Below are positions 1 to 64,000 of a stretch of DNA of 64,000 nt, piece by piece. Under the pieces are notes generated by a model. The model did no database searches, was not told the origin of the DNA, and was given only the letters and a program-made list of their open reading frames with translations. The first letter of the stretch is position 1. Every line of letters starts with the position of its first letter. Origin of the DNA: Candidatus Cloacimonadales bacterium (lineage in GTDB: Bacteria; Cloacimonadota; Cloacimonadia; Cloacimonadales; JAFGVF01); contig CAXXJV010000001.1 of NCBI GenBank assembly GCA_963663475.2, forward strand, positions 256,001 to 320,000. Reading direction: 5' to 3'. The translations under genes were made by a program, and so were the position numbers.

Positions 1-888
1 GAAAGAATAAATCCCCGTAACATAGATTCTAAAGAATACTTTTATGGCCATAAAGCTTGTGCAGGTTGTGGCTGTGCATTGGCTGTTAGACTAGCCTTAA
101 AAGTTGTAGGAGATGGAGCATTTTCTATTTTACCAGCAGGATGCATGTCTGCTGTTGGCTTCATTTACCCTCAAATGGCCTTTGTTAATAACTCAATGAT
201 ATCTACCTTCCCAGGTGCAGCATCTTTAGCTTCAGGTGTGGCTGCTGGTAATAAAGCTCTTAAAAGACAAGGTACCAAAACTCTTGTTTTTGCTGGTGAT
301 GGAGGAACTGCTGACATAGGTCTGCAAGCCCTTTCAGGTATGATAGATAGAGATGATGATGTTCTTTATATCTGTTATGATAATGAAGCCTATATGAATA
401 CTGGTATTCAAAAAAGTGGACTGACACCTTTTGGAGCAAAGACTACTACTACTCCTGCCGGAGAAAATATCAGAGGCTCTCAAACTACTAAAAAACAGCT
501 GTTTGAGATTATTGCTGCCCATAATATTAAATATGCTGCAACCGCTTCTATTGGCTATTATCAAGATTATATAAATAAAGTGCAAAAGGCTGCTTCTATT
601 AAAGGTGCAACCTTCATCCATGTGGCAGCTTCCTGTCCTACTGGCTGGGGTACTCCTACTGAAACTTCGGTTGAAATAATGAAAGATGCTGTTGATTGTG
701 GTTTATGGTTCCTAGCTGAATATGAAAACCATAAATTTACTCTTAATAAAGACCCAAAAGAATTTGCTCCAGTAGCTGAATATATTAAAGGTCAAGGTAG
801 ATTTAAACACCTTACAGATGCTGATATTAAAGATATTGAAGATAGCAGAGACGCTTTCTGGAACAGAGTTAGAAAAGACTGGAAGTAA
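1..888 (+). CDS. porB: Pyruvate/2-oxoacid:ferredoxin oxidoreductase beta subunit (5' end lies before the window)
   Basis: Frame is open from base 1 (ERINPRNIDSKEYFYGHKACAGCG...). TPP-binding GDGG...YDNEAYMNTGIQ motif, CAGCG and SCPTGW motifs. Confidence 0.9.
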   Translation, partial: ERINPRNIDSKEYFYGHKACAGCGCALAVRLALKVVGDGAFSILPAGCMSAVGFIYPQMAFVNNSMISTFPGAASLASGVAAGNKALKRQGTKTLVFAGDGGTADIGLQALSGMIDRDDDVLYICYDNEAYMNTGIQKSGLTPFGAKTTTTPAGENIRGSQTTKKQLFEIIAAHNIKYAATASIGYYQDYINKVQKAASIKGATFIHVAASCPTGWGTPTETSVEIMKDAVDCGLWFLAEYENHKFTLNKDPKEFAPVAEYIKGQGRFKHLTDADIKDIEDSRDAFWNRVRKDWK

Positions 889-903
889 AAGATCGTTTAT
901 AAC

Positions 904-928
904 AAAGGGCAGAAATAATCTGCCCTTT
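904..928. terminator. Bidirectional hairpin terminator between convergent porB and OsmC genes
   Basis: aaagggcaga-N5-tctgcccttt. Confidence 0.7.
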
Positions 929-951
929 CTATGTTTTAATAGTAATAATAA

Positions 952-1386
952 TTAATCTACTAATTCAAACTCAACTTTAGTTGTAGCTTGAATATTATCA
1001 GAAATAGGACAACGAGCATCAATCTCATGCAAGAATTCCTTTTTCTCTGCTTCTGTCATATCTGCATCAATCTCTACATATGCCTTCATCCATTGGAAAC
1101 CAGCTCTTACATCACAGCATTTCCCCATCAAAACATCTGTATCTAGTTCCCCTTCAACTTTTACATTGCAAGCTCTTAAATCAAATCTCTTCTGTTTGGC
1201 AATAATAAGGGCAATTGAACCTATGCAACCAGCTAAAGCAGAGAAAAAGAATTCTAATGGAGTAGGGCCTAAATCATCTCCCCCACCTGCTTTTGGTTGG
1301 TCTATGATAAATTTATGGTCTCTTGCCGACACTTCAATAGCCATGTTTTTTTGTAATTTGGATTCTACGATTACCTTTTTTAACAT
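952..1386 (-). CDS. OsmC/Ohr family protein
   Basis: DQP..GG.D.GPTP.E...ALAGC and RCPISD two-Cys pattern. Confidence 0.9.
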   Translation of the reverse strand: MLKKVIVESKLQKNMAIEVSARDHKFIIDQPKAGGGDDLGPTPLEFFFSALAGCIGSIALIIAKQKRFDLRACNVKVEGELDTDVLMGKCCDVRAGFQWMKAYVEIDADMTEAEKKEFLHEIDARCPISDNIQATTKVEFELVD

Positions 1387-1413
1387 CTTATTTTCTCCTA
1401 ATTTTTTTCACAC

Positions 1414-1437
1414 AAAAAAACGCCTCAGATGAGGCGT
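1414..1437 (-). terminator. Intrinsic terminator after the 928-aa secreted protein gene
   Basis: acgcctca-ga-tgaggcgt stem with a 7-A run (U tract on minus strand). Confidence 0.6.
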
Positions 1438-1458
1438 CAAGTAAAAATATCTTATATC

Positions 1459-4245
1459 TTACTTTAAAAGTAACATTTTCTTGAATTCTATGTGCTTGCC
1501 TGCTTCCATCTTAGTGTAATATACACCTGAAGCAACTTCCTGATTTCTATTGTCCTTGCCATTCCATAATAAGTTAATTTTCTTATTTGGGGTTGCAACG
1601 AAATCATTAAACATTGTTTTGACTAATTGACCTTTAACATTATATATATTTATTTTAACATTACTTGGGTTAGTAACAGCGAAACTAATGTTAGTTGAAG
1701 GATTAAAGGGATTTGGGTAGTTTTCAAAAAGTTTTGTACCATAAAATACTTCTGGAGTATCATTACCATCTGGATCACCAATACTTACGATTGTAGGTCC
1801 AAACATTTCTGATTCATTAGACAGTTCGACTGTTTTTAACCAATAATAATATACAGTATTGTTTTGGACTTCTCCATCGACAAAACTATATGTATAAGTT
1901 TGTGAAGAATTGATTGAAGGAATCAATACAGGAATTTGATCAGCACTATCAACATCATTCATGGTATTTTTTAAGATATAATAACCTGTTAATGATGTTT
2001 CGGTCTCAACTGTCCATTGAATTTTAACTTGATTGTCAGAAACTAATACAGCATTAAAAGAAGAAAGTTCTACAGGGAGTGTTTGTTCCTCTCCTGTTAA
2101 TGGGAAACCACTGAGTGAAGATTCTGTTTCCACTGTTGTAGTAGAAGTTGTACCAATATAACTTTCTTCAAGAACATCACCACCAATAGTAGCTTCACTA
2201 TTAGCAGTCTCTTTAGTTGTAACTGTAAAGAAGTAATATTTATCATCTGTCGATACTGTAGTATTAAATCCACTAAAGGTTAAAACATCATTATAATTAG
2301 CTGATCCTCCCAACTGGATAGCTTTAGCCTTGCTTGGATCAAATGTTGTAGAGGAGCTTTCCCAAACTTTGAAGCCTGTACTCACTACATCATTTGATGT
2401 TAATGTACCAGTAAGTTTAAGTTTTAGACTTGTTAAAGCTGCTGTACCTTGATTAGTCTTTATATCTAATCTAAAGAAAGGAGCATCTGGACTTCCAGGA
2501 GCAATAGATGGGAAGTTATCAAAATAATTTAATATTAATGCTCGATATAAACATTTATCAGCAAAAACTCCTGGATTAAATGAACTAACTGTTCCTGAAG
2601 TTGTAATCAGAGCATCGTTAGTTGAGATTTCAATTCTGTCTGAATATGTTAAACCTGTAGAATTTAAGGAAACTGCTACAAAGTAATACTTATACTGGTC
2701 TGTAATACTCCTATTATTTATGGAGAAGTTGTAGGTTCCAGTACCTGTGAAAACTATCGGATTAGATATAGATGTCGCGCTTGAGAAGCTAGTTGTACTT
2801 GATTCATAAAGAGCAATATATGCTGCATCATCAGGATCAATAGTACCACTGACAACGATACCAAGATTAGAAAGATTAGCTGTACCAGAAGCTGTTTTCA
2901 AGCCTACATAGCCAATTGGTTGATAGTTACCTAAGTTATAACCTAATAAGGCAACACCTGAATTTATTTCATCTGCCACCGCATCTATGGTAATATTCTG
3001 GTTTAAATATTGGAATGAACCACTGGTTACTGATGTGTTTGTATTGCCAGCGATATCAACCATTTCCACTGAAAATCGATAGAATTCACTGGAATCCAAT
3101 ATATTCAAGCCAGAAACATCAGAGACACTAGCTGAACTAAGTAAATCAGCACCATCTAGGTTAATACTATTACTACCTGAAGAAAACGACCCAATAATAT
3201 CTATAGTTGAGATAACTGCATAAGTATCATTATCTTTGATATAAACAGTTATTCCCCCCGGAGCCGAGTCTTCACCTAAAGTAAAGTTAAGATTAAAACT
3301 AGATCCACTAGCAGAACTACCAGAAACTAAAGTTGGCTTTATGGCAGCATTGTCGTATATTAACTTATTCCATGGGGATGTCTCTTCGGGATTTCCTGTT
3401 TCATCTTGGTAACCAATCGCTAAATAGTATGTATTTAAATGTGTTAATGATGTACTACCTGTTACTGCTTCGATATGGGAAGAAGCTGTTGAAAAATTTG
3501 TTGCATCAAGAGTAATTTGATGCCTTGAAGTATTTTCATATGTACTAGCTAATGTAAGTGTTGTACTTGGAGAAGAACCATCTGAATTTGGTGAAAAGTA
3601 TAGTTTAACACTTCCTCCATTAGGAACTTCAGTAAGTTGAAAATCTATAAGTAAGCTGCTATTATCATAAGTAGCTACTGTAGGAGAGTTTGGACTGTAT
3701 AAAGTTGGCTCTAGTGTTTCCGTATCGTTAAATACTGTAAGATATGTAGAAAATCCAGTATCAGGGTTGCTGGCTGGAAGAATAGTATTATAATATGAAT
3801 CAACTTGGTAACTAGTATAAGATGAAGAATAATTACCTCTACTTGTATAAAGCTGTAAGCCAGCTTGAATTGATACTGCATTACTAGTGAAACTTCCGAT
3901 ATTAAATGTAGATGTCACATCAAAAGTACCATTAGCCGAATTAGAGTCAAAAGGAATATTATAAAAGCTTTCATCTTGCCAAGAACCCTCATCTGGCGTA
4001 GAACTACCATAAAAAATTAGCAAAATATTATTATCATTCCCATCAAAAGAATATCCTTGAATATTCTCCCTGCTTAATCCTGAAACTGTATAGTTTATCT
4101 GTAACGTAATTTCTTCATTTTCAGAAATATCATAATCACCTGCACCATTTTCACCTTGCATTCCAATCGAGTTTATAGTGATAGTCTGAGCAACCACTAT
4201 ATATGCTATAGATATAAAAAACATGGTTAAAATTATTTTTTTCAT
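1459..4245 (-). CDS. Secreted Ser/Thr-rich multi-beta-sandwich surface protein with LPVELSSF Ig module and T9SS/FlgD-like C-terminal domain
   Basis: Signal peptide; two Ig-like repeats ending D..GN; two repeats ending KYYF(V/F); TLPVELSSF module; NYPNPFNPSTNISF...IYNVKGQLVK...WNGKD...SGVYY...KKMLLLK tail. Confidence 0.8.
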   Translation of the reverse strand: MKKIILTMFFISIAYIVVAQTITINSIGMQGENGAGDYDISENEEITLQINYTVSGLSRENIQGYSFDGNDNNILLIFYGSSTPDEGSWQDESFYNIPFDSNSANGTFDVTSTFNIGSFTSNAVSIQAGLQLYTSRGNYSSSYTSYQVDSYYNTILPASNPDTGFSTYLTVFNDTETLEPTLYSPNSPTVATYDNSSLLIDFQLTEVPNGGSVKLYFSPNSDGSSPSTTLTLASTYENTSRHQITLDATNFSTASSHIEAVTGSTSLTHLNTYYLAIGYQDETGNPEETSPWNKLIYDNAAIKPTLVSGSSASGSSFNLNFTLGEDSAPGGITVYIKDNDTYAVISTIDIIGSFSSGSNSINLDGADLLSSASVSDVSGLNILDSSEFYRFSVEMVDIAGNTNTSVTSGSFQYLNQNITIDAVADEINSGVALLGYNLGNYQPIGYVGLKTASGTANLSNLGIVVSGTIDPDDAAYIALYESSTTSFSSATSISNPIVFTGTGTYNFSINNRSITDQYKYYFVAVSLNSTGLTYSDRIEISTNDALITTSGTVSSFNPGVFADKCLYRALILNYFDNFPSIAPGSPDAPFFRLDIKTNQGTAALTSLKLKLTGTLTSNDVVSTGFKVWESSSTTFDPSKAKAIQLGGSANYNDVLTFSGFNTTVSTDDKYYFFTVTTKETANSEATIGGDVLEESYIGTTSTTTVETESSLSGFPLTGEEQTLPVELSSFNAVLVSDNQVKIQWTVETETSLTGYYILKNTMNDVDSADQIPVLIPSINSSQTYTYSFVDGEVQNNTVYYYWLKTVELSNESEMFGPTIVSIGDPDGNDTPEVFYGTKLFENYPNPFNPSTNISFAVTNPSNVKINIYNVKGQLVKTMFNDFVATPNKKINLLWNGKDNRNQEVASGVYYTKMEAGKHIEFKKMLLLK

Positions 4246-4318
4246 TTATCCCTCACTTTAATCTTAAATTATTACTAACTATAAAAATTATTATTTCTTA
4301 ATAATATCTTCTATTAAC

Positions 4319-4346
4319 ATTATAGTTTTGTTTTATGTTTTGTCAA
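4319..4346 (-). promoter_or_regulatory. Sigma70-type promoter for the 928-aa surface protein gene
   Basis: Perfect TTGACA-N16-TATAAT on minus strand. Confidence 0.75.
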
Positions 4347-4475
4347 GTTTAATTTTCCATTCTAAAAATATAATACAAACTTTTTAAATACTGTAATGAT
4401 AACTAGATAAGTACCACTACTTTGTAGTTGATGTAGCAAAAATGAGAAAATCAAAAAAACTTCTTGACAAGAATA

Positions 4476-4497
4476 GTGTACTACATAAGTATAACAC
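4476..4497. promoter_or_regulatory. Probable YtrA-subfamily GntR operator (autoregulation), just downstream of TTGACA at 4464-4469
   Basis: Imperfect palindrome GTGTACTA-cataag-TATAACAC directly upstream of the GntR gene. Confidence 0.6.
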
Positions 4498-4514
4498 CAT
4501 AAGAGGTAAAAATT

Positions 4515-4886
4515 ATGAAAAAGTTTCGTGATGACCAACCTATCTATCTTCAAATAAAAGAAGAGATAGAGGAAGCCATAATAGCTAAGCGAATATCAGA
4601 AGGCCAGCAGATATTATCGATAAGAGCTCTATCGACAGAATATCGGGTTAATCCAATTACTATAAGTAACGCTTATGCTGAATTAGAAGCTTCCAATATC
4701 ATTTTTAAGAAGAGAGGATTAGGTTTTTTCGTAAAAGAAGGTGCCCGTAGAATGTTATTGAGAGAAAAAAGATATGAATTTATTGAAAGAGATTTAAAAA
4801 ACATAGTAGATAAGGCAAAAATTGTTGATATCGATATTGATATAATTATAGCAGAGTTAGAAAAACTTTTTGCAAAGGAGGATTAA
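4515..4886 (+). CDS. GntR family (YtrA subfamily) transcriptional regulator
   Basis: PIYLQI...SIRALS...VNPITISNAY.ELE...KKRGLGFFV winged HTH; short C-terminus; precedes ABC genes. Confidence 0.92.
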   Translation: MKKFRDDQPIYLQIKEEIEEAIIAKRISEGQQILSIRALSTEYRVNPITISNAYAELEASNIIFKKRGLGFFVKEGARRMLLREKRYEFIERDLKNIVDKAKIVDIDIDIIIAELEKLFAKED

Positions 4887-5737
4887 TGGCCTTAGTTAAA
4901 ACAAGAAATGTAACTAAGAGATATAAAGATCTTTTAGCATTAGACAATGTAAGCACAGAGATTCAGAGGGGCCGGATAGTTGGTCTATTAGGAAAGAATG
5001 GGGCAGGTAAATCTACCTTAATGAAGTGTATCATAGGTTTTACTAAATGCCAAGGTGAGATAACTATTGAAGATAAATCAGTTAACTACATGGACCATAA
5101 GGTTTTTGAAGACACAGCTTTTATTCCTGATATAAATTCCTTAGATGGTAGATTAACAGTAAAAGCTTTTATTAAGTTCTTCAAAGGAGTTCATCCTAAG
5201 TTTAATCAAGACAGATTTGAGAAGTTATTTTCCTCAAGCAATCTTCCCTTAACCAGAAAAATAAGCAAACTATCAAAAGGGATGAAAACAAAGTTATATC
5301 TAATTTTGATTTTGTCACTTGATGTCAGCTTTCTTATATTAGATGAGCCAACTCTTGGTTTAGATATAGTTTATCGTAATGAATTCTATAATACAATCTT
5401 GAGTTCTTTTTATAATGAAAAGAGGACAGTCTTTATTTCAACTCATCAAGTAGAAGAGATAGAACACATCTTACATGATTTGATCATTATTGATAATGGA
5501 AAAATCTTAACTAATGATTCAATAGATAATCTTTTAACCTATTATAAGCTTATCACCATAGATGCTAAAGACCGGGAAAAGCTAAGTAATATCCCCCATA
5601 AAGTTGTTACAGAAGGGTTAAGTGCTATTGAGGTAGTTGTTCCTCGCAAAGCCGATATTAAAGGCTTTAAAGAAGCTATACCAAATCTTGCCCACATCTT
5701 CTTATATACCTTGGAGAATTCTCATGAAACAGTTTAA
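4886..5737 (+). CDS. ABC transporter ATP-binding protein (YtrB-like)
   Basis: GKNGAGKST, LSKGMK, LILDEPTLGLD, ISTH. Confidence 0.92.
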   Translation: MALVKTRNVTKRYKDLLALDNVSTEIQRGRIVGLLGKNGAGKSTLMKCIIGFTKCQGEITIEDKSVNYMDHKVFEDTAFIPDINSLDGRLTVKAFIKFFKGVHPKFNQDRFEKLFSSSNLPLTRKISKLSKGMKTKLYLILILSLDVSFLILDEPTLGLDIVYRNEFYNTILSSFYNEKRTVFISTHQVEEIEHILHDLIIIDNGKILTNDSIDNLLTYYKLITIDAKDREKLSNIPHKVVTEGLSAIEVVVPRKADIKGFKEAIPNLAHIFLYTLENSHETV

Positions 5738-6605
5738 ATCATTAATAGAAAGAGATCTTCACCTTAACAAGTGGTCTCTTCTTCTACCAGTAATTGTCGT
5801 TGCAGTAAGTTATTTATTTATTCTTTTCATAGATTTAAGATGGGGAATAGATTTAGAAAATATTTCTTATAAGATGGAAGGTGCTAATGTACCTTTCATG
5901 GGTTTAGTTGGTATAGTAATTGGTAATATATGGTTGACTTCTGCCTTATTATCTTTAGTTTCTTTGGTAATTTTGACCCCTAATGCCATGAATGATAATA
6001 TCAAACACCAGTGTGAGATATTTTATAAGTGCTTACCAATAGCTCCATGGAAAATTGTTTTAGGAAAAGTAGTATCTTGCTTAGTTTTCCCACTGATCAT
6101 AGTATCACTTTTAGCTTTTCTAAACACTTGGATCGCTTACTTATTCTTAGGTGAAACATCTGTAATTGCCTTAGGTACTTTACTCAAATTTACCCTATCC
6201 AGTATCATATTTATAAGTCCCTATCTCTTGATTTTTGGTTCCTTCTTTATTTTCTTATCTTCTATTATGAAAAAGAAAGTATTTGTTAGGTTCATAGGTC
6301 TTTTGTTTGGAACTAACATAGCAATTCAAATCTTTAGGTCTTTATCAGGAATTAAAATAGCTACTTTATCTGAATACATTAATATGTGGTTAATTAATCC
6401 ATCTTTCACAGGTGCCAAAATCATTGATGTTGATAAATTAGTACAGGGTTTTATGAATCAAATGACCCTAGATAGTGGAATTAATGAGATAAGCAAGTAT
6501 ATTTCCTCAAGCATCTTTAGTTGGGATGGCTTATGCCTGATATTTGCTTCAATAATTTTGTTGACAAGTTCTGTTTATGCTTTCAAATTAAGAAAATTAG
6601 ATTAG
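5724..6605 (+). CDS. ABC-2-type transporter permease (start moved to ATG 5724)
   Basis: About 6 hydrophobic segments; GGAG RBS before MKQFKS; overlaps the end of the ATPase gene. Confidence 0.75.
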   Translation: MKQFKSLIERDLHLNKWSLLLPVIVVAVSYLFILFIDLRWGIDLENISYKMEGANVPFMGLVGIVIGNIWLTSALLSLVSLVILTPNAMNDNIKHQCEIFYKCLPIAPWKIVLGKVVSCLVFPLIIVSLLAFLNTWIAYLFLGETSVIALGTLLKFTLSSIIFISPYLLIFGSFFIFLSSIMKKKVFVRFIGLLFGTNIAIQIFRSLSGIKIATLSEYINMWLINPSFTGAKIIDVDKLVQGFMNQMTLDSGINEISKYISSSIFSWDGLCLIFASIILLTSSVYAFKLRKLD

Positions 6606-6614
6606 GAGATAATT

Positions 6615-7469
6615 ATGAAGAAAATAGTATTTCTAGCTGTAATAGCTATTTTGTTTTTAACTGGTTGTGTGGAATATGGTTTAACTATCAAGGTAAATAA
6701 AGATGGTTCTGGAGAAATTGTTGAAGAGATGTTAATGGCAAATCAAATAATTAACATGGCCAAAGCAATGAATACTGACCAAGGAAATATGAATGCTTTC
6801 TCCAAAGAAAGAGTCATGGAGAAAGGTTCTCGCTTTGGAAAAGATGTTGTTTATAAAGATTTTGAAGAAATAAAAAATGAAGTAAAACAAGGTTATAGGG
6901 TGACTTATAAATTCGATGATATTAATAATATTCAACTATCTGACAAAGTCTTTAGTGAATCAGTAGAATCAGTTACTGAAAATGTCAAAATGGGTAATGA
7001 TGAAGACCTTGATGAAGAGAGTGAAGACGATGATATTGAGTTAGAGAAATTCTATAATTTTGAATATAATAAGAAAGGTAAGTTAATTATCAAGAATGGC
7101 TTTACTGAAGCTATCAATGAAGCTAAAGCTAAGAAAGATGGAGAAGTTGAAGAATGGAGTGAGGAAGGTGAAAAAATGTCTGATGAAGAGATTGAGCAAA
7201 ACATAAATATGGCTAAAATGTTTGTTCAAGGTATGAAGTTCTTTACTAGAATAGAATTTAATGATATTAAAGATGCCAATATACCTCATGAAAACAATCA
7301 AATAACTCTCTTTGAAATTGATATGGATAAACTACTTGAAAACCCTGAAACTTTCAAAGAATTAATGAAAGACGGTGATACTGAAATCACAAAATTCTTA
7401 AATAATGAAAAGCAGATTGATGGTATTATTTTCCATAATGTTGAAAATATTACTGTTAATTTTAAATAG
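6615..7469 (+). CDS. Lipoprotein of unknown function
   Basis: Lipobox FLTGC followed by IKVNKDGSG; acidic loops. Confidence 0.75.
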   Translation: MKKIVFLAVIAILFLTGCVEYGLTIKVNKDGSGEIVEEMLMANQIINMAKAMNTDQGNMNAFSKERVMEKGSRFGKDVVYKDFEEIKNEVKQGYRVTYKFDDINNIQLSDKVFSESVESVTENVKMGNDEDLDEESEDDDIELEKFYNFEYNKKGKLIIKNGFTEAINEAKAKKDGEVEEWSEEGEKMSDEEIEQNINMAKMFVQGMKFFTRIEFNDIKDANIPHENNQITLFEIDMDKLLENPETFKELMKDGDTEITKFLNNEKQIDGIIFHNVENITVNFK

Positions 7470-7478
7470 GATGGAATA

Positions 7479-9905
7479 ATGAAAAAATTTTTAATAATTA
7501 CTCTATTGCTTGCAAGTCTTGCAATGTATAGCATGCCTCTAGCATTTAATAACTCTTCAATAGCAAGCCATGAAGATTTTCTTTCAGGCTATATTAATCC
7601 CGCAGCCTTAGGAACTACAAACAATACCTCTTTCACCTTCTTGAAGAGTTATCAAGAAAAAGATTTTAAAAGTCCTTACGCTTTTATCTACAAAACAAAG
7701 GGATTCTCCTATATGATAGAAGATGATAATGGTACTTATCAAACAATAGCTACTGGTAACAACTTAGGAAGCAACAAAGTTCTAAGAAACTTCTACTTAG
7801 GTTCTTCCTTTGGTTGGAAATCTGGTTCCCTTGAAGATTTTGATTTCTCTAATTCAATCCTCTATAGACCAATAAATCATTTATCATTTGCCTATATTCT
7901 CTCCCACCCTAATGATTTAAAGCCACAGCACAGAGCTGCTATTGCAATCAGACCTTTCGCCTCTACAAGTATGGGAGATGTCTTAGAATTAACTAGTGAC
8001 CTTGGTTGGGGAAATTATGGTGATTTTAACGAGACTAGAGGTTTTATCAAACCTATAGTCGGGGTAAATACTAATTTTCTTGGCGGACTTAGTCTAGGTG
8101 CAAATTACGATATAGACAAAGATCAAGTTGGTATCAGGTTTAGTATCAGTAATTTTAATGCAGTAATTGGTTCCATATCTAACATTCAAGAACAAGCTGA
8201 TGATAGTAAGAAAAATGTAGGATATGGCTATGTCTCTATAAATTCTGATATCATGGGAATGCTAAAGGGTACTGAAAGAAAGAAGATTCTAGACTTGAAT
8301 ATTAAGGGTGATATTGTTGATGAAAATACTAAGTTTAGCATTGGCTTTGTCTCTCTAAAAATGGATGAAAACACAACAATGCTTAGTCTTTTAAAGAAAA
8401 TTAAGCAAGCTAAAAATGATCCAGAAATAAGAGGATTAATCTTCAAAAACAATAACTTTGGTGCTTCATTGGCTAAAAGACAAGAGCTACTAACTGCTTT
8501 GCAAGACTTCAAATCCTCTGGGAAAAAAATAGTTTTCTACTATGAAAATATTTCTAATACTAACTACGCTTTTGCAGCTAACATAGGAGATAAAATCTAT
8601 CTCAATCCCGAAGGAATGGTTAACCTGGTTGGTATAGGCGGAGCTAGTCCTTATATAAAAGAATTACTTGATAAAGTCGGAATTGATTTCTATAATTTTA
8701 GAAGTCATCCTTACAAAACAGCTGGTAATATGTTCTCAGAAGGTCAAATGACAACAGAAGAAAGACAAGTAATGGAAAGACTTTATGGCGACCTTTATGC
8801 CGAAATGGTTGAGATGATTCGTCAAGGACGTGGTCATAAATTAGCTGGTCAAGTTGAAGATATTATTGATAATGGCCCTTACTTCATTCCTCAAGATGCT
8901 CTTAATAGTGGCTTAGTTGATGAATTAGTAGAATGGCATCAACTAAATGATAAATTAGAAGAAGAATTTGGAAGTCATAGCATTACTAAAGAAATTCCTC
9001 GCAGAGTTGATAAAAACTGGTCAAAACCTGGACTAGATAAAGTAGCTATTATCTATGCTTCTGGTAACATAATCAGCGGTAAAGGACAAGCAGGAAGAAT
9101 GATAGGTTCAGAAACAACTGCTAAAGCTATTAGAAAAGCCAGACAGGATCCTCAAGTTAAAGGTATTATCTTGAGAGTTGACTCAGGTGGAGGATCAGCT
9201 TTAGCCTCCCATATCATAGCTGAAGAAGTTAGATTATGTAGTCAAGGAGAAAACAAGAAACCTATTATTGCCTTGATGTCTGGTGTAGCTGCTTCTGGTG
9301 GTTATTATATATCTACCTGGGCTGATGAAATAATAGCTGAGCCAACCACTATCACTGGTTCAATTGGAGTTATTGGCATGATACCTAATTTTGCTAAACT
9401 CTCTAGCAAACTTGGTGTAAACTGGTCTGAAGTTAAGTTCGGTGAAAATGCTACCCTGGGTAGTGTCACTAGAGAATGGACTAATGATGAAAAAGAAATG
9501 TTTAAGAACTTTATTAAAGATTCATATGACAGATTTGTTAATACTGTTGCCACAAGTAGAGCTGCAAGCTATCAAGAAATCAACAAGATAGCAATGGGAC
9601 AAGTATGGACTGGTAATCAAGCATTAGAAAATGGTTTAATTGATAAGATTGGTGGTTATGAAACAGCCCTTCAATCAATGTCAGAAATGCTAGATTCTGG
9701 TAATGAAATCAGCTTAGTTACTTATAGTGGACATGACAAAGCTCAGATTGAAGTTAGTGTTAGTTCTCTAGTAGCTCCTCTATTTACATGGTATAACAAG
9801 TCTTTCTTAAAATCATTAATTGATTTAGATAAGCAAGTAAAGCTTAATACAGATGAAGTAATTCTCTATAAATCACCATATAATTTTAATCAAAACAATC
9901 ATTAA
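7479..9905 (+). CDS. sppA: Signal peptide peptidase SppA (67K two-domain type) with ~260-aa N-terminal extension
   Basis: YKTA (catalytic Lys), LRVDSGGGS, AASGGYY (catalytic Ser), TITGSIGV, GQVWTG.QA...GLID.IGG. Confidence 0.9.
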   Translation: MKKFLIITLLLASLAMYSMPLAFNNSSIASHEDFLSGYINPAALGTTNNTSFTFLKSYQEKDFKSPYAFIYKTKGFSYMIEDDNGTYQTIATGNNLGSNKVLRNFYLGSSFGWKSGSLEDFDFSNSILYRPINHLSFAYILSHPNDLKPQHRAAIAIRPFASTSMGDVLELTSDLGWGNYGDFNETRGFIKPIVGVNTNFLGGLSLGANYDIDKDQVGIRFSISNFNAVIGSISNIQEQADDSKKNVGYGYVSINSDIMGMLKGTERKKILDLNIKGDIVDENTKFSIGFVSLKMDENTTMLSLLKKIKQAKNDPEIRGLIFKNNNFGASLAKRQELLTALQDFKSSGKKIVFYYENISNTNYAFAANIGDKIYLNPEGMVNLVGIGGASPYIKELLDKVGIDFYNFRSHPYKTAGNMFSEGQMTTEERQVMERLYGDLYAEMVEMIRQGRGHKLAGQVEDIIDNGPYFIPQDALNSGLVDELVEWHQLNDKLEEEFGSHSITKEIPRRVDKNWSKPGLDKVAIIYASGNIISGKGQAGRMIGSETTAKAIRKARQDPQVKGIILRVDSGGGSALASHIIAEEVRLCSQGENKKPIIALMSGVAASGGYYISTWADEIIAEPTTITGSIGVIGMIPNFAKLSSKLGVNWSEVKFGENATLGSVTREWTNDEKEMFKNFIKDSYDRFVNTVATSRAASYQEINKIAMGQVWTGNQALENGLIDKIGGYETALQSMSEMLDSGNEISLVTYSGHDKAQIEVSVSSLVAPLFTWYNKSFLKSLIDLDKQVKLNTDEVILYKSPYNFNQNNH

Positions 9906-9967
9906 CTAATAATAAGTTTATTTATTAATAATTATTTATTATTTGTAAATACTTAATAAATAGTGTT

Positions 9968-10002
9968 ATAGCAGGAATGCAAGTCATTCCTGCTATTTTT
10001 TT
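9968..10002 (+). terminator. Intrinsic terminator after sppA
   Basis: atagcaggaatg-N5-cattcctgctat followed by T run. Confidence 0.8.
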
Positions 10003-10075
10003 CTTGCCTATTTTTCTTCAATAGTCAATTTTTGTGTGTAAACAAATCGGGGAAATACTTAAATAAGGAAATCTG

Positions 10076-12520
10076 ATGAATTTAATCGATGAATTATTAC
10101 TTGAATTAACTTTGTTTGAGGGTAAACAAGATAAATTAGAAGAATTAATAGTAAAACTATTTAATATTATAGGATCCAAGTTCAATATAGAAAGATGTTA
10201 CTGCAAGCTGTTTGATAATCATGCAATCTGTAATCTATCTTATGAATGGAATTATGATAAAACAAACAGAAGTGAAGCTTCAATAGATATCTTTAATTTC
10301 GGTCATTATGAATGGGCTTTGAGTAAGATAAATACTTTTCAAGTTCATGCTATTGATTCTCTTTCTACTTTACCGGAAGAAGCAGAAGCCGAAAGAGATT
10401 TCCTCGAGAAAAATCAAATCAAATCTATGCTGATGAGTCCTATTGAAATTGAAGGTCACTTTGGTGGTATTGTTGGCTTTTCTACCTTCACTTATGAGAA
10501 AGAATGGGATCATGCAGAAAAAACTCTAATCAAGAAGGTATCCAGAGTTTTAAAGCAAGTCTTAACTCCTTTCTATAAAGAATCAATATCTCAAAGACAT
10601 TCAATCCCCATAAGTTATAGTGGGATTTCAGTTATAAACTATATATGTGATTTAAGAACTTTTGAGTTCAAGTATATTAATAAAAGTGCCTATGATGTTT
10701 TTGGTTGTTATCCAGAAGATATAATTAAGCACAAGAATCTATTTGATTATTTTCATAAAGAAGAGAATGAAGAATTCTTTATGCAGATTAGGAACTATAC
10801 CCCCCGCATAAACTACACTTGTGATGTAAAGCTAAAGGATGGTATCAATGGTATAGTTTGGTTAAGAAACAATTATAAGATTTGTAATCATAATGGAAGA
10901 AATTCTATTCAGGGTTTCTGCTACGATGTTACAGATAAGAAATTATTAGATCTTGAACATAGACGTCATAGAGCTTTTCTGGAAAAGTTAATTGATAACA
11001 TTCCTGTTGGTATAACTGTCAAAAACTGTCAAACTGACAAGTATGATATCTGGAATAAAAAGATGGCAAAGATTACTGGAATCTCTAGTCAACAGGCTAT
11101 TAATGCTAGTGATGAGCTAATTTTTCCAGCAGAGTATTTACTGCAGAAAATGCAGAATGAAGATTTAGTAAAAGAAAGTGTTAAGCCATGTTTTTGTGGA
11201 GAAAAGGAATTTATTTCTCTGGAGGGAGAAAAAAAGATTATAACTAATACTATCATTCCAATAGAGTTTGATGGCAAGCTAGACTCTTTATTAACAGTTT
11301 CTCAGGATGTTACTGAAGCTGTTCAAAAAAGACAAGAACTTCAATCTGCAATTACTAAGGCAGAAGAGTCTGATAATTTAAAAACTCAATTCTTATCCAA
11401 TATTTCCCATGAATTTAGAACTCCTTTGAATGCAGTTTATGGTTTTTCAGAATTTCTCAAGAATAACAAATCAATTACCAGCCAGGATAGAGATGAGTAC
11501 CTTACTTTAATTATGCAAGGTGCTCAACGTCTGATTTCTCTTATGGATAATGTCATTAATGTTTCCAAGATTGAATCCAAGAACATTTCTGTAATTCACA
11601 CTAATTTTTCTCTAAGCAATATGTTGAATGAAATTGTAGATCATTACAGACAAGATATTAAAGAGAAGCAAAAGAGTATAGAAATAAACCTGTTTGTTCC
11701 TCAAACTTCTAAGGAAGTTATTTTTGAAAGTGATGAAACAAACATCAGAACTATTTTTGATAACCTATTAAATAATGCTGTTAAATTCACTGAAAAAGGC
11801 ACTATTGATGTAGGATTTTCTATTGATGCTAATAAGAGTATAACCTTCATGATTAATGATACTGGTGTAGGTATTGATCAAGATCAAAAGCAAAATATTT
11901 TTGAATTATTTAGACAGAGTAATGGTTCACACACTAGGGAATTTGGTGGAATAGGTGTAGGTTTAACCATATGTCATAAAATTATTCATCTGCTAGGTGG
12001 ATTTATAACACTTGATTCAGAAAAGGGGAAAGGTTCTTCTTTCATCTTCTCCATTCCAGGCAAGGTAACAGTGGTTGATTTAGCAGATACTAATAATCAT
12101 AATTATTCTCATATTGACATCTATTCTTCAAGTACTTTTGCGGAAAAATGGTCTGGTAAAAATATCTTAGTTGTTGATGATACTATACACATTATTAAGT
12201 TCTTTAAGGCTTTTTTCAAACATATAAAAGTTAATGTTGAATTTGCTCACAATGGTTTAGAAGCTGTAGAAAGATGTAGAAATAACAATATAGATTTGAT
12301 TTTAATGGATGTCCAAATGCCTAAAATGGATGGACTTGAGGCTACACAAAAGATTCGGGAGTTTAATAAGAAGATTCCTATCATAGCTCAGACTGCTTTT
12401 GCTTTTGATTCAGATAGAATGAAGTTACTCAAAGCTGGTTGTGATGACTATATAACTAAACCTATAAATAGAAGAGAATTACTTTTTAAAATGGATAAAT
12501 ATTTTTGGAGTAAAAGGTGA
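10076..12520 (+). CDS. Hybrid sensor histidine kinase (GAF-PAS-PAS-HisKA-HATPase-REC), cytoplasmic
   Basis: FLSNISHEFRTPLN H-box, NLLNNAVKFT, DTGVGI, GGIGVGL, receiver LILMDVQMPKMDG...KP; no transmembrane segment seen. Confidence 0.93.
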   Translation: MNLIDELLLELTLFEGKQDKLEELIVKLFNIIGSKFNIERCYCKLFDNHAICNLSYEWNYDKTNRSEASIDIFNFGHYEWALSKINTFQVHAIDSLSTLPEEAEAERDFLEKNQIKSMLMSPIEIEGHFGGIVGFSTFTYEKEWDHAEKTLIKKVSRVLKQVLTPFYKESISQRHSIPISYSGISVINYICDLRTFEFKYINKSAYDVFGCYPEDIIKHKNLFDYFHKEENEEFFMQIRNYTPRINYTCDVKLKDGINGIVWLRNNYKICNHNGRNSIQGFCYDVTDKKLLDLEHRRHRAFLEKLIDNIPVGITVKNCQTDKYDIWNKKMAKITGISSQQAINASDELIFPAEYLLQKMQNEDLVKESVKPCFCGEKEFISLEGEKKIITNTIIPIEFDGKLDSLLTVSQDVTEAVQKRQELQSAITKAEESDNLKTQFLSNISHEFRTPLNAVYGFSEFLKNNKSITSQDRDEYLTLIMQGAQRLISLMDNVINVSKIESKNISVIHTNFSLSNMLNEIVDHYRQDIKEKQKSIEINLFVPQTSKEVIFESDETNIRTIFDNLLNNAVKFTEKGTIDVGFSIDANKSITFMINDTGVGIDQDQKQNIFELFRQSNGSHTREFGGIGVGLTICHKIIHLLGGFITLDSEKGKGSSFIFSIPGKVTVVDLADTNNHNYSHIDIYSSSTFAEKWSGKNILVVDDTIHIIKFFKAFFKHIKVNVEFAHNGLEAVERCRNNNIDLILMDVQMPKMDGLEATQKIREFNKKIPIIAQTAFAFDSDRMKLLKAGCDDYITKPINRRELLFKMDKYFWSKR

Positions 12521-12540
12521 TAATCTTAGTAAATTAGAAA

Positions 12541-12584
12541 AATAAAGTGAAGGGCTGAAACAGCCCCTATAAGTTCACTTTATT
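12541..12584. terminator. Compound hairpin between convergent kinase and small ORF
   Basis: aataaagtgaa...ttcactttatt outer stem with gggctg-aaa-cagccc inner stem. Confidence 0.6.
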
Positions 12585-12717
12585 AAGGTGTAGGTTGCTC
12601 TAGTCTAAGACGTGATTCTTGAGCTTCAAAAGTGTAGTCTATAGGTGCTTCTATAATCTTCTTCACCTTTTGTGCTCGAATCTTTCTTTCTTCTCTTTGT
12701 GTAAGTTTCTTCTTCAT
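12583..12717 (-). CDS. Putative 44-aa basic small protein (not in ORF track)
   Basis: MKKKLTQREERKIRAQKVKKIIEAPIDYTFEAQESRLRLEQPTP*; AAGGAG RBS, own promoter and downstream hairpin. Confidence 0.6.
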   Translation of the reverse strand: MKKKLTQREERKIRAQKVKKIIEAPIDYTFEAQESRLRLEQPTP

Positions 12718-12765
12718 ATCACACTCTCCTTTTTTTTATTTAATCTACAGGTTTTGTACACTAAT

Positions 12766-12793
12766 ATTATAATCAAAAATACATTTTTAGCAA
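12766..12793 (-). promoter_or_regulatory. Promoter for the 44-aa small ORF
   Basis: TTGCTA-N16-TATAAT on minus strand. Confidence 0.5.
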
Positions 12794-13018
12794 GTCTATT
12801 TTAATTATATTTTAAATTTTAGCTATTAATTAACCCATAATTAACATTTAGTTAATTTAATGTTTTTTTTGATGTAAAAATATTATCTTTAATTATATCA
12901 GATTAGTTTGTGTATATTGCTCTCAAGATATTGCTAACTTCTTGAGAATCAGTGAACTGTAACTTATAGTTATATAATGATTTTATCTCAAAATCTGTCA
13001 AGCATTTTTTTCCTCTGA

Positions 13019-13038
13019 TCCCGAATAATGCAGTAGTA
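13019..13038. repeat. Terminal fragment of family-A MITE
   Basis: tcccgaataatgcagtag matches the family-A terminal inverted repeat; lies just past the stop of the 778-aa gene. Confidence 0.6.
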
Positions 13039-13050
13039 AGACCTAGAGGG

Positions 13051-15387
13051 TCAATCTGAAAAACTCTCAATATTAAACTCAACAGTTACTACTTCTGAAG
13101 GTTGCATGCCTACTCTATATGCTCTTGCTTTTACAGTTGTTGTTTCAGAGATAATAAAAGAACCCATATATTGATTAGAAGCTAAATTTGGAATACTGCC
13201 ATCTAAAGTATAATAGATATCTGACCTGCTAGAACCACTAGTCATCGAGATTGTTTGCTCAGATTCATAGCTTCCTGAATCAGGAGAAATTATTGGAATA
13301 GGGGTTACTTCAAAAAGAGTATTCTTAAGTCGTCTAACAAGGCGAAAACCTAAGTGAGTTAAGGTACTATTATCTTGCGAGGCATTTAAACGACGAGTTA
13401 ACTTACAATCATTAGCATTATTGTGAAAGCCACCTCCACGTAGAATACGGACAAAGCCACTATTTGGACCAAGGGGATCAATCTGCGCTTCAGGACTATA
13501 TTCTGCCACTACATCATAACACCACTCAAAGACATTACCCGCCATATCATAAAGACCTAACTCATTTGGTAATTTTCTACCTATTGAGTGTGTTGAACTC
13601 CCTGAATTATCATCATACCAAGCATAGTCTGATAATTGAGCTTCGTTATCTGTACCTGCCCATTGATTATATCCACTAGCATGACTTTCATTTCCCCCTT
13701 TTGCAGCAAACATCCATTCCATCTCGGTAGGTAAACGATAGCCATTAGCATCAAAATCGCATTGCCAGTTACTTGTATCATAACAAGGAGTTAAGCCTTC
13801 CTCAATACTAATGGCATTACAGTAAGTAACAGCATCCTCCCAAGAAACTTTTTCTACAGGTTTGTTTAAACCAATTGAGTTACTGGGATTTTCTCCCATG
13901 ACAGCTTCATATTCTCCCTGAGTAACTTCATACTTACTCATAATAAAGGAAGAAACAGAGATATCAGCATAACCATTATAGAAGGTTCCGCCTTCTACTA
14001 AAACGAAGTTTTCTGGCATTATTTCAATTTCATATTCAATAGTTATAATTTCTGATGGTTGCCAACCGACTCTATAAGCACGAGCTTTAACTGTTGTTGT
14101 TTCAGAGAGAGTAAAAGGACCAGTATAATGTGTGGACATTGAGCTTGGTTCACTACCATCTAAAGTATAATAGATATCGGATCTACCTGAGTCACTAGTC
14201 ATTGTGATTGTTTGTTCTGTTTCATAGAAACCTGCTTGAGGTGAGACTTGTGGTCTAGGAGTAATTTCAATCTGAGTTTCTTCTATTCGACGAACTATAC
14301 GGAAACCAATGCCATAATTAGAAGCAGAAGGCGGTAAAGGGAAAAAACCTGTAATTTTGGTAGAAAATGCAAGAGCACTAAAAAATCCTCCTTTACAAGC
14401 TCTACCTTGACCAGTCAAAGGACCCACAGGGTCAACTTGTGAATAACCTTCACTATAATCTCCAAAAACATCCCAACACCATTCGTTTATGTTACCAGAC
14501 ATATCATATAAACCAAGAGCATTAGGTAGTTTGAGTCCTACTTGGTGAGCCATACTTTCTGAATTATCTACATACCAAGCATACTGAGTTAACTGTGCTT
14601 CATTATTAGTTCCAGCCCAAGCATCATAGTCCGTAGCATCAGTTTGATCACCACCTTTACCAGCATATAGCCACTCTCTTAAAGTTGGTAAACGATAACC
14701 ACTCGCATTAATATCTAAATTATAGTTTTCATGATTGCTTGTAAGGTTCCACCCCTCAGACCAGTTATCAGGATTAGCTCCTTCATTGTTATAGTCATAA
14801 CATGGCGTAAGTCCTTCTTGCATAGATCGAATGTTACAGTATTTGACAGCATCAAACCAAGAAACAAAATATACTGGATAAGCATTGCCAATAGCAAAAG
14901 TATGAACTGGATTTACACCCATCACAGCTTCATATTCGCCTTGGGTAATCTCGTACTTATCCATAAAAAATGTAGAAATTGTAGTATCATAACCTTCTTC
15001 ATAGAAGACACCTCCATTTACTTTCGTGAATGAAAGAAAATTATCATCATCTTCAAGAGGATTATCACGAGCAATGAGTTTAACTTGAAAGTTATTGCCT
15101 GCTTCAATATTATCAGAGAGGTAGTTCCATACAATTTGCTTTCTTCCACCTGGGATAATGTTGCTTCCAACATGACCAGAAAGAGTTGTTGGATAAATAC
15201 TGAATGTAGAGCCACCATCATCGGAGGCAATCACCATTACCTGACATTGTCCATCAGCATCTAATTGGTAATTGATATAGACATTTACAGAATCAGAGGT
15301 GATACCTATGTTACTTATAGTTGGAACAAGTGAGAAAAGGCAAGTTAATGTTATTACAAAGAGTGTTAATATAGTATATTTTTTCAT
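13051..15387 (-). CDS. Secreted FGE-sulfatase(SUMF1)/CLec-fold repeat protein: N-terminal Ig-like domain + (FGE - Fn3-associated/CHB_HEX_C-like) x2; no CTD
   Basis: Signal peptide; repeated YE(I/V)TQGEY, GYRLPT..EW, PN.LGLYDM.GN..EWC.D, GFR.VR; IYYTLDGS.P...T.VKARAY repeats; no FGE CxxxxC catalytic motif. Confidence 0.85.
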   Translation of the reverse strand: MKKYTILTLFVITLTCLFSLVPTISNIGITSDSVNVYINYQLDADGQCQVMVIASDDGGSTFSIYPTTLSGHVGSNIIPGGRKQIVWNYLSDNIEAGNNFQVKLIARDNPLEDDDNFLSFTKVNGGVFYEEGYDTTISTFFMDKYEITQGEYEAVMGVNPVHTFAIGNAYPVYFVSWFDAVKYCNIRSMQEGLTPCYDYNNEGANPDNWSEGWNLTSNHENYNLDINASGYRLPTLREWLYAGKGGDQTDATDYDAWAGTNNEAQLTQYAWYVDNSESMAHQVGLKLPNALGLYDMSGNINEWCWDVFGDYSEGYSQVDPVGPLTGQGRACKGGFFSALAFSTKITGFFPLPPSASNYGIGFRIVRRIEETQIEITPRPQVSPQAGFYETEQTITMTSDSGRSDIYYTLDGSEPSSMSTHYTGPFTLSETTTVKARAYRVGWQPSEIITIEYEIEIMPENFVLVEGGTFYNGYADISVSSFIMSKYEVTQGEYEAVMGENPSNSIGLNKPVEKVSWEDAVTYCNAISIEEGLTPCYDTSNWQCDFDANGYRLPTEMEWMFAAKGGNESHASGYNQWAGTDNEAQLSDYAWYDDNSGSSTHSIGRKLPNELGLYDMAGNVFEWCYDVVAEYSPEAQIDPLGPNSGFVRILRGGGFHNNANDCKLTRRLNASQDNSTLTHLGFRLVRRLKNTLFEVTPIPIISPDSGSYESEQTISMTSGSSRSDIYYTLDGSIPNLASNQYMGSFIISETTTVKARAYRVGMQPSEVVTVEFNIESFSD

Positions 15388-15395
15388 GCTATCCC

Positions 15396-16112
15396 CTATT
15401 TCAAAAGAAGTACTTTACTGGTTTTGGAATAAGTAGCAGATTTCATTTTGATAAAGTAAATACCATTACTGCATGCTTTTCCATAGTTATCTAAACCATT
15501 CCATTTTATTGTATGGTCTCCTGCTAAAATCTTATTTTTCCTTACTAACTGCCCTTTAAGATTATAAATACTCAAATCACTTACTTCGTTCTCTTTTACT
15601 CTGACACAAATATTTGTTGAATTACTTCCATTAAAAGGATTAGGATATATTGAAACAAGCTCTGTTGAATTAGGAAGAGAAGGAACATCTCCTTCATCAT
15701 CTATTCGGACATTTACTGGTCCATGAAAGTTAGTGCCATTATATTCAATACTTTGTAGCCAATAATAATAATTTGTGTCTAATTCAACCGCATTATCAAT
15801 ATAAGAATAATTATGGGTTAATGAAGTATTATAAGCAGGAATAATTGTTGAGGATATGATATTTGCCAAGTTTAGATCAGCTACTTCCGCTCTATGAATA
15901 TGATAACCTATCATATCTTGTTCAGATTCACTAGTCCATTTAATATCTACAGTTTGGTTAGAAATATTAGGTATCGCCATAAAAGAAGATAGTGTTACAG
16001 GTAAAGTCTCATCACTAATTGAAAAAGTTGGCGAAATAGTAAAACCTGTTAAAGAATACAATAGTCCAGAATTTAACATCACAGAAATCAACATAATCAA
16101 AACTTGTTTCAT
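15396..16112 (-). CDS. 238-aa secreted protein: short N-terminal peptide + LPVTLSSF Ig module + CTD (start moved to ATG 16112)
   Basis: AGGGAG RBS; same length (717 bp) as paralog 20821..21537; IYPNPFN...IYNLKGQLV...WNG.D...NGIYFIKM...SKVLLLK. Confidence 0.85.
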   Translation of the reverse strand: MKQVLIMLISVMLNSGLLYSLTGFTISPTFSISDETLPVTLSSFMAIPNISNQTVDIKWTSESEQDMIGYHIHRAEVADLNLANIISSTIIPAYNTSLTHNYSYIDNAVELDTNYYYWLQSIEYNGTNFHGPVNVRIDDEGDVPSLPNSTELVSIYPNPFNGSNSTNICVRVKENEVSDLSIYNLKGQLVRKNKILAGDHTIKWNGLDNYGKACSNGIYFIKMKSATYSKTSKVLLLK

Positions 16113-16339
16113 TTGTAACTCCCTACTAAAGTTATTTGTATTTAACTTATATTTATAATTTTGCAATTGTTGTCAAGTTCTTATTCTTGATTATGTAATT
16201 ATTTTACCCAGAGACTGCTCAACCACCAATAATAAAGACAGAAGGATTAAAATTATTTATCACATTTCCCACTCTACTTAGGAGAGAACTCTATTTTACT
16301 TCACAAAAATTACAGAGAAAAAACTATATTCTCCTCTCT

Positions 16340-16420
16340 TCATCCATAATCCTTCCTTTACAGTCTTTCGATGAAAGTCCCAGTTTCATCGAAAGACTGT
16401 AAAGGAAGGATTATGGATGA
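16340..16420. repeat. Family-D perfect palindrome (37-bp arms, 7-nt loop)
   Basis: tcatccataatccttcctttacagtctttcgatgaaa-gtcccag-exact reverse complement; second copy at 40777. Confidence 0.9.
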
Positions 16421-16491
16421 TAAGGCTATTGATAAGACCGATGTTCCTTAACCATAGGTAAGGAAGGTCGGGTAAAAAAGGCTCAAGTTCA

Positions 16492-16702
16492 ACCCGAATA
16501 GTGCATTTGAACTTTGATGAGGAGTGCTAGATTCTTTTAGCAAAATAAGTTACAGAATTTTGACGCATATAATTTTTATATTCGGAGAAATTAGGATCTT
16601 ACTTTTGCAGAAGAATATTCTGCTATTCACAAAGGTCTCCTGCATTATTTGGGTTGAAGAAGAATATTCTGCTATTCACAAAGGTCTCCTGCATTATTGG
16701 GT
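16492..16702 (+). mobile_element. Family-A fold-back MITE with duplicated right end
   Basis: acccgaat...gggt (16492-16654), then ~48-bp repeat of the right end finishing at the TTA stop of the 1369-aa gene; follows a truncated family-B end ggctcaagttca (16480-16491). Confidence 0.85.
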
Positions 16703-19700
16703 TTAATCCATATTTGAGCGAACCAAACGAATCCCTATCTTAGGAAGTAAGTAATGAGGAAATCCTGAATAACGTCTAGTAATAACCATATTATATGGTG
16801 GTGAATTCCAATCTCCTCCTCTATATACCCTTTTTGGCCCATAGTCAGGTCCAATCGGATTAACCGCAGTTTCGTCAGCAAAGTTTTCATAATAATTCGT
16901 TTGATACCTGTCATAACACCATTCACCTACATTACCAGACATATCATAAAGACCTAACTGATTAGCAGCTTTTAAGCCTGATGGGTGGCTTGACTCATTA
17001 CTATTATCAGAATACCAGGCTATATAATCGACTTCGTTTGAGCCAGAGTAAAGGTAATTAGGTGTCATAGAAGCACCTCTCGCAGCATATTCCCATTCTG
17101 CTTCAGTGGGTAATCTATAGCCATTAGCTGTAAAGTCACATGAGTAATCTGTTAAATCATAGCAAGGAGTAAGTTCTTCAGCAATACTTTTAGCGTTACA
17201 GTAACTAAGTGCTTCTTGCCAAGTAATGTTATCAAGTGGTAAGGAAAAATCATGGTGAGATGATGGGTCAACTTGCATGACTTGATAATAGTCAGCCAAA
17301 GATACTTCAAATTTACTTATATAAAAGGAGTTTAATTGAACTTCATGAGTAGGTTCTTCATCAATTAATCCTCCATAAGGAGCTCCCATTGTGAAGCTCC
17401 CTGAAGGGACATAAACAAAGTCTTGATTTTCAGCAAAATTATATTCATAAGTTAATATTTCAGAGGCTAAAAAGCTATATTCAAAAGCTCTTGCTTTCAC
17501 ACTAGTATCAACAGAGATATAGAAGGGGTCAGTATAGAGGAAAGAATCTCTATCAGGTTCGCTGCCATCGATTGTGAAATAGATCTCAGCATTTTCGTGT
17601 TCACTAGACATAGTAATAGTCTGAACTGAATCATAGTCTCCTCCTAGAGGGCTAATAATCGGATTAGGAGTTGTTTCAGGAATAACAAAAGCTAACGATC
17701 TAGCTAGACGGAAGCCAACATTGTTTATTCTATTAGAAGGTAAAGTAGCTTGGCGATGTAGAACTGTACAATAAGAGACACCTGTATTCCATGCTCCACC
17801 TCTAGTTATTCTATCTTCACCTGTTTCTGCTCCCCATGGATTTAACTGAGGTCCAGGAGGATAATCCCCATAGATATCCCAGGTCCACTCATAAACATTA
17901 CCAGACATATCATACAGGCCTAAAGCATTAGGTTCTAAGAGGCCTACTGGTTTTGTTCCATTAGGAGTATTATTAAAGCTATTCCAACAACCTCCACTTA
18001 TATTATCATAACCCCAAGTAGGAGTTTGATTTCCCCCCTTTGCAGCATACATCCACTCCATTTCAGTTGGAAGCCTATATCCATTAGCTATAAAATCACA
18101 GTTAACATTTTCGTGATTTATTGCAGAGTTCCAACCTGTTGGCCAGTTATCAGGATTAACTCCACTATCACCAACACTATAACAAGGAGTAAGGCCATCT
18201 TGAATAGAACGAATATTGCAAAATTTAATTGCATCAAACCAAGATACCATATAGACAGGAAAATCTGGGTCTATTCCATAAGATTGAACAATTTCAGAAG
18301 GATTATTTCCCATTACTGCTTCATATTCACCTTGAGTAATTTCATATCTATTGATAAAGAAGTTACTAATTGTAATATCTGATGTCCCATTATAAAAACT
18401 TCCACCTTCTATAGATACAAAGTCATTCACAAGTAATTCAATTTCGTAGTCAGCAGAAACTATTTCTGAATATTTTAATCCTTCTTTATAGGCTCTAGCT
18501 TTAACACTTGTAGTTTCGTAAATAGTAAAAGGCTGGTCATAGTGTTCAGACCCCATATTTGGGTCGCTACCATCAAGAGTGTAGTAAATTTCTATATCAG
18601 GGTATTGACTGGATAAAGTTATAGTTTTTGGTATTCTATAGGAATCAGCATCTGGAGAAATATCGGGAGAATCAGTAGGAGAAAGATGAGTGTATCCAAG
18701 CTTTCTAACTGTTCTAAAGCCAATTGAGAAATTACTAGCATCAGGAGTTTCTTGATTCCTAATCATTAACTTAGTATTTGCTGCTGAGTTCAACCAAGAA
18801 CCACCACGATATATACGGTTAATTGCTATTGAACCACCCTGAGGATCTTCTTGAGCCTCACTAGTATAATCTGCATGCTTATCCCAACACCATTCTGCAA
18901 CATTACCTGCCATATCATAAAGTCCTAATTGATTTGGTGTTTTACTTCCTACCGAATGGGTTTGTCCTGAAGCATTAGAATTATACCAGGCATAGTTTCC
19001 TACTTGGGAACTTTCATTAGTACCTGGCCAATCATTAAAATCTACTGGAGGACTAGCAAGTCCACCTTTAGCAGCAAACATCCACTCCATCTCAGTTGGC
19101 AAACGATAACCATTAGCAGCAAAGTTACAGCGATAACGAGATTCATTATTCACTAGATCCCAACCTTGAGACCAGTTATTAGGGTCTGTTCCTTCTCGAT
19201 TATAATCATAACAAGGCTCTAAACCTCTTTCTATAGACTTCAAATTGCAATACTTAACAGCTTCAAACCAACTTACCTGGTCCACAGGTTTATCATCTCC
19301 AGCAAAACTACTCGGATTTGCTCCCATAAGACTTGTATAGTCTGCCTGATTAACTTCGTACTTATTTATATAGAAGGGAGTAATAGCTACATCACCACTT
19401 CCATTGAAAAAACTTCCCCCTTCAAGATAAACAAAGTCAGCTTCAATAACTTCTATTTCTATGTCACTAGTTACAATTTCAGACTGTTTCCAGCCTTGTT
19501 TATAAGCTCTTGCCTTAATTGTTGTAGTTTCAGATATTTCAAAAGGACTGGTATATTTTGTAGAAGTTAGGTCTGGATCTGAACCATCTAAAGTATAGTA
19601 AATTTCAGGTCTTCCCTGTCCCCCATAAAAAGAAATAGTTTGAGCTTGATAATAAAGACCACTAGCAGGACTAATACTTGGATTTGCTACTGCCTGCAAA

Positions 19701-20812
19701 GGAGTAGATTCAATCCCACGAGCTAATCTAAAAGATAGGAAAGGATATTCATTTGATAAACTATAGTAGAATCTATTCGAGACAGAACAGTTTTCTGAAG
19801 AACTACCAAAATCTCCTCCTCTAGCTGTCTTAAAACCACCATTACTTGGTCCTGTAGGATTATCCTGAGCAATATTAGGATAGATTTCTTGCCAAAAGTC
19901 CTGACACCATTCAATTGCATTTCCACTCATATCATAAAGGCCAAGCTCATTTGCTTCTTTTTGTCCTACATCTTTAGTTCCATAGTTGCTATCGGTATTA
20001 TTCTCCTCATACCAAGCATAATCTGATAACTCACCTTGATTATTGGTTCCTGCCCATTGGTTATAGTTGTGAGGACTATTATGATTTCCTCCTTTAGCAG
20101 CAAACATCCATTCCATCTCGGTTGGAAGTCGATAACCATTAGCTTGATAGTCACAATCTAACAAAGAATAATTATTGATTTCAGCTGGCCAATTATCTGG
20201 ATCAGACCCATAAGCACCATACGCGTAACAGGGGGTTAAATCTTCCATTAGAGACCTTGTGTTACAGTATTTAATAGTATCTAACCATTTAACTAAAATT
20301 ACAGGTTTTGTCTCACCTATGAAATCTTGACTCGGATTATAACCCATTACAGCTTCAAATTCACTCTGAGTCATTTCATACTTATCAATAAAGAAGTCAC
20401 TTAGACTTATATCAGCTCTTCCGTTATGAAAAAATCCTCCCTCAACCTTTGTAAAAGAAAGAAAATTATTCTCATCATCAAGCGGGTTATCTCGGGCTAT
20501 TATCTTTATCTGAAAATTATCTCCTGCCTGAATATTATCAGCTGCATAGTTCCAAACAATTTGCTTTCTACCTCCAGGAGACACATTAGCACCTATTGAA
20601 CCTGACAGGTTTCTAGGATATATTTTAAAAGAATTACCCCCATCATTAGAGGCAACAATTGAAACATGACAAGAATTAGCAGAACTTAAACTATAATTAA
20701 TATATACATTTACAGAATCAGAACTTATACCTATTCGTGAAACTTCTGGTACTGTTGAAAAGAGCAGGCTAAAACTTAAAAAAAAGAGGCTTATAATAAA
20801 ATATTTCTTCAT
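16703..20812 (-). CDS. Secreted FGE-sulfatase(SUMF1)/CLec-fold repeat protein: N-terminal Ig-like domain + 4 FGE domains separated by 3 Fn3-associated/CHB_HEX_C-like domains; no CTD
   Basis: Four ANGYRLPTE.EW / N.LGLYDM.GN..EW / RGG...GFR units; three IY(Y/F)T(L/I)DGS.P units; paralog of 13051..15387. Confidence 0.85.
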   Translation of the reverse strand: MKKYFIISLFFLSFSLLFSTVPEVSRIGISSDSVNVYINYSLSSANSCHVSIVASNDGGNSFKIYPRNLSGSIGANVSPGGRKQIVWNYAADNIQAGDNFQIKIIARDNPLDDENNFLSFTKVEGGFFHNGRADISLSDFFIDKYEMTQSEFEAVMGYNPSQDFIGETKPVILVKWLDTIKYCNTRSLMEDLTPCYAYGAYGSDPDNWPAEINNYSLLDCDYQANGYRLPTEMEWMFAAKGGNHNSPHNYNQWAGTNNQGELSDYAWYEENNTDSNYGTKDVGQKEANELGLYDMSGNAIEWCQDFWQEIYPNIAQDNPTGPSNGGFKTARGGDFGSSSENCSVSNRFYYSLSNEYPFLSFRLARGIESTPLQAVANPSISPASGLYYQAQTISFYGGQGRPEIYYTLDGSDPDLTSTKYTSPFEISETTTIKARAYKQGWKQSEIVTSDIEIEVIEADFVYLEGGSFFNGSGDVAITPFYINKYEVNQADYTSLMGANPSSFAGDDKPVDQVSWFEAVKYCNLKSIERGLEPCYDYNREGTDPNNWSQGWDLVNNESRYRCNFAANGYRLPTEMEWMFAAKGGLASPPVDFNDWPGTNESSQVGNYAWYNSNASGQTHSVGSKTPNQLGLYDMAGNVAEWCWDKHADYTSEAQEDPQGGSIAINRIYRGGSWLNSAANTKLMIRNQETPDASNFSIGFRTVRKLGYTHLSPTDSPDISPDADSYRIPKTITLSSQYPDIEIYYTLDGSDPNMGSEHYDQPFTIYETTSVKARAYKEGLKYSEIVSADYEIELLVNDFVSIEGGSFYNGTSDITISNFFINRYEITQGEYEAVMGNNPSEIVQSYGIDPDFPVYMVSWFDAIKFCNIRSIQDGLTPCYSVGDSGVNPDNWPTGWNSAINHENVNCDFIANGYRLPTEMEWMYAAKGGNQTPTWGYDNISGGCWNSFNNTPNGTKPVGLLEPNALGLYDMSGNVYEWTWDIYGDYPPGPQLNPWGAETGEDRITRGGAWNTGVSYCTVLHRQATLPSNRINNVGFRLARSLAFVIPETTPNPIISPLGGDYDSVQTITMSSEHENAEIYFTIDGSEPDRDSFLYTDPFYISVDTSVKARAFEYSFLASEILTYEYNFAENQDFVYVPSGSFTMGAPYGGLIDEEPTHEVQLNSFYISKFEVSLADYYQVMQVDPSSHHDFSLPLDNITWQEALSYCNAKSIAEELTPCYDLTDYSCDFTANGYRLPTEAEWEYAARGASMTPNYLYSGSNEVDYIAWYSDNSNESSHPSGLKAANQLGLYDMSGNVGEWCYDRYQTNYYENFADETAVNPIGPDYGPKRVYRGGDWNSPPYNMVITRRYSGFPHYLLPKIGIRLVRSNMD

Positions 20813-20820
20813 TTTCTCTC

Positions 20821-21537
20821 CTATTTTAAGAGCAATATCTTGCTAATTTTACTATATGTTGGAGACTTCATTTTAATGAAATAAACCCCATTACTACACT
20901 TTCTACCTGCATCATCATAACCATTCCAGTCTAGCCTATGATTCCCAGAATTAATTGTTCTTTTCTGAACTACCTGTCCCTTTAGATTATAAATAGTTAG
21001 AGTACTTGTTTCATTTTCCTTCACCTTTACTTCAATATTTGCAGAAATATTAGCATGGAATGGATTAGGATAAATGGAAACTAATTCTGTACTTTCAGGT
21101 AGAGGACTTACGTCTTGGTCATTTTCTATCTTTACGCTTATAGGTCCAAAGAAATTACTCCCACTATAATCAACACTTTGTAACCAGTAATAATAATTAA
21201 TTTCTGTCTCTAGCTCAAAATCCTGATACATATAATCATTAGATAAGGCAGAGTTTTGACCAGGAATTATTGAAGGTGTTATTATAATAGCTTGGGAAAG
21301 ACTAGGTTCTTGCCCTCGATGAAGGTGATAACCAATTAAATTCATCTCTGATTCACTTGTCCAATTGATAGTAATACTTTGATTATCAGAATTTGCCATT
21401 GCATAAAAAGCAGACAAGGTAACTGGAAGTGTTTCATCAGTTATTGAAAATATAGGTGAAAGAGAAAAGCCTGTAAAAGCATTTACTAATGTAAAATTTA
21501 CAATTAATATAGCTAAAATAATTAAAATCTTCTTCAT
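20821..21537 (-). CDS. 238-aa secreted protein: short N-terminal peptide + LPVTLSAF Ig module + CTD
   Basis: Signal peptide, FTGFSLSPIFSITDETLPVTLSAF, YYYWLQSV, IYPNPF...IYNLKGQVV...SKILLLK. Confidence 0.85.
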   Translation of the reverse strand: MKKILIILAILIVNFTLVNAFTGFSLSPIFSITDETLPVTLSAFYAMANSDNQSITINWTSESEMNLIGYHLHRGQEPSLSQAIIITPSIIPGQNSALSNDYMYQDFELETEINYYYWLQSVDYSGSNFFGPISVKIENDQDVSPLPESTELVSIYPNPFHANISANIEVKVKENETSTLTIYNLKGQVVQKRTINSGNHRLDWNGYDDAGRKCSNGVYFIKMKSPTYSKISKILLLK

Positions 21538-21655
21538 TTTTACCCCACGTAATATTATAGTCTGCTAATATTTATTACTTTGATAAGATATGTCAAGTTT
21601 TTTAATAAAATAAATAATATTCATTGAGTAAAAGTGTTTATTAAGCTAGTGGTTA

Positions 21656-21819
21656 ACTCAGATAGTGTAGTAGAGCTTTAGTGAAGAGTGCATATTATTC
21701 TAGAAAAATAGCTTACAGAATTTTGACACATATATTTTATATATTCGGAGAAATTATGGATCTTGCTTTTGAAGAAGAATATTCTGCTATTCACAAAGGC
21801 CTTCTGCATTGTTTTGGGA
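21656..21819 (+). mobile_element. Family-A fold-back MITE, full length
   Basis: TTA|actcagat...ttttggga|TTA; aligns with other copies. Confidence 0.85.
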
Positions 21820-21827
21820 TTAAATAT

Positions 21828-21849
21828 GGATCAAGTTCAAGTCTGGTGG
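21828..21849 (+). repeat. Family-B terminal repeat
   Basis: ggatcaagttcaagtctggtgg, matches 32594 and reverse complement at 33050 and 48164. Confidence 0.75.
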
Positions 21850-21948
21850 AAATTATGTTACATTATTTTGCACTAGATATTGTTGTATTACAGTAGTTTA
21901 CTGATTATTAGTTACTATTGATAGTATTATTTTAGCAGAATAAGATAT

Positions 21949-22153
21949 AATCCTGAAAGGATAGGTCTTATATCCCCAGAGGGGATTAATAGATTAGCCC
22001 AGGGTAAAATCCTAAAGGGATTGCAACCCTGGGTTATGATTCATATAAAAAGTATCACCCTGTAAGGGTTTAATAAAAACATATATATCAAAGACTTATT
22101 ATATTACCTTGTTACCATTATATTAACCCATTACAGGGTTCCCATACAGGGTT
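21949..22153. repeat. Family-C hairpin cluster (CCCTGAAAGGG / AGCCCAGGG...CCCTGGG type), partial
   Basis: Multiple short hairpins; homologous to 32714..33000. Confidence 0.75.
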
Positions 22154-22193
22154 AGGTCGTAATTTTGGATATTCCCCTTAATTATGATATGAG

Positions 22194-22220
22194 AAAAGCG
22201 GAGATTAATCTCCGCTTTTT
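22194..22220 (-). terminator. groEL terminator
   Basis: aaaagcggagat-ta-atctccgctttt. Confidence 0.75.
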
Positions 22221-22243
22221 CTTATATTTTACTAAAGTCTTTT

Positions 22244-23902
<1,659 letters not shown>

Positions 23903-23924
23903 TTAATTTTTCTTTATTTTAATT

Positions 23925-23951
23925 TTAGCAATCATATTATCTGTTTGCTAA
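23925..23951. promoter_or_regulatory. CIRCE-like HrcA operator upstream of groEL
   Basis: TTAGCAATC-N9-GTTTGCTAA versus consensus TTAGCACTC-N9-GAGTGCTAA; TTGACA on minus strand at 23972-23977. Confidence 0.8.
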
Positions 23952-24133
23952 AAAATCATAGTATTAAATTTTGTCAAATACTTTTTTTACTTTTTCTTTT
24001 TTAGGATGAAAAATATATTTGAGAAGTTTATCTTAATGGAATTGATTAGCTTTTCCTTTAGGGTCTAGTGGGCCTTTATTAGACCTTTATTGCTTGTTTA
24101 TAGGGGATTACTACAATAGACACCTGATAGTTA

Positions 24134-24236
24134 AGTCAGAATAGCCCAGTAGGACTTTGATAATACTTCGTTAAAACTACGTATCACAGATGAAGAGTGC
24201 TAGATTCTTTAGCAAAACAAGTTACAGAATTTGAGT
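24134..24236 (+). mobile_element. Family-A MITE, left part, carrying 30-bp family-E insert
   Basis: Matches family-A left arm, interrupted by gataatacttcgttaaaactacgtatcaca (24159-24188). Confidence 0.7.
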
Positions 24237-24263
24237 AAACTTAGAAAAGCTTAGTTTTAGTTA

Positions 24264-25223
24264 TTATTTTCCTTGAATCACCTTTCCTAAGCTAGGATCG
24301 GTTTCTTTAGTAATATCTCCAATTCTCTGATTATAGACCCCTTTTGAGTTTGTTAGCATTCTCATACCTACATCACCACTGGCATATTGGGGATTTATAC
24401 TTACTACTTTGCGAGGTATAATAGGGATTTCTTCAATTTGAATATTTTTATTATTAATTACAGAAAAAAGTATTCCAAAGACTTTGTTTTGATCATTGGT
24501 ATCCTTATATAATACAGCAAGCCTATAATTACTTCTTGAATAAAAAGTTAATCTATAACCACAAACTTTTTTTATATCTATTTGGGAAATAGAGTCATGT
24601 ATTATGCAATTTCTTGAATAATTTTTAAGTTCATTAAGGTTATTATTCTTTAGAGCACTTTCGATCTTACTTACAAAATTCTTAATGTTAACGTGCATTT
24701 TTGTCCCTGGTATTGTGTCAAAATCAATAACATCTGTTTCAAGAAGTCTATAGAATTTAATTTCTCTAAGAGCTGAATAAATGCGATTCTTTAAAACATT
24801 CTTTTTTATTCTATAACACTTACTTAGTTTAGACAAGCTATATTCCTTGGGTATATACTTCTTTAAAATCTTCTTATCAGTCTCATTTAAGAAAGTGTAA
24901 TTATCTAACTCACCTAGTATAGATTTTACATCTTTCTGACCATGGTCATTATCATCTTCTTGTTGTTCTTCTGCTTGCTTATTAAGCTGGATATTATTTA
25001 TAAGCTTGCTTGTATTTTTATCCGCTTTATGAAAATCAATACATAAGTTTTTAGAAACAGTATAAACCCAATTAACTAGGTTTTCTAAGTTAACACTTTC
25101 TCTATTGAGATAATATTGAATCATTGTCTGTTGTATTACATCATCGACGTAGATATTGCCATAGAGATACTTGAGAGCAACTCTCCGAGAGACATTCTCT
25201 ACTATTTTCAGAGTATCAAGCAT
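24264..25223 (-). CDS. Divergent ECF-like sigma-70 factor with long C-terminal extension
   Basis: Region-2-like DDVIQQTMI...NWVYTVSKNLCIDF; region-4-like LNETDKKIL...YSLSKLS...LKNRIYSALREI; ~150-aa extra C-terminal domain. Confidence 0.65.
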   Translation of the reverse strand: MLDTLKIVENVSRRVALKYLYGNIYVDDVIQQTMIQYYLNRESVNLENLVNWVYTVSKNLCIDFHKADKNTSKLINNIQLNKQAEEQQEDDNDHGQKDVKSILGELDNYTFLNETDKKILKKYIPKEYSLSKLSKCYRIKKNVLKNRIYSALREIKFYRLLETDVIDFDTIPGTKMHVNIKNFVSKIESALKNNNLNELKNYSRNCIIHDSISQIDIKKVCGYRLTFYSRSNYRLAVLYKDTNDQNKVFGILFSVINNKNIQIEEIPIIPRKVVSINPQYASGDVGMRMLTNSKGVYNQRIGDITKETDPSLGKVIQGK

Positions 25224-25390
25224 TAACGCTCCTTTCCTATCATTTTTAATAGCAATACTTTATAATACCTTTCTATGACTTTTAAAATTTCTCAGTAAAA
25301 ATAGTGAGAGTTAATAATGACTGAAAAAGTATTAATGTAATTATTACTGTTACTAAGCTATGTTTGTATTTTTTCTAGTCAAGTTAATTA

Positions 25391-25578
25391 TCCCAAATGG
25401 GGTAATAGAACTTTCATAAAGAGTAATAGATTCTTTTAGTAAAGTAAGTTACAGAATTTGATGGCAGATAATCCCAGACGTCTAGTAGAACTTTAGTGAA
25501 GAGTAAAGATTCCTCAAGCCAAATAGATTACTTGTGTAAAAGCAAATATTGCTATTCGCCAAAGGTCTACAACATTTA
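25391..25578 (+). mobile_element. Two tandem/nested partial family-A copies
   Basis: TTA|tcccaaatgg... left arm to ~25468, then TAA|tcccagacg... internally deleted copy. Confidence 0.7.
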
Positions 25579-25770
25579 TAAGAATTATAATCAGCTTATA
25601 ATCTTAGCTTTGTCTGGGCTTGCAGAAAAACCCTATGCGAATAATTATCTGAATTTTGAATATAATTTTAGTCTAGTAAAAGCTAATGATTCCGAAGAAT
25701 TATTTATTGTTTTCTGGTAGCTTATATAAATGAAGATAAAATGAAACATATATTTATGGGAATAAGTTTA

Positions 25771-25999
25771 ACCCAGATAGTCTAGTAGAACTTAATCCCG
25801 AATGGTGTAGTAGAACTTTAGTGAAGAGTGCAGATTATTCTAGCAAAATAGCTTACAGAATTTTGACTCATATAACATATATATTCGGAGAAATTATGGA
25901 AGTTACTTTTGCAGAATAATATAGTGCTATTCACAAAGGTCTAATGCATTATTTGGGATAATATAGAGCTAATCATAAAGGTTGACTGTATTATTTGGT
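25771..25999 (+). mobile_element. Nested family-A MITEs: full copy 25796-25958 inside an older deleted copy
   Basis: Outer TTA|accc...ggt|TTA; inner TAA|tcccgaat...ttggga|TAA. Confidence 0.85.
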
Positions 26000-26135
26000 T
26001 TAAGGAGAGGCATAACTTTCTACTAACTAGTTTTTTATGTTTTTCTGTTGTCATTATTTTCTCTAGTAAGAAGAAAATTTTGCTAGCTCCTTACTTGTTC
26101 CCTTTAGCCTGAGGTAAGATGCTGACTTGTGAAGG

Positions 26136-26151
26136 CGTAGCTTTAGCGAAG
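26136..26151 (-). repeat. Family-E short motif CTTCGCTAAAGCTACG
   Basis: Identical 16-mer at 60510-60525 (+); variant at ~24166-24181. Confidence 0.6.
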
Positions 26152-26165
26152 ACTCAAAGAAAAAT

Positions 26166-26187
26166 GTGGAAGCAGGGATGCTTCCAC
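26166..26187 (-). terminator. Hairpin downstream of 26248..26640
   Basis: gtggaagca-ggga-tgcttccac preceded by A run. Confidence 0.55.
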
Positions 26188-26247
26188 TTCATAAGATCAA
26201 CTACATTATTTTGGGTTAAATTCTTAGAAAATCACTCAAGAATACAT

Positions 26248-26640
26248 TTATAGTGAAAAATCTATCTGGTAAAATCCCTGTTGGAAGTTAATATTTTTTA
26301 TAACTATCCCTACTCCCTTGTCTTGAAGGAGCTGATCAGCATTCATTTTAATAAAGTCATCTTCAATTGATATAACGCCCTTAGTTCTATCTTTAATTAC
26401 ATTTTTAAGTAGGTTTAAGAACATTTTCGGTATATTGCAAGAGTAGGTAAAGAGAATCATACCTAGATTATAAGAATCAAATTTTAGATTAATTTTGATT
26501 TCCATAGGAATTTTCTCAATTTTAAGAAGTACTCTAAAAGTATTTTCTTTAATAGAATATTCTTTAATTAGGTCAGGAATATTAGGTATTTTATTGAGTT
26601 TTTCAGTTATTTCGTCTGGTGTAATAATTAATAGTGGCAT
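26248..26640 (-). CDS. Hypothetical protein
   Basis: 130-aa ORF with GGAGG RBS, co-oriented behind UGPase. Confidence 0.7.
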   Translation of the reverse strand: MPLLIITPDEITEKLNKIPNIPDLIKEYSIKENTFRVLLKIEKIPMEIKINLKFDSYNLGMILFTYSCNIPKMFLNLLKNVIKDRTKGVISIEDDFIKMNADQLLQDKGVGIVIKNINFQQGFYQIDFSL

Positions 26641-26666
26641 AGATCCTCCATAGTTATTTTTACAGT

Positions 26667-28034
26667 CTAAAAGGTTACATCTTCATTATTGAGGATAGCA
26701 TCAGAGATCCTCTCTTTCTCTTGACTTTTAATAGTTACATCACCGACAATATAAACTTCTTTACCAAAAAGGATATTTCCTTCAATTTTAAGGCTATTAC
26801 ATTGAATTAGAGAAGGAACTTCTCTGAAGTGATTTTTTAGTTGTTCAACAGTTTTATAGAAATTATTATCTAATTCTATGGTAGGAGCTTTTTCCAATCC
26901 TTCGGTTAAAACTATTTGATAATCACTATTGATTTTATAAACATCAGACCAGATAAGGAGTAAGTCATTAGTCTTTTTCACAGGTGCAAATCTTGATCTT
27001 GGAACAACAATAGCTTTAGCATCTTTAAAGACACTTATAGCAGCTCCCATAGCAGTTTCAATTTGGTAAACATCAATATCATTAACTTTTTTAGGATTAA
27101 TAATCAGAGGTAATTCGATAGTATTATTATTTTCCAAGAGAGTCTTCTTCAAAACTTTCAAATTAACCCACAAATTATTTGTGTTAAAATAGCTATATTT
27201 CTTTATGTCTTGGAATTCAGAAATTTCATTTTCAGGACACTGAGCAACTTCTCTAAGAATTAAATTACCTTCTTTAGTTTGAGCAAGATGGCCTCCCTTC
27301 TTATCCATTTCAGTTCTCCGACAGACTTCCATTATGAAAGGAATTTCTTCTCTATCCATATAAGTAAGGATTTTAGGGTCAATTACTGCTCCCAAATTAT
27401 CTGAATTTGAAATAAAGGCATAATTATAGTTTTTATCTAAAAGAGAGTCTAACAAACCTGAAGAATAGAGGGCAGAATAGATATCACCATGTCCAGGAGG
27501 ATTCCAATTTTGGTCATCATCTTCAAGTTCTAGAGCTTGCATATTGTCTTGTCTTATGCGTGGATATTTATTCTGCAAGAAATCTAAATCAAGATCATCA
27601 AGTTTAAGATTTTTATAGTTCTCAAGAAGTTCTAAAGTATCTTGTCTAGTCTTGTAGCTATTCATGAAAATTAGGGGTATCTGGGATTGATATTTTTCTC
27701 TCAAAGAGATTATCTGATTAGCTAGAATATCCAAGAAAGTCATTTCTCCTTTTACTGGAAGCAGGGATTTTGCTTTATCAAGTCCCATACTAGTACCTAA
27801 ACCACCATTTAATTTAATTACAGCTAATTGATTAAGCAGGGCATTATCTTGTTTAGTCAAGGCATCATAATTTATTAAATTAAGTCGATTAGGACTTTCT
27901 ATCATATCATTAGATAGTTTTCCTGTATTACCTTCCTGAAGTTGATTATAGTACTTAATAAAAGTATCTATTACATTTTCATCTAGGTCAGCTTGTCTCA
28001 TTTTCAGCTTAAAAGCTTCAATTTTACTTTCCAT
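26667..28034 (-). CDS. UTP--glucose-1-phosphate uridylyltransferase, eukaryote-type UDPGP family
   Basis: KLNGGLGTSMG..KAKS, WNPPGHGD, SNSDNLGA, DKKGG, FNTNNLW, RFAPVK. Confidence 0.92.
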   Translation of the reverse strand: MESKIEAFKLKMRQADLDENVIDTFIKYYNQLQEGNTGKLSNDMIESPNRLNLINYDALTKQDNALLNQLAVIKLNGGLGTSMGLDKAKSLLPVKGEMTFLDILANQIISLREKYQSQIPLIFMNSYKTRQDTLELLENYKNLKLDDLDLDFLQNKYPRIRQDNMQALELEDDDQNWNPPGHGDIYSALYSSGLLDSLLDKNYNYAFISNSDNLGAVIDPKILTYMDREEIPFIMEVCRRTEMDKKGGHLAQTKEGNLILREVAQCPENEISEFQDIKKYSYFNTNNLWVNLKVLKKTLLENNNTIELPLIINPKKVNDIDVYQIETAMGAAISVFKDAKAIVVPRSRFAPVKKTNDLLLIWSDVYKINSDYQIVLTEGLEKAPTIELDNNFYKTVEQLKNHFREVPSLIQCNSLKIEGNILFGKEVYIVGDVTIKSQEKERISDAILNNEDVTF

Positions 28035-28065
28035 ATATTGCTCCTAATTAAATCCACTTATACTA

Positions 28066-28226
28066 TCCCAAATAATGCAGTAGATCTTTGCGAATAGCAG
28101 AATCTTATTTTGCAAAAGTAAGCTACATAATTTTCTAGAATATATATTATATGCCTTCAAGTTCTGTAACTTTTTTGCTAAAATAATCTAGCACTCTTCA
28201 TCAAAGTTTTAATCCACAATTCGGGA
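28066..28226 (-). mobile_element. Family-A fold-back MITE, full length, inverted
   Basis: cta|tcccaaataatgcagtag...ttcggga|tta; reverse complement of the 41134 copy. Confidence 0.85.
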
Positions 28227-28247
28227 TTATACTCAAGTTTTTTTAGC

Positions 28248-28271
28248 AGAGAGTGTGTTCCCACACTCTCT
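28248..28271 (-). terminator. Hairpin downstream of hutU
   Basis: agagagtgtg-ttcc-cacactctct. Confidence 0.55.
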
Positions 28272-28288
28272 GGCTATTTTTATGTTAA

Positions 28289-30307
28289 TTATTTTAATTT
28301 ATTATCTACTAATTTGTCAATAAGTTTATCATCTGACAGGAATGGGATTGTGATATGTCCCTGTCCTTCATGTTTTTCATTCCATTCAGCTGATGTCTTA
28401 ATAGCATTCTCATTTCTTGCCCAATTACGACGAGCAACACCACCCATTACATCCCAAGAAAGAGCACTTTTAATAATTTCATCCATTCTCTTAGAACCAT
28501 CAAGTACAATACCATTTCCACCATTGATAGATCTACCTATGCCAACTCCTCCACCATTAGAAAGTACTACTAAAGACATTCCTCTAGCAATATTTCCACC
28601 AAAACAGTGGGTTGCCATATCTGCCATTACATTAGAGCCATCATAAATGTTAGAAGTTTCTCTGAAAGGTGAATCTGTACCTGAAACATCATGATGATCT
28701 CTACCAAGCATTACAGGTCCAATGAGACCCTTTCTAATTGCTTCGTTGAATTTAAGGGCAATTTTAACCCTTCCTTCTTCATCAGCATATAAAATACGTG
28801 CTTTTGTGCCAACAACTAAAGCATTCTCTTCAGCTGTTGCTATCCAGTGATAATTGTCTCTATCTAAAGAACATCTCTTAGGGTCAATACAATCCATGGC
28901 AATTTGGTCTGTCTTACGTAAATCTTCATCTTCTCTTGATAAGCAAACCCATCTGAAAGGTCCATAACCATTATCAAAGCAGATTGGTCCCATGATATCT
29001 TCAACATAAGATGGCCATATAAAGCCTTCATTAGTGTTTTGTCCGTTTTTAGCAATATCTTTTGCACCTGCATCAAAAATAGATGCCATAAAACTATTGC
29101 CATAATCCCAGAAATAAGCACCTTTAGCTGTAAGTCTCTTTAAAACTTCATAGTGTCTAATTAGAGAAGCATCTACTAGTTCTTTGAATTTCCCTAAATC
29201 TTCCTTAATTAACTTTCTACCTTCATCGAAAGCTATTCCAGCAGGAGTGTAGCCACCATCATAAACAGCGTGACATGATGTTTGATCAGAAAGAAGTTCA
29301 ACATTTAGATCATTAGCATCAATATATTCTAGTAAGTCAACCACATTACCATGGTAAGCAATTGAGATTGGTTTTTCTAATCTTCTATACTCTTCTATCC
29401 AGTCTTTAATTTCAGCCAAATTATCAGATACTTTTGATACCCAGCCTTGCTCATAACGAGTCTCAATTCTAGATTGGTCAACTTCGGCTACCACACAGAT
29501 ACCACCAGCAATTTCACATGCTTTAGGTTGGGCACCAGACATACCACCAAGACCTGATGTTAAGAATATTTTACCTTTTAAATCTTTATCTTCAGGAATT
29601 CCTAGATACTTTCTACCTGCATTAAGAAGAGTAATATAAGTTCCATGCACAATACCTTGAGGTCCGATATACATCCAACCACCAGCAGTCATTTGACCAT
29701 AATTAGCAACACCAAGAGCAGTTAATCTTTTGAAATCATCAGGATTATCCCATTTACCTACAACTAAACCGTTAGTATTAATCACACGTGGTGCTTCAGG
29801 TTTGGAAGGGAAGAGTCCAACTGGATGACCAGAAGCAACAACTAATGTTTGATCTTCTGTCATTATCTCTAGATATTTTTTAACTAATTGATACTGCATC
29901 CAGTTTTGAAAGATTTGGCCAGTTTCACCATAAGTAACTAATTCATAAGGATAAAGAGCTATATCAAAGTCAAGATTATTATCAATCATAACTTGCATAG
30001 CCTTAGCAGCAGTAATACCTTTATATTCATTAATAGGCTTACCGATTAAGCTTCCTTGAGGACGATATCTATAACCATAGATTCTGCCCATTGTCATAAG
30101 TTCTTCTAAAAACTCAGGAGCAATTTCTTCATGTAAATGCTCTGGAATATAGCGAAGCGCATTCTTCAAAGCAATCTTAATTTCTGTTTTAGAAAGATTC
30201 AATCCCCTATCAGGAGCTCTCCTCTTGCTAGGATCAAACTCTGCTTTGGGAGGTAATTGATCCCCTAATTTTACTTTAATAGCTTTTTTGTAGTCAAAGT
30301 CAATCAT
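28289..30307 (-). CDS. hutU: Urocanate hydratase (long ~670-aa type)
   Basis: YGQMTAGGWMYIGPQGIVHGT, GLGGMSGAQP, SDQTSCH, GRDHHDVSGTDSPFRET. Confidence 0.96.
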   Translation of the reverse strand: MIDFDYKKAIKVKLGDQLPPKAEFDPSKRRAPDRGLNLSKTEIKIALKNALRYIPEHLHEEIAPEFLEELMTMGRIYGYRYRPQGSLIGKPINEYKGITAAKAMQVMIDNNLDFDIALYPYELVTYGETGQIFQNWMQYQLVKKYLEIMTEDQTLVVASGHPVGLFPSKPEAPRVINTNGLVVGKWDNPDDFKRLTALGVANYGQMTAGGWMYIGPQGIVHGTYITLLNAGRKYLGIPEDKDLKGKIFLTSGLGGMSGAQPKACEIAGGICVVAEVDQSRIETRYEQGWVSKVSDNLAEIKDWIEEYRRLEKPISIAYHGNVVDLLEYIDANDLNVELLSDQTSCHAVYDGGYTPAGIAFDEGRKLIKEDLGKFKELVDASLIRHYEVLKRLTAKGAYFWDYGNSFMASIFDAGAKDIAKNGQNTNEGFIWPSYVEDIMGPICFDNGYGPFRWVCLSREDEDLRKTDQIAMDCIDPKRCSLDRDNYHWIATAEENALVVGTKARILYADEEGRVKIALKFNEAIRKGLIGPVMLGRDHHDVSGTDSPFRETSNIYDGSNVMADMATHCFGGNIARGMSLVVLSNGGGVGIGRSINGGNGIVLDGSKRMDEIIKSALSWDVMGGVARRNWARNENAIKTSAEWNEKHEGQGHITIPFLSDDKLIDKLVDNKLK

Positions 30308-30324
30308 TGTAATTCTCCATTTTT

Positions 30325-31611
30325 TTATTTATTTTCTTTTTCTAACATCACTTTTAATATTGATTTATCTACCTCTTTCATGCCACCTAGTACGATTTTA
30401 CCAAGGTTTTTAAATGAGTCTTCTACACCTGCTCCATTTATACCTTCATAATCGTTAACACAAATATTAGACATACCTAAAATTGCACTATTTAAAGCAG
30501 TTCTTACACCTGTAGCTACCTTCAAAGAACAACCTAATTTAGCACCATCACAAATCATTCCAGCAATATCTCCAATAACATTCTGAATAGCAGCCTCAAT
30601 ATTTCTCTCTTGACCGCCCAAGATAAAGACTGCTCCAGCACTTATACCAATGGCAGCATTAACAATACCACATAGAGCAGATAATATTCCAAAATAACTT
30701 TTCACATGAATTGAAGTAAGGTGTGAAATTGCTATAGCTTGCAGTAGTTTATGTCTCTCAACTTTTAACCTTTCACCTAAGGCTATCAGAGGTACAGTGA
30801 GAGTGATTCCTTGATTTCCAGAACCTGAATTTGCCATTGCAGGTAGAGGACAACCACTCATTCTAGCTTCGCTACCAGCTACGGTTAGCATAGTTGCATA
30901 ATTCACTATACCATCACCAAAGAGTCCATTATCAATATTTTCTTGGATAGATTTAGCAATTCCATAACCAGAATTATTCTCCATTCCATATTTTGCTATT
31001 TCAAAATTCTTGGAAATAACTTCCTCTAAAAAGGCAAGTTCTTCTTCACCTGCTACTGATACTGCTGAAACAATATCAGAAATCTGCATGACTTGTCTGA
31101 TATCATCACTCTTAGTAATTGCTTCAATTCTATCATTTTCTTGTAAAATCATATCATCAATTGATAATTTATAGAGATTAGTATGTTTACCTTGCATAAT
31201 AGCTACAGCTTTATGATCTTGGGAATAGGCGATGACTTCTATCCAAAACAGTTCATCAGAGGGACTCATCTTGATTTCAATAATATCTCTTTCAATTAAA
31301 TCATAGGCATCTTTAATATTATCTTCATCTACATGCTGAAGGACTTCAAGTTGAAGTTCAGGTAATCCAGCTACAGCAGCTAGTGCTACTGCCATTTTAA
31401 TGCCTCTCTCATTTGTTCCCGGAATACCAACTCCTAGAGCATTTTTTAGTATATTTTGACTAAGAAAAACCTCGATTTTATTTATAGGTTGGGTCAATAT
31501 ACTAGTTACATATGCAGTTGCTAAAGCAATTGCAATTGGTTCAGTACAGCCTTGAGCTGGTGCTATATCTGTTTTTAATATAGAAATAATATCATCTTTT
31601 TTTATCATCAA
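30325..31611 (-). CDS. L-cysteine desulfidase / serine dehydratase alpha-like (YhaM/CdsB family)
   Basis: GCTEPIA, NILKNALGVGIPG, ARMSG...NSGSGNQG, LSALCG, GMICDGAK.GC..KV. Confidence 0.85.
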   Translation of the reverse strand: MMIKKDDIISILKTDIAPAQGCTEPIAIALATAYVTSILTQPINKIEVFLSQNILKNALGVGIPGTNERGIKMAVALAAVAGLPELQLEVLQHVDEDNIKDAYDLIERDIIEIKMSPSDELFWIEVIAYSQDHKAVAIMQGKHTNLYKLSIDDMILQENDRIEAITKSDDIRQVMQISDIVSAVSVAGEEELAFLEEVISKNFEIAKYGMENNSGYGIAKSIQENIDNGLFGDGIVNYATMLTVAGSEARMSGCPLPAMANSGSGNQGITLTVPLIALGERLKVERHKLLQAIAISHLTSIHVKSYFGILSALCGIVNAAIGISAGAVFILGGQERNIEAAIQNVIGDIAGMICDGAKLGCSLKVATGVRTALNSAILGMSNICVNDYEGINGAGVEDSFKNLGKIVLGGMKEVDKSILKVMLEKENK

Positions 31612-31616
31612 AACCT

Positions 31617-32243
31617 CTATTTATCAATAATTCTTAAATTCTGTTTATATCTCTTGTTGAAAGGATCCAATTCAAGAGCTTTTTTTATATAATCTTTGGC
31701 AGCCTCTTTCTTTTTAAGAGTGAAATGAATAGAAGCTAAATTATTGTAAGCAAGTGCCTCATCTGGGTTAGCCTCTATTGCCTTGTTTAACAAGTCAATT
31801 GCTTGGTCATATTTTTTCTTTAAGGTCTTTTCTTCTGCAGCTTTAATATATTCTTGCCCTACCACAAACTTTTCTCTAATATCTTCATTATTGAGGATAT
31901 CATAAAGATGGATAAATTCTTGATTGGAAGGAAATTGAAGTCTTATTTTCTCACAAATTTCCAGGGCTTCTTCCCACTTACGAAGCATCATACAAACCCA
32001 TAACATCATGGAAAGAGCCATTTCATTATCACCATATTCGGCTAAGATCTGACTTAAATAGGGATATGCTTGTGAATATTTTCCAAGAGCTGATAAAGCA
32101 ACAACATAGTTGAATATTATTGAGACTTCTTGTGATATCAGAAGAGCTTTTTCAAAATGTTTTAATGCTTTCTCATGCTTTCCCTTACGTAGGTTCTTAT
32201 ATCCCAAGTATTGATATAACTTGAGTTTTAATATATCTATCAT
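31617..32243 (-). CDS. TPR repeat protein (start probably ATG 32243)
   Basis: Repeated TPR patterns e.g. AYNNLASIH...A...IKKALELDP; GGGAG RBS. Confidence 0.8.
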   Translation of the reverse strand: MIDILKLKLYQYLGYKNLRKGKHEKALKHFEKALLISQEVSIIFNYVVALSALGKYSQAYPYLSQILAEYGDNEMALSMMLWVCMMLRKWEEALEICEKIRLQFPSNQEFIHLYDILNNEDIREKFVVGQEYIKAAEEKTLKKKYDQAIDLLNKAIEANPDEALAYNNLASIHFTLKKKEAAKDYIKKALELDPFNKRYKQNLRIIDK

Positions 32244-32337
32244 TACTTTTACTCCCAATAAACTTACAATTTTATACTATATCTCAACTTATCACCAAGT
32301 AGGATAAATATAAACTATATACATTTAATTATTTTTA

Positions 32338-32500
32338 ACCCAAATGGAGCAATAGAGCTTTTCAGAAGAGTGCAAAATCTTTTAGCAAAATAGCTTACAG
32401 AATTATGACGCATATAATATATATATTCGGAAGAATTATGTAAGTTACTTTTGCAAAAGAATATAGTGCTATTTTCAAAGATCTATTGCATTATTTGGGT
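32338..32500 (+). mobile_element. Family-A fold-back MITE, full length
   Basis: TTA|acccaaat...atttgggt|TTA. Confidence 0.87.
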
Positions 32501-32593
32501 TTAAGGTATTATTCCAGAATAATATTTAATTTAGAATACCATTATTGTCAAGATTTAATTAGACACTCAAATATTCTACTTATTAAAAGATTT

Positions 32594-33071
32594 GGCTCTT
32601 GTTCAAGTCTGGTGGTGAATAAGAGACTTTCATTATAGCATATTGCTTAAATAATAGAAAGTTACAAGTAAGAATATACTGTTAAGAGTATGTTTTGTTT
32701 GATGATAAGTACTAAATCCTGAAGGGATAAGTCTTAAATCCTCAAAGGGGATAAATAGTTTAGCCCAGGGTAAATTCCTGAAGGGAATGCAAGCCTGGGT
32801 ACTGGTGATGAAAAACAAAGCCTAACCCTGAAAGGGTTAAATAACATCATATATACCATAGACTTATACAATAATATATTATTTATCATTTTATTAAACC
32901 CTTACAGGGTAACATCTTTGGGCTAGCCATCATTACCCAGGGTTGCGATACTTTCAGCATCTTACCCTGGGCTAAATTATTTTATCCCTTTCAGGGATTT
33001 TTGATGAATTAATATAGTAATGAAATATTCTCATTTTCCTATATTATTCCCACCAGACTTGAACTTGAGCC
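32594..33071. mobile_element. Family-B non-autonomous element bounded by 22-bp inverted repeats and containing a family-C palindrome
   Basis: ggctcttgttcaagtctggtgg (32594-32615) and ccaccagacttgaacttgagcc (33050-33071), 20/22 match; no transposase inside. Confidence 0.65.
32714..33000. repeat. Family-C inverted hairpin cluster, complete
   Basis: Left arm ...ggggataaatagtttagcccagggtaa...cctgggt...accctgaaagggtt mirrored by aacccttacagggt...acccagggttgc...ttaccctgggctaaa...tatccctttcagggat. Confidence 0.8.
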
Positions 33072-33120
33072 GAATATTCTGCTAGTCACAAAAGGCGACT
33101 ACACTATTTGGGCTAAAAGC

Positions 33121-33149
33121 AAAAAACCTGAAGCATGTTCAGGTTTTTT
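33121..33149. terminator. Bidirectional-type terminator downstream of purB
   Basis: aaaaaacctgaa-gcatg-ttcaggtttttt. Confidence 0.75.
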
Positions 33150-33169
33150 ATATATTATGGTTTATTTTA

Positions 33170-33234
33170 ACCGAATGGTAGAGTAGAACTTTGATGAAGA
33201 GTGCTATTGGCAAAGGTCTCCTGCATTATTGGAT
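33170..33234 (+). mobile_element. Mini family-A MITE (internal deletion) abutting purB stop
   Basis: TTA|accgaatgg...gagtgctattggcaaaggtctcctgcattattggat|TTA; right TTA is the purB stop codon. Confidence 0.8.
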
Positions 33235-34542
33235 TTAATCTTTTAACACACCAGATCTTCTCAAGATGAAATCAACATTCTGAATATATCTATCATAAGA
33301 AAAGACTTCATCAAAATCTTCTTTGGAAATAACATTCATAATTTCTGTATCATTTAAGATTAATTCTTTGAAGTTTGCTCCTTCTTCCCAAGCCTTCATA
33401 GCATTTCTTTGGACCATAGCATAAGAATCTTCCCTGCTTACTCCTCTAGAAGCTAATTTCAATAATAAAACTTGTGAGAAAACTAAACCACCTGTTAGTT
33501 CAAGATTCTTAGCGATATTCTCTTCATAAACAGCTAAATTATCGATAAGAGCAATCATTTTCCCTAACATATAATGAACTAGAATAGTAGTATCTGGTAA
33601 GATAACTCTTTCAACTGAGGAATGAGAAATATCTCTTTCATGCCAGAGAGCATTATTTTCTATAGCTGCCATAGCATTAGAGCGAATTAATCTAGCAAGA
33701 CCTGTCATTTGTTCAGTAACAATAGGATTTCTTTTGTGAGGCATAGCAGAAGAACCTTTCTGACCTTTAGTAAATCTTTCTTCAGCTTCTCTGACTTCAG
33801 TTCTTTGTAAATGTCTTATTTCGATAGCTATTTTCTCAATTGAGGAAGCAATAATAGCCAAGCTAGTAAGGAATTCTGCATGTCTATCACGTTGGATAAC
33901 CTGAGTTGAAATATTTACAGGTTTTAGGTCTAGATGCTTACAAGCAAGTTCTTCAATTTCAGGAGAAAGGTGGGCATAATTACCTACAGCACCAGATATT
34001 TGTCCAACTGAAACAACTTTAATAGCTGATTTCATTCTAGCTATATTACGATTCATTTCATCAAACCAAAGAGTAAATTTAAGTCCAAAAGAAGTTGGTT
34101 CTGCATGAATCCCATGAGAGCGACCTATACAAACTGTATCTTTGTATTTAATAGCTTTTAATCTTAAAGATTCGGCAAAACTTTCTAGTTCATTCAGAAT
34201 AAGTAAGCCAGCTTGTTTGCATTGGATAGCAGTAGCTGTATCAAGAACATCTGAGGATGTCATACCGTAATGAATCCATCGAGAAGAAGGTCCTACATAC
34301 TCAGCTACATTTGTTAGAAAAGCTATGATATCGTGTTTTGTAGTTAACTCAATTTCATCAATTCTAGCAACTTCAAAATCTGCTTTTTCAATAATGTTTT
34401 TTAAATCTTCGTCAGGGATAATTCCCTTTTCATTCATTGCTTTACAAGCAGCGATTTCGACATCTAACCAGCATTGATAACGGTTTTGCATACCCCAAAT
34501 TGATGACATCTCAGGGCGGGAATATCTGGCAATCATTTTCAA
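33235..34542 (-). CDS. purB: Adenylosuccinate lyase
   Basis: IHYGMTSSD, GRSHGIHAEP, GSSAMPHKRNP, LWHERDISHSS. Confidence 0.97.
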   Translation of the reverse strand: MKMIARYSRPEMSSIWGMQNRYQCWLDVEIAACKAMNEKGIIPDEDLKNIIEKADFEVARIDEIELTTKHDIIAFLTNVAEYVGPSSRWIHYGMTSSDVLDTATAIQCKQAGLLILNELESFAESLRLKAIKYKDTVCIGRSHGIHAEPTSFGLKFTLWFDEMNRNIARMKSAIKVVSVGQISGAVGNYAHLSPEIEELACKHLDLKPVNISTQVIQRDRHAEFLTSLAIIASSIEKIAIEIRHLQRTEVREAEERFTKGQKGSSAMPHKRNPIVTEQMTGLARLIRSNAMAAIENNALWHERDISHSSVERVILPDTTILVHYMLGKMIALIDNLAVYEENIAKNLELTGGLVFSQVLLLKLASRGVSREDSYAMVQRNAMKAWEEGANFKELILNDTEIMNVISKEDFDEVFSYDRYIQNVDFILRRSGVLKD

Positions 34543-34563
34543 ACTCCTAGTCTATTTTATTAA

Positions 34564-35187
34564 TTATTTTTTTTGTAATATTATAGGTTTAATCTCAAAT
34601 TCACCTTGTTGAAAAAGGTCAAAATCTATATTAACATCAGCTTTTTGTGAAGCTAATTCTATGCGAGATAAATCTGGACCTCTATAAATTAAGTTAAGGC
34701 TTTCTTGGTTGACTTTGATTTTACTTAATCTATAGAAATCATCAAATTCAAACTGGATGATAGCGATAGTAAAGGCTTTATTCTTAATAATTTCATCAAT
34801 AATCCCTTGAGGTAATTTAGAAAAATCTAATAGTTCTTGCAAGGGAATTTTATCAAAGACCATATCGGGGAATAGTCCTTTATTATAGTTAGTAATAATA
34901 GCAGAATCTTTAACATATAGACTTGCAAATGGTGAAGGTATTAATGAGAATATACCTGAATCAAGAACATCAAGTCTTAAGCTATTATGATTTTTTATAA
35001 TAAGAAATTCTTTCTTTAAGGAGAGTCCTTTAAAAGATACTTCAAGTACTCCCTCTCCCTTAAAGTTATTAAGATATGCTAAATTATGCCTAACCAAGTT
35101 TTCTTTATCTTGATAGGACATTTCTTTCAGAGTAGAACATCCAGCTAAAAGAATCAATATAAGTATAATAAATATGTTTCTTTTCAT
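34564..35187 (-). CDS. Lipoprotein of unknown function
   Basis: Lipobox LLAGC; beta-rich; directly downstream of lgt. Confidence 0.7.
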   Translation of the reverse strand: MKRNIFIILILILLAGCSTLKEMSYQDKENLVRHNLAYLNNFKGEGVLEVSFKGLSLKKEFLIIKNHNSLRLDVLDSGIFSLIPSPFASLYVKDSAIITNYNKGLFPDMVFDKIPLQELLDFSKLPQGIIDEIIKNKAFTIAIIQFEFDDFYRLSKIKVNQESLNLIYRGPDLSRIELASQKADVNIDFDLFQQGEFEIKPIILQKK

Positions 35188-35993
35188 TTATTTTTCCTAT
35201 ATAAGAATATGATACCTATTATTCCGGCAATAACCATAATTGAGCTTAGGAACTGACCTTGAGACATAGGTAAAAAACCATAGAGAAGTCCGTTTGGATA
35301 TAGAGATTCAATATTATCAGGAAGTCTAATAAATTCTAATAAGAACCTAGCTACTCCGTAAAGAATAAAGAAAGTCCAAAATACTAAACCTTCTTTTTTA
35401 ACATGTTTAACCATATACTGTAAAACAAAGAACATCAAAATACCTTCGAATAGCATTTCATAAAGCTGTGAAGGGTGTCTAGCAATTTCTTGTCCAGGGA
35501 AAACAACTCCCCAGGGTAAGTCAGTAGGAGAGCCATAGAGTTCTGCATTGATGAAGTTTCCTAATCTGCCTAGTCCTAAACCAATAGCTGCCCAAGGCAT
35601 TACTACGTCAGCTCCTCCTAAGAAACTAATCTTTTCTTTCCGAGCAAAAATATAACCTGCGATTATAACACCTAAAAATCCTCCATGAAAAGACATTCCA
35701 CCTTGATGGACATAAAATAGGCTGAGTGGATTAGCAAGAAACTCGGGAAGGGCATAGAAGAGCATATAGCCAAAACGTCCACCAATAATGACTCCAAGAG
35801 CGATATAAAAAATAAGATCACTATATTTTTCTTTAGAAATATTAATATTTCTGTAGTGCAAATTCTTTCGCACAAAGATATAACCTAAGGCAAAAGAGAT
35901 TAAGTAGAGTAAGCCATAATATCTTATTTCCAAAGGGAAATTGCCTATTTGAAATTTTACAATATATGGTTTTATATCAGGGAATTGAATCAT
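35184..35993 (-). CDS. lgt: Prolipoprotein diacylglyceryl transferase (start moved to ATG 35993)
   Basis: RYYG, GGR.GY, GGMSFHGG, GRLGNFINAELYG, RHPSQLYE, RF..EF.R.PD. Confidence 0.96.
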   Translation of the reverse strand: MIQFPDIKPYIVKFQIGNFPLEIRYYGLLYLISFALGYIFVRKNLHYRNINISKEKYSDLIFYIALGVIIGGRFGYMLFYALPEFLANPLSLFYVHQGGMSFHGGFLGVIIAGYIFARKEKISFLGGADVVMPWAAIGLGLGRLGNFINAELYGSPTDLPWGVVFPGQEIARHPSQLYEMLFEGILMFFVLQYMVKHVKKEGLVFWTFFILYGVARFLLEFIRLPDNIESLYPNGLLYGFLPMSQGQFLSSIMVIAGIIGIIFLYRKNK

Positions 35994-36055
35994 TTTATAT
36001 CTCCTCTGAGAATAAAAAAAAGCGACCAACTATTCCAGCAGGTCGCTATTATATA

Positions 36056-36838
36056 TTAAACTGTTAACTTCTTTAATCTGTCAATAATTAAGTCTGCACT
36101 TTCTTCAGGAGATCCTTCAAACTTCTGTCCTTCTTTATGGCTTTCAGGTGAGAAGATTTCAACAACTTGGGTAGGAGATCCATTAAGTCCAATAGTTTTC
36201 TCATCAAGTTCTAGCATTTCAGCATTCCATACTTGAGCAAGAGCTTTACGAGCATTTCTTTTACCTCTGAGTGAAGGTAATCTTGGAGTATTTATTTCTT
36301 TAACGACTGTTATGATAGCTGGAAGAGTCATTTCTACAACATCATAGCCATCTTCCATAAGTCTTTGGCAGGTTAATTTACCTTCTTCAATACCTTCAAT
36401 CTTACGAACAAAGCAGGTTTGAGGGAGTTTAAGGTGAGTAGCAACTCCTGGTCCTACTTGAGCAGTATCACCATCAATTGCTTGTTGTCCAAAAAGGACT
36501 AAATCAAAATCACCAATCTTCCTGATTGCTGCAGCCAGGGTATTACTTGTAGCCCAAGTATCAGCGCCAGCGAACTTTCTATCAGACAGGAGAACTATTT
36601 CGTCTGCACCTAAAGAGATAGCTTCTTTAAGGACACTATCAGCTTGAGGAGGTCCCATAGTAATTGCAGTAATTTTACCGCCATAAGTTTCTTTTAATCT
36701 GATGGCTTCTTCAAGAGCATAAGTATCAAAAGGATTTAAGATACTTTCTACTCCTTCTCTAATTAAAGTGTTTGTTACAGGATCAATTTTTATATCATTT
36801 GTATCAGGAACCTGTTTAATACATACTATAATATTCAT
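36056..36838 (-). CDS. etfB: Electron transfer flavoprotein beta subunit
   Basis: IVCIKQVPD, NPFD.YA.EEA, FAGADTWAT, G.QAIDGDTAQVGP. Confidence 0.95.
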   Translation of the reverse strand: MNIIVCIKQVPDTNDIKIDPVTNTLIREGVESILNPFDTYALEEAIRLKETYGGKITAITMGPPQADSVLKEAISLGADEIVLLSDRKFAGADTWATSNTLAAAIRKIGDFDLVLFGQQAIDGDTAQVGPGVATHLKLPQTCFVRKIEGIEEGKLTCQRLMEDGYDVVEMTLPAIITVVKEINTPRLPSLRGKRNARKALAQVWNAEMLELDEKTIGLNGSPTQVVEIFSPESHKEGQKFEGSPEESADLIIDRLKKLTV

Positions 36839-36851
36839 TAGTTAATTCCTC

Positions 36852-37958
36852 TTATTTTTGATAAAATTCTTTAATTTTTTCTATTACAAAAAGTTGGTGT
36901 TCTTCTGGAAGTTCTGTATAAATTGGAATAGAGATAGCCTTTTTAGCTAAAGCTTCAGAAACAGGAAGGTCGCCTTCTTGATATCCTAAGTCTTCAAAAC
37001 ATTCTTGAATATGCAATGGTTTAGGATAATAAATAGCGCATCCAATTTCATTTTCTTGTAAGAAGGCCATTAATTCATCTCTTCTTTCAGCTTGAAGGGT
37101 AAATTGATTATAAACAGTGGTTGCCTTTTCATGAATACGAGGAAGCTTTATACCTTTAACATCTGCTAATTTTTCATAGTAAAGTTCAGCATTCTTTCTT
37201 CTGCCTTGAGACCATGTTTCGAGATATTTAATCTTAACATTAAGCACTGCTGCTTGTAGAGTATCTAAACGACTATTATAACCAACCCACTTATGAATAT
37301 ATTTAGGGTTTTCTCCATGTTTTCTAAGTTGAGCTAAATCTTTAGCTAATTGTTGGTCTTGAGTTAAACACATTCCTCCATCTCCCATACAGCCTAAATT
37401 CTTACTAGGAAAGAAAGAAAGAGTTCCTATATGGCCTATAGTACCAGAAGCTTTACCTGCAAATTTTGAACCAATTCCTTGGGCATTATCTTCAATAACT
37501 TTTAGATTATGTTTATCTGCGATAGCCATAATTTTATCCATTTCAGCAGGTTGACCAAACAAATGAACAGGGATAATAGCTTTTGTTTTATCTGTAATTG
37601 CTGCTTCTATCAAATCAGCATTTATGTTAAAAGTATCTTCATCAACATCGACAAATACAGGTTTTGCTCCTACACGAGAGATTGAACCTGCAGTAGCAAA
37701 GAAGGTAAAAGGAGTAGTGATAACTTCATCCCCAGGTCCTACTTTTAAAGCTCTAAGAGCTAAGACTAAGGCATCTGTACCTGAAGCACATGATATAGCA
37801 TGTTGAGATGCTAAGTATTCTTCCATTGTCTCTTCAAATTCTTTAACCTGATTTCCTAAAATATAATTATGTTGAGCAAAAACTTTATCCATTTCTGCTC
37901 TTATCTCGCCCATAATGTTTTCATATTGTGCGTGTAAGTCTAGTAATTGTACTTTCAT
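36852..37958 (-). CDS. DegT/DnrJ/EryC1/StrS family sugar aminotransferase
   Basis: SGTDAL, PVHLFGQ, IEDNAQ, SFFPSKNLG..GDGG, GYNSRLD. Confidence 0.93.
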   Translation of the reverse strand: MKVQLLDLHAQYENIMGEIRAEMDKVFAQHNYILGNQVKEFEETMEEYLASQHAISCASGTDALVLALRALKVGPGDEVITTPFTFFATAGSISRVGAKPVFVDVDEDTFNINADLIEAAITDKTKAIIPVHLFGQPAEMDKIMAIADKHNLKVIEDNAQGIGSKFAGKASGTIGHIGTLSFFPSKNLGCMGDGGMCLTQDQQLAKDLAQLRKHGENPKYIHKWVGYNSRLDTLQAAVLNVKIKYLETWSQGRRKNAELYYEKLADVKGIKLPRIHEKATTVYNQFTLQAERRDELMAFLQENEIGCAIYYPKPLHIQECFEDLGYQEGDLPVSEALAKKAISIPIYTELPEEHQLFVIEKIKEFYQK

Positions 37959-37986
37959 ATTATCTCCATAAACATGCTTTTTTGTG

Positions 37987-39393
37987 CTATTGAGTCAAGG
38001 TATGAACACCTAAAACTATAGTAATTAACTGGGCTGCTGTAGATAAACCTTCAGTAAAGTATTCCCAGAATGTTTTATCTAATTTTTCAGGAATAAATAT
38101 TTCATCACCTGGATTAACAACTGTATCTTTTTTTATCTTGACCCAAACATTTGTATCATATCGAATAACTCTTATTTTACTTTCATAAGCTGTATTAGTA
38201 TAGCCACCAGCATCAGTAATATATTCTTGCCAAGTCTTATCAGCTTGCCATGGTTGTAAGCCTGCATTTTGAACAGCCCCAGAAACATTTACTAACATTT
38301 GAGCTGGTCTGATATAAATTATATCGCCATCTCTAACTTGTCTATCCAAGGACTTATCTTTACTCTGCCAAAGTTGCTTAATATCAATAAAGTGTTTTCC
38401 TGATATTTCTCTTAACTTTGTTTGATAATAAGAATATTCAGTAACTGTCATAGTTGTAATATTAAGAGAAAGCAAACGTTCTAAGTCAGGATCATAACTA
38501 GAGAAAGTACTTTCATCTATCAACATAGCAAAGTTTAAATCTGCACCAGCTAGTGGTCCACCAGATTTTTCTAAAACAGATAATAAAGTACTTGAATCAT
38601 CAATTGAATATTCACCTGGATACTTTACCAATCCCATAACCTTAACAGATTTCTTAGAATAGAGGTAAGGTTTCATTGAGACCTTAATAACATCGTTATG
38701 TTCTAATTCAATGTTATTAGGATGATTTCTATCAGCTAATATCAAATTATAATCAATAAGCCAGCTAGTTAATTCTCCAGTTTCTTGGTTAATTCTATCT
38801 ATCCTGATGTTTTCTAGATCAGCATCTTTAGTGAAACCAAGTCCATATTCAACAAGATCTGATAATCTTTCACCTTGAAGAAACTCATATGTTCCAGGTC
38901 TATTAAACTGGCCAAGTAATTCAATTTTATATTCAATAGGCAGTAATTTGATTACATCATCATTTTCAAGATAGGGATTATTATTTAAGTCGCCTGTTAA
39001 GAAGAAGTCTTGCAAGTTTAAGTTAATTTTCTCACCATTACGTAGGAGAATAACTTTTCTGTATGAAATATTTTTTTCTTCTTTAGGAACTTGAGAAGTC
39101 TGCATTTGCTCTTTATTAAAGATGGCAAACTTCTTATTAGTCTCCATTTCTTGATCAGCTTTCTCATCAAAGCCAGCAAGGTCAAGTTCATTTTCCTCAG
39201 TTTTATTTTCTAAAGATAATATGTTTCTATTGTTCATATAATCAATTGCTTGAGAGACTCTATTAGAAGAATCTAAGATATAAACACCAGGATTATCTGT
39301 ATTCCCAATTATAGAAACATTAATTGGCAAAGCAAATAGTTGCACATATAAACTAATTAGGATTAGAACAACTATGCTCTTTCTATTCTTCAT
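37987..39393 (-). CDS. SLBB-repeat polysaccharide export protein (Wza/KpsD-like)
   Basis: Signal peptide; repeated V.G....PG.Y and AGG SLBB motifs; PGDEIFIPEK followed by amphipathic C-terminal helix. Confidence 0.8.
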   Translation of the reverse strand: MKNRKSIVVLILISLYVQLFALPINVSIIGNTDNPGVYILDSSNRVSQAIDYMNNRNILSLENKTEENELDLAGFDEKADQEMETNKKFAIFNKEQMQTSQVPKEEKNISYRKVILLRNGEKINLNLQDFFLTGDLNNNPYLENDDVIKLLPIEYKIELLGQFNRPGTYEFLQGERLSDLVEYGLGFTKDADLENIRIDRINQETGELTSWLIDYNLILADRNHPNNIELEHNDVIKVSMKPYLYSKKSVKVMGLVKYPGEYSIDDSSTLLSVLEKSGGPLAGADLNFAMLIDESTFSSYDPDLERLLSLNITTMTVTEYSYYQTKLREISGKHFIDIKQLWQSKDKSLDRQVRDGDIIYIRPAQMLVNVSGAVQNAGLQPWQADKTWQEYITDAGGYTNTAYESKIRVIRYDTNVWVKIKKDTVVNPGDEIFIPEKLDKTFWEYFTEGLSTAAQLITIVLGVHTLTQ

Positions 39394-40342
39394 AATAGCT
39401 AATAACTCTCTCTATTATTTGGTCTAACTTATATTTTCTCTTATAACCAATAGCTTGTTCTAGCTTGGAAATATCAGGCATTCTTTTCATCATATCTTCA
39501 AATCCTTCTTCAAAGACATCTTCATAGGCCATATATTCAATTTTTGATTTACTTTTAGCTGCTTTCTTTATTTTATGAGCTAGTTCTTCAATGGAAATTG
39601 ATTCTGTAGATCCCACATTAAATATCTGACCTTCACATTTTGGTGTAGCCATTAATTTAATTAAGGCATCAGAAACATCATCAACATCAGTAAAACATCT
39701 ACTTTGTTTACCAGTACCATGAATTACTAGAGGTTGGTCTAGAAGAGCAGCTTTAACAAATTTTGGTATTACCATGCCATATTGACCTGTTTGTCTTGGA
39801 CCTACTGTATTAAACAATCTAACAATAACAACAGGAAGCTTTTTCTCTCTATGGAAGGCTAAGGCTAGGAATTCATCAACCGCTTTAGCTGTACTATATC
39901 CCCACCTGCTAATATGAGTCGAACCTAAAAGTCTATCATCTTCTTCTTTAAATGGAGTATTATCACTCTTACCATATATCTCGGAAGTAGATGCTACAAG
40001 AACTTTGCATTTATACTTATGGGAAAGCTCAAGTACATTCTCAGTACCAACAATATTTGTTCTTAAAGATAATAATGGATTCTCAATAATATATTTAACC
40101 CCAACTGCTGCTGCCATATGATAGACAATCTTACATTGAGATATTAATTCTTCTAATAGTTCATAGTTTAAGATAGAACCAATATGTAGAGTAAAATCAG
40201 GGTTATCACGTAAGTGTTTAACATTTTCTAATGAACCTGTAGATAAATTATCTAGTACAATTATTTTGTTTCCTTGCTTTAACAATTTCTCTGCTAAATG
40301 AGAGCCAATAAAACCAGCTCCACCAGTTATTAATATATTCAT
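39383..40342 (-). CDS. NAD-dependent nucleotide-sugar epimerase/dehydratase (UDP-glucuronate decarboxylase-like SDR)
   Basis: TGGAGFIGSHL, ASTSEIYG, YSTAK, RLFNTVGPRQ. Confidence 0.92.
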   Translation of the reverse strand: MNILITGGAGFIGSHLAEKLLKQGNKIIVLDNLSTGSLENVKHLRDNPDFTLHIGSILNYELLEELISQCKIVYHMAAAVGVKYIIENPLLSLRTNIVGTENVLELSHKYKCKVLVASTSEIYGKSDNTPFKEEDDRLLGSTHISRWGYSTAKAVDEFLALAFHREKKLPVVIVRLFNTVGPRQTGQYGMVIPKFVKAALLDQPLVIHGTGKQSRCFTDVDDVSDALIKLMATPKCEGQIFNVGSTESISIEELAHKIKKAAKSKSKIEYMAYEDVFEEGFEDMMKRMPDISKLEQAIGYKRKYKLDQIIERVISYYEE

Positions 40343-40539
40343 TAATTCTCCTATTAACTTATATCATAAAAATTAAGATTATCCCTTATCTATTGGGGAA
40401 TAATCAATAAATCAAATTATTTTTAGTACTGGAATAAGTACTTTGATTCAATTTCTTCTAACATTAATATAATTGCAAGTATTTTTTTGGAAATTATCAT
40501 AATGTTAGCTTATCTCCTGAGACTAGCTTAGTAAATTAA

Positions 40540-40584
40540 ACCCGAATAATGAGTTAAACAAAATAGTGCATTAGGCTTTTGGGT
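40540..40584. repeat. Family-A end remnants
   Basis: TAA|acccgaataatgagt|TAA|acaaaatagtgcattaggcttttgggt|TTA. Confidence 0.5.
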
Positions 40585-40776
40585 TTAATAGTATAAACAC
40601 TTCTTGATTGTTGGCAAGCTACCCGCCGTCCCAGTTAGCATCTTCTTTTTTTGTGTTTTAGTGCCTTTGTAGTGAATCTCTGCCTATCTCCGTCTGCCCA
40701 GCTCCCTATTCTGGGTAAGATAATTTCTCATCAAACCCAATAATTATCCAATAATAATCACCTTATCATCCTTATA

Positions 40777-40835
40777 CCTTCCTTTACAGTCTTTCGATGA
40801 AAGTCCAGGTTTCATCGAAAGACTGTAAAGGAAGG
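40777..40835. repeat. Family-D perfect palindrome (26-bp arms, 7-nt loop)
   Basis: ccttcctttacagtctttcgatgaaa-gtccagg-reverse complement; arms identical to the core of the 16340 copy. Confidence 0.9.
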
Positions 40836-41133
40836 AACAAGGATGCTTACAGGGAAAAAGCAGATTTGGTAAGAGGACTTATGCTAGTAGGTAGATCAGA
40901 TAGTGTAGAGCCAAAAGTTTTGTGGTAAATGTATCAAATCATATAAGTGGATTAGTAAAAAAATAGATATATTTTCAAAATACTAGAAATTGGGTTTAAG
41001 AGAAATTTGCAAATCGCTGTTCTCTTGTAAGAATAAGTATGACAAATAGATAGGGCAAACTAGGAACTATTTATCATCTTTTTCCGTCTATATTAATGAG
41101 AGTATTTTTGATGACGACTTCTCTCTTCAATTA

Positions 41134-41298
41134 TCCCGAATGGTGCAGTAGAACTTTGATGAAGAGTGCTAGATTCTTTTAGCAAATTAAGTTACAGAAT
41201 TTGAAGGCATATAATATATATATTCCTGAAAATTATGTAGCTTACTTTTGCAAAAGAAGATAGTGCTATTCGCAAAGGTCTACTGCATTATTTTGGGA
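41134..41298 (+). mobile_element. Family-A fold-back MITE, full length (best reference copy)
   Basis: TTA|tcccgaatggtgcagtagaactttg...caaaggtctactgcattattttggga|TTA. Confidence 0.9.
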
Positions 41299-41341
41299 TT
41301 ATAGAGATAATTGGAATTCCAATTATCTCTTTTAAGTAGAA

Positions 41342-41366
41342 TAGAGGCAGGTTATTCCTGCCTCTA
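41342..41366. terminator. Hairpin downstream of CDF transporter gene
   Basis: tagaggcagg-ttatt-cctgcctcta; an adjacent palindrome agagataattggaattccaattatctct at ~41303-41330. Confidence 0.55.
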
Positions 41367-41411
41367 CTTTATTTTAATATTAATTTATCTAATACTTGTA
41401 TTCTTTTTACC

Positions 41412-42302
41412 TTAGTAGCTAATATTTGTCTTGGGATGGTAATGAATATTAGTTTTTTTAAGGCTATCAGGGAATTCATGCATAAGTTCTTCTTCCAAAT
41501 CATCGCAGATACCATCACCTTGGGCAACAGTTAGCTGAGAATCCACTTCAATGGTTAGATTCAGAACAAAGGAAGGGCCATATTTATGTACTCCAATATG
41601 GCTGATACCAAAAACTTGTGAATGAGCAAGGACAATTTCTTCAATTTTCTTAACAAAGTCATCATCTGGCATGGCATCCATAAGGTCAGTTGAAGAATCA
41701 ACAACGATTTCGAATCCTGTTTTAAAAATAAAGACAGCAACTAAGCAAGAGGCAACAGGGTCAATCCAGATCATATTTTCATTGAAGTAGGCGAAGATTA
41801 GAGAAATTAAAACAGTTCCTGAGGCCATAATATCATTGACATGGTCGTTCATTAAGGCTTTAATAGTAGGATTTTTTGTTTGCTTATAGGTTATTTTAGT
41901 ATCTAAATAGAGATAGATTTTAGCAATAACAGTTATTGAAGCAATAATCATAGGAAAGAGAAAGCTTTGACAAGCATCATATTGGCCTTTCCAAATAGTA
42001 TAGAGGGTATTAATAGAGTTCCAAAATATGGTTGCTCCAGTTGTGACAATGAAAGCACCTACTACAATAGCAGCTATGTTATCCAGCTGTCTATGTCCAT
42101 AAGGATGTTCTTCATCAGCTGGTTTATGAGATTTCTTCATAAAAATACTGACAGCAACGTAGTAGGCTACATCAGAAGTTGAGTTAATACCGTCAGCAAT
42201 GAGGGCTTGACTTTTCCCGTAAATACCAATAATGGTTTTTAGGATTGAAAAGATAATGTTTGTTACAAGACCTAGATTTACTGATCTTTTTGTTCTGTTC
42301 AT
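41412..42302 (-). CDS. Cation diffusion facilitator (FieF-like) transporter
   Basis: SQALIADG.NS.SD, KPADEEHPYGH, DH.ND, IDPVAS, IHYHP. Confidence 0.92.
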   Translation of the reverse strand: MNRTKRSVNLGLVTNIIFSILKTIIGIYGKSQALIADGINSTSDVAYYVAVSIFMKKSHKPADEEHPYGHRQLDNIAAIVVGAFIVTTGATIFWNSINTLYTIWKGQYDACQSFLFPMIIASITVIAKIYLYLDTKITYKQTKNPTIKALMNDHVNDIMASGTVLISLIFAYFNENMIWIDPVASCLVAVFIFKTGFEIVVDSSTDLMDAMPDDDFVKKIEEIVLAHSQVFGISHIGVHKYGPSFVLNLTIEVDSQLTVAQGDGICDDLEEELMHEFPDSLKKTNIHYHPKTNISY

Positions 42303-43327
42303 TAATATACCTCCATAGAGTCAATGATAGGAATACTTGTTAGTTTTGAGATTTCTCTTTGTAAAATTTTGGCATCAAGATGTCTTCCTTTTACAGAGAA
42401 ACTATTTAGGGCTAATGCTGAGATATGAAATTTATTAATAGCTTTGATATCCATGTTTTTTGTTATTTCTGATAGATTATAATAGCTAAGCTGAAGTTGG
42501 TAAGGGTGGTTAACGATTAGACTTATCTTTTGCTTAAGAAGAGGTAATCTAACCTTTTCCCAAATACTATCAGTAATGACTCCTGGTATATAGATATGGC
42601 TAAGCTGATTATCATTTAATAAGGCAACAAGGTCTTTTTCATTTCCCAAGAGGCTTGTTCTTTCTAAGACTAGCTTATTTTCATTAAGCAAGAGTAGTTT
42701 ATCAGTCTTATCATTTAATTGAGGATAAGAAGCTTCTTGTATTTCTGTTAAAAGTAACAATCTCTTAAGCTCAGTTATGATTTCCTTAAGACTACCATAA
42801 TTAGCACTTACAACCAATATTATTAGATCAATATCTGGTCTAAGAGTAATAGCTTTTCTATCTAAAGACCCATCAATGATAATAAAGCGAGGCTTAAAAT
42901 CTCTAATTTTATTAGCCAGTTCTACTTGTTCTTTGGCTGTAGAAGGGCCAACAATTTCTGTTTCTAGATCTTGCAGAGCTCTAGCAACCCAGATACTAAA
43001 AGAACCTGCTTTATAGTCACTTTTGATAAGAATTTCTACTTTTCCTGAGAACCTTTCTAAGATGTTAGAATGGGTAACAAAAATTGAATTTTGCTTGATT
43101 AGCACTTTAGGCTTTTCATGCCCCCCAACTAAATCATAGTCTTCCCCATCTCTCCCAGTAGTAAGCAGAGCAAGATTACCAGCTTGTGCTAAATTATCAG
43201 ATAAGTAGTTTAAGAAAGTAGTTTTACCTGCATTCTTACACATACCAGTAATAGCTATAAGTGGTATAGGTTTGGGAATATTTTCAATCTGTTTTAATAA
43301 GTTATTCATTAGTTTCAATTTTATCAT
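42302..43327 (-). CDS. P-loop protein resembling lysine 5,6-aminomutase reactivase subunit KamB
   Basis: ITGMCKNAGKTTFLN, TGRDGE..D....KP, IVGPS, IDGSLDRK motifs. Confidence 0.6.
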   Translation of the reverse strand: MIKLKLMNNLLKQIENIPKPIPLIAITGMCKNAGKTTFLNYLSDNLAQAGNLALLTTGRDGEDYDLVGGHEKPKVLIKQNSIFVTHSNILERFSGKVEILIKSDYKAGSFSIWVARALQDLETEIVGPSTAKEQVELANKIRDFKPRFIIIDGSLDRKAITLRPDIDLIILVVSANYGSLKEIITELKRLLLLTEIQEASYPQLNDKTDKLLLLNENKLVLERTSLLGNEKDLVALLNDNQLSHIYIPGVITDSIWEKVRLPLLKQKISLIVNHPYQLQLSYYNLSEITKNMDIKAINKFHISALALNSFSVKGRHLDAKILQREISKLTSIPIIDSMEVY

Positions 43328-45701
43328 TTCTTAAATATTTGTCAAACCATTCATTGATTTCAGATAATACATGGAGTTCTGATTCTTTAGCTCGATAACT
43401 ATGTTCTTCAAAAGGCAAGATAACCATACGAGCAGTACCGCCATTACCCTTAATTGCCTGATAGAGTCTTTTAGTTTGCATGGGATAAGTTCCACTATTA
43501 GGGTCTTTATCTCCATGAATTAAGAGTAGAGGCTCATTAATTTGATCTGCTGTAGCAAAAGGTGAAACTTGCAGATAAAAATCTTTAGCTTGCCAAAAAG
43601 TCCTTCTTTCTTTCTGAAAACCAAAAGGTGTTAAAGTTCTATTGTAAGCACCGCTTTTAGCTACCCCTACTTGGCAAAGATCTGAGTTTGCTAAAACATT
43701 TGCTACCATAAAGGCACCATAACTATGACCAATAATACCAACTTTTTCAGGATTAATAATCTCTCTTTCATCTAAGTAATCTATGGCAGAAGAAACTCCA
43801 GCAAGTAGCTGTTCCAGAAAAGTGTCATTAACAACTTGAGGATCACCAACAATAGGAATAGAAGCATTATAAAGAACCGCATAGCCATTCATAGCTAAAT
43901 AACGAATATCATCGCCATAGTACCAAGTAAAGGTCTTATCTGAGCCAGAGACTTGACCTGCTGTTTCAGCAGAAGCATATTCTCTGGGGTAAGCATGAAT
44001 AATGAGAGGAAGTTTCTCTTTTCCATCATAATCATGTGGTAAATAGAGAATGCCAGACAGGTCAATTCCATCACTTCTTTTGTAATTGACTAGTTCTTTT
44101 TTAAGGTTAGCATAATCGGGGTAAGGATTCTGGTTATTGGTTAAACTTCTTCTTTGACCTGTAAGTAGATTAACAAGCTGATAGTTTCGTGGTTGTTCAA
44201 TATTTTGACTACCAATAATTATACTTTCATAATTACTATCAGCAAAAGAAGAAATCTGTTCATATTTATCCAGGTCAGCTTCGAAGAGCTTTGTAAATTC
44301 TAATGTTTTAATATTGAAGGAAGCCAAGAAAGGTCTATTACCTTCTGGACTAGCACCTTGATTATTGATATAATAAATCAAATCACCATTTCTCTGAACA
44401 AGTCTTTCTTTATTTTTATTCCATACCGTAAAGAGAGAACCCCTGTCTCCATACTTATCATTAACAGATTGATCAGTTATAAGTTTGCTAGAATTATCTG
44501 CTAAATTAAGCAACCATTGCCTTGACCAGAGTCTATCCCTATCATAATCACCATAGATAATATTCTCCTTATCTGATAAACATTGATAACCACTAGCCCT
44601 ATGTTGAGTTTTAAAAAAGACCTCACTTATTTTAAAAGGATAATCACTTTTATAAATTATGTCTCTATATTCTACTTGCTGATTAGGGTCACCTTCATCT
44701 TGGGCTTGATACCAGACTAGTGTTTGCTCAGCAATAGGCAACCAATGATGGTATCTTTGACCTGCATAAGTTCCTCCAATAGGAATTTCATCCTGTAAAG
44801 GTCTATCCATAATATGCTTGACTTCTTTCCCTTTTAGATTCCAGATAGAAGTAGTCTGAGGGAAATAATAGTAGGGAACTGTATAGGAATAGGGGGTATT
44901 AATTTTAGTTACAAGCAAGAGTTTGTTGTTAGGAGAGATTTCAACTGAAGGATAAATACCAGCTGGTCCAATCTCCTTTATCTTCTTTGATTTAAGATTA
45001 ACAATAGCTATTTGGCTAGTGAAATAATAGTCAAAAAGAATTTCATCATTAGGAGATTTTAGCAGTTTAGTGTAGGTTCTCATCTGACTCATCTTACCGG
45101 AAGTTTCTTCTATAAGTGGAGATTGAGGGATAGGATCATAATCAGCCTCTTGAGGTCTATCTTCTGGTATCATTTGAATAAGAACTTCTTTTTGATTTGC
45201 TAACCATTGAACATGTGGCTCGCCCATAGCACCATTAAGTTTAATTTGTGGGTAGTCTGTAATTTTCTTAGTCTTAAAATCAACATAGATAAAACTTATC
45301 CCATCTTCCATTTCATAAGTCATAATAGCCTTGGAGTAATCCCAAGAATAAAAGACTGTTCTAATGGTAGCATATTTAGCAATATCTATCTGATCTGAAG
45401 AATCATTAGCAAAATCAACTAAAGAAAAACTATCAGTCTGATAGAATTTTCTACCAGCATTTATTCGGGGAAGAAACTTTTTCCCTGCTAATTCTAAATC
45501 TTCCTCTACTAACTCATTTAAGCCAATCTGACCTTTATATGTTATTTCAAAAGCAGATTTTGAAAATGGCTTGAAAATCAGATAGGGTGGCTTGGTTATT
45601 TCATAAACATCTTTAATTCTATCATCTGGAACCTTATACTGTCCAAAAACAACTTGCACAGTAATTAAAAATATCAGGGTAACTAATTTTTTTCTTAACA
45701 T
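43302..45701 (-). CDS. Secreted S9 prolyl-oligopeptidase-family peptidase (glutamyl endopeptidase S9D-like)
   Basis: GHSYGAFM nucleophile, SGAYNRTLTPFGFQ, HGDKDPNSGT, LPFEEH.Y; signal peptide. Confidence 0.9.
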   Translation of the reverse strand: MLRKKLVTLIFLITVQVVFGQYKVPDDRIKDVYEITKPPYLIFKPFSKSAFEITYKGQIGLNELVEEDLELAGKKFLPRINAGRKFYQTDSFSLVDFANDSSDQIDIAKYATIRTVFYSWDYSKAIMTYEMEDGISFIYVDFKTKKITDYPQIKLNGAMGEPHVQWLANQKEVLIQMIPEDRPQEADYDPIPQSPLIEETSGKMSQMRTYTKLLKSPNDEILFDYYFTSQIAIVNLKSKKIKEIGPAGIYPSVEISPNNKLLLVTKINTPYSYTVPYYYFPQTTSIWNLKGKEVKHIMDRPLQDEIPIGGTYAGQRYHHWLPIAEQTLVWYQAQDEGDPNQQVEYRDIIYKSDYPFKISEVFFKTQHRASGYQCLSDKENIIYGDYDRDRLWSRQWLLNLADNSSKLITDQSVNDKYGDRGSLFTVWNKNKERLVQRNGDLIYYINNQGASPEGNRPFLASFNIKTLEFTKLFEADLDKYEQISSFADSNYESIIIGSQNIEQPRNYQLVNLLTGQRRSLTNNQNPYPDYANLKKELVNYKRSDGIDLSGILYLPHDYDGKEKLPLIIHAYPREYASAETAGQVSGSDKTFTWYYGDDIRYLAMNGYAVLYNASIPIVGDPQVVNDTFLEQLLAGVSSAIDYLDEREIINPEKVGIIGHSYGAFMVANVLANSDLCQVGVAKSGAYNRTLTPFGFQKERRTFWQAKDFYLQVSPFATADQINEPLLLIHGDKDPNSGTYPMQTKRLYQAIKGNGGTARMVILPFEEHSYRAKESELHVLSEINEWFDKYLRNDKIETNE

Positions 45702-45888
45702 TAAAAATCCTTATCATTCATTAGTTTATAGGCCAATAATCTCACTTATATCATACTATTTTTTTGTGTAAATTTTTGTAAACAAAATTTTTCTTGCTAA
45801 ATAAGCTTAATGATTTTTTTTTGCATTTCAATGAACAAACTAAAAAAAAATTAATCAAAAATGGAAAGGAATAAAAAAAGGAATTTAA

Positions 45889-47967
45889 ATGGACATTACG
45901 AAACTTAGGAATATTGGAATTAGTGCTCATATCGACTCAGGAAAGACTACTTTATCAGAAAGGATTCTTTATTATACAGGAAAGATTCATACTATACATG
46001 AAGTACGCGGTAAAGATGGTGTAGGTGCCACAATGGATTCAATGGAATTAGAAAAAGAGAGAGGTATCACAATTGCCTCTGCTGCAACAAGCGTAACATG
46101 GAAAGGGTATGATATTAATTTAATCGATACACCTGGTCACGTTGACTTCACAATAGAGGTTGAAAATGCCCTTCGCGTGCTAGATGGAGCTATCCTTGTG
46201 CTATGTAGTGTCGGTGGCGTGCAATCACAGACTATCACTGTTGATCGCCAACTTAAAAGATATGATGTACCCAACTTAGTCTTTATTAATAAAATGGATA
46301 GATCTGGTGCAGACCCAATTAGAGTTACTTCTCAAGTTCGCGAAAAACTTGGCAGAAATGCTGTTATGATGCAGCTTCCTATTGGTTCTGGTGATGATTT
46401 TGAAGGAATCATCGACCTTGTGAAAATGGTAGCTGTTTATTACGAAGGTCCTAATGGTGATATTTTAGTAGAAAAAGAAATTCCTGCTGACATGTATGAT
46501 TTTGCTGTTGAAAAACGTGAGCAAATGTTAGATCAGGCTTCTATGTTCTCTGAAGATTTAATGGAAGCATTTTTAGAAGGTAATGAAACTGAAGAAATGA
46601 TTAATGAAGCTATCAGAATCGGAACTATTAAACGTGAATTTGTTCCTGTTTTCTTAGGTACTGCTTACAAAAATAAGGGTGTGCAAAAACTATTAGATGC
46701 TGTTGTTGACTATCTTCCAGCTCCTAATGATGTTACTAACTATGCTTATGATGTTGCAGCCGGCGACAAAGAAGTTCCTCTTTCACATAGCCCAGAAGAA
46801 GACCTTGTTGCTATGGCATTTAAATTAGATAACCAAGTCTATGGACAGCTTACTTATCTTAGAATTTATCAGGGTACTCTTAAGAAAGGAACAGACATTA
46901 CCAACATTTCTAACGGAAAGAGAGTTAAAGTTGGACGTCTTATTAGGATGCATTCTGATTCTATGGAAGATATTCAGGAAGGAAAAGCTGGTGATATCAT
47001 TGCTATGTTTGGTGTTGATTGTGCTTTAGGTGATACTTTCAATAGTGGAGATAGGGTTTTATCTCTCAAATCTATGTATGTTCCTGAACCAATCATTTCT
47101 CTTGCTGTAACATGTAAAGATAAGAAATCTGTAAACAACATGGGTAAAGCCTTAAATAGATTCTCTAAAGAAGACCCTACTTTCAAGTATGAAATTGATG
47201 AAGAATCAAGTCAAACTATCATCTCAGGTATGGGTGAATTGCATCTTGATGTTTATATTGAAAGAATGAGAAGAGAATATAAAGTTGATATTGAAACAGG
47301 CCAACCTGAAGTTGCTTACCGTGAATCTATTGGTTCAGAAGCCTTATTCAACTATACACATAAAAAACAATCTGGTGGACGTGGTCAATTTGCTAAAATA
47401 GCTGGAGCTATCAGACCAGTTGAAGGAGACTCAGTATTCCTTGATAAAATTACTGGTGGTGTAATTCCAAGCACATATATTCCTTCAGTTGAAAAAGGAT
47501 TCAGAGCTTCTCTTGATAAAGGAGAATTAACTGGTTTCCCTGTTGTAGGTATTGAATTTGAGCTTAATGATGGTTCTTATCACCAAGTTGACTCTTCACA
47601 AATGGCCTTTGAAGTTGCAGCTAAAGCAGCTTTCAAAGAAGTTTATAAGAAAGCTAACCCTTATATTATGGAACCTATTATGAAGATTGAAGTTGAAACT
47701 CCTTCTGAATTTAGAGGTAATGTCATGGGATCAATAAACCAAAGACGTGGTGTTGTTTTAGATACAGAAATTGATGATCAATTCTCACGTATTATTGCTG
47801 AAATCCCTCTTTCAGAAATCTTCGGTTATGCAACTGTTCTACGTTCATTAACTCAAGGAAAATCTGAATTCTCACTTGAGTTCTCTTCTTATAAAAGAGT
47901 TCCTAAACAAATGGAAGAAAAGATGTTGGAAGAAATTAGAAAAAGGAATGCTGAAAAAGGCAATTAA
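45889..47967 (+). CDS. fusA: Elongation factor G, stand-alone copy
   Basis: [50 protein letters not shown]. Confidence 0.97.
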
Positions 47968-47985
47968 TTCTAAGAATAAAAATAT

Positions 47986-48028
47986 AAAGACCTTGCAGGA
48001 GATATTGCTTCTGCAAGGTCTTTCTTTT
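47986..48028 (+). terminator. fusA terminator
   Basis: aaagaccttgcagg...tctgcaaggtcttt followed by ctttt. Confidence 0.75.
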
Positions 48029-48052
48029 ATCCCAAGTATTGAGTATGGTTTA

Positions 48053-48124
48053 ACCTAAATAATGCAGTAGATCTTTGTGAATAGCAGAATATTCTACACT
48101 AAAGTTCTACTACACTATCTGGGA
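48053..48124 (-). mobile_element. Mini family-A MITE (internal deletion), inverted
   Basis: TTA|acctaaataatgcagtag...ctacactatctggga|TTA. Confidence 0.8.
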
Positions 48125-48185
48125 TTATTCAAGCAATATGCTATAATGAAAGTCTCTTATTTACCACCAGACTTGAACAAGAGCC
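48125..48185 (-). repeat. Family-B end (~60 bp), reverse complement of 32594-32655, abutting a stop codon
   Basis: ttattcaagcaatatgctataatgaaagtctcttatttaccaccagacttgaacaagagcc|tta. Confidence 0.8.
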
Positions 48186-49694
48186 TTATTTTTCTAGTTT
48201 TCTGATTATTTCTTGGATTCTCTCATCTTGTCCTTTAAGTTCAAGGGCTTTCTGATAAGATTCTATTGCTTTTTGCTTATTACCTAAAATATTATAAGCC
48301 TCACCTAAACTATCCCAAGCATTCCAAGAATCAGGAAAATAGTCTGTTAGTAACTGAAAGATATTAAATGCTACTTCAGTATTTCCTGCTTGTAAGTTTC
48401 TATAGGCAAAAATATTTATATCTCTTTCCTTAAAATAAGCTAAGTCAACTGAATGATCTTTAGCCTGTAAGAGAACTTGCCTGGCCTGATTAATATCTTG
48501 GGTAAGCATAGTTAAGAAGTCTTTTTTACTAGGAGGTAATTGTTGTCCTTTCTCCCACCTATTAACAAGTAAAAAGTCATCTGCTAGCTTATCATCATTG
48601 AGTATTATATCTTTCATTTCCAGAAATGATTCTTGCTTTTTGACAAGCTCTTTACAGAAAGCTAGGACTAGTTTTAGACTTAATTCATAGGCCAAATCTC
48701 TGTCTTTTCTATTTAAAATTTGCTTTTCGGTAAAACAATGGGCTTGTAAGACATATTGAGAAGTGAAAGCATTATGAGGAATTCCTTTGAACCTTATTTG
48801 ATATCTATCTGAATAGATAAGCTTATCAAAGAAATCACTTGTTCTATTAGCTAAAAAAGGTCCATCAAGTTCTAAATATTTCAAATCTCTCACTGCAAAT
48901 TCTGGCCTGATATCTTGCTGGTGTTTAATCAGACTTTGGGGGTTAGTATATTCGCTATGCAAGCCAATTATTCCTTTAACAGCCATATTCTCTTGGGCAA
49001 AAACAACATTAGCAAAAGCACCTAAGCAAAAACCTATCAAAAGAACTTCATCACTTTTAGCATTTTCTAGTTTATTCAAATAACCATAGAGATAGCGAAT
49101 ATCATTAACACATGTTCTTAAACCTATCTTGTCAAACTCTACCTGTCTTTCAGAAAAGCCAGCTGATGGACAAGAAATTACTAAGAATCCATGACTTGCT
49201 AATAGTTCACACATGATAAAATTCTCACTGGCTATTTCATTTCCTCCAGGACTATAAATTACTACAGGAAATTCTTGATTTATTTCTTGGGCATTTTCTA
49301 CTGCTAGTGTTTTTCTAAAGAAAACTTTAGCAAAATTATCTTCTTTTACACCAGCCTGCAAATACCTAGCTTTTAAAGCTTGAATAAAATCTTCTTTACT
49401 CTGGCCATAATCAAAATCACTTTCTAGTTGTGCTATATATTGGTAATCAATAAATTCCATTACTTTTTCATTTTCAACACTAGCCGGATACCATATACTC
49501 ACCTGCATTGGGCGATAACCAATAGCTGAATCACCATTGGGGTAAGTGCGTGAATAATCATAAGTCTCAAGATGCTTATAACCAACCTTATATTGACCAC
49601 TTGCTACTTGTCCCCAAATCTCACTTTCTAAGTATGTTGCTCCCAGAGGTAAGAACATAAAAAAAAGTAATATCACTAATAAAAATATATTCAT
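48186..49694 (-). CDS. Secreted alpha/beta hydrolase (dienelactone hydrolase/PAF-AH-like) with C-terminal TPR
   Basis: VSIWYPA, FPVVIYSPG, ELLASHGF.V, GFCLG nucleophile elbow; NAWDSLGEAY...AIESYQKALEL TPR. Confidence 0.75.
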   Translation of the reverse strand: MNIFLLVILLFFMFLPLGATYLESEIWGQVASGQYKVGYKHLETYDYSRTYPNGDSAIGYRPMQVSIWYPASVENEKVMEFIDYQYIAQLESDFDYGQSKEDFIQALKARYLQAGVKEDNFAKVFFRKTLAVENAQEINQEFPVVIYSPGGNEIASENFIMCELLASHGFLVISCPSAGFSERQVEFDKIGLRTCVNDIRYLYGYLNKLENAKSDEVLLIGFCLGAFANVVFAQENMAVKGIIGLHSEYTNPQSLIKHQQDIRPEFAVRDLKYLELDGPFLANRTSDFFDKLIYSDRYQIRFKGIPHNAFTSQYVLQAHCFTEKQILNRKDRDLAYELSLKLVLAFCKELVKKQESFLEMKDIILNDDKLADDFLLVNRWEKGQQLPPSKKDFLTMLTQDINQARQVLLQAKDHSVDLAYFKERDINIFAYRNLQAGNTEVAFNIFQLLTDYFPDSWNAWDSLGEAYNILGNKQKAIESYQKALELKGQDERIQEIIRKLEK

Positions 49695-49732
49695 AAGAGT
49701 CTCCTTTAGAAATCAATTTATGCAGTAGGATT

Positions 49733-51130
49733 TTATTTATAGTATAAAAACTTAGCCATTTTCTGACCTTTGTCTGTAGCAATTTTTAAGAAATAAATGC
49801 CATTGCTTAAGAGTAAATCAGCTGTTGAGAAATTAACTTCCCCTGCCAACTTTTCTGGAGAAAACGAAGCTAACTTTTGTCCTTTCAAATTGTAAAGCTC
49901 AATACTTTTAACTAGGCTTCCCTTCTCTAATTTTAAACTTATTCTATCATTAGTAGGATTAGGAAAAACTTTGCTTGTGTGAACCGATTCAACCTCGTTA
50001 TTAGAATTTGCGACAATGGTATTATTTATCCAGAGAGTTAGAGGGCTTGAAGTAGCATTAGCAGTTAAAACATCTGATCCTACTACAAAATCAATATCAT
50101 TATCATTATCAAAATCTCCAACTGCCAGTGGCCAAGCTCCCCACTGGTAGGATGCTAAGAGACTTCTATTGAAATCTCCATTATCTTGAATCCAATAATA
50201 TATCTTGCAACTTGACCAAGCAGTCGCAATTAAATCCATCTGATTATCATTATTTAAATAAGCTGGTTCAACTGTTACAGCCCCCACAACACTTGAAGAA
50301 ACTAAATGTTTCTCCCAGGCTTGAACTGTCTGTCCATCATTTTCCCACCAAGAAATCTCATTAGAGGTGTATGCAACCCCAATAATGTCTGGAAGATTAT
50401 CATTATTCATGTCTGCAATACTGACCCAATGAGCTCTTACAAAACTACTTGCGTGTTCTTGCTTAGACCAGGTAATCTCTTCTTGGCCTGAATTATACCA
50501 AACTGAAATTTCATTAGCATCCATTGAAGCACCAATAACATCTGGATATGTATCTCCATTCATGTCATGCACTTCTATGGCTTGACAACCTGGAAAATCA
50601 CTTGCTATTTCATGCTGAATCCATAATTCATTTACCTTTTCCCACCAGAGAATTTTACCCAAACCAGCTGCTGCACACACAATATCCATATTTCCATCAG
50701 AATTAAGATCATGACCTATTACCCTATGGGCTCCTGTGATATTACTAGCAATATCTTCTCTTTCAAAATAAAGAAAATCTTCAAAAAAATTAGTGTACCA
50801 AATAGTGACAAGTCCATCTACTGCTGAAGAAGCAATAACATCAGGATAGTTATCCCCATTCATATCCTCACCATATAAGTATTGTGGATCAAAATCACTT
50901 GCAACTAGATGCTGAATTGGATTCTCCCAATCACCTGTATTCTCAAAGAGGATAATTTCATCACTTGAATTCTTGGAGACAAGTAAATCTAAATCATCAT
51001 CCATATCAAAATTAATGACTGCTAGTCCAGGATTATCCTCACCAGCTTGTCCTATTTCGATACTTGTAAAGTTTAGACATAATAAATTACTAAACATACA
51101 AATTATTAAAATACTAAAATACTTTCTCAT
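49733..51130 (-). CDS. FG-GAP/VCBS repeat beta-propeller protein with CTD
   Basis: Seven D(M/L/F)(N/D).D...D(I/V/L) repeats; VFPNPTN...LYNLKGQ...NGIYFLKI...KFLYYK. Confidence 0.85.
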   Translation of the reverse strand: MRKYFSILIICMFSNLLCLNFTSIEIGQAGEDNPGLAVINFDMDDDLDLLVSKNSSDEIILFENTGDWENPIQHLVASDFDPQYLYGEDMNGDNYPDVIASSAVDGLVTIWYTNFFEDFLYFEREDIASNITGAHRVIGHDLNSDGNMDIVCAAAGLGKILWWEKVNELWIQHEIASDFPGCQAIEVHDMNGDTYPDVIGASMDANEISVWYNSGQEEITWSKQEHASSFVRAHWVSIADMNNDNLPDIIGVAYTSNEISWWENDGQTVQAWEKHLVSSSVVGAVTVEPAYLNNDNQMDLIATAWSSCKIYYWIQDNGDFNRSLLASYQWGAWPLAVGDFDNDNDIDFVVGSDVLTANATSSPLTLWINNTIVANSNNEVESVHTSKVFPNPTNDRISLKLEKGSLVKSIELYNLKGQKLASFSPEKLAGEVNFSTADLLLSNGIYFLKIATDKGQKMAKFLYYK

Positions 51131-51203
51131 ACTTTTTCCTTTTTAGGTTTAGGCCCAAACATTTCAGTAAACCTTGTCACTACTTCTATATCTTAATCTC
51201 TTC

Positions 51204-51230
51204 AAAAAGCTCTACTGCCCTATTTTGGGT
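51204..51230 (+). repeat. Family-A right-end fragment at TrmB stop codon
   Basis: aaaagctctactgccctattttgggt followed by taa. Confidence 0.5.
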
Positions 51231-52069
51231 TAAAAGATTAAATGCTTGATTTTTTGCATATCTATTCCTATATAGTACTTCATTCTGCTTTGACGTAAGT
51301 CTGACATAATTTCAGCTTTTGATAAATTTGAATTCAGCAACTGACCCATTTTAGCAAAAAGAAGTTCTCCGACATTAGCATTATATGTTATGATTGATAA
51401 ATAAGGATCATTACTCCACAAACACTTATAAAGTTGATCATCTCTATCATTCATTAAGGATATTATAAACTCTTCTCCATCAACAAATATCTCTAGCCAA
51501 TTGTAATGCTGACTTCTAAATAAATCAGCTGAATTACCTTGAGCTATAACTTCAATTCCTGTAACTTGAGGACTTGGTTGAAATGTTTCAATGATAACAT
51601 TTACACCTCTTTGACTAGCAGATACTAACTCTTCAACAATTTCTTTCCTCTGGATCTGACAAGACATAACAATAATATTTTTCTTAGCATTTCTGATGAT
51701 TTCTAAAGATCTAGAATACATCTGGCTAATATTCTCTATAGCGAAAACACCTGACATTTTTTCTATTTTTGAAATTCTTTTTACCTTTTCTTCAAGATCT
51801 ACTTTGTTCTCAAGAAATTCTTTTTCTCGCCAATCTAAATATGTCTTAATCTCAGTAGGATAATATTCAACTGCTTTGCTAGCTTCATTACTATACACCA
51901 TTCCTTTTTGGAGCATAATCTCTAATGCCTTATAAATTTGTGGTTTAGTCTTCTTTAAAATTTTAGATATCTTATAAGCAGAAATGCCCCTCTCTTTTAG
52001 TAAGATTATATAAATATCTGCTTCAATTTCCTTAAAACCTACCTTCAATAAATTCTCTTTCATAATCAC
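51230..52069 (-). CDS. TrmB-family transcriptional regulator
   Basis: GF...EA.IY..LL....SAYKISK.L....PQIY.AL..M..KG.V N-terminal HTH; II.NAK..I effector domain. Confidence 0.85.
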   Translation of the reverse strand: MIMKENLLKVGFKEIEADIYIILLKERGISAYKISKILKKTKPQIYKALEIMLQKGMVYSNEASKAVEYYPTEIKTYLDWREKEFLENKVDLEEKVKRISKIEKMSGVFAIENISQMYSRSLEIIRNAKKNIIVMSCQIQRKEIVEELVSASQRGVNVIIETFQPSPQVTGIEVIAQGNSADLFRSQHYNWLEIFVDGEEFIISLMNDRDDQLYKCLWSNDPYLSIITYNANVGELLFAKMGQLLNSNLSKAEIMSDLRQSRMKYYIGIDMQKIKHLIF

Positions 52070-52079
52070 CTCTTTAGTT

Positions 52080-52115
52080 TAGTAGTATATTTTATACTAC
52101 TATTATTTATGTCAA
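52080..52115 (-). promoter_or_regulatory. Promoter with overlapping perfect palindrome, probable TrmB operator
   Basis: tagtagtata-ttt-tatactacta (52080-52102) overlapping TTGACA-N15-TAAAAT on minus strand. Confidence 0.65.
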
Positions 52116-52220
52116 GTTTTTTATCCCGCCTATACAAATTTAGTTGGAAAAATCTCTTTAGGTATTATTCGGATAAAAAAAAGAATAGACAATTTTATTT
52201 CAGTTTTAGAAAATGAGTTA

Positions 52221-52382
52221 ATATGAATGATCTAGTTGAACTTTAGAGAAGAGTGTTGGTTCTTATAGCAAAATAAGATTCAGAATTTGCAAGTATATAA
52301 TATAAGTTTTCATGTAACATGTGGATATTACTTTGCAGAAGAAAATTCACCTATTCATAAAGGGATACTGGATTATTTTAAA
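52221..52382 (+). mobile_element. Highly decayed full-length family-A copy upstream of nrdG
   Basis: gaacttt..gaagagtg..ttctt.tagcaaaataag..cagaattt...ttactttgcagaagaa...ctattcataaagg; TTA on both sides. Confidence 0.7.
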
Positions 52383-52407
52383 TTAAGAATAAGTTAGGGA
52401 GCATAAA

Positions 52408-53100
52408 ATGCGAATAAGTGGGTTTCAAAAATTTTCAATGATAGATTTTAATGAGAAATTATGTGCAGTTGTTTTTACCCAAGGATGCAATCTCCAATGT
52501 CCCTACTGTCATAATCCTGAACTAGTTCCCATGTTAAGCAATCAAAAACTAATAGATCAAGAAGAGATTATAAGTTTCTTAAAAAGCAGAATGGGAAAAT
52601 TAGATGCTGTAGTTATTACTGGTGGCGAGCCCTTACTACAAAAGAATCTGATTCCTTTCTTAAGCAAAATAAAAGATCTTGGTTATTTAGTAAAATTAGA
52701 TACTAATGGATTACTTCATAGAAATTTAAAAGTAGCTCTGGAAAGTGGTTTAATAGATTATTTAGCTATGGACATAAAAAGTAGGCTAGAGGATTATGAA
52801 AAAGTTGTTAAAGTAAAAGTTGCTAAGGAAAACATTAGGGAAAGTATAGAATTGATTAAAAAATCTGCTATTGATCATGAATTTCGGACAACAGTTGTTG
52901 AGGGCTTAGTCACTTTAGATACGATAAAAGAAATCGCAGAAACATTAGTTGGGGATAGTAATTACTATATTCAAAACTTCGCTAAATCTCACCACTTAGA
53001 TGTAGCTTATGAGAATGCAATTGGCTACAGTCAAGTAAAACTAAAAAAAATAGTTTCTGATTTACAAGACCAAGGCTACAAGATCAAATTGAGGACATAA
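52408..53100 (+). CDS. nrdG: Anaerobic ribonucleotide reductase activating protein (radical SAM, NrdG2 type)
   Basis: FT.GCNLQCPYCHNP, VITGGEP, KLDTNG, AMDIK, EFRTTV. Confidence 0.85.
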   Translation: MRISGFQKFSMIDFNEKLCAVVFTQGCNLQCPYCHNPELVPMLSNQKLIDQEEIISFLKSRMGKLDAVVITGGEPLLQKNLIPFLSKIKDLGYLVKLDTNGLLHRNLKVALESGLIDYLAMDIKSRLEDYEKVVKVKVAKENIRESIELIKKSAIDHEFRTTVVEGLVTLDTIKEIAETLVGDSNYYIQNFAKSHHLDVAYENAIGYSQVKLKKIVSDLQDQGYKIKLRT

Positions 53101-53399
53101 TGAAAGAAATATCTCAAACAATTATTGCTATAATCAAAGAAATTCCTCCTGGAAAGGTCTTAAGCTATGGAGAAATAGCTAGACGTGCAGGCCATCCTGC
53201 TACAGCCAGACTAGTTTCTTATCTTTTACATTCTTCATCTGAAAAACATAATCTCCCTTGGCACAGAGTCATTAACTCTCAAGGTAAGATTTCTCTAACA
53301 GGCCTAGGTGGAGAAGAGCAAAAGCAGCTTTTAGAATCTGAGGGAGTAATCTTTGAAAATGGTAAGACTGACCTTAAAAAATTTACTTATCAGGGATAA
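53100..53399 (+). CDS. Alkyltransferase-like (ATL/YbaZ) DNA-damage binding protein
   Basis: IPPGKV.SYG.IA and PWHRV (Trp replaces the MGMT Cys). Confidence 0.9.
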   Translation: MKEISQTIIAIIKEIPPGKVLSYGEIARRAGHPATARLVSYLLHSSSEKHNLPWHRVINSQGKISLTGLGGEEQKQLLESEGVIFENGKTDLKKFTYQG

Positions 53400-53493
53400 A
53401 TGTAATTGACAAGAATAGGATATTACTCTAATAGTGAAATGTATAGGTAAAATCTATTTTCTTTAATCTTATAATAAATAAAGGAGCTAAGAT

Positions 53494-54072
53494 ATGAACT
53501 TTCTCTTATCTTTGATTTTTATCCCCTTAAATCTCCTCTTTGGAGCATCAATTATCTGGCTAATTAGATGGCTTCTCTTTAACAAGAAGCAAAGATATAT
53601 ATTCAAAAAGAAGAATATTCTTACCCCAGGAGTAATACCTAAATTAAAGAATTATGGTTTAGGTAAAGTGAGAACTAGTGTTAAAGATTATTTTGACCAG
53701 GTTGATGATTTTCAATCTCATCAAGGTTATATTTATAAATGGGAAAAACAAGTCTACCAAAAAGTCTATGATGGATGTGAATTTATAGACAATGCTCGCT
53801 ATATACCTACCAGTGTAGCAGACTGGATAAGGCATAGTTTAGCTTTTATTTGCAAAGACTTATCATCTCGTTTCTTAAGAACTTTCATTCCTTATTTGTA
53901 TGAATATTATAGTATAAATGACAAAATAGATTTAATTGATGAAAAGATAGATTTAGTTGTAATAGAATCTTATTATAACCAATACATTCACAGATTCCTC
54001 ATGTATTTTAATTTATTCATCTTCCTTTTGGCAGGTATTCTGAATCTGATTCTTTTCTTAATAATAGTATAA
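53494..54072 (+). CDS. Membrane protein with N- and C-terminal transmembrane helices (DUF445-like)
   Basis: Hydrophobic termini, LF...TPGVIPK motif; AAGGAG RBS. Confidence 0.6.
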   Translation: MNFLLSLIFIPLNLLFGASIIWLIRWLLFNKKQRYIFKKKNILTPGVIPKLKNYGLGKVRTSVKDYFDQVDDFQSHQGYIYKWEKQVYQKVYDGCEFIDNARYIPTSVADWIRHSLAFICKDLSSRFLRTFIPYLYEYYSINDKIDLIDEKIDLVVIESYYNQYIHRFLMYFNLFIFLLAGILNLILFLIIV

Positions 54073-54084
54073 TAGGAGTTTAAA

Positions 54085-54834
54085 ATGTCAGATATTATTG
54101 ATTATAAGATAGTTGGAAATGATTTTCAAGCAGTAGAAATTGAACTAGATCCAGGAGAAGGTGTAAGAGCTGAAGTAGGAGCTATGTTATATATGGAAGC
54201 TGATATCCAGATGGATACTTCTACTGGTGGCGGAATGTTCAGTGGCTTTAAGAGAATGATAGCAGGAGAATCTTTCTTTATTACAACCTTCTTAAACCAA
54301 GGTAGATTTAAAAGGAAAGTAACTTTTTCTGCTCCCTATCCTGGCAAAATCTTGCCTATTGACCTAAATCAGTTTGGAGGCCAATTCTACTGTCAAAAAG
54401 ATGCTTATCTCTGTTCAGCAAATGGTATTGACGTTACTGTTGCTTTTACAAAGAAAATTGGAGCAGGTCTGTTTGGTGGTGAGGGCTTTATCTTACAAGA
54501 ATTAAGAGGCATGGGTTTAGCCTTTATTCATGCTGGTGGTACTATTATAAAAAAAGAACTAGCCCCGAGAGAAAAACTTAGAATTGATACTGGTTGTTTA
54601 GTTGGTTTTGAAAGAGGTGTTGAATATGATATTCAGTTTGTTGGAGGGATTAAAAATGCCTTATTTGGCGGTGAAGGACTATTCTTAACAACTCTCACAG
54701 GTCCTGGAATAGTGTATCTACAAACTCTTCCCTTCTCAAGAATAGCAGATAGAATTGTTCAGTCTGCAAGACTCAACAAAGGTGAAGTTAAACGCGGTGG
54801 AAGCTTGCTTTCAACCCTACTTTCAGGAGACTAA
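54085..54834 (+). CDS. TIGR00266 / AIM24 family protein
   Basis: IELDPGE.V.AE.GAM, GESFF, CQKDAYLC, GLFGGEGF, GPG.VYLQTLPFSR. Confidence 0.92.
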   Translation: MSDIIDYKIVGNDFQAVEIELDPGEGVRAEVGAMLYMEADIQMDTSTGGGMFSGFKRMIAGESFFITTFLNQGRFKRKVTFSAPYPGKILPIDLNQFGGQFYCQKDAYLCSANGIDVTVAFTKKIGAGLFGGEGFILQELRGMGLAFIHAGGTIIKKELAPREKLRIDTGCLVGFERGVEYDIQFVGGIKNALFGGEGLFLTTLTGPGIVYLQTLPFSRIADRIVQSARLNKGEVKRGGSLLSTLLSGD

Positions 54835-54837
54835 GAT

Positions 54838-55587
54838 ATGAAAGTAATGGATCCTACAACCTTAAAATACGATGAAAAACTTCTCATGGCTAATCGTGAG
54901 TTAATGATGGAAGTTTATCGTAATATCTTCTTTGCTAAAAAAAAAGTTAATGTTTTTAAAAAACTAATTAAATCATTTCAAAGTTTAGAAAAAATAACCA
55001 AATTAAAAAATGCCCAACATGAAGCGATAAACAAAAAAGAAGCCGATAAATATTGTAAAAACTTAGGTAAAGCCTATGACTATATACTTGAGAAAATTAA
55101 GAATAAAGAACAGTTCGAAGGACACGCAGATATAATAACTCTTCATGGTTTTGTTGACCCAGAAAGCTTTTCTCGAAACCCTTCTGGTTATCGAAAAAAG
55201 GATGTAAAGTTTGGAGATTTTATGCCACCTGAACCTAGCGTTGTTTATTCTCTTATGGATAACTTGGTCTATAACATGAATCAAATCGATTTACCTCAAA
55301 TCAAAGGAATATATTTCCATCATGAATTTGTTAGGATTCATCCTTTTGTTGACGGTAATGGACGAACCGCTAGAATGGTAAAAAACTGGATACTCATGTA
55401 CGAGCTCTATCCACCAGTATTTATAGATACACCAGAAGATAAACTGAATTATATAGATGTGCTTGAACGTTCTTTTAAAGGTTTCTTTGATAATCCTTTT
55501 GACGCTAATGCTGCAACTGAAGAATTCGCTAACCAAGAATTGATGCGAATTAATCAAAGTATAAAATTCTTACTTAATGATATCTAG
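54838..55587 (+). CDS. Fic domain protein
   Basis: Canonical HPFVDGNGRTAR motif. Confidence 0.9.
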   Translation: MKVMDPTTLKYDEKLLMANRELMMEVYRNIFFAKKKVNVFKKLIKSFQSLEKITKLKNAQHEAINKKEADKYCKNLGKAYDYILEKIKNKEQFEGHADIITLHGFVDPESFSRNPSGYRKKDVKFGDFMPPEPSVVYSLMDNLVYNMNQIDLPQIKGIYFHHEFVRIHPFVDGNGRTARMVKNWILMYELYPPVFIDTPEDKLNYIDVLERSFKGFFDNPFDANAATEEFANQELMRINQSIKFLLNDI

Positions 55588-55713
55588 CCTCCTGGCAAAG
55601 CGCTATCTGCTAATGGCAATTCCTGTCTCTTGGCAAGACCTGCCTCACTAAAGATAACAATGGTAATAATTTGAAATAAATAATTAGTTTTAATGATTAA
55701 AAACGAGGCAACT

Positions 55714-57309
55714 ATGAGAAAATTTATATTCAACGCAAAAGTCTATACAATGAATTCAAGAGATGATATTTCAGAAGCTATTCTCATTAAAAATGAGAGA
55801 ATCGAAAAAGTAGCTTCAACTGCTGAAATTATTTCCTATCTAAATGAACATAAAATTGACAAGTATGAGAAGATTGATCTGCAAGGCAAGCTACTGCTTC
55901 CTGGAATGACTGATACCCATACCCACTTCTTTGAACTAGCTAAAAGGAAAATTGCTGTTGACCTTTCTCCAGCTAAATCTCTAACTGAAGTTAAAGATAT
56001 CTTAGAAAAATTTAAAGAAACCATGCCTACTAACTTGAAATGGATTGGAGGAAGTGGCTGGAATAAAAACATTTACCCCTCCTTAGAAGGATTCAATAAA
56101 TACTTCTTAGATGAAATATTTCCTGATATACCCATTGCTCTCGAAAGTAAAGACTTCCACTCTAAATGGTGCAATTCTCTAGCTTTAGAAAAAGCAGGTA
56201 TTACTAAAGAAACACCTGATCCCCAAGGTGGAATGATTGGAAGATTCTCTGATGGCGAACCTAACGGTTTTACCCATGAAAAAGCTTGGGAATTAATCGA
56301 TAAGGTTGCCCCAGCTTACCCACTTGACCTAGCTCTTAAAGCTATTAAACTTACTATCAAAGATTGCTATGCTATGGGACTTACTGGTGTTCATGTTATG
56401 GAAAATGAAGATAAATTCAGATACTATCAACAAGTAATTGCTCAAGGAACTAAATTTAGATTCTGCTGGCATTTTCCTCAAGCTATAACAGATGAAATGA
56501 TTGCTAGAGGTGTCCACTCTTATCTGGGCAGTGAATCCTTAAAAATTGGTGGACAAAAAATCTTTATGGATGGAGCTTTAGGGTCTCAGACTGCTCTTAT
56601 GTACGAGCCCTATGCCGGAAGTAATAACTATGGAACTTCTATCTTTACTCAAGATCAACTTACTCAAATGATAGCTAAAGCTGCCAAACATAGTATTGCT
56701 TCCTCTATTCATGCTATTGGCGATAAGTGTTGTCACCAAGTTATCTCTGCAATCGCTACTTGTAGAGATATTGATACAAATTTAAGACATAGAATAGAGC
56801 ACCTTCAATGCGTAAGACCTGAGGATTATCAAGCTATAAAAGATAATAATATCTATATAGCCTTACAGCCTATTCATCTAAGATACGATATTGATTCTAT
56901 CCAAAAATATACCCCTAATGCTGCTAAATACACATATAGTTTTAAAGATCTAATTGACATGAAGATAGACTGTGGCTTTGGCTCTGATGCACCAGTAGAA
57001 ATCATTAACCCCTTCCAAGGTATCTATTCAGCTATTATGAGAAAAGCTATGAATGACCCAACTAAGGAAAGCTGGAGACCTGATCAGAAAGTAGCTAGTC
57101 TAGAGGCAATAAAAGCCTATACTTGTTGGGCTGCTAAAGCTTCAGCTTCTGAACATGTGAAAGGACAAATCCAAGAAGGTTATCTTGCAGATTTAATAGT
57201 AATTGAAGATTTTACTCAGAAAGATCCTGAATATTGGCTTACTGCTAAATCATTATTAACTCTTATCGATGGAGAAATAGTACATCAAGATGAAGAATTT
57301 ATTTACTAA
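55714..57309 (+). CDS. Metal-dependent amidohydrolase (YtcJ-like, amidohydrolase 3); start probably ATG 55714
   Basis: PGMTDTHTH, KIFMDGALGS.TA, HAIGD, HRIEH, GSDAPV. Confidence 0.9.
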   Translation: MRKFIFNAKVYTMNSRDDISEAILIKNERIEKVASTAEIISYLNEHKIDKYEKIDLQGKLLLPGMTDTHTHFFELAKRKIAVDLSPAKSLTEVKDILEKFKETMPTNLKWIGGSGWNKNIYPSLEGFNKYFLDEIFPDIPIALESKDFHSKWCNSLALEKAGITKETPDPQGGMIGRFSDGEPNGFTHEKAWELIDKVAPAYPLDLALKAIKLTIKDCYAMGLTGVHVMENEDKFRYYQQVIAQGTKFRFCWHFPQAITDEMIARGVHSYLGSESLKIGGQKIFMDGALGSQTALMYEPYAGSNNYGTSIFTQDQLTQMIAKAAKHSIASSIHAIGDKCCHQVISAIATCRDIDTNLRHRIEHLQCVRPEDYQAIKDNNIYIALQPIHLRYDIDSIQKYTPNAAKYTYSFKDLIDMKIDCGFGSDAPVEIINPFQGIYSAIMRKAMNDPTKESWRPDQKVASLEAIKAYTCWAAKASASEHVKGQIQEGYLADLIVIEDFTQKDPEYWLTAKSLLTLIDGEIVHQDEEFIY

Positions 57310-57937
57310 ACTAAGCAATTCTCTTGGTGCCTTCCATCCTGAAGTTATCAACTATGAAGAATTTAAGCATTCTGCTATCTTCTTACCCCTGATTGATATT
57401 AAGGGAAAGTGTGCTTTATTATTTGAAAAAAGAGCTAATAACATCCCTCAAGCAGGAGAAATCTGCTTCCCTGGGGGAAGAGTTGAAGCTAATGAAGCAC
57501 TTAATCCCCTCATTACTGCTATTCGCGAAACTTCTGAAGAACTAGGTGTCACTGTTGATAAGTTATCTGTAATTAGTAGATTACCTAGACTTATTACTCC
57601 AGATGGGAAGTTGATTGATGCCTTTATTGGAAAAATCCAAGGTCTTAGTTTGCAAGACTTAGTATTAAACCCTAGTGAAGTAGAAAAAATTTTTACTGTA
57701 ACCCTGGAAGAAGTTAAAAAAATTAACTTTCATAAGTATAAAATTATCTCTACTAACCTTTCTGGCCAATCTGAACAAGACCCTAATTTATTACCTGTAG
57801 AGACTCTTGGTTTACCACAACGGTATCAGGGAACTTGGGGCAAGAAAAACTATAATGTCTACTACACTGAAATTAAAAATGAAAAAATATGGGGTCTAAC
57901 CGCTAGATACCTAAAATACATACAAGACTTACTTTAG
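57290..57937 (+). CDS. Nudix hydrolase, CoA pyrophosphatase type
   Basis: GEICFPGG...TAIRETSEELG Nudix box, NPSEV, IWGLTA. Confidence 0.9.
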   Translation: MKNLFTKLSNSLGAFHPEVINYEEFKHSAIFLPLIDIKGKCALLFEKRANNIPQAGEICFPGGRVEANEALNPLITAIRETSEELGVTVDKLSVISRLPRLITPDGKLIDAFIGKIQGLSLQDLVLNPSEVEKIFTVTLEEVKKINFHKYKIISTNLSGQSEQDPNLLPVETLGLPQRYQGTWGKKNYNVYYTEIKNEKIWGLTARYLKYIQDLL

Positions 57938-57969
57938 AAAGGCTTTCTACTTTTTTAACAAAAAATAGA

Positions 57970-57997
57970 TTGACATCAGTAAAGAATTACTTATAAT
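57970..57997 (+). promoter_or_regulatory. Sigma70-type promoter of hppA
   Basis: Perfect TTGACA-N16-TATAAT. Confidence 0.75.
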
Positions 57998-58124
57998 TTG
58001 TTTATTAATGAGCTTTTATACTTATAAATTGCCCATTAATTATTCAATGATATTCCTTAAATACATAGCGCCACAGACAGATATACTATGCTATTTAAGA
58101 AAAAATTAAATCTTAGGAGTAAAT

Positions 58125-60488
58125 ATGAATCTACCATGGTATTGGTTTATAGCCCCATTTGGTTCAATACTAGCACTAATTTTCGCTTATATTTTTTATA
58201 CAGAGGTTAAAAAAAATGATCCAGGCAATGAAAGAATGCAAGAAATTGCCTCTTACATCAAAGATGGTGCATATGCCTATCTAAAACAACAGTACATCGG
58301 CGTTAGTATCTTCTTCATTGTTGCTTTCATCATCTTTAATCTCATGGCATGGGGCTTACATATCCTAAACACATGGGTTCCTATCGCTTTTGTAACTGGA
58401 GGTTTGTTTAGTGGCTTAGCTGGATTCTTCGGTATGAAAACTGCCACAATGGCATCTTCTAGAACTGCCCAAGCTTGTAGTCATAGTCTCAATAAAGGAC
58501 TTAAAGTTGCTTTTAGAGCCGGTTCTGTTATGGGACTTGTAGTAGTAGGCTTAGCCCTTATCTTCATCTCAGGCTGGTTTTATCTACTCAATATGGTTGG
58601 CATGGACCTTCATCAAATAACTGTAGTTATGTTATCATTTGGTATGGGAGCTTCAACCCAAGCCCTCTTTGCTAGATTAGGGGGTGGTATCTATACTAAA
58701 GCTGCTGATGTGGGAGCAGATTTGGTTGGAAAAGTTGAAGAAGGTATTCCTGAAGATGACCCTCGTAATCCTGCTACTATTGCCGATAATGTAGGTGATA
58801 ATGTGGGTGATGTTGCTGGAATGGGAGCTGATCTCTTTGAATCTTATGTTGGTTCAATTTTAGCTACTTCTGCCTTAGGAATGGCTGCAGTGATTCAGTT
58901 TGGTAGCAAGTTTCAAGCTCAATGGGGACTTAACTTTGTTATAGCTCCAATGATTTTGGCTGGTCTTGGTATAATACTCTCGATTTTAGGTATTTACATG
59001 GTATCAACTAAAGATGATGCTTCTAGTAAAGATTTACTTCTTTCACTTAATAAAAGTGTCTATATCAGCTCTGTTCTCATTGCTATTGCTTCAGGTATAA
59101 TCTGTAAATTATTACTTCACCCTTCCATTTACTTAGGAATTTTCATTGCCAGTCTTACTGGCTTAATTGCAGGAATTTTAGTAGGATACTCAACAGAAAG
59201 ATATACTTCAGATTCTTATGCCCCTACTCAAGGTATTTCAAAACAAGGACAATACGGACCTGCAACAGTCATTATTGATGGTTTAGCTGTTGGCATGAAA
59301 TCTACTGCAGCTCCAGTAATTATCATAGCTGCTGCAATTTTAATAGCCTTCTCAGTTAGTGGCGGGTGGTCAAGTATAGAACTTGGACTTTATGGAATAG
59401 GTTTTGGAGCTGTTGGTATGCTAGCGACTTTAGGAGTTACCCTTGCTATGGATGCTTTTGGTCCAATTGCTGATAATGCTGGTGGTAATGCTGAAATGTC
59501 TGCTCTTCCAGAAATAGTAAGAAGTCGAACAGATGCCTTGGATGCTGTAGGTAATACAACTGCTGCCACAGGTAAAGGCTTTGCTATAGGTTCAGCAGCT
59601 CTTACTGCTATGGCACTTCTGGCTGCTTATATAGAAGAAATTAGAATCTCTCTCATGAGAATTGATCCCCATCAACTAATTAATGGGTTAAGTTTACGAG
59701 TAGCAGGAGTATCTGACTTCATGCTTCATTATAATATAAATTTAATGAATCCTAAACTATTAGTTGGTGCTTTTGTTGGTTCTATGGTTGCCTTTCTCTT
59801 TGCTGCCTTTACCATTAAAGCAGTAGGTAATGCTGCTGGTGATATGGTAGCTGAAGTTAGAAGACAATTCAAAGAAATACCAGGTATTTTAGAAGGTAAG
59901 ACTACTCCTGATTACAAAAGATGTGTCTTAATTTCTACTAAAGGTGCTCAGAGGGAAATGATAAAGCCTGCCATTTTAGCCATTGTTACCCCAATAATAG
60001 TAGGTTTAATATTAGGTATTCCTGGTGTTCTTGGCCTTTTAGTAGGAACTTTAATTTCAGGACTAGTTTTGGCAATCCTCATGAACAATTCTGGCGGTGC
60101 TTGGGATAATGCTAAGAAGTTTGTAGAGACTGGCCAGTTTGGAGGTAAAAACTCTACTGCTCACAAAGCTACCATTGTTGGTGATACAGTAGGAGACCCT
60201 CTCAAAGATACAGCAGGTCCTTCTCTAAATATTCTAATTAAACTCATGAGTATTGTTTCAATTATCTTTGCAGGATTAATAATCTCTTATTCACCATATA
60301 TAGAAAAGCTCTATGACCAAGGTTATTCTGATATTAACCAAATGCTTTTAGAGTCCAACCAGAAAGAAGAAACTCTTAAAGATATTCAGAAATGGCAAGA
60401 GGAAGCTGAAGACATGACAATGATAAATGCCTCAGAAGATATGCAACAAGATAAGGTAAATAATTCTACTGAAATTAAACCAGAATAG
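58125..60488 (+). CDS. hppA: Membrane-bound K+-stimulated, probably Na+-translocating, pyrophosphatase
   Basis: [34 protein letters not shown] (Ala = K+-dependent type), [10 protein letters not shown]. Confidence 0.95.
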
Positions 60489-60603
60489 TGCATTAGAACT
60501 TCGATAATACTTCGCTAAAGCTACGTATCACAGGTGAAGATTGCTAGATTCTTTTAGCAAAATAAGTTAGTCCTATTCGCAAAGGCTCCTGCATTATTTG
60601 AGT
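60479..60603 (+). mobile_element. Family-A MITE variant (family-E insert, internal deletion) overlapping hppA 3' end
   Basis: TAA|accagaatagtgcattagaact...cctgcattatttgagt|TAA; insert 60503-60532. Confidence 0.8.
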
Positions 60604-60624
60604 TAAATAATTAATTTACTTTTT

Positions 60625-60664
60625 GAGGTAATCATAACTTTTCTCCTGTGATTACCTCTTTTTT
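60625..60664 (+). terminator. hppA terminator
   Basis: gaggtaatca-N14-tgattacctc followed by T run. Confidence 0.65.
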
Positions 60665-60780
60665 CTGAAAGGCTATATGGCAAGATATAAGCTTGTCAGC
60701 AATTTAGATAACTTCTTATATAAAGTGAGATTACACCATCTCTCACTCATAGCATACCCAACTAAACTCAAAGTTTAATC

Positions 60781-60807
60781 TTGACATAATTTGCACATTC
60801 TTACAAT
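60781..60807 (+). promoter_or_regulatory. Promoter of ABC exporter pair
   Basis: TTGACA-N15-TACAAT. Confidence 0.5.
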
Positions 60808-60837
60808 AACACCAAATTAATATTAAAAAGGATTATT

Positions 60838-62586
60838 ATGGGACCGTTCAGACATGTTATTAAATATGTTAAAAAAAGTATTCCTCGGATTCTATTAGGA
60901 TTTGTCGTTCTACTAATAGTTGATGTTATTCAGCTTATCATCCCAATTCTGACTAAGAATGCAATAGACAGAATTCAAACACAGACTATCTTAAAATCAG
61001 GTCTAGTCGTTATTGCTGCCCAGATATTAGGCTTAACAGTAGGCATTATGATTATGAGATTCTTCTGGAGAATATTAATCATTGGTAACTCTTTTATTAT
61101 TGAAAAGCTTATCAGACATCAATTTTATGAACATTTAATGAAATTATCACAGAACTTCTTTAACAGACATAAAATAGGTGACTTAATGGCCCATGCTACT
61201 AACGACCTAAATGCTGTTAGAATGATGTTTGGCTTTGGTCTGATTGCTGGTTTTGATATTGTCGTAATGACTATCGCTTCTCTTAGTTTCATGATAGGAA
61301 TAAATGGCAGATTAACCCTCTATGCAATACTTCCCATGCCAATTATAACAATAAGTATTTTATATTTTGGTAAAAGACTTCAAAAGAGATTCCGTCAAGT
61401 CCAAGAATCCTTTTCTGATATGTCAGGAACTATCCAAGAAAGCATATCTGGAATTAGAGTTATAAAAGCCTTTGTTCAAGAAGATCAAGAGCTTGAAAAA
61501 GTTAAGGCTACATCAAAAGAATACGTTAAGAAGAATATCTCTATGGCAATTTTAGATGGCCTTTTTCATCCTTTAATGGGATTTATCATCAGTGTATCAA
61601 TGTTAATAACCTTAATTTTGGGTGGTCAATTAGCTATCAATGGGACAATTACAATTGGTGATTTTTATGCTTTTAATTCCTATTTAGGCATGTTAATCTG
61701 GCCAATGATGGCTATTGGAATGGTAGTTAACCATTATCAAAGAGGTACAGCTTCTCTTAAAAGACTAAATGTTATCTTTGATGCTCTTCCTCAAATCTCA
61801 GATGCAGAGGCTGACCATAATATTAAATCAATCAAAGGAAAAATAGAAATTAAAGATTTAAGTTTCGTTTATCCAGATTCTTCTGCTCAGATATTTAAAT
61901 CAATAAGTACCTGTATTGATCAAGGTCAAACTTTAGCTATAGTAGGTAAAACTGGTTGTGGTAAATCCACTTTAATAGATTTAATTACAAGAGTCTATAA
62001 TCCACCTAAAGCTTCAATTCTTATTGATGGTAATGATGTTCATAAGATACCTTTAGAAGTACTACATCGAGAAATAGTAATGGTACCTCAGGATATTTTC
62101 TTATTCTCAGAAACACTTGCTAATAATATTTCTTTAGGCAGACCAGATGCTTCTAGACAAGAGATTGAAGATGCAACTAAGCTGGCTCAAGTCTATGATG
62201 ATATAATGGATTTCGAACATCAGTTTGATACAATCGTAGGAGAAAGAGGAACTACTCTCTCTGGTGGACAAAAGCAAAGAGTAGCAATTGCTAGAGCCTT
62301 ACTCTGTAATCCGCAAGTTTTAATCTTAGATGATGCTCTTTCAGCAGTTGATACCCTCACTGAGAAAAACATTCTTAATCATCTTATCGATTATCGTCAG
62401 AATAAAACTACAATTATTATCTCTCATAGAATCTCTTCAGTTTCCCATGCTGATAAGATTATTGTCATTGATGATGGTAAGATAGTTGAAAGTGGTAATC
62501 ACCAAGAGCTTCTTTCTTTGAATGGTATATATAAAGACTTAGATGATAAGCAGAAAATTGAAGAGAGACTAGAAGGAGAGTTTTAA
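60838..62586 (+). CDS. Heterodimeric ABC exporter subunit 1 (YheI/MdlA-like)
   Basis: Six TM helices, GDLMAHATNDL, GKTGCGKST, LSGGQKQR, degenerate Walker B LILDDALSAVD. Confidence 0.93.
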   Translation: MGPFRHVIKYVKKSIPRILLGFVVLLIVDVIQLIIPILTKNAIDRIQTQTILKSGLVVIAAQILGLTVGIMIMRFFWRILIIGNSFIIEKLIRHQFYEHLMKLSQNFFNRHKIGDLMAHATNDLNAVRMMFGFGLIAGFDIVVMTIASLSFMIGINGRLTLYAILPMPIITISILYFGKRLQKRFRQVQESFSDMSGTIQESISGIRVIKAFVQEDQELEKVKATSKEYVKKNISMAILDGLFHPLMGFIISVSMLITLILGGQLAINGTITIGDFYAFNSYLGMLIWPMMAIGMVVNHYQRGTASLKRLNVIFDALPQISDAEADHNIKSIKGKIEIKDLSFVYPDSSAQIFKSISTCIDQGQTLAIVGKTGCGKSTLIDLITRVYNPPKASILIDGNDVHKIPLEVLHREIVMVPQDIFLFSETLANNISLGRPDASRQEIEDATKLAQVYDDIMDFEHQFDTIVGERGTTLSGGQKQRVAIARALLCNPQVLILDDALSAVDTLTEKNILNHLIDYRQNKTTIIISHRISSVSHADKIIVIDDGKIVESGNHQELLSLNGIYKDLDDKQKIEERLEGEF

Positions 62587-64000
62587 TGAGAAATGCAGGA
62601 ATGGATTTTGATGAAATCAAGAAAAATATATTAGATAGAAGACTGATAGCTAATCTCTTAAATTATCTCAAGCCTTATTTATGGATGGTAATTTTATCTC
62701 TCTTTGTCTTGTTTGTTATTGCTGGTATAGAACTAGTTCTTCCTCTGATTACTAAGTCTGCCTTAGATGATTTTATCATCCCTAACAAGCAGATATACAC
62801 TACAAATTCTCAAGAAAATAGACTCCAGTTAGAAGAAATACTTGCTGATGATTCTTATTTTATCTCAACATATAATGGAGCAATTTCTTTCATCATTGAT
62901 AGCCAGGAAGTTAAAAGAGTACAAAAACTCTACCCTGATAAAATGCCTCAGTATAAGATCGATGAAGAATTGTTCTATGTAGTTCCTTATAACACAAGGA
63001 ACAATCAAATCATTAAAGATAATAAACTAGAAAATACACTTACAGAAATATCTGATAATTATCTAGCCCTTCCCTATTCTGCAGTCAAAAATCTTTCTGC
63101 TTCAGATATTCTCAATTTAAATAAGCAGATAGACTATAAAATGTTTGGGAAAAGGTCTATTGTAATTAACTTTTGGATATTAGGTTTAATCTACCTAGTA
63201 TTTATCTCATTAAGGTTTGTTTTCCAATTCTTACAGACCTATATGACCCGTTATTTTTCTCAACATGCAATGAATGATTTAAGAACAGACCTATACAGAC
63301 ATCTGCAAAAAATGCCTACTTCCTTCTTTGATAAAAATCCTGTAGGAAGATTGGTTACTAGGGTCACAAATGATATTAGATCTATAGATGAAATGTTAGC
63401 AGCTGGTGTAATTACTATTGTGCAAGATGTTATTATGATTGTTATTATCATATCTATTATGCTTACCCTAAACTGGAAGCTAGCCTTAGTTAGTTTCATT
63501 ACTATCCCATTTGTGATTATCTTAATTAATATCTTTAAAAAGAAAACACGTAAAATTTATAGAATTGTTAGAAAGAAGTTAGCAGCTCTTAATGCAACCT
63601 TAGCAGAACATATGTCAGGAGTTAAAATTATTAATCTTTTCAATCAAAGAGAGATTAAAATGGCATATTTTGATAAGTTAAATCAAGAGTATTTTGAGAC
63701 TAACTATGCCCAGTTAAAACTCTTTGCCTTCTTCCGTCCTATTATCCATGTCATGTCACAAATCTCTGTTGCCTTGATACTTTGGTATGGTGGTGGACAG
63801 ATCTTAGATGGTATTATCACTATTGGTACCTTCACAGCCTTTACCTTCTATGTAACTAGACTCTTCCAGCCTATTAATGATTTCAGTGAAAAATTTAATA
63901 TTCTCCAAGGTGCTATGGCTGGTGCTGAGAGAATCTTTGATCTTATGGAAGATGATATTGATGACTATAGAGAAGAGTTAACTATAGAAAAAATATTCGA
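62586..64000 (+). CDS. Heterodimeric ABC exporter subunit 2 (YheH/MdlB-like), runs off the window end; not in ORF track
   Basis: ATG overlaps previous TAA; MRNAGMDFDEIKK...YLKPY...; FFDKNPVGRLVTRVTND; large loop between TM1 and TM2. Confidence 0.88.
   Translation, partial: MRNAGMDFDEIKKNILDRRLIANLLNYLKPYLWMVILSLFVLFVIAGIELVLPLITKSALDDFIIPNKQIYTTNSQENRLQLEEILADDSYFISTYNGAISFIIDSQEVKRVQKLYPDKMPQYKIDEELFYVVPYNTRNNQIIKDNKLENTLTEISDNYLALPYSAVKNLSASDILNLNKQIDYKMFGKRSIVINFWILGLIYLVFISLRFVFQFLQTYMTRYFSQHAMNDLRTDLYRHLQKMPTSFFDKNPVGRLVTRVTNDIRSIDEMLAAGVITIVQDVIMIVIIISIMLTLNWKLALVSFITIPFVIILINIFKKKTRKIYRIVRKKLAALNATLAEHMSGVKIINLFNQREIKMAYFDKLNQEYFETNYAQLKLFAFFRPIIHVMSQISVALILWYGGGQILDGIITIGTFTAFTFYVTRLFQPINDFSEKFNILQGAMAGAERIFDLMEDDIDDYREELTIEKIF

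What the first reader, a model, noticed from the sequence alone, without database searches (positions are those of the whole stretch)
13051..21537. Duplicated two-gene 'tag/catcher' cassette: CTD anchor with a lone beta-strand paired with a CTD-less FGE/CLec cargo whose Ig domain appears to lack its last strand
Seen: two tandem cassettes, each with a 238-aa gene 8 bp upstream of a large FGE-repeat gene. After its signal peptide the small protein has only ~14 residues (FTGFSLSPIFSITD at 21436-21477; LTGFTISPTFSISD at 16011-16052) before the same TLPV(T/E)LS.F Ig module + CTD that ends the ordinary 928-aa surface protein. Its passenger is therefore reduced to a conserved peptide. The large proteins have a signal peptide but no CTD, lipobox or TM anchor. 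They start with a conserved ~90-aa beta domain (VS.IGI.S / NVYINY.L / V.(I/V)(V/I)AS.DGG / KQIVWN / FQ(I/V)K(I/L)IARD) that runs straight into a short acidic linker and the FGE domain. Inference: this is an Ig/Fn3 sandwich missing its G strand, and the G.(F)..SP.FSI.D peptide supplies that strand in trans. That would be donor-strand complementation, as known from chaperone-usher pili, used here to piggy-back CTD-less adhesins onto a CTD-secreted anchor. I know of no description of such a split system.
Basis: partly seen in the sequence, partly recalled or inferred. Interest (0 to 1): 0.9.

Follow-up and report, generated by a model that had tools for sequence, protein, structure and literature searches.

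The report
Split-domain anchor-cargo surface protein pairs
Two neighbouring gene pairs in a Cloacimonadota genome seem to encode a small secreted anchor whose free N-terminal peptide completes an unfinished domain on a large binding protein that has no anchor of its own, a pilus-like trick for hanging variable binding proteins on the cell surface.

Summary
There are two tandem cassettes on the minus strand. Each has a 238-aa protein (signal peptide, 15-residue peptide, Fn3-like module, T9SS CTD) 8 bp upstream of a CTD-less protein with FGE/C-type-lectin-fold repeats and a ~90-aa N-terminal Fn3-like domain ("N-dom").

The split-domain reading survives every test I could run.
- Pairing was strict in both directions: 12 of 12 closest N-dom loci, and 11 of 11 peptide-bearing anchors against 0 of 19 other Fn3+CTD proteins.
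- In single-chain tandem arrays, N-dom carries a further 17-18 residues after its last strand. These hold the motif GES..F.V.N, which is the consensus of the anchor peptide. The cargo lacks this segment.
- Two natural fusions in relatives place the peptide directly after N-dom.
- AlphaFold2 leaves the peptide disordered on the anchor alone.
- Complex prediction gave only weak support (0.46 against controls at 0.00).

Relatives have two further partner types without a CTD, some with 2-4 tandem tags. In two relatives the cargo is a DGR variable protein.

Binding, the strand geometry and joint export through the T9SS are untested. I rate it a new variant of donor-strand complementation.

The parts
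20821..21537 (-). small1, anchor gene 1 (238 aa plus stop): signal peptide, tag peptide, Fn3-like module, T9SS type A CTD
   Evidence: Pfam PF18962 39.1 bits and TIGR04183 45.6 bits. AlphaFold2 model with mean pLDDT 85.
21478..21537 (-). small1 signal peptide (residues 1-20, MKKILIILAILIVNFTLVNA)
   Evidence: Read from the sequence: KK, a hydrophobic core, then VNA. The cleavage site is inferred, not predicted by a tool.
21433..21477 (-). small1 tag peptide (residues 21-35, FTGFSLSPIFSITDE), the proposed donor G strand
   Evidence: Conserved in the family: G23 invariant; T22, F24, F30 and I32 in at least 90% of 31 sequences. pLDDT below 50 and coil in the monomer model. Motif comparison with the cis G segments.
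21127..21432 (-). small1 Fn3-like module (residues 36-137, starts TLPVTLSAF)
   Evidence: Confident beta domain, model residues 20-116. The same module precedes the CTD in 17 larger proteins of the genome.
20824..21075 (-). small1 T9SS C-terminal sorting domain (residues 155-238)
   Evidence: PF18962 matches residues 155-235. TIGR04183 also matches.
16703..20812 (-). big1, cargo gene 1 (1369 aa): signal peptide, N-dom, 4 FGE/C-type-lectin-fold domains alternating with 3 CHB_HEX_C domains; no CTD, no lipobox
   Evidence: AlphaFold2 of residues 1-370. Fold search.
20480..20755 (-). big1 N-dom (residues 20-111): Fn3-like domain with strands A to F and no G strand, the proposed acceptor
   Evidence: DSSP strands at 23-31, 35-43, 48-55, 69-71, 74-77, 80-88 and 101-108, then pLDDT below 50 at 110-117. 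No Pfam family. Fn3/Ig structural matches at Z 6-7.2. Cis homologues carry 17-18 more residues.
16706..20479 (-). big1 payload (residues 112-1369): FGE-type C-type-lectin-fold repeats and CHB_HEX_C domains
   Evidence: PF03781 514.5 bits in 4 stretches and PF13290 in 3 stretches. The first FGE domain matches T. denticola TvpA (2y3c_A) at Z 26.6, rmsd 2.9, 242 aligned residues, 34% identity.
15396..16112 (-). small2, anchor gene 2 (238 aa from the ATG at 16112), 57% identical to small1
   Evidence: PF18962 36.1 bits and TIGR04183 46.6 bits.
16008..16052 (-). small2 tag peptide (residues 21-35, LTGFTISPTFSISDE)
13051..15387 (-). big2, cargo gene 2 (778 aa): signal peptide, N-dom, 2 FGE domains and 2 CHB_HEX_C domains; no CTD
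   Evidence: 50% identical to big1 over 797 residues.
15055..15330 (-). big2 N-dom (residues 20-111)
   Evidence: 64-65% identical to the big1 N-dom.
21694..21817 (.). Upstream non-coding stretch duplicated with the cassette (copy upstream of small1)
   Evidence: Repeat families D8 and D10, 87-90% identical to 16531-16653.
16531..16702 (.). Upstream non-coding stretch duplicated with the cassette (copy between big1 and small2). It contains a further 60-nt tandem copy.
   Evidence: Repeat families D8 and D10. Very high depth in metagenome contigs, so part of it is a multi-copy element.

Best explanation
Each cassette encodes a two-subunit surface protein held together by strand complementation of a split Fn3-like domain.

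**Proposed mechanism**
1. Both proteins are exported by Sec.
2. The large cargo starts with an Fn3-like domain (N-dom) that has strands A to F but no seventh (G) strand. Its payload is a set of FGE-type C-type-lectin-fold binding domains related to DGR variable proteins.
3. After signal-peptide cleavage, the small anchor starts with a free ~15-residue peptide with family consensus LTGFGESPxFEISD. The peptide inserts next to strand F of N-dom and completes the sandwich. This is what the N-terminal extension of a chaperone-usher pilin does.
4. The anchor's own Fn3 module acts as a spacer. Its type A CTD takes the anchor through the T9SS, where the CTD is expected to be removed and the anchor fixed to the cell surface.
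5. The joint links the N-terminal ends of both chains. The complex is therefore a linear pseudo-chain (CTD, Fn3, tag::N-dom, payload) that could pass the translocon one domain at a time.

**What is shown and what is inferred**
- Shown: the gene anatomy, the family memberships, the strict pairing, the missing segment, the disordered tag, and the fusions in relatives.
- Inferred: binding, the strand geometry, joint export and surface display.
For: **1. Pairing, starting from N-dom.** Of the 30 loci fetched from 61 related genomes, the 12 with the closest N-doms all have a tag+CTD gene 3-14 bp upstream (L001-L009, L011, L023, L030; two are the window's own).

**2. Pairing, starting from the anchor.** I took the 30 best loci for small1 in 232 genomes of the phylum. 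Eleven are small proteins with signal peptide, tag, Fn3 and CTD, and 11 of 11 have an N-dom gene 8-11 bp downstream. Among the other 19 (Fn3+CTD on larger proteins, or no tag) the count is 0 of 19.

**3. The missing segment.**
- Among 149 proteins from a search of 1.84 billion representatives, N-dom occurs in tandem arrays with a period of about 107 aa.
- 118 of 156 tandem junctions have 17-18 residues between the projected end of strand F and the next domain.
- The segment is kept after the last domain of an array, before unrelated domains or linkers. N-terminal N-doms that follow a signal peptide have nothing in front of them. So the segment belongs to the preceding domain.
- In cargo-type proteins strand F is followed by 6-12 residues and then the FGE start.

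**4. Motif.** G[ED][ST]..F.[VIL].[DN] is the consensus of the tag. It occurs 18 times in the 132,101 residues of the representative set. Seventeen of these start 3-8 residues (mostly 7) after a projected strand-F end. It occurs 3 times in 1.58 million residues of the genome's own six-frame ORFs. A PSSM of the tag has its best hit at +3/+4 after strand F in 46 of 127 array units. In all, 49 best hits fall in the window 0-8 after strand F, where 11.4 would be expected by chance.

**5. Natural fusions in relatives.**
- L031: N-dom, 8 residues, SGLVTLDTV, then a Kre9-like Ig domain. It aligns with type II partners from their tag onward (E 2e-21 and 2e-22).
- L033: N-dom, 8 residues, SGQVEIDAV, then the partner body. 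It aligns with a type III partner from its second tag onward (57% identity, E 6e-110).

**6. The tag is a free module.**
- It is disordered in the AlphaFold2 model of the mature anchor: residues 1-16 have pLDDT below 50 and are coil, while Fn3 and CTD score 84-95.
- It is absent before the same Fn3 module in 17 other proteins of the genome.
- It is triplicated in L007, fused straight to the CTD without Fn3 in L023, and present in 2-4 tandem copies in type III partners.

**7. Complex prediction** (N-dom 20-114 with anchor 21-145, my own alignments).
- Median ipSAE 0.46 (runs 0.46, 0.61, 0.43). Best of 3 controls 0.00. Verdict: weak support.
- The mark was reached by 58 of 80 solved complexes and 2 of 110 mismatched pairs. 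At 0.60 or under it was reached by only 7 of those 80 solved complexes and by both mismatches that passed.
- The runs share at least 71% of their contacts. Partner pLDDT is at least 72.

**8. The T9SS is present in the genome.** SprA scores 487 bits and PorU 571.6 bits, both over their cut-offs.
Against: - The complex score falls in the class that the tool calls more often wrong than right unless the prior was high. No contacts were returned, so nothing shows that the peptide lies beside strand F.
- Formal sequence tests of 'tag = G strand' failed. An 18-residue HMM of cis G segments did not retrieve the anchors among 11,705 frames of the genome. hhalign of tag+Fn3 against F+G+next unit gave probability 0.08. 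The PSSM scores are low, at most 3.5 bits, with secondary peaks on other strands.
- The window's own two tags (SLSPIF, TISPTF) depart from the GES consensus.
- The two fusions belong to partner types II and III, not to the CTD type. Two searches for longer fused forms of the CTD type found nothing.
- Types II and III have no CTD, so complementation cannot be for the T9SS as such.
- I found no precedent for export of a non-covalent complex by the T9SS.
- PorV reached only 139.6 bits against a cut-off of 250.
- Evidence of expression is thin. There are short contigs from one RNA library on all four genes, none bridges a gene junction, and DNA carry-over is not excluded.
Confidence: 0.6

Rival explanations
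1. The two genes are operon partners but are not joined by strand complementation. The anchor is an independent small T9SS surface protein. Its conserved N-terminal peptide serves some other purpose, such as a processing or recognition signal or a linker. The cargo acts in the periplasm or leaves by another route. The pairing reflects shared regulation or a different contact, for example Fn3 with an FGE domain.
For: The complex prediction is only weak and gave no contacts. The HMM and hhalign tests of peptide against G segment were not significant. FGE-fold proteins such as PorK/GldK are periplasmic T9SS parts, and the cargo model matches PorKN at Z 20.3.
Against: This does not explain four observations.
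- The peptide motif matches the segment that follows strand F in cis arrays.
- Fusions place the peptide right after N-dom.
- Three unrelated partner bodies share only the tag.
- The tag occurs in tandem copies without any domain between them.

The controls in the complex prediction scored 0.00.
Confidence: 0.17
2. The tag does complement N-dom, but only transiently. The anchor would be a periplasmic escort or chaperone that keeps the incomplete domain soluble and hands the cargo on, as a pilus chaperone does. Alternatively the complex stays in the periplasm or at the outer membrane. Cargo and anchor would not be exported together.
For: Partner types II and III have no CTD. I found no report of T9SS export of complexes. 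In chaperone-usher systems an incomplete Ig fold needs a temporary donor (established knowledge).
Against: A CTD on a 238-aa protein whose only other parts are a tag and a spacer makes sense if something is to be carried or displayed. Relatives of the cargo are DGR variable proteins, whose known members bind ligands outside the cell (the role is established knowledge of DGR targets). The genome has no second donor and no polymerising subunit: N-dom occurs only twice.
Confidence: 0.15
3. N-dom is a complete, stable six-stranded variant of the fold, and the peptide is simply the first strand or cap of the domain that follows it in the partner. The resemblance to a split domain is coincidental.
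For: In some type II partners the peptide recurs before each Kre9-like Ig domain (L019, L024, L025, L029). In L031 it also sits just before such a domain. N-dom is predicted with pLDDT 80-91 without a partner.
Against: - The anchor model leaves the peptide unpaired.
- The same Fn3 module in 17 other proteins has no such peptide.
- L007 has three copies with no domain between them, and L023 has the peptide without Fn3.
- Pfam's Kre9_KNH and Big_7 matches start after the peptide (weak E-values).
- In arrays the segment stays with the last domain.
Confidence: 0.06

Closest known systems
Chaperone-usher pili: donor-strand complementation and exchange
   Same: An Ig-like fold that lacks its seventh (G) strand is completed by a short N-terminal extension of another secreted subunit. 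Both subunits are exported by Sec and meet in the periplasm. (Established knowledge; recent summaries seen only as search listings.)
   Different: The genome has no PapD-like chaperone and no usher. There is no polymer: the donor protein has a complete Fn3 of its own and the acceptor has no extension, so the product is a heterodimer, or a few cargoes on a multi-tag partner. The outer-membrane step would be the T9SS.
WxL (Elr) pilus of Enterococcus faecalis, and haloarchaeal Tat-fimbriae
   Same: These are recent cases of donor-strand assembly outside the classical systems. [quoted passage not shown] N-dom looks the same, with payloads of 1-4 FGE domains, CHB_HEX_C and others. (Abstracts and outlines read.)
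   Different: The folds differ (WxL, Taf) and so do the phyla. Those systems are filaments with a dedicated chaperone and sortase or cell-wall anchoring. There is no T9SS and no CTD.
T9SS type A CTD cargo proteins (Bacteroidota, FCB group)
   Same: The anchors are ordinary members: a Sec signal peptide, a C-terminal PF18962/TIGR04183 domain, and SprA and PorU in the genome.
   Different: The passenger is reduced to a 15-residue peptide plus a spacer domain. The functional protein is encoded separately and has no CTD. My searches found no description of such a split.
DGR variable proteins with an FGE-type C-type-lectin fold (Treponema denticola TvpA)
   Same: The first FGE domain of the cargo matches TvpA best: 2y3c_A, Z 26.6, rmsd 2.9, 242 aligned residues, 34% identity. 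In two relatives the N-dom cargo gene is followed by bAvd and a reverse transcriptase, with a TR/VR pair whose mismatches are mostly A in the template copy.
   Different: TvpA is a lipoprotein (recalled). The window's cargoes have no lipobox. I found no template repeat for them near the genome's two 343-aa reverse transcriptase genes.
Tat 'hitchhiker' co-export and cohesin-dockerin scaffolds
   Same: A subunit without a targeting signal rides on a partner that has one (Tat hitchhiker; abstract of PMC4273604 seen in the listing). Variable payloads dock on a scaffold through a standard module (cellulosomes; established knowledge).
   Different: The membrane and machinery differ. Docking here would be by completion of a fold, not by two folded domains.

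Membership tests
T9SS type A CTD cargo (small1, small2) | C-terminal sorting domain matching PF18962 / TIGR04183 above the curated cut-off | tested here: met
   PF18962 at 39.1 and 36.1 bits (cut-off 27). TIGR04183 at 45.6 and 46.6 bits (cut-off 23).
T9SS type A CTD cargo (small1, small2) | N-terminal Sec signal peptide | tested here: inconclusive
   Read from the sequence only: KK, a hydrophobic stretch, then VNA or LYS before the conserved peptide. No signal-peptide predictor was available.
T9SS type A CTD cargo (small1, small2) | T9SS machinery encoded in the same genome | tested here: met
   SprA (TIGR04189) at 487 bits and PorU (NF033707) at 571.6 bits, both over their cut-offs. The PorV-like match scored 139.6 bits, below the cut-off of 250.
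T9SS type A CTD cargo (big1, big2) | C-terminal sorting domain | tested here: not met
   No CTD family among the Pfam or NCBIfam matches. The proteins end in an FGE domain (big1) or a CHB_HEX_C domain (big2).
FGE-sulfatase / C-type-lectin-fold superfamily (big1, big2 payload) | PF03781 match above the cut-off, and the fold | tested here: met
   514.5 and 240.2 bits (cut-off 23.3). Model against TvpA Z 26.6, CarF Z 23.0, PorKN Z 20.3, PvdO Z 20.0.
Formylglycine-generating enzyme proper | Catalytic cysteine pair and copper site | not tested
   By eye, the stretch after RGG(S/G)(W/F) differs in all six domains and holds at most one Cys. No alignment to a solved FGE was made.
DGR variable protein | Variable repeat at the 3' end matching a template repeat with A-specific mismatches, beside a reverse transcriptase and Avd | tested here: not met
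   For the window's genes, BLASTN of 7 kb around each of the two 343-aa reverse transcriptase genes hit the cassette region only at the intergenic palindrome (2 of 1605 hits). The feature is met for cargo homologues in G113 and G014: bAvd at 65.6 and 66.7 bits, RVT_1, and 18 of 22 and 19 of 25 mismatches being A in the template copy.
Chaperone-usher donor-strand systems | Acceptor Ig-like fold lacking the C-terminal G strand | tested here: inconclusive
   Supported by comparison with cis arrays and by the strand order of the model. No coordinates were available to show an open groove.
Chaperone-usher donor-strand systems | Donor strand at the mature N-terminus of a subunit | tested here: inconclusive
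   A conserved peptide lies directly after the signal peptide and is unpaired in the monomer model. Its insertion into N-dom is not shown. The complex score was 0.46 against controls at 0.00, weak support.
Chaperone-usher donor-strand systems | PapD-like periplasmic chaperone and outer-membrane usher | tested here: not met
   PF00345 and PF00577 gave 0 matches in the genome, which is 99.2% complete. Both control searches found E. coli.
Fibronectin type III-like domain (N-dom) | Match to an Fn3 or Ig family by sequence or fold | tested here: inconclusive
   No Pfam family at E up to 1. Structural matches to Fn3/Ig domains reach only Z 6-7.2 with 75-93 aligned residues, which is within the common background. 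NCBI names two array homologues 'fibronectin type III domain-containing protein'.

The most novel reading that the evidence does not exclude
Cloacimonadota have a general docking system based on completing a fold.

- The 'catcher' is a strand-less Fn3-like domain at the head of many variable payloads. These include DGR-diversified C-type-lectin-fold binders, CHB_HEX_C domains and Fib_succ-type domains.
- The 'tag' is a ~15-residue peptide at the mature N-terminus of at least three unrelated scaffold types: a T9SS CTD anchor, a Kre9-like Ig protein with a basic C-terminal helix, and a ~1100-aa protein.
- Some scaffolds carry 2-4 tags and so bind several cargoes.

This would be a cohesin-dockerin-like surface assembly built by donor-strand complementation. 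In the CTD type it would be the first case of a non-covalent complex carried through the T9SS.
Probability: 0.35. Interest if true: 0.9.

Novelty: new variant of a known kind. Interest (0 to 1): 0.8.

Why it matters
If true, it matters in four ways.
- It extends donor-strand complementation from pilus polymers to a heterodimeric way of loading proteins onto an anchor.
- It shows how proteins without a CTD can depend on the T9SS. That would change how T9SS secretomes are predicted from CTDs alone.
- It explains how anchor-less DGR-type variable binding proteins of an uncultured phylum reach and stay on the cell surface.
- A natural tag of about 15 residues paired with a catcher of about 90 residues, non-covalent and able to complete a fold, would interest protein engineers.

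The hypothesis can be tested directly with two small recombinant pieces.

Tried and rejected
**Sequence tests that did not reach significance**
- An 18-residue HMM of cis G segments (91 segments from 25 proteins, and a P0113-only version) was searched against 11,705 six-frame ORFs of the genome. The anchors were not among the hits, and the best E-values were 0.16-0.5 on unrelated frames. The model is too short to be informative.
- hhalign of the anchor family (tag+Fn3) against natural F+G+next-unit segments gave probability 0.08.

**Searches that found nothing or failed**
- Search for longer, fused forms of the CTD-type anchor, using residues 18-62 of P0002 and 9-50 of P0028 with lengths 'longer'. 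Nothing was found. The tool itself calls this weak evidence.
- Cross-phylum survey with the search for related loci. The N-dom alignment A2 had no stretch conserved enough. The narrower alignment A7 got no answer from the machine, twice. Distribution outside Cloacimonadota is therefore untested for the pairs.
- PDB sequence search with the array protein P0125 gave only one chance-level hit, E 0.79.

**Ideas dropped**
- A two-domain AlphaFold2 model of the fusion L031. MAFFT kept aligning the partner's Ig domain onto N-dom, so no usable alignment could be made.
- DGR targeting of the window's own cargo. No template repeat was found near the two 343-aa reverse transcriptase genes.
- A simple gene split by frameshift. 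The CTD gene lies upstream of the cargo gene, both have their own signal peptides, and the arrangement is conserved in 16 genomes.

**RNA evidence**
- Contigs of one RNA library lie on all four genes, but none bridges a gene junction. Parts without cover say nothing.

Full report
**What is in the window**

On the minus strand there are two tandem cassettes.
- Cassette 1 is small1 (20821-21537, 238 aa) followed after 8 bp by big1 (16703-20812, 1369 aa).
- Cassette 2 is small2 (15396-16112 from its ATG, 238 aa) followed after 8 bp by big2 (13051-15387, 778 aa).

The small proteins are 57% identical to each other. The large ones are 50% identical over 797 residues. About 120-170 bp of upstream non-coding DNA is duplicated with each cassette, so the whole unit was duplicated.

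Names that the sources give to homologues place the organism in Cloacimonadota.

**Anatomy of the anchor**

Each small protein has four parts: a signal peptide, a 15-residue peptide (FTGFSLSPIFSITDE or LTGFTISPTFSISDE), an Fn3-like module that starts TLPVTLS(A/S)F, and a type A T9SS sorting domain.
- The CTD matches PF18962 at 39.1 and 36.1 bits and TIGR04183 at 45.6 and 46.6 bits, all above the cut-offs.
- The same Fn3+CTD module ends 17 larger proteins of the genome, including the 928-aa protein at 1459-4245. In those proteins it is preceded by unrelated sequence.
- Of 108 database relatives I aligned 29 with near-full coverage, plus the two window copies. The peptide is among the best-conserved parts, with consensus SLTGFGESPxFEISDxTLPVTLSSF. 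G23 is invariant, and T22, F24, F30 and I32 are present in at least 90%.
- An AlphaFold2 model of the mature anchor has mean pLDDT 85.1. Fn3 (residues 20-116) and CTD (131-216) are confident. Residues 1-16, the peptide, have pLDDT below 50 and no secondary structure. The peptide is therefore not predicted to dock on its own protein.

**Anatomy of the cargo**

Each large protein has a signal peptide without a Cys, a ~90-residue N-terminal domain (N-dom), and then FGE-sulfatase domains (4 and 2) alternating with CHB_HEX_C domains (3 and 2). There is no CTD.
- N-dom has no Pfam family and occurs only twice in the genome.
- In an AlphaFold2 model of big1 residues 1-370 (mean pLDDT 76.5), N-dom shows strands at 23-31, 35-43, 48-55, 69-71/74-77, 80-88 and 101-108. 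Residues 110-117 then fall below pLDDT 50, and the FGE domain starts at 120.
- I read these as strands A, B, C, C', E and F of an Fn3-like sandwich with nothing after F.
- VIA-align matches residues 19-113 to Fn3/Ig domains at Z 6-7.2. This is within the common background and says only that the fold is of that kind.
- The FGE domain matches the DGR variable protein TvpA of Treponema denticola best (2y3c_A, Z 26.6, rmsd 2.9, 242 aligned residues, 34% identity). CarF, PorKN and PvdO follow.

**Are the two genes a pair?**

I started first from N-dom. A search of 61 related genomes found N-dom in 29. Among the 30 loci returned:
- The 12 with the closest N-doms (L001-L009, L011, L023, L030, two of them the window's own) all have a tag+CTD gene 3-14 bp upstream.
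- Fourteen have a different upstream partner, type II.
- One has a third kind, type III.
- Three show none.

I then started from the anchor and took the 30 best loci for small1 among 232 genomes of the phylum. Eleven are small proteins with signal peptide, tag, Fn3 and CTD, and all 11 have an N-dom gene 8-11 bp downstream. None of the 19 loci where Fn3+CTD ends a larger protein or lacks the tag has one.

Together the CTD-type pair is seen in 16 genomes of four families. A second pair in G002 is inferred only from coordinates. These genomes are kin, so I give counts and no test.

**Is N-dom incomplete?**

A search of 1.84 billion representatives with N-dom gave 537 proteins at E up to 0.001. 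I analysed the best 150.
- An HMM of the cargo N-doms finds 416 domains in 149 of them. Many lie in tandem arrays, for example 28 stretches in the 3618-aa protein P0113.
- The array period is about 107 residues.
- Between the projected end of strand F (V+I.A.D) and the start of the next domain lie 17-18 residues in 118 of 156 junctions.
- These read G.G.G.PGES..FAVSNN(T)LPVVS in P0113-like proteins, and SFGNQG....SS.NF.LDT..P in others.
- The segment is kept after the last domain of an array, where an unrelated Fn3, another domain or a low-complexity linker follows. N-terminal N-doms directly after a signal peptide have nothing in front. So the segment belongs to the preceding domain. In an Fn3 it is the FG loop plus strand G.
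- Cargo-type proteins (dozens, and all loci) go from strand F through 6-12 residues straight into the first strand of the FGE domain.
- The array proteins carry names from other phyla (Rifleibacterium, Uhrbacteria, Wallbacteria). Two are called fibronectin type III domain-containing.

**Is the tag that missing strand?**

The family consensus GESPxFEISD(E)TLPV is nearly the same as array segments such as GESPVFAVSNNTLPE.

In favour:
- The motif G[ED][ST]..F.[VIL].[DN] occurs 18 times in the representative set. Seventeen of these start 3-8 residues (mostly 7) after a projected strand-F end. It occurs three times in 1.58 million residues of the genome's six-frame ORFs.
- A PSSM of the tag has its best hit at +3/+4 after strand F in 46 of 127 array units. 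In all, 49 best hits fall in the window 0-8 after strand F, where 11.4 would be expected.

Against:
- The PSSM scores are low and have secondary peaks on other strands.
- The short HMM and hhalign tests were not significant.
- Only 6 of 24 distinct tags fit the strict motif by my count. The window's own two tags do not.

**Fusions and other partners**

Type II partners are about 255 aa. They have a signal peptide, a similar peptide (LTGFGVSAPLLNDTVNP, SELFILDTVVP), a Kre9-like Ig domain, an Fn3 domain and a basic C-terminal helix. They overlap the cargo gene by 4 nt and have no CTD.

Type III partners are about 1100 aa. After the signal peptide they start with 2-4 tandem copies of the motif. 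In G036, two copies precede two cargo genes.

Two relatives carry single-chain versions.
- L031 has N-dom, 8 residues, SGLVTLDTV and then a Kre9-like Ig domain. It aligns with type II partners from their peptide onward (E 2e-21 and 2e-22).
- L033 has N-dom, 8 residues, SGQVEIDAV and then the type III body. It is 57% identical to a type III partner from its second peptide onward (E 6e-110).

Among the CTD-type anchors, L007 has three tandem tags with no domain between them, and L023 has the tag fused to the CTD without Fn3.

So the tag is a free-standing module. It is shared by three unrelated scaffolds, and in fusions it sits where strand G belongs.

**Predicted complex**

ESMFold2 was run on N-dom (residues 20-114, 23-row alignment) with the anchor (residues 21-145, 31-row alignment).
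- ipSAE was 0.46, 0.61 and 0.43 in three runs, median 0.46. The best of three controls scored 0.00. The tool's verdict is weak support.
- The mark was reached by 58 of 80 solved complexes and 2 of 110 mismatched pairs. At 0.60 or under it was reached by only 7 of those 80 solved complexes and by both mismatches that passed.
- The runs share at least 71% of their contacts, and partner pLDDT is at least 72.
- No contacts were given.

**Context for the mechanism**

- The genome encodes SprA (487 bits) and PorU (571.6 bits), both over their cut-offs, and a PorV-like protein below its cut-off.
- It has no PapD-like chaperone and no usher.
- In G113 and G014 the N-dom cargo gene is followed by bAvd (65.6 and 66.7 bits) and a reverse transcriptase. 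There is a 114-nt and a 144-nt repeat pair, in which 18 of 22 and 19 of 25 mismatches are A in one copy. In G113 the other copy ends the cargo ORF. The cargo family therefore includes true DGR variable proteins.
- For the window's own genes I found no template repeat.
- Short contigs of one metatranscriptome library, with 0-2 mismatches, lie on all four genes. None bridges a junction, and DNA carry-over cannot be excluded.

**Verdict**

The anatomy is real and conserved. The best explanation is a split Fn3-like domain: the anchor's N-terminal peptide supplies the missing G strand of the cargo's N-dom. This ties an anchor-less, TvpA-like binding protein to a T9SS-sorted anchor.

My rough odds:
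- About 0.7 that the two proteins bind through the tag and N-dom.
- About 0.6 that the binding is G-strand complementation.
- About 0.45 that the complex is exported or displayed through the T9SS.

**Literature**

My searches found donor-strand systems only in pili and fimbriae. These include type V pili, the WxL/Elr pilus and Tat-fimbriae. They found no T9SS co-export of proteins without a CTD.
- I read abstracts and outlines for the Elr and tafi papers.
- I read passages of PMC11285876, PMC9251779 and PMC8144416.
- The other papers I saw only as listings.
- Supplementary files were not consulted.

Noticed in passing
Loci L012, L013, L015, L017-L022, L024, L025, L028, L029, L038 (relatives): A second partner family lies upstream of N-dom genes. 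It has a signal peptide, a tag-like peptide, a Kre9-like Ig domain, an Fn3 domain and a conserved C-terminal helix of the form (L/I)xWxE(I/L)+ ending in a basic GG(x)K tail. It has no CTD and usually overlaps the cargo gene by 4 nt. The tail may be an undescribed sorting or anchoring signal.
   Followed up: partly
L071-L073 with L034, L037, L027, L076 (relatives): A third partner type of about 1100 aa starts with 2-4 tandem tag motifs and ends ...FY.V.S(I/V)(G/A)(Y/F). In G036, two tags precede two tandem cargo genes. In G106 and G113, about 3-4 tags precede one cargo gene.
   Followed up: partly
L075/L079 (G113) and L077/L078 (G014): N-dom/FGE cargo genes there are DGR targets. bAvd and a reverse transcriptase lie directly downstream, with TR/VR pairs of 114 and 144 nt whose mismatches are mostly adenines in the template copy.
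   Followed up: yes
window 16340-16420: A perfect 37-nt inverted repeat with a 7-nt loop lies in the spacer between the cassettes. The same element occurs near a reverse transcriptase gene at about 195.6 kb on contig C1. The neighbouring 16486-16702 stretch has 20-100 times the depth of the flanks in metagenome contigs, so it is a multi-copy element.
   Followed up: partly
genome C1:196728-197357 and C1:2659208-2659837 (outside the window): Two 343-aa reverse transcriptase genes lie in a 1970-bp duplication that is 99.9% identical. Two 421-aa reverse transcriptases and a broken one are also present. Whether the 343-aa ones are DGR enzymes with targets elsewhere was not examined.
   Followed up: no
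window 13051-20812, the six FGE domains: By eye, the stretch between RGG(S/G)(W/F) and GFR near the end of each FGE domain differs strongly among the six paralogous domains. DGRs diversify this site in TvpA-like proteins. No alignment statistics were made.
   Followed up: no
L016, L026 (relatives); P0207, P0245, P0200: N-dom also heads payloads other than FGE domains. One example is a D.DGN.Y.TV.IG.Q.WM.ENL domain, which I recall as the Fibrobacter succinogenes paralogous family type. In L016 and L026 no upstream partner was seen within the locus.
   Followed up: no
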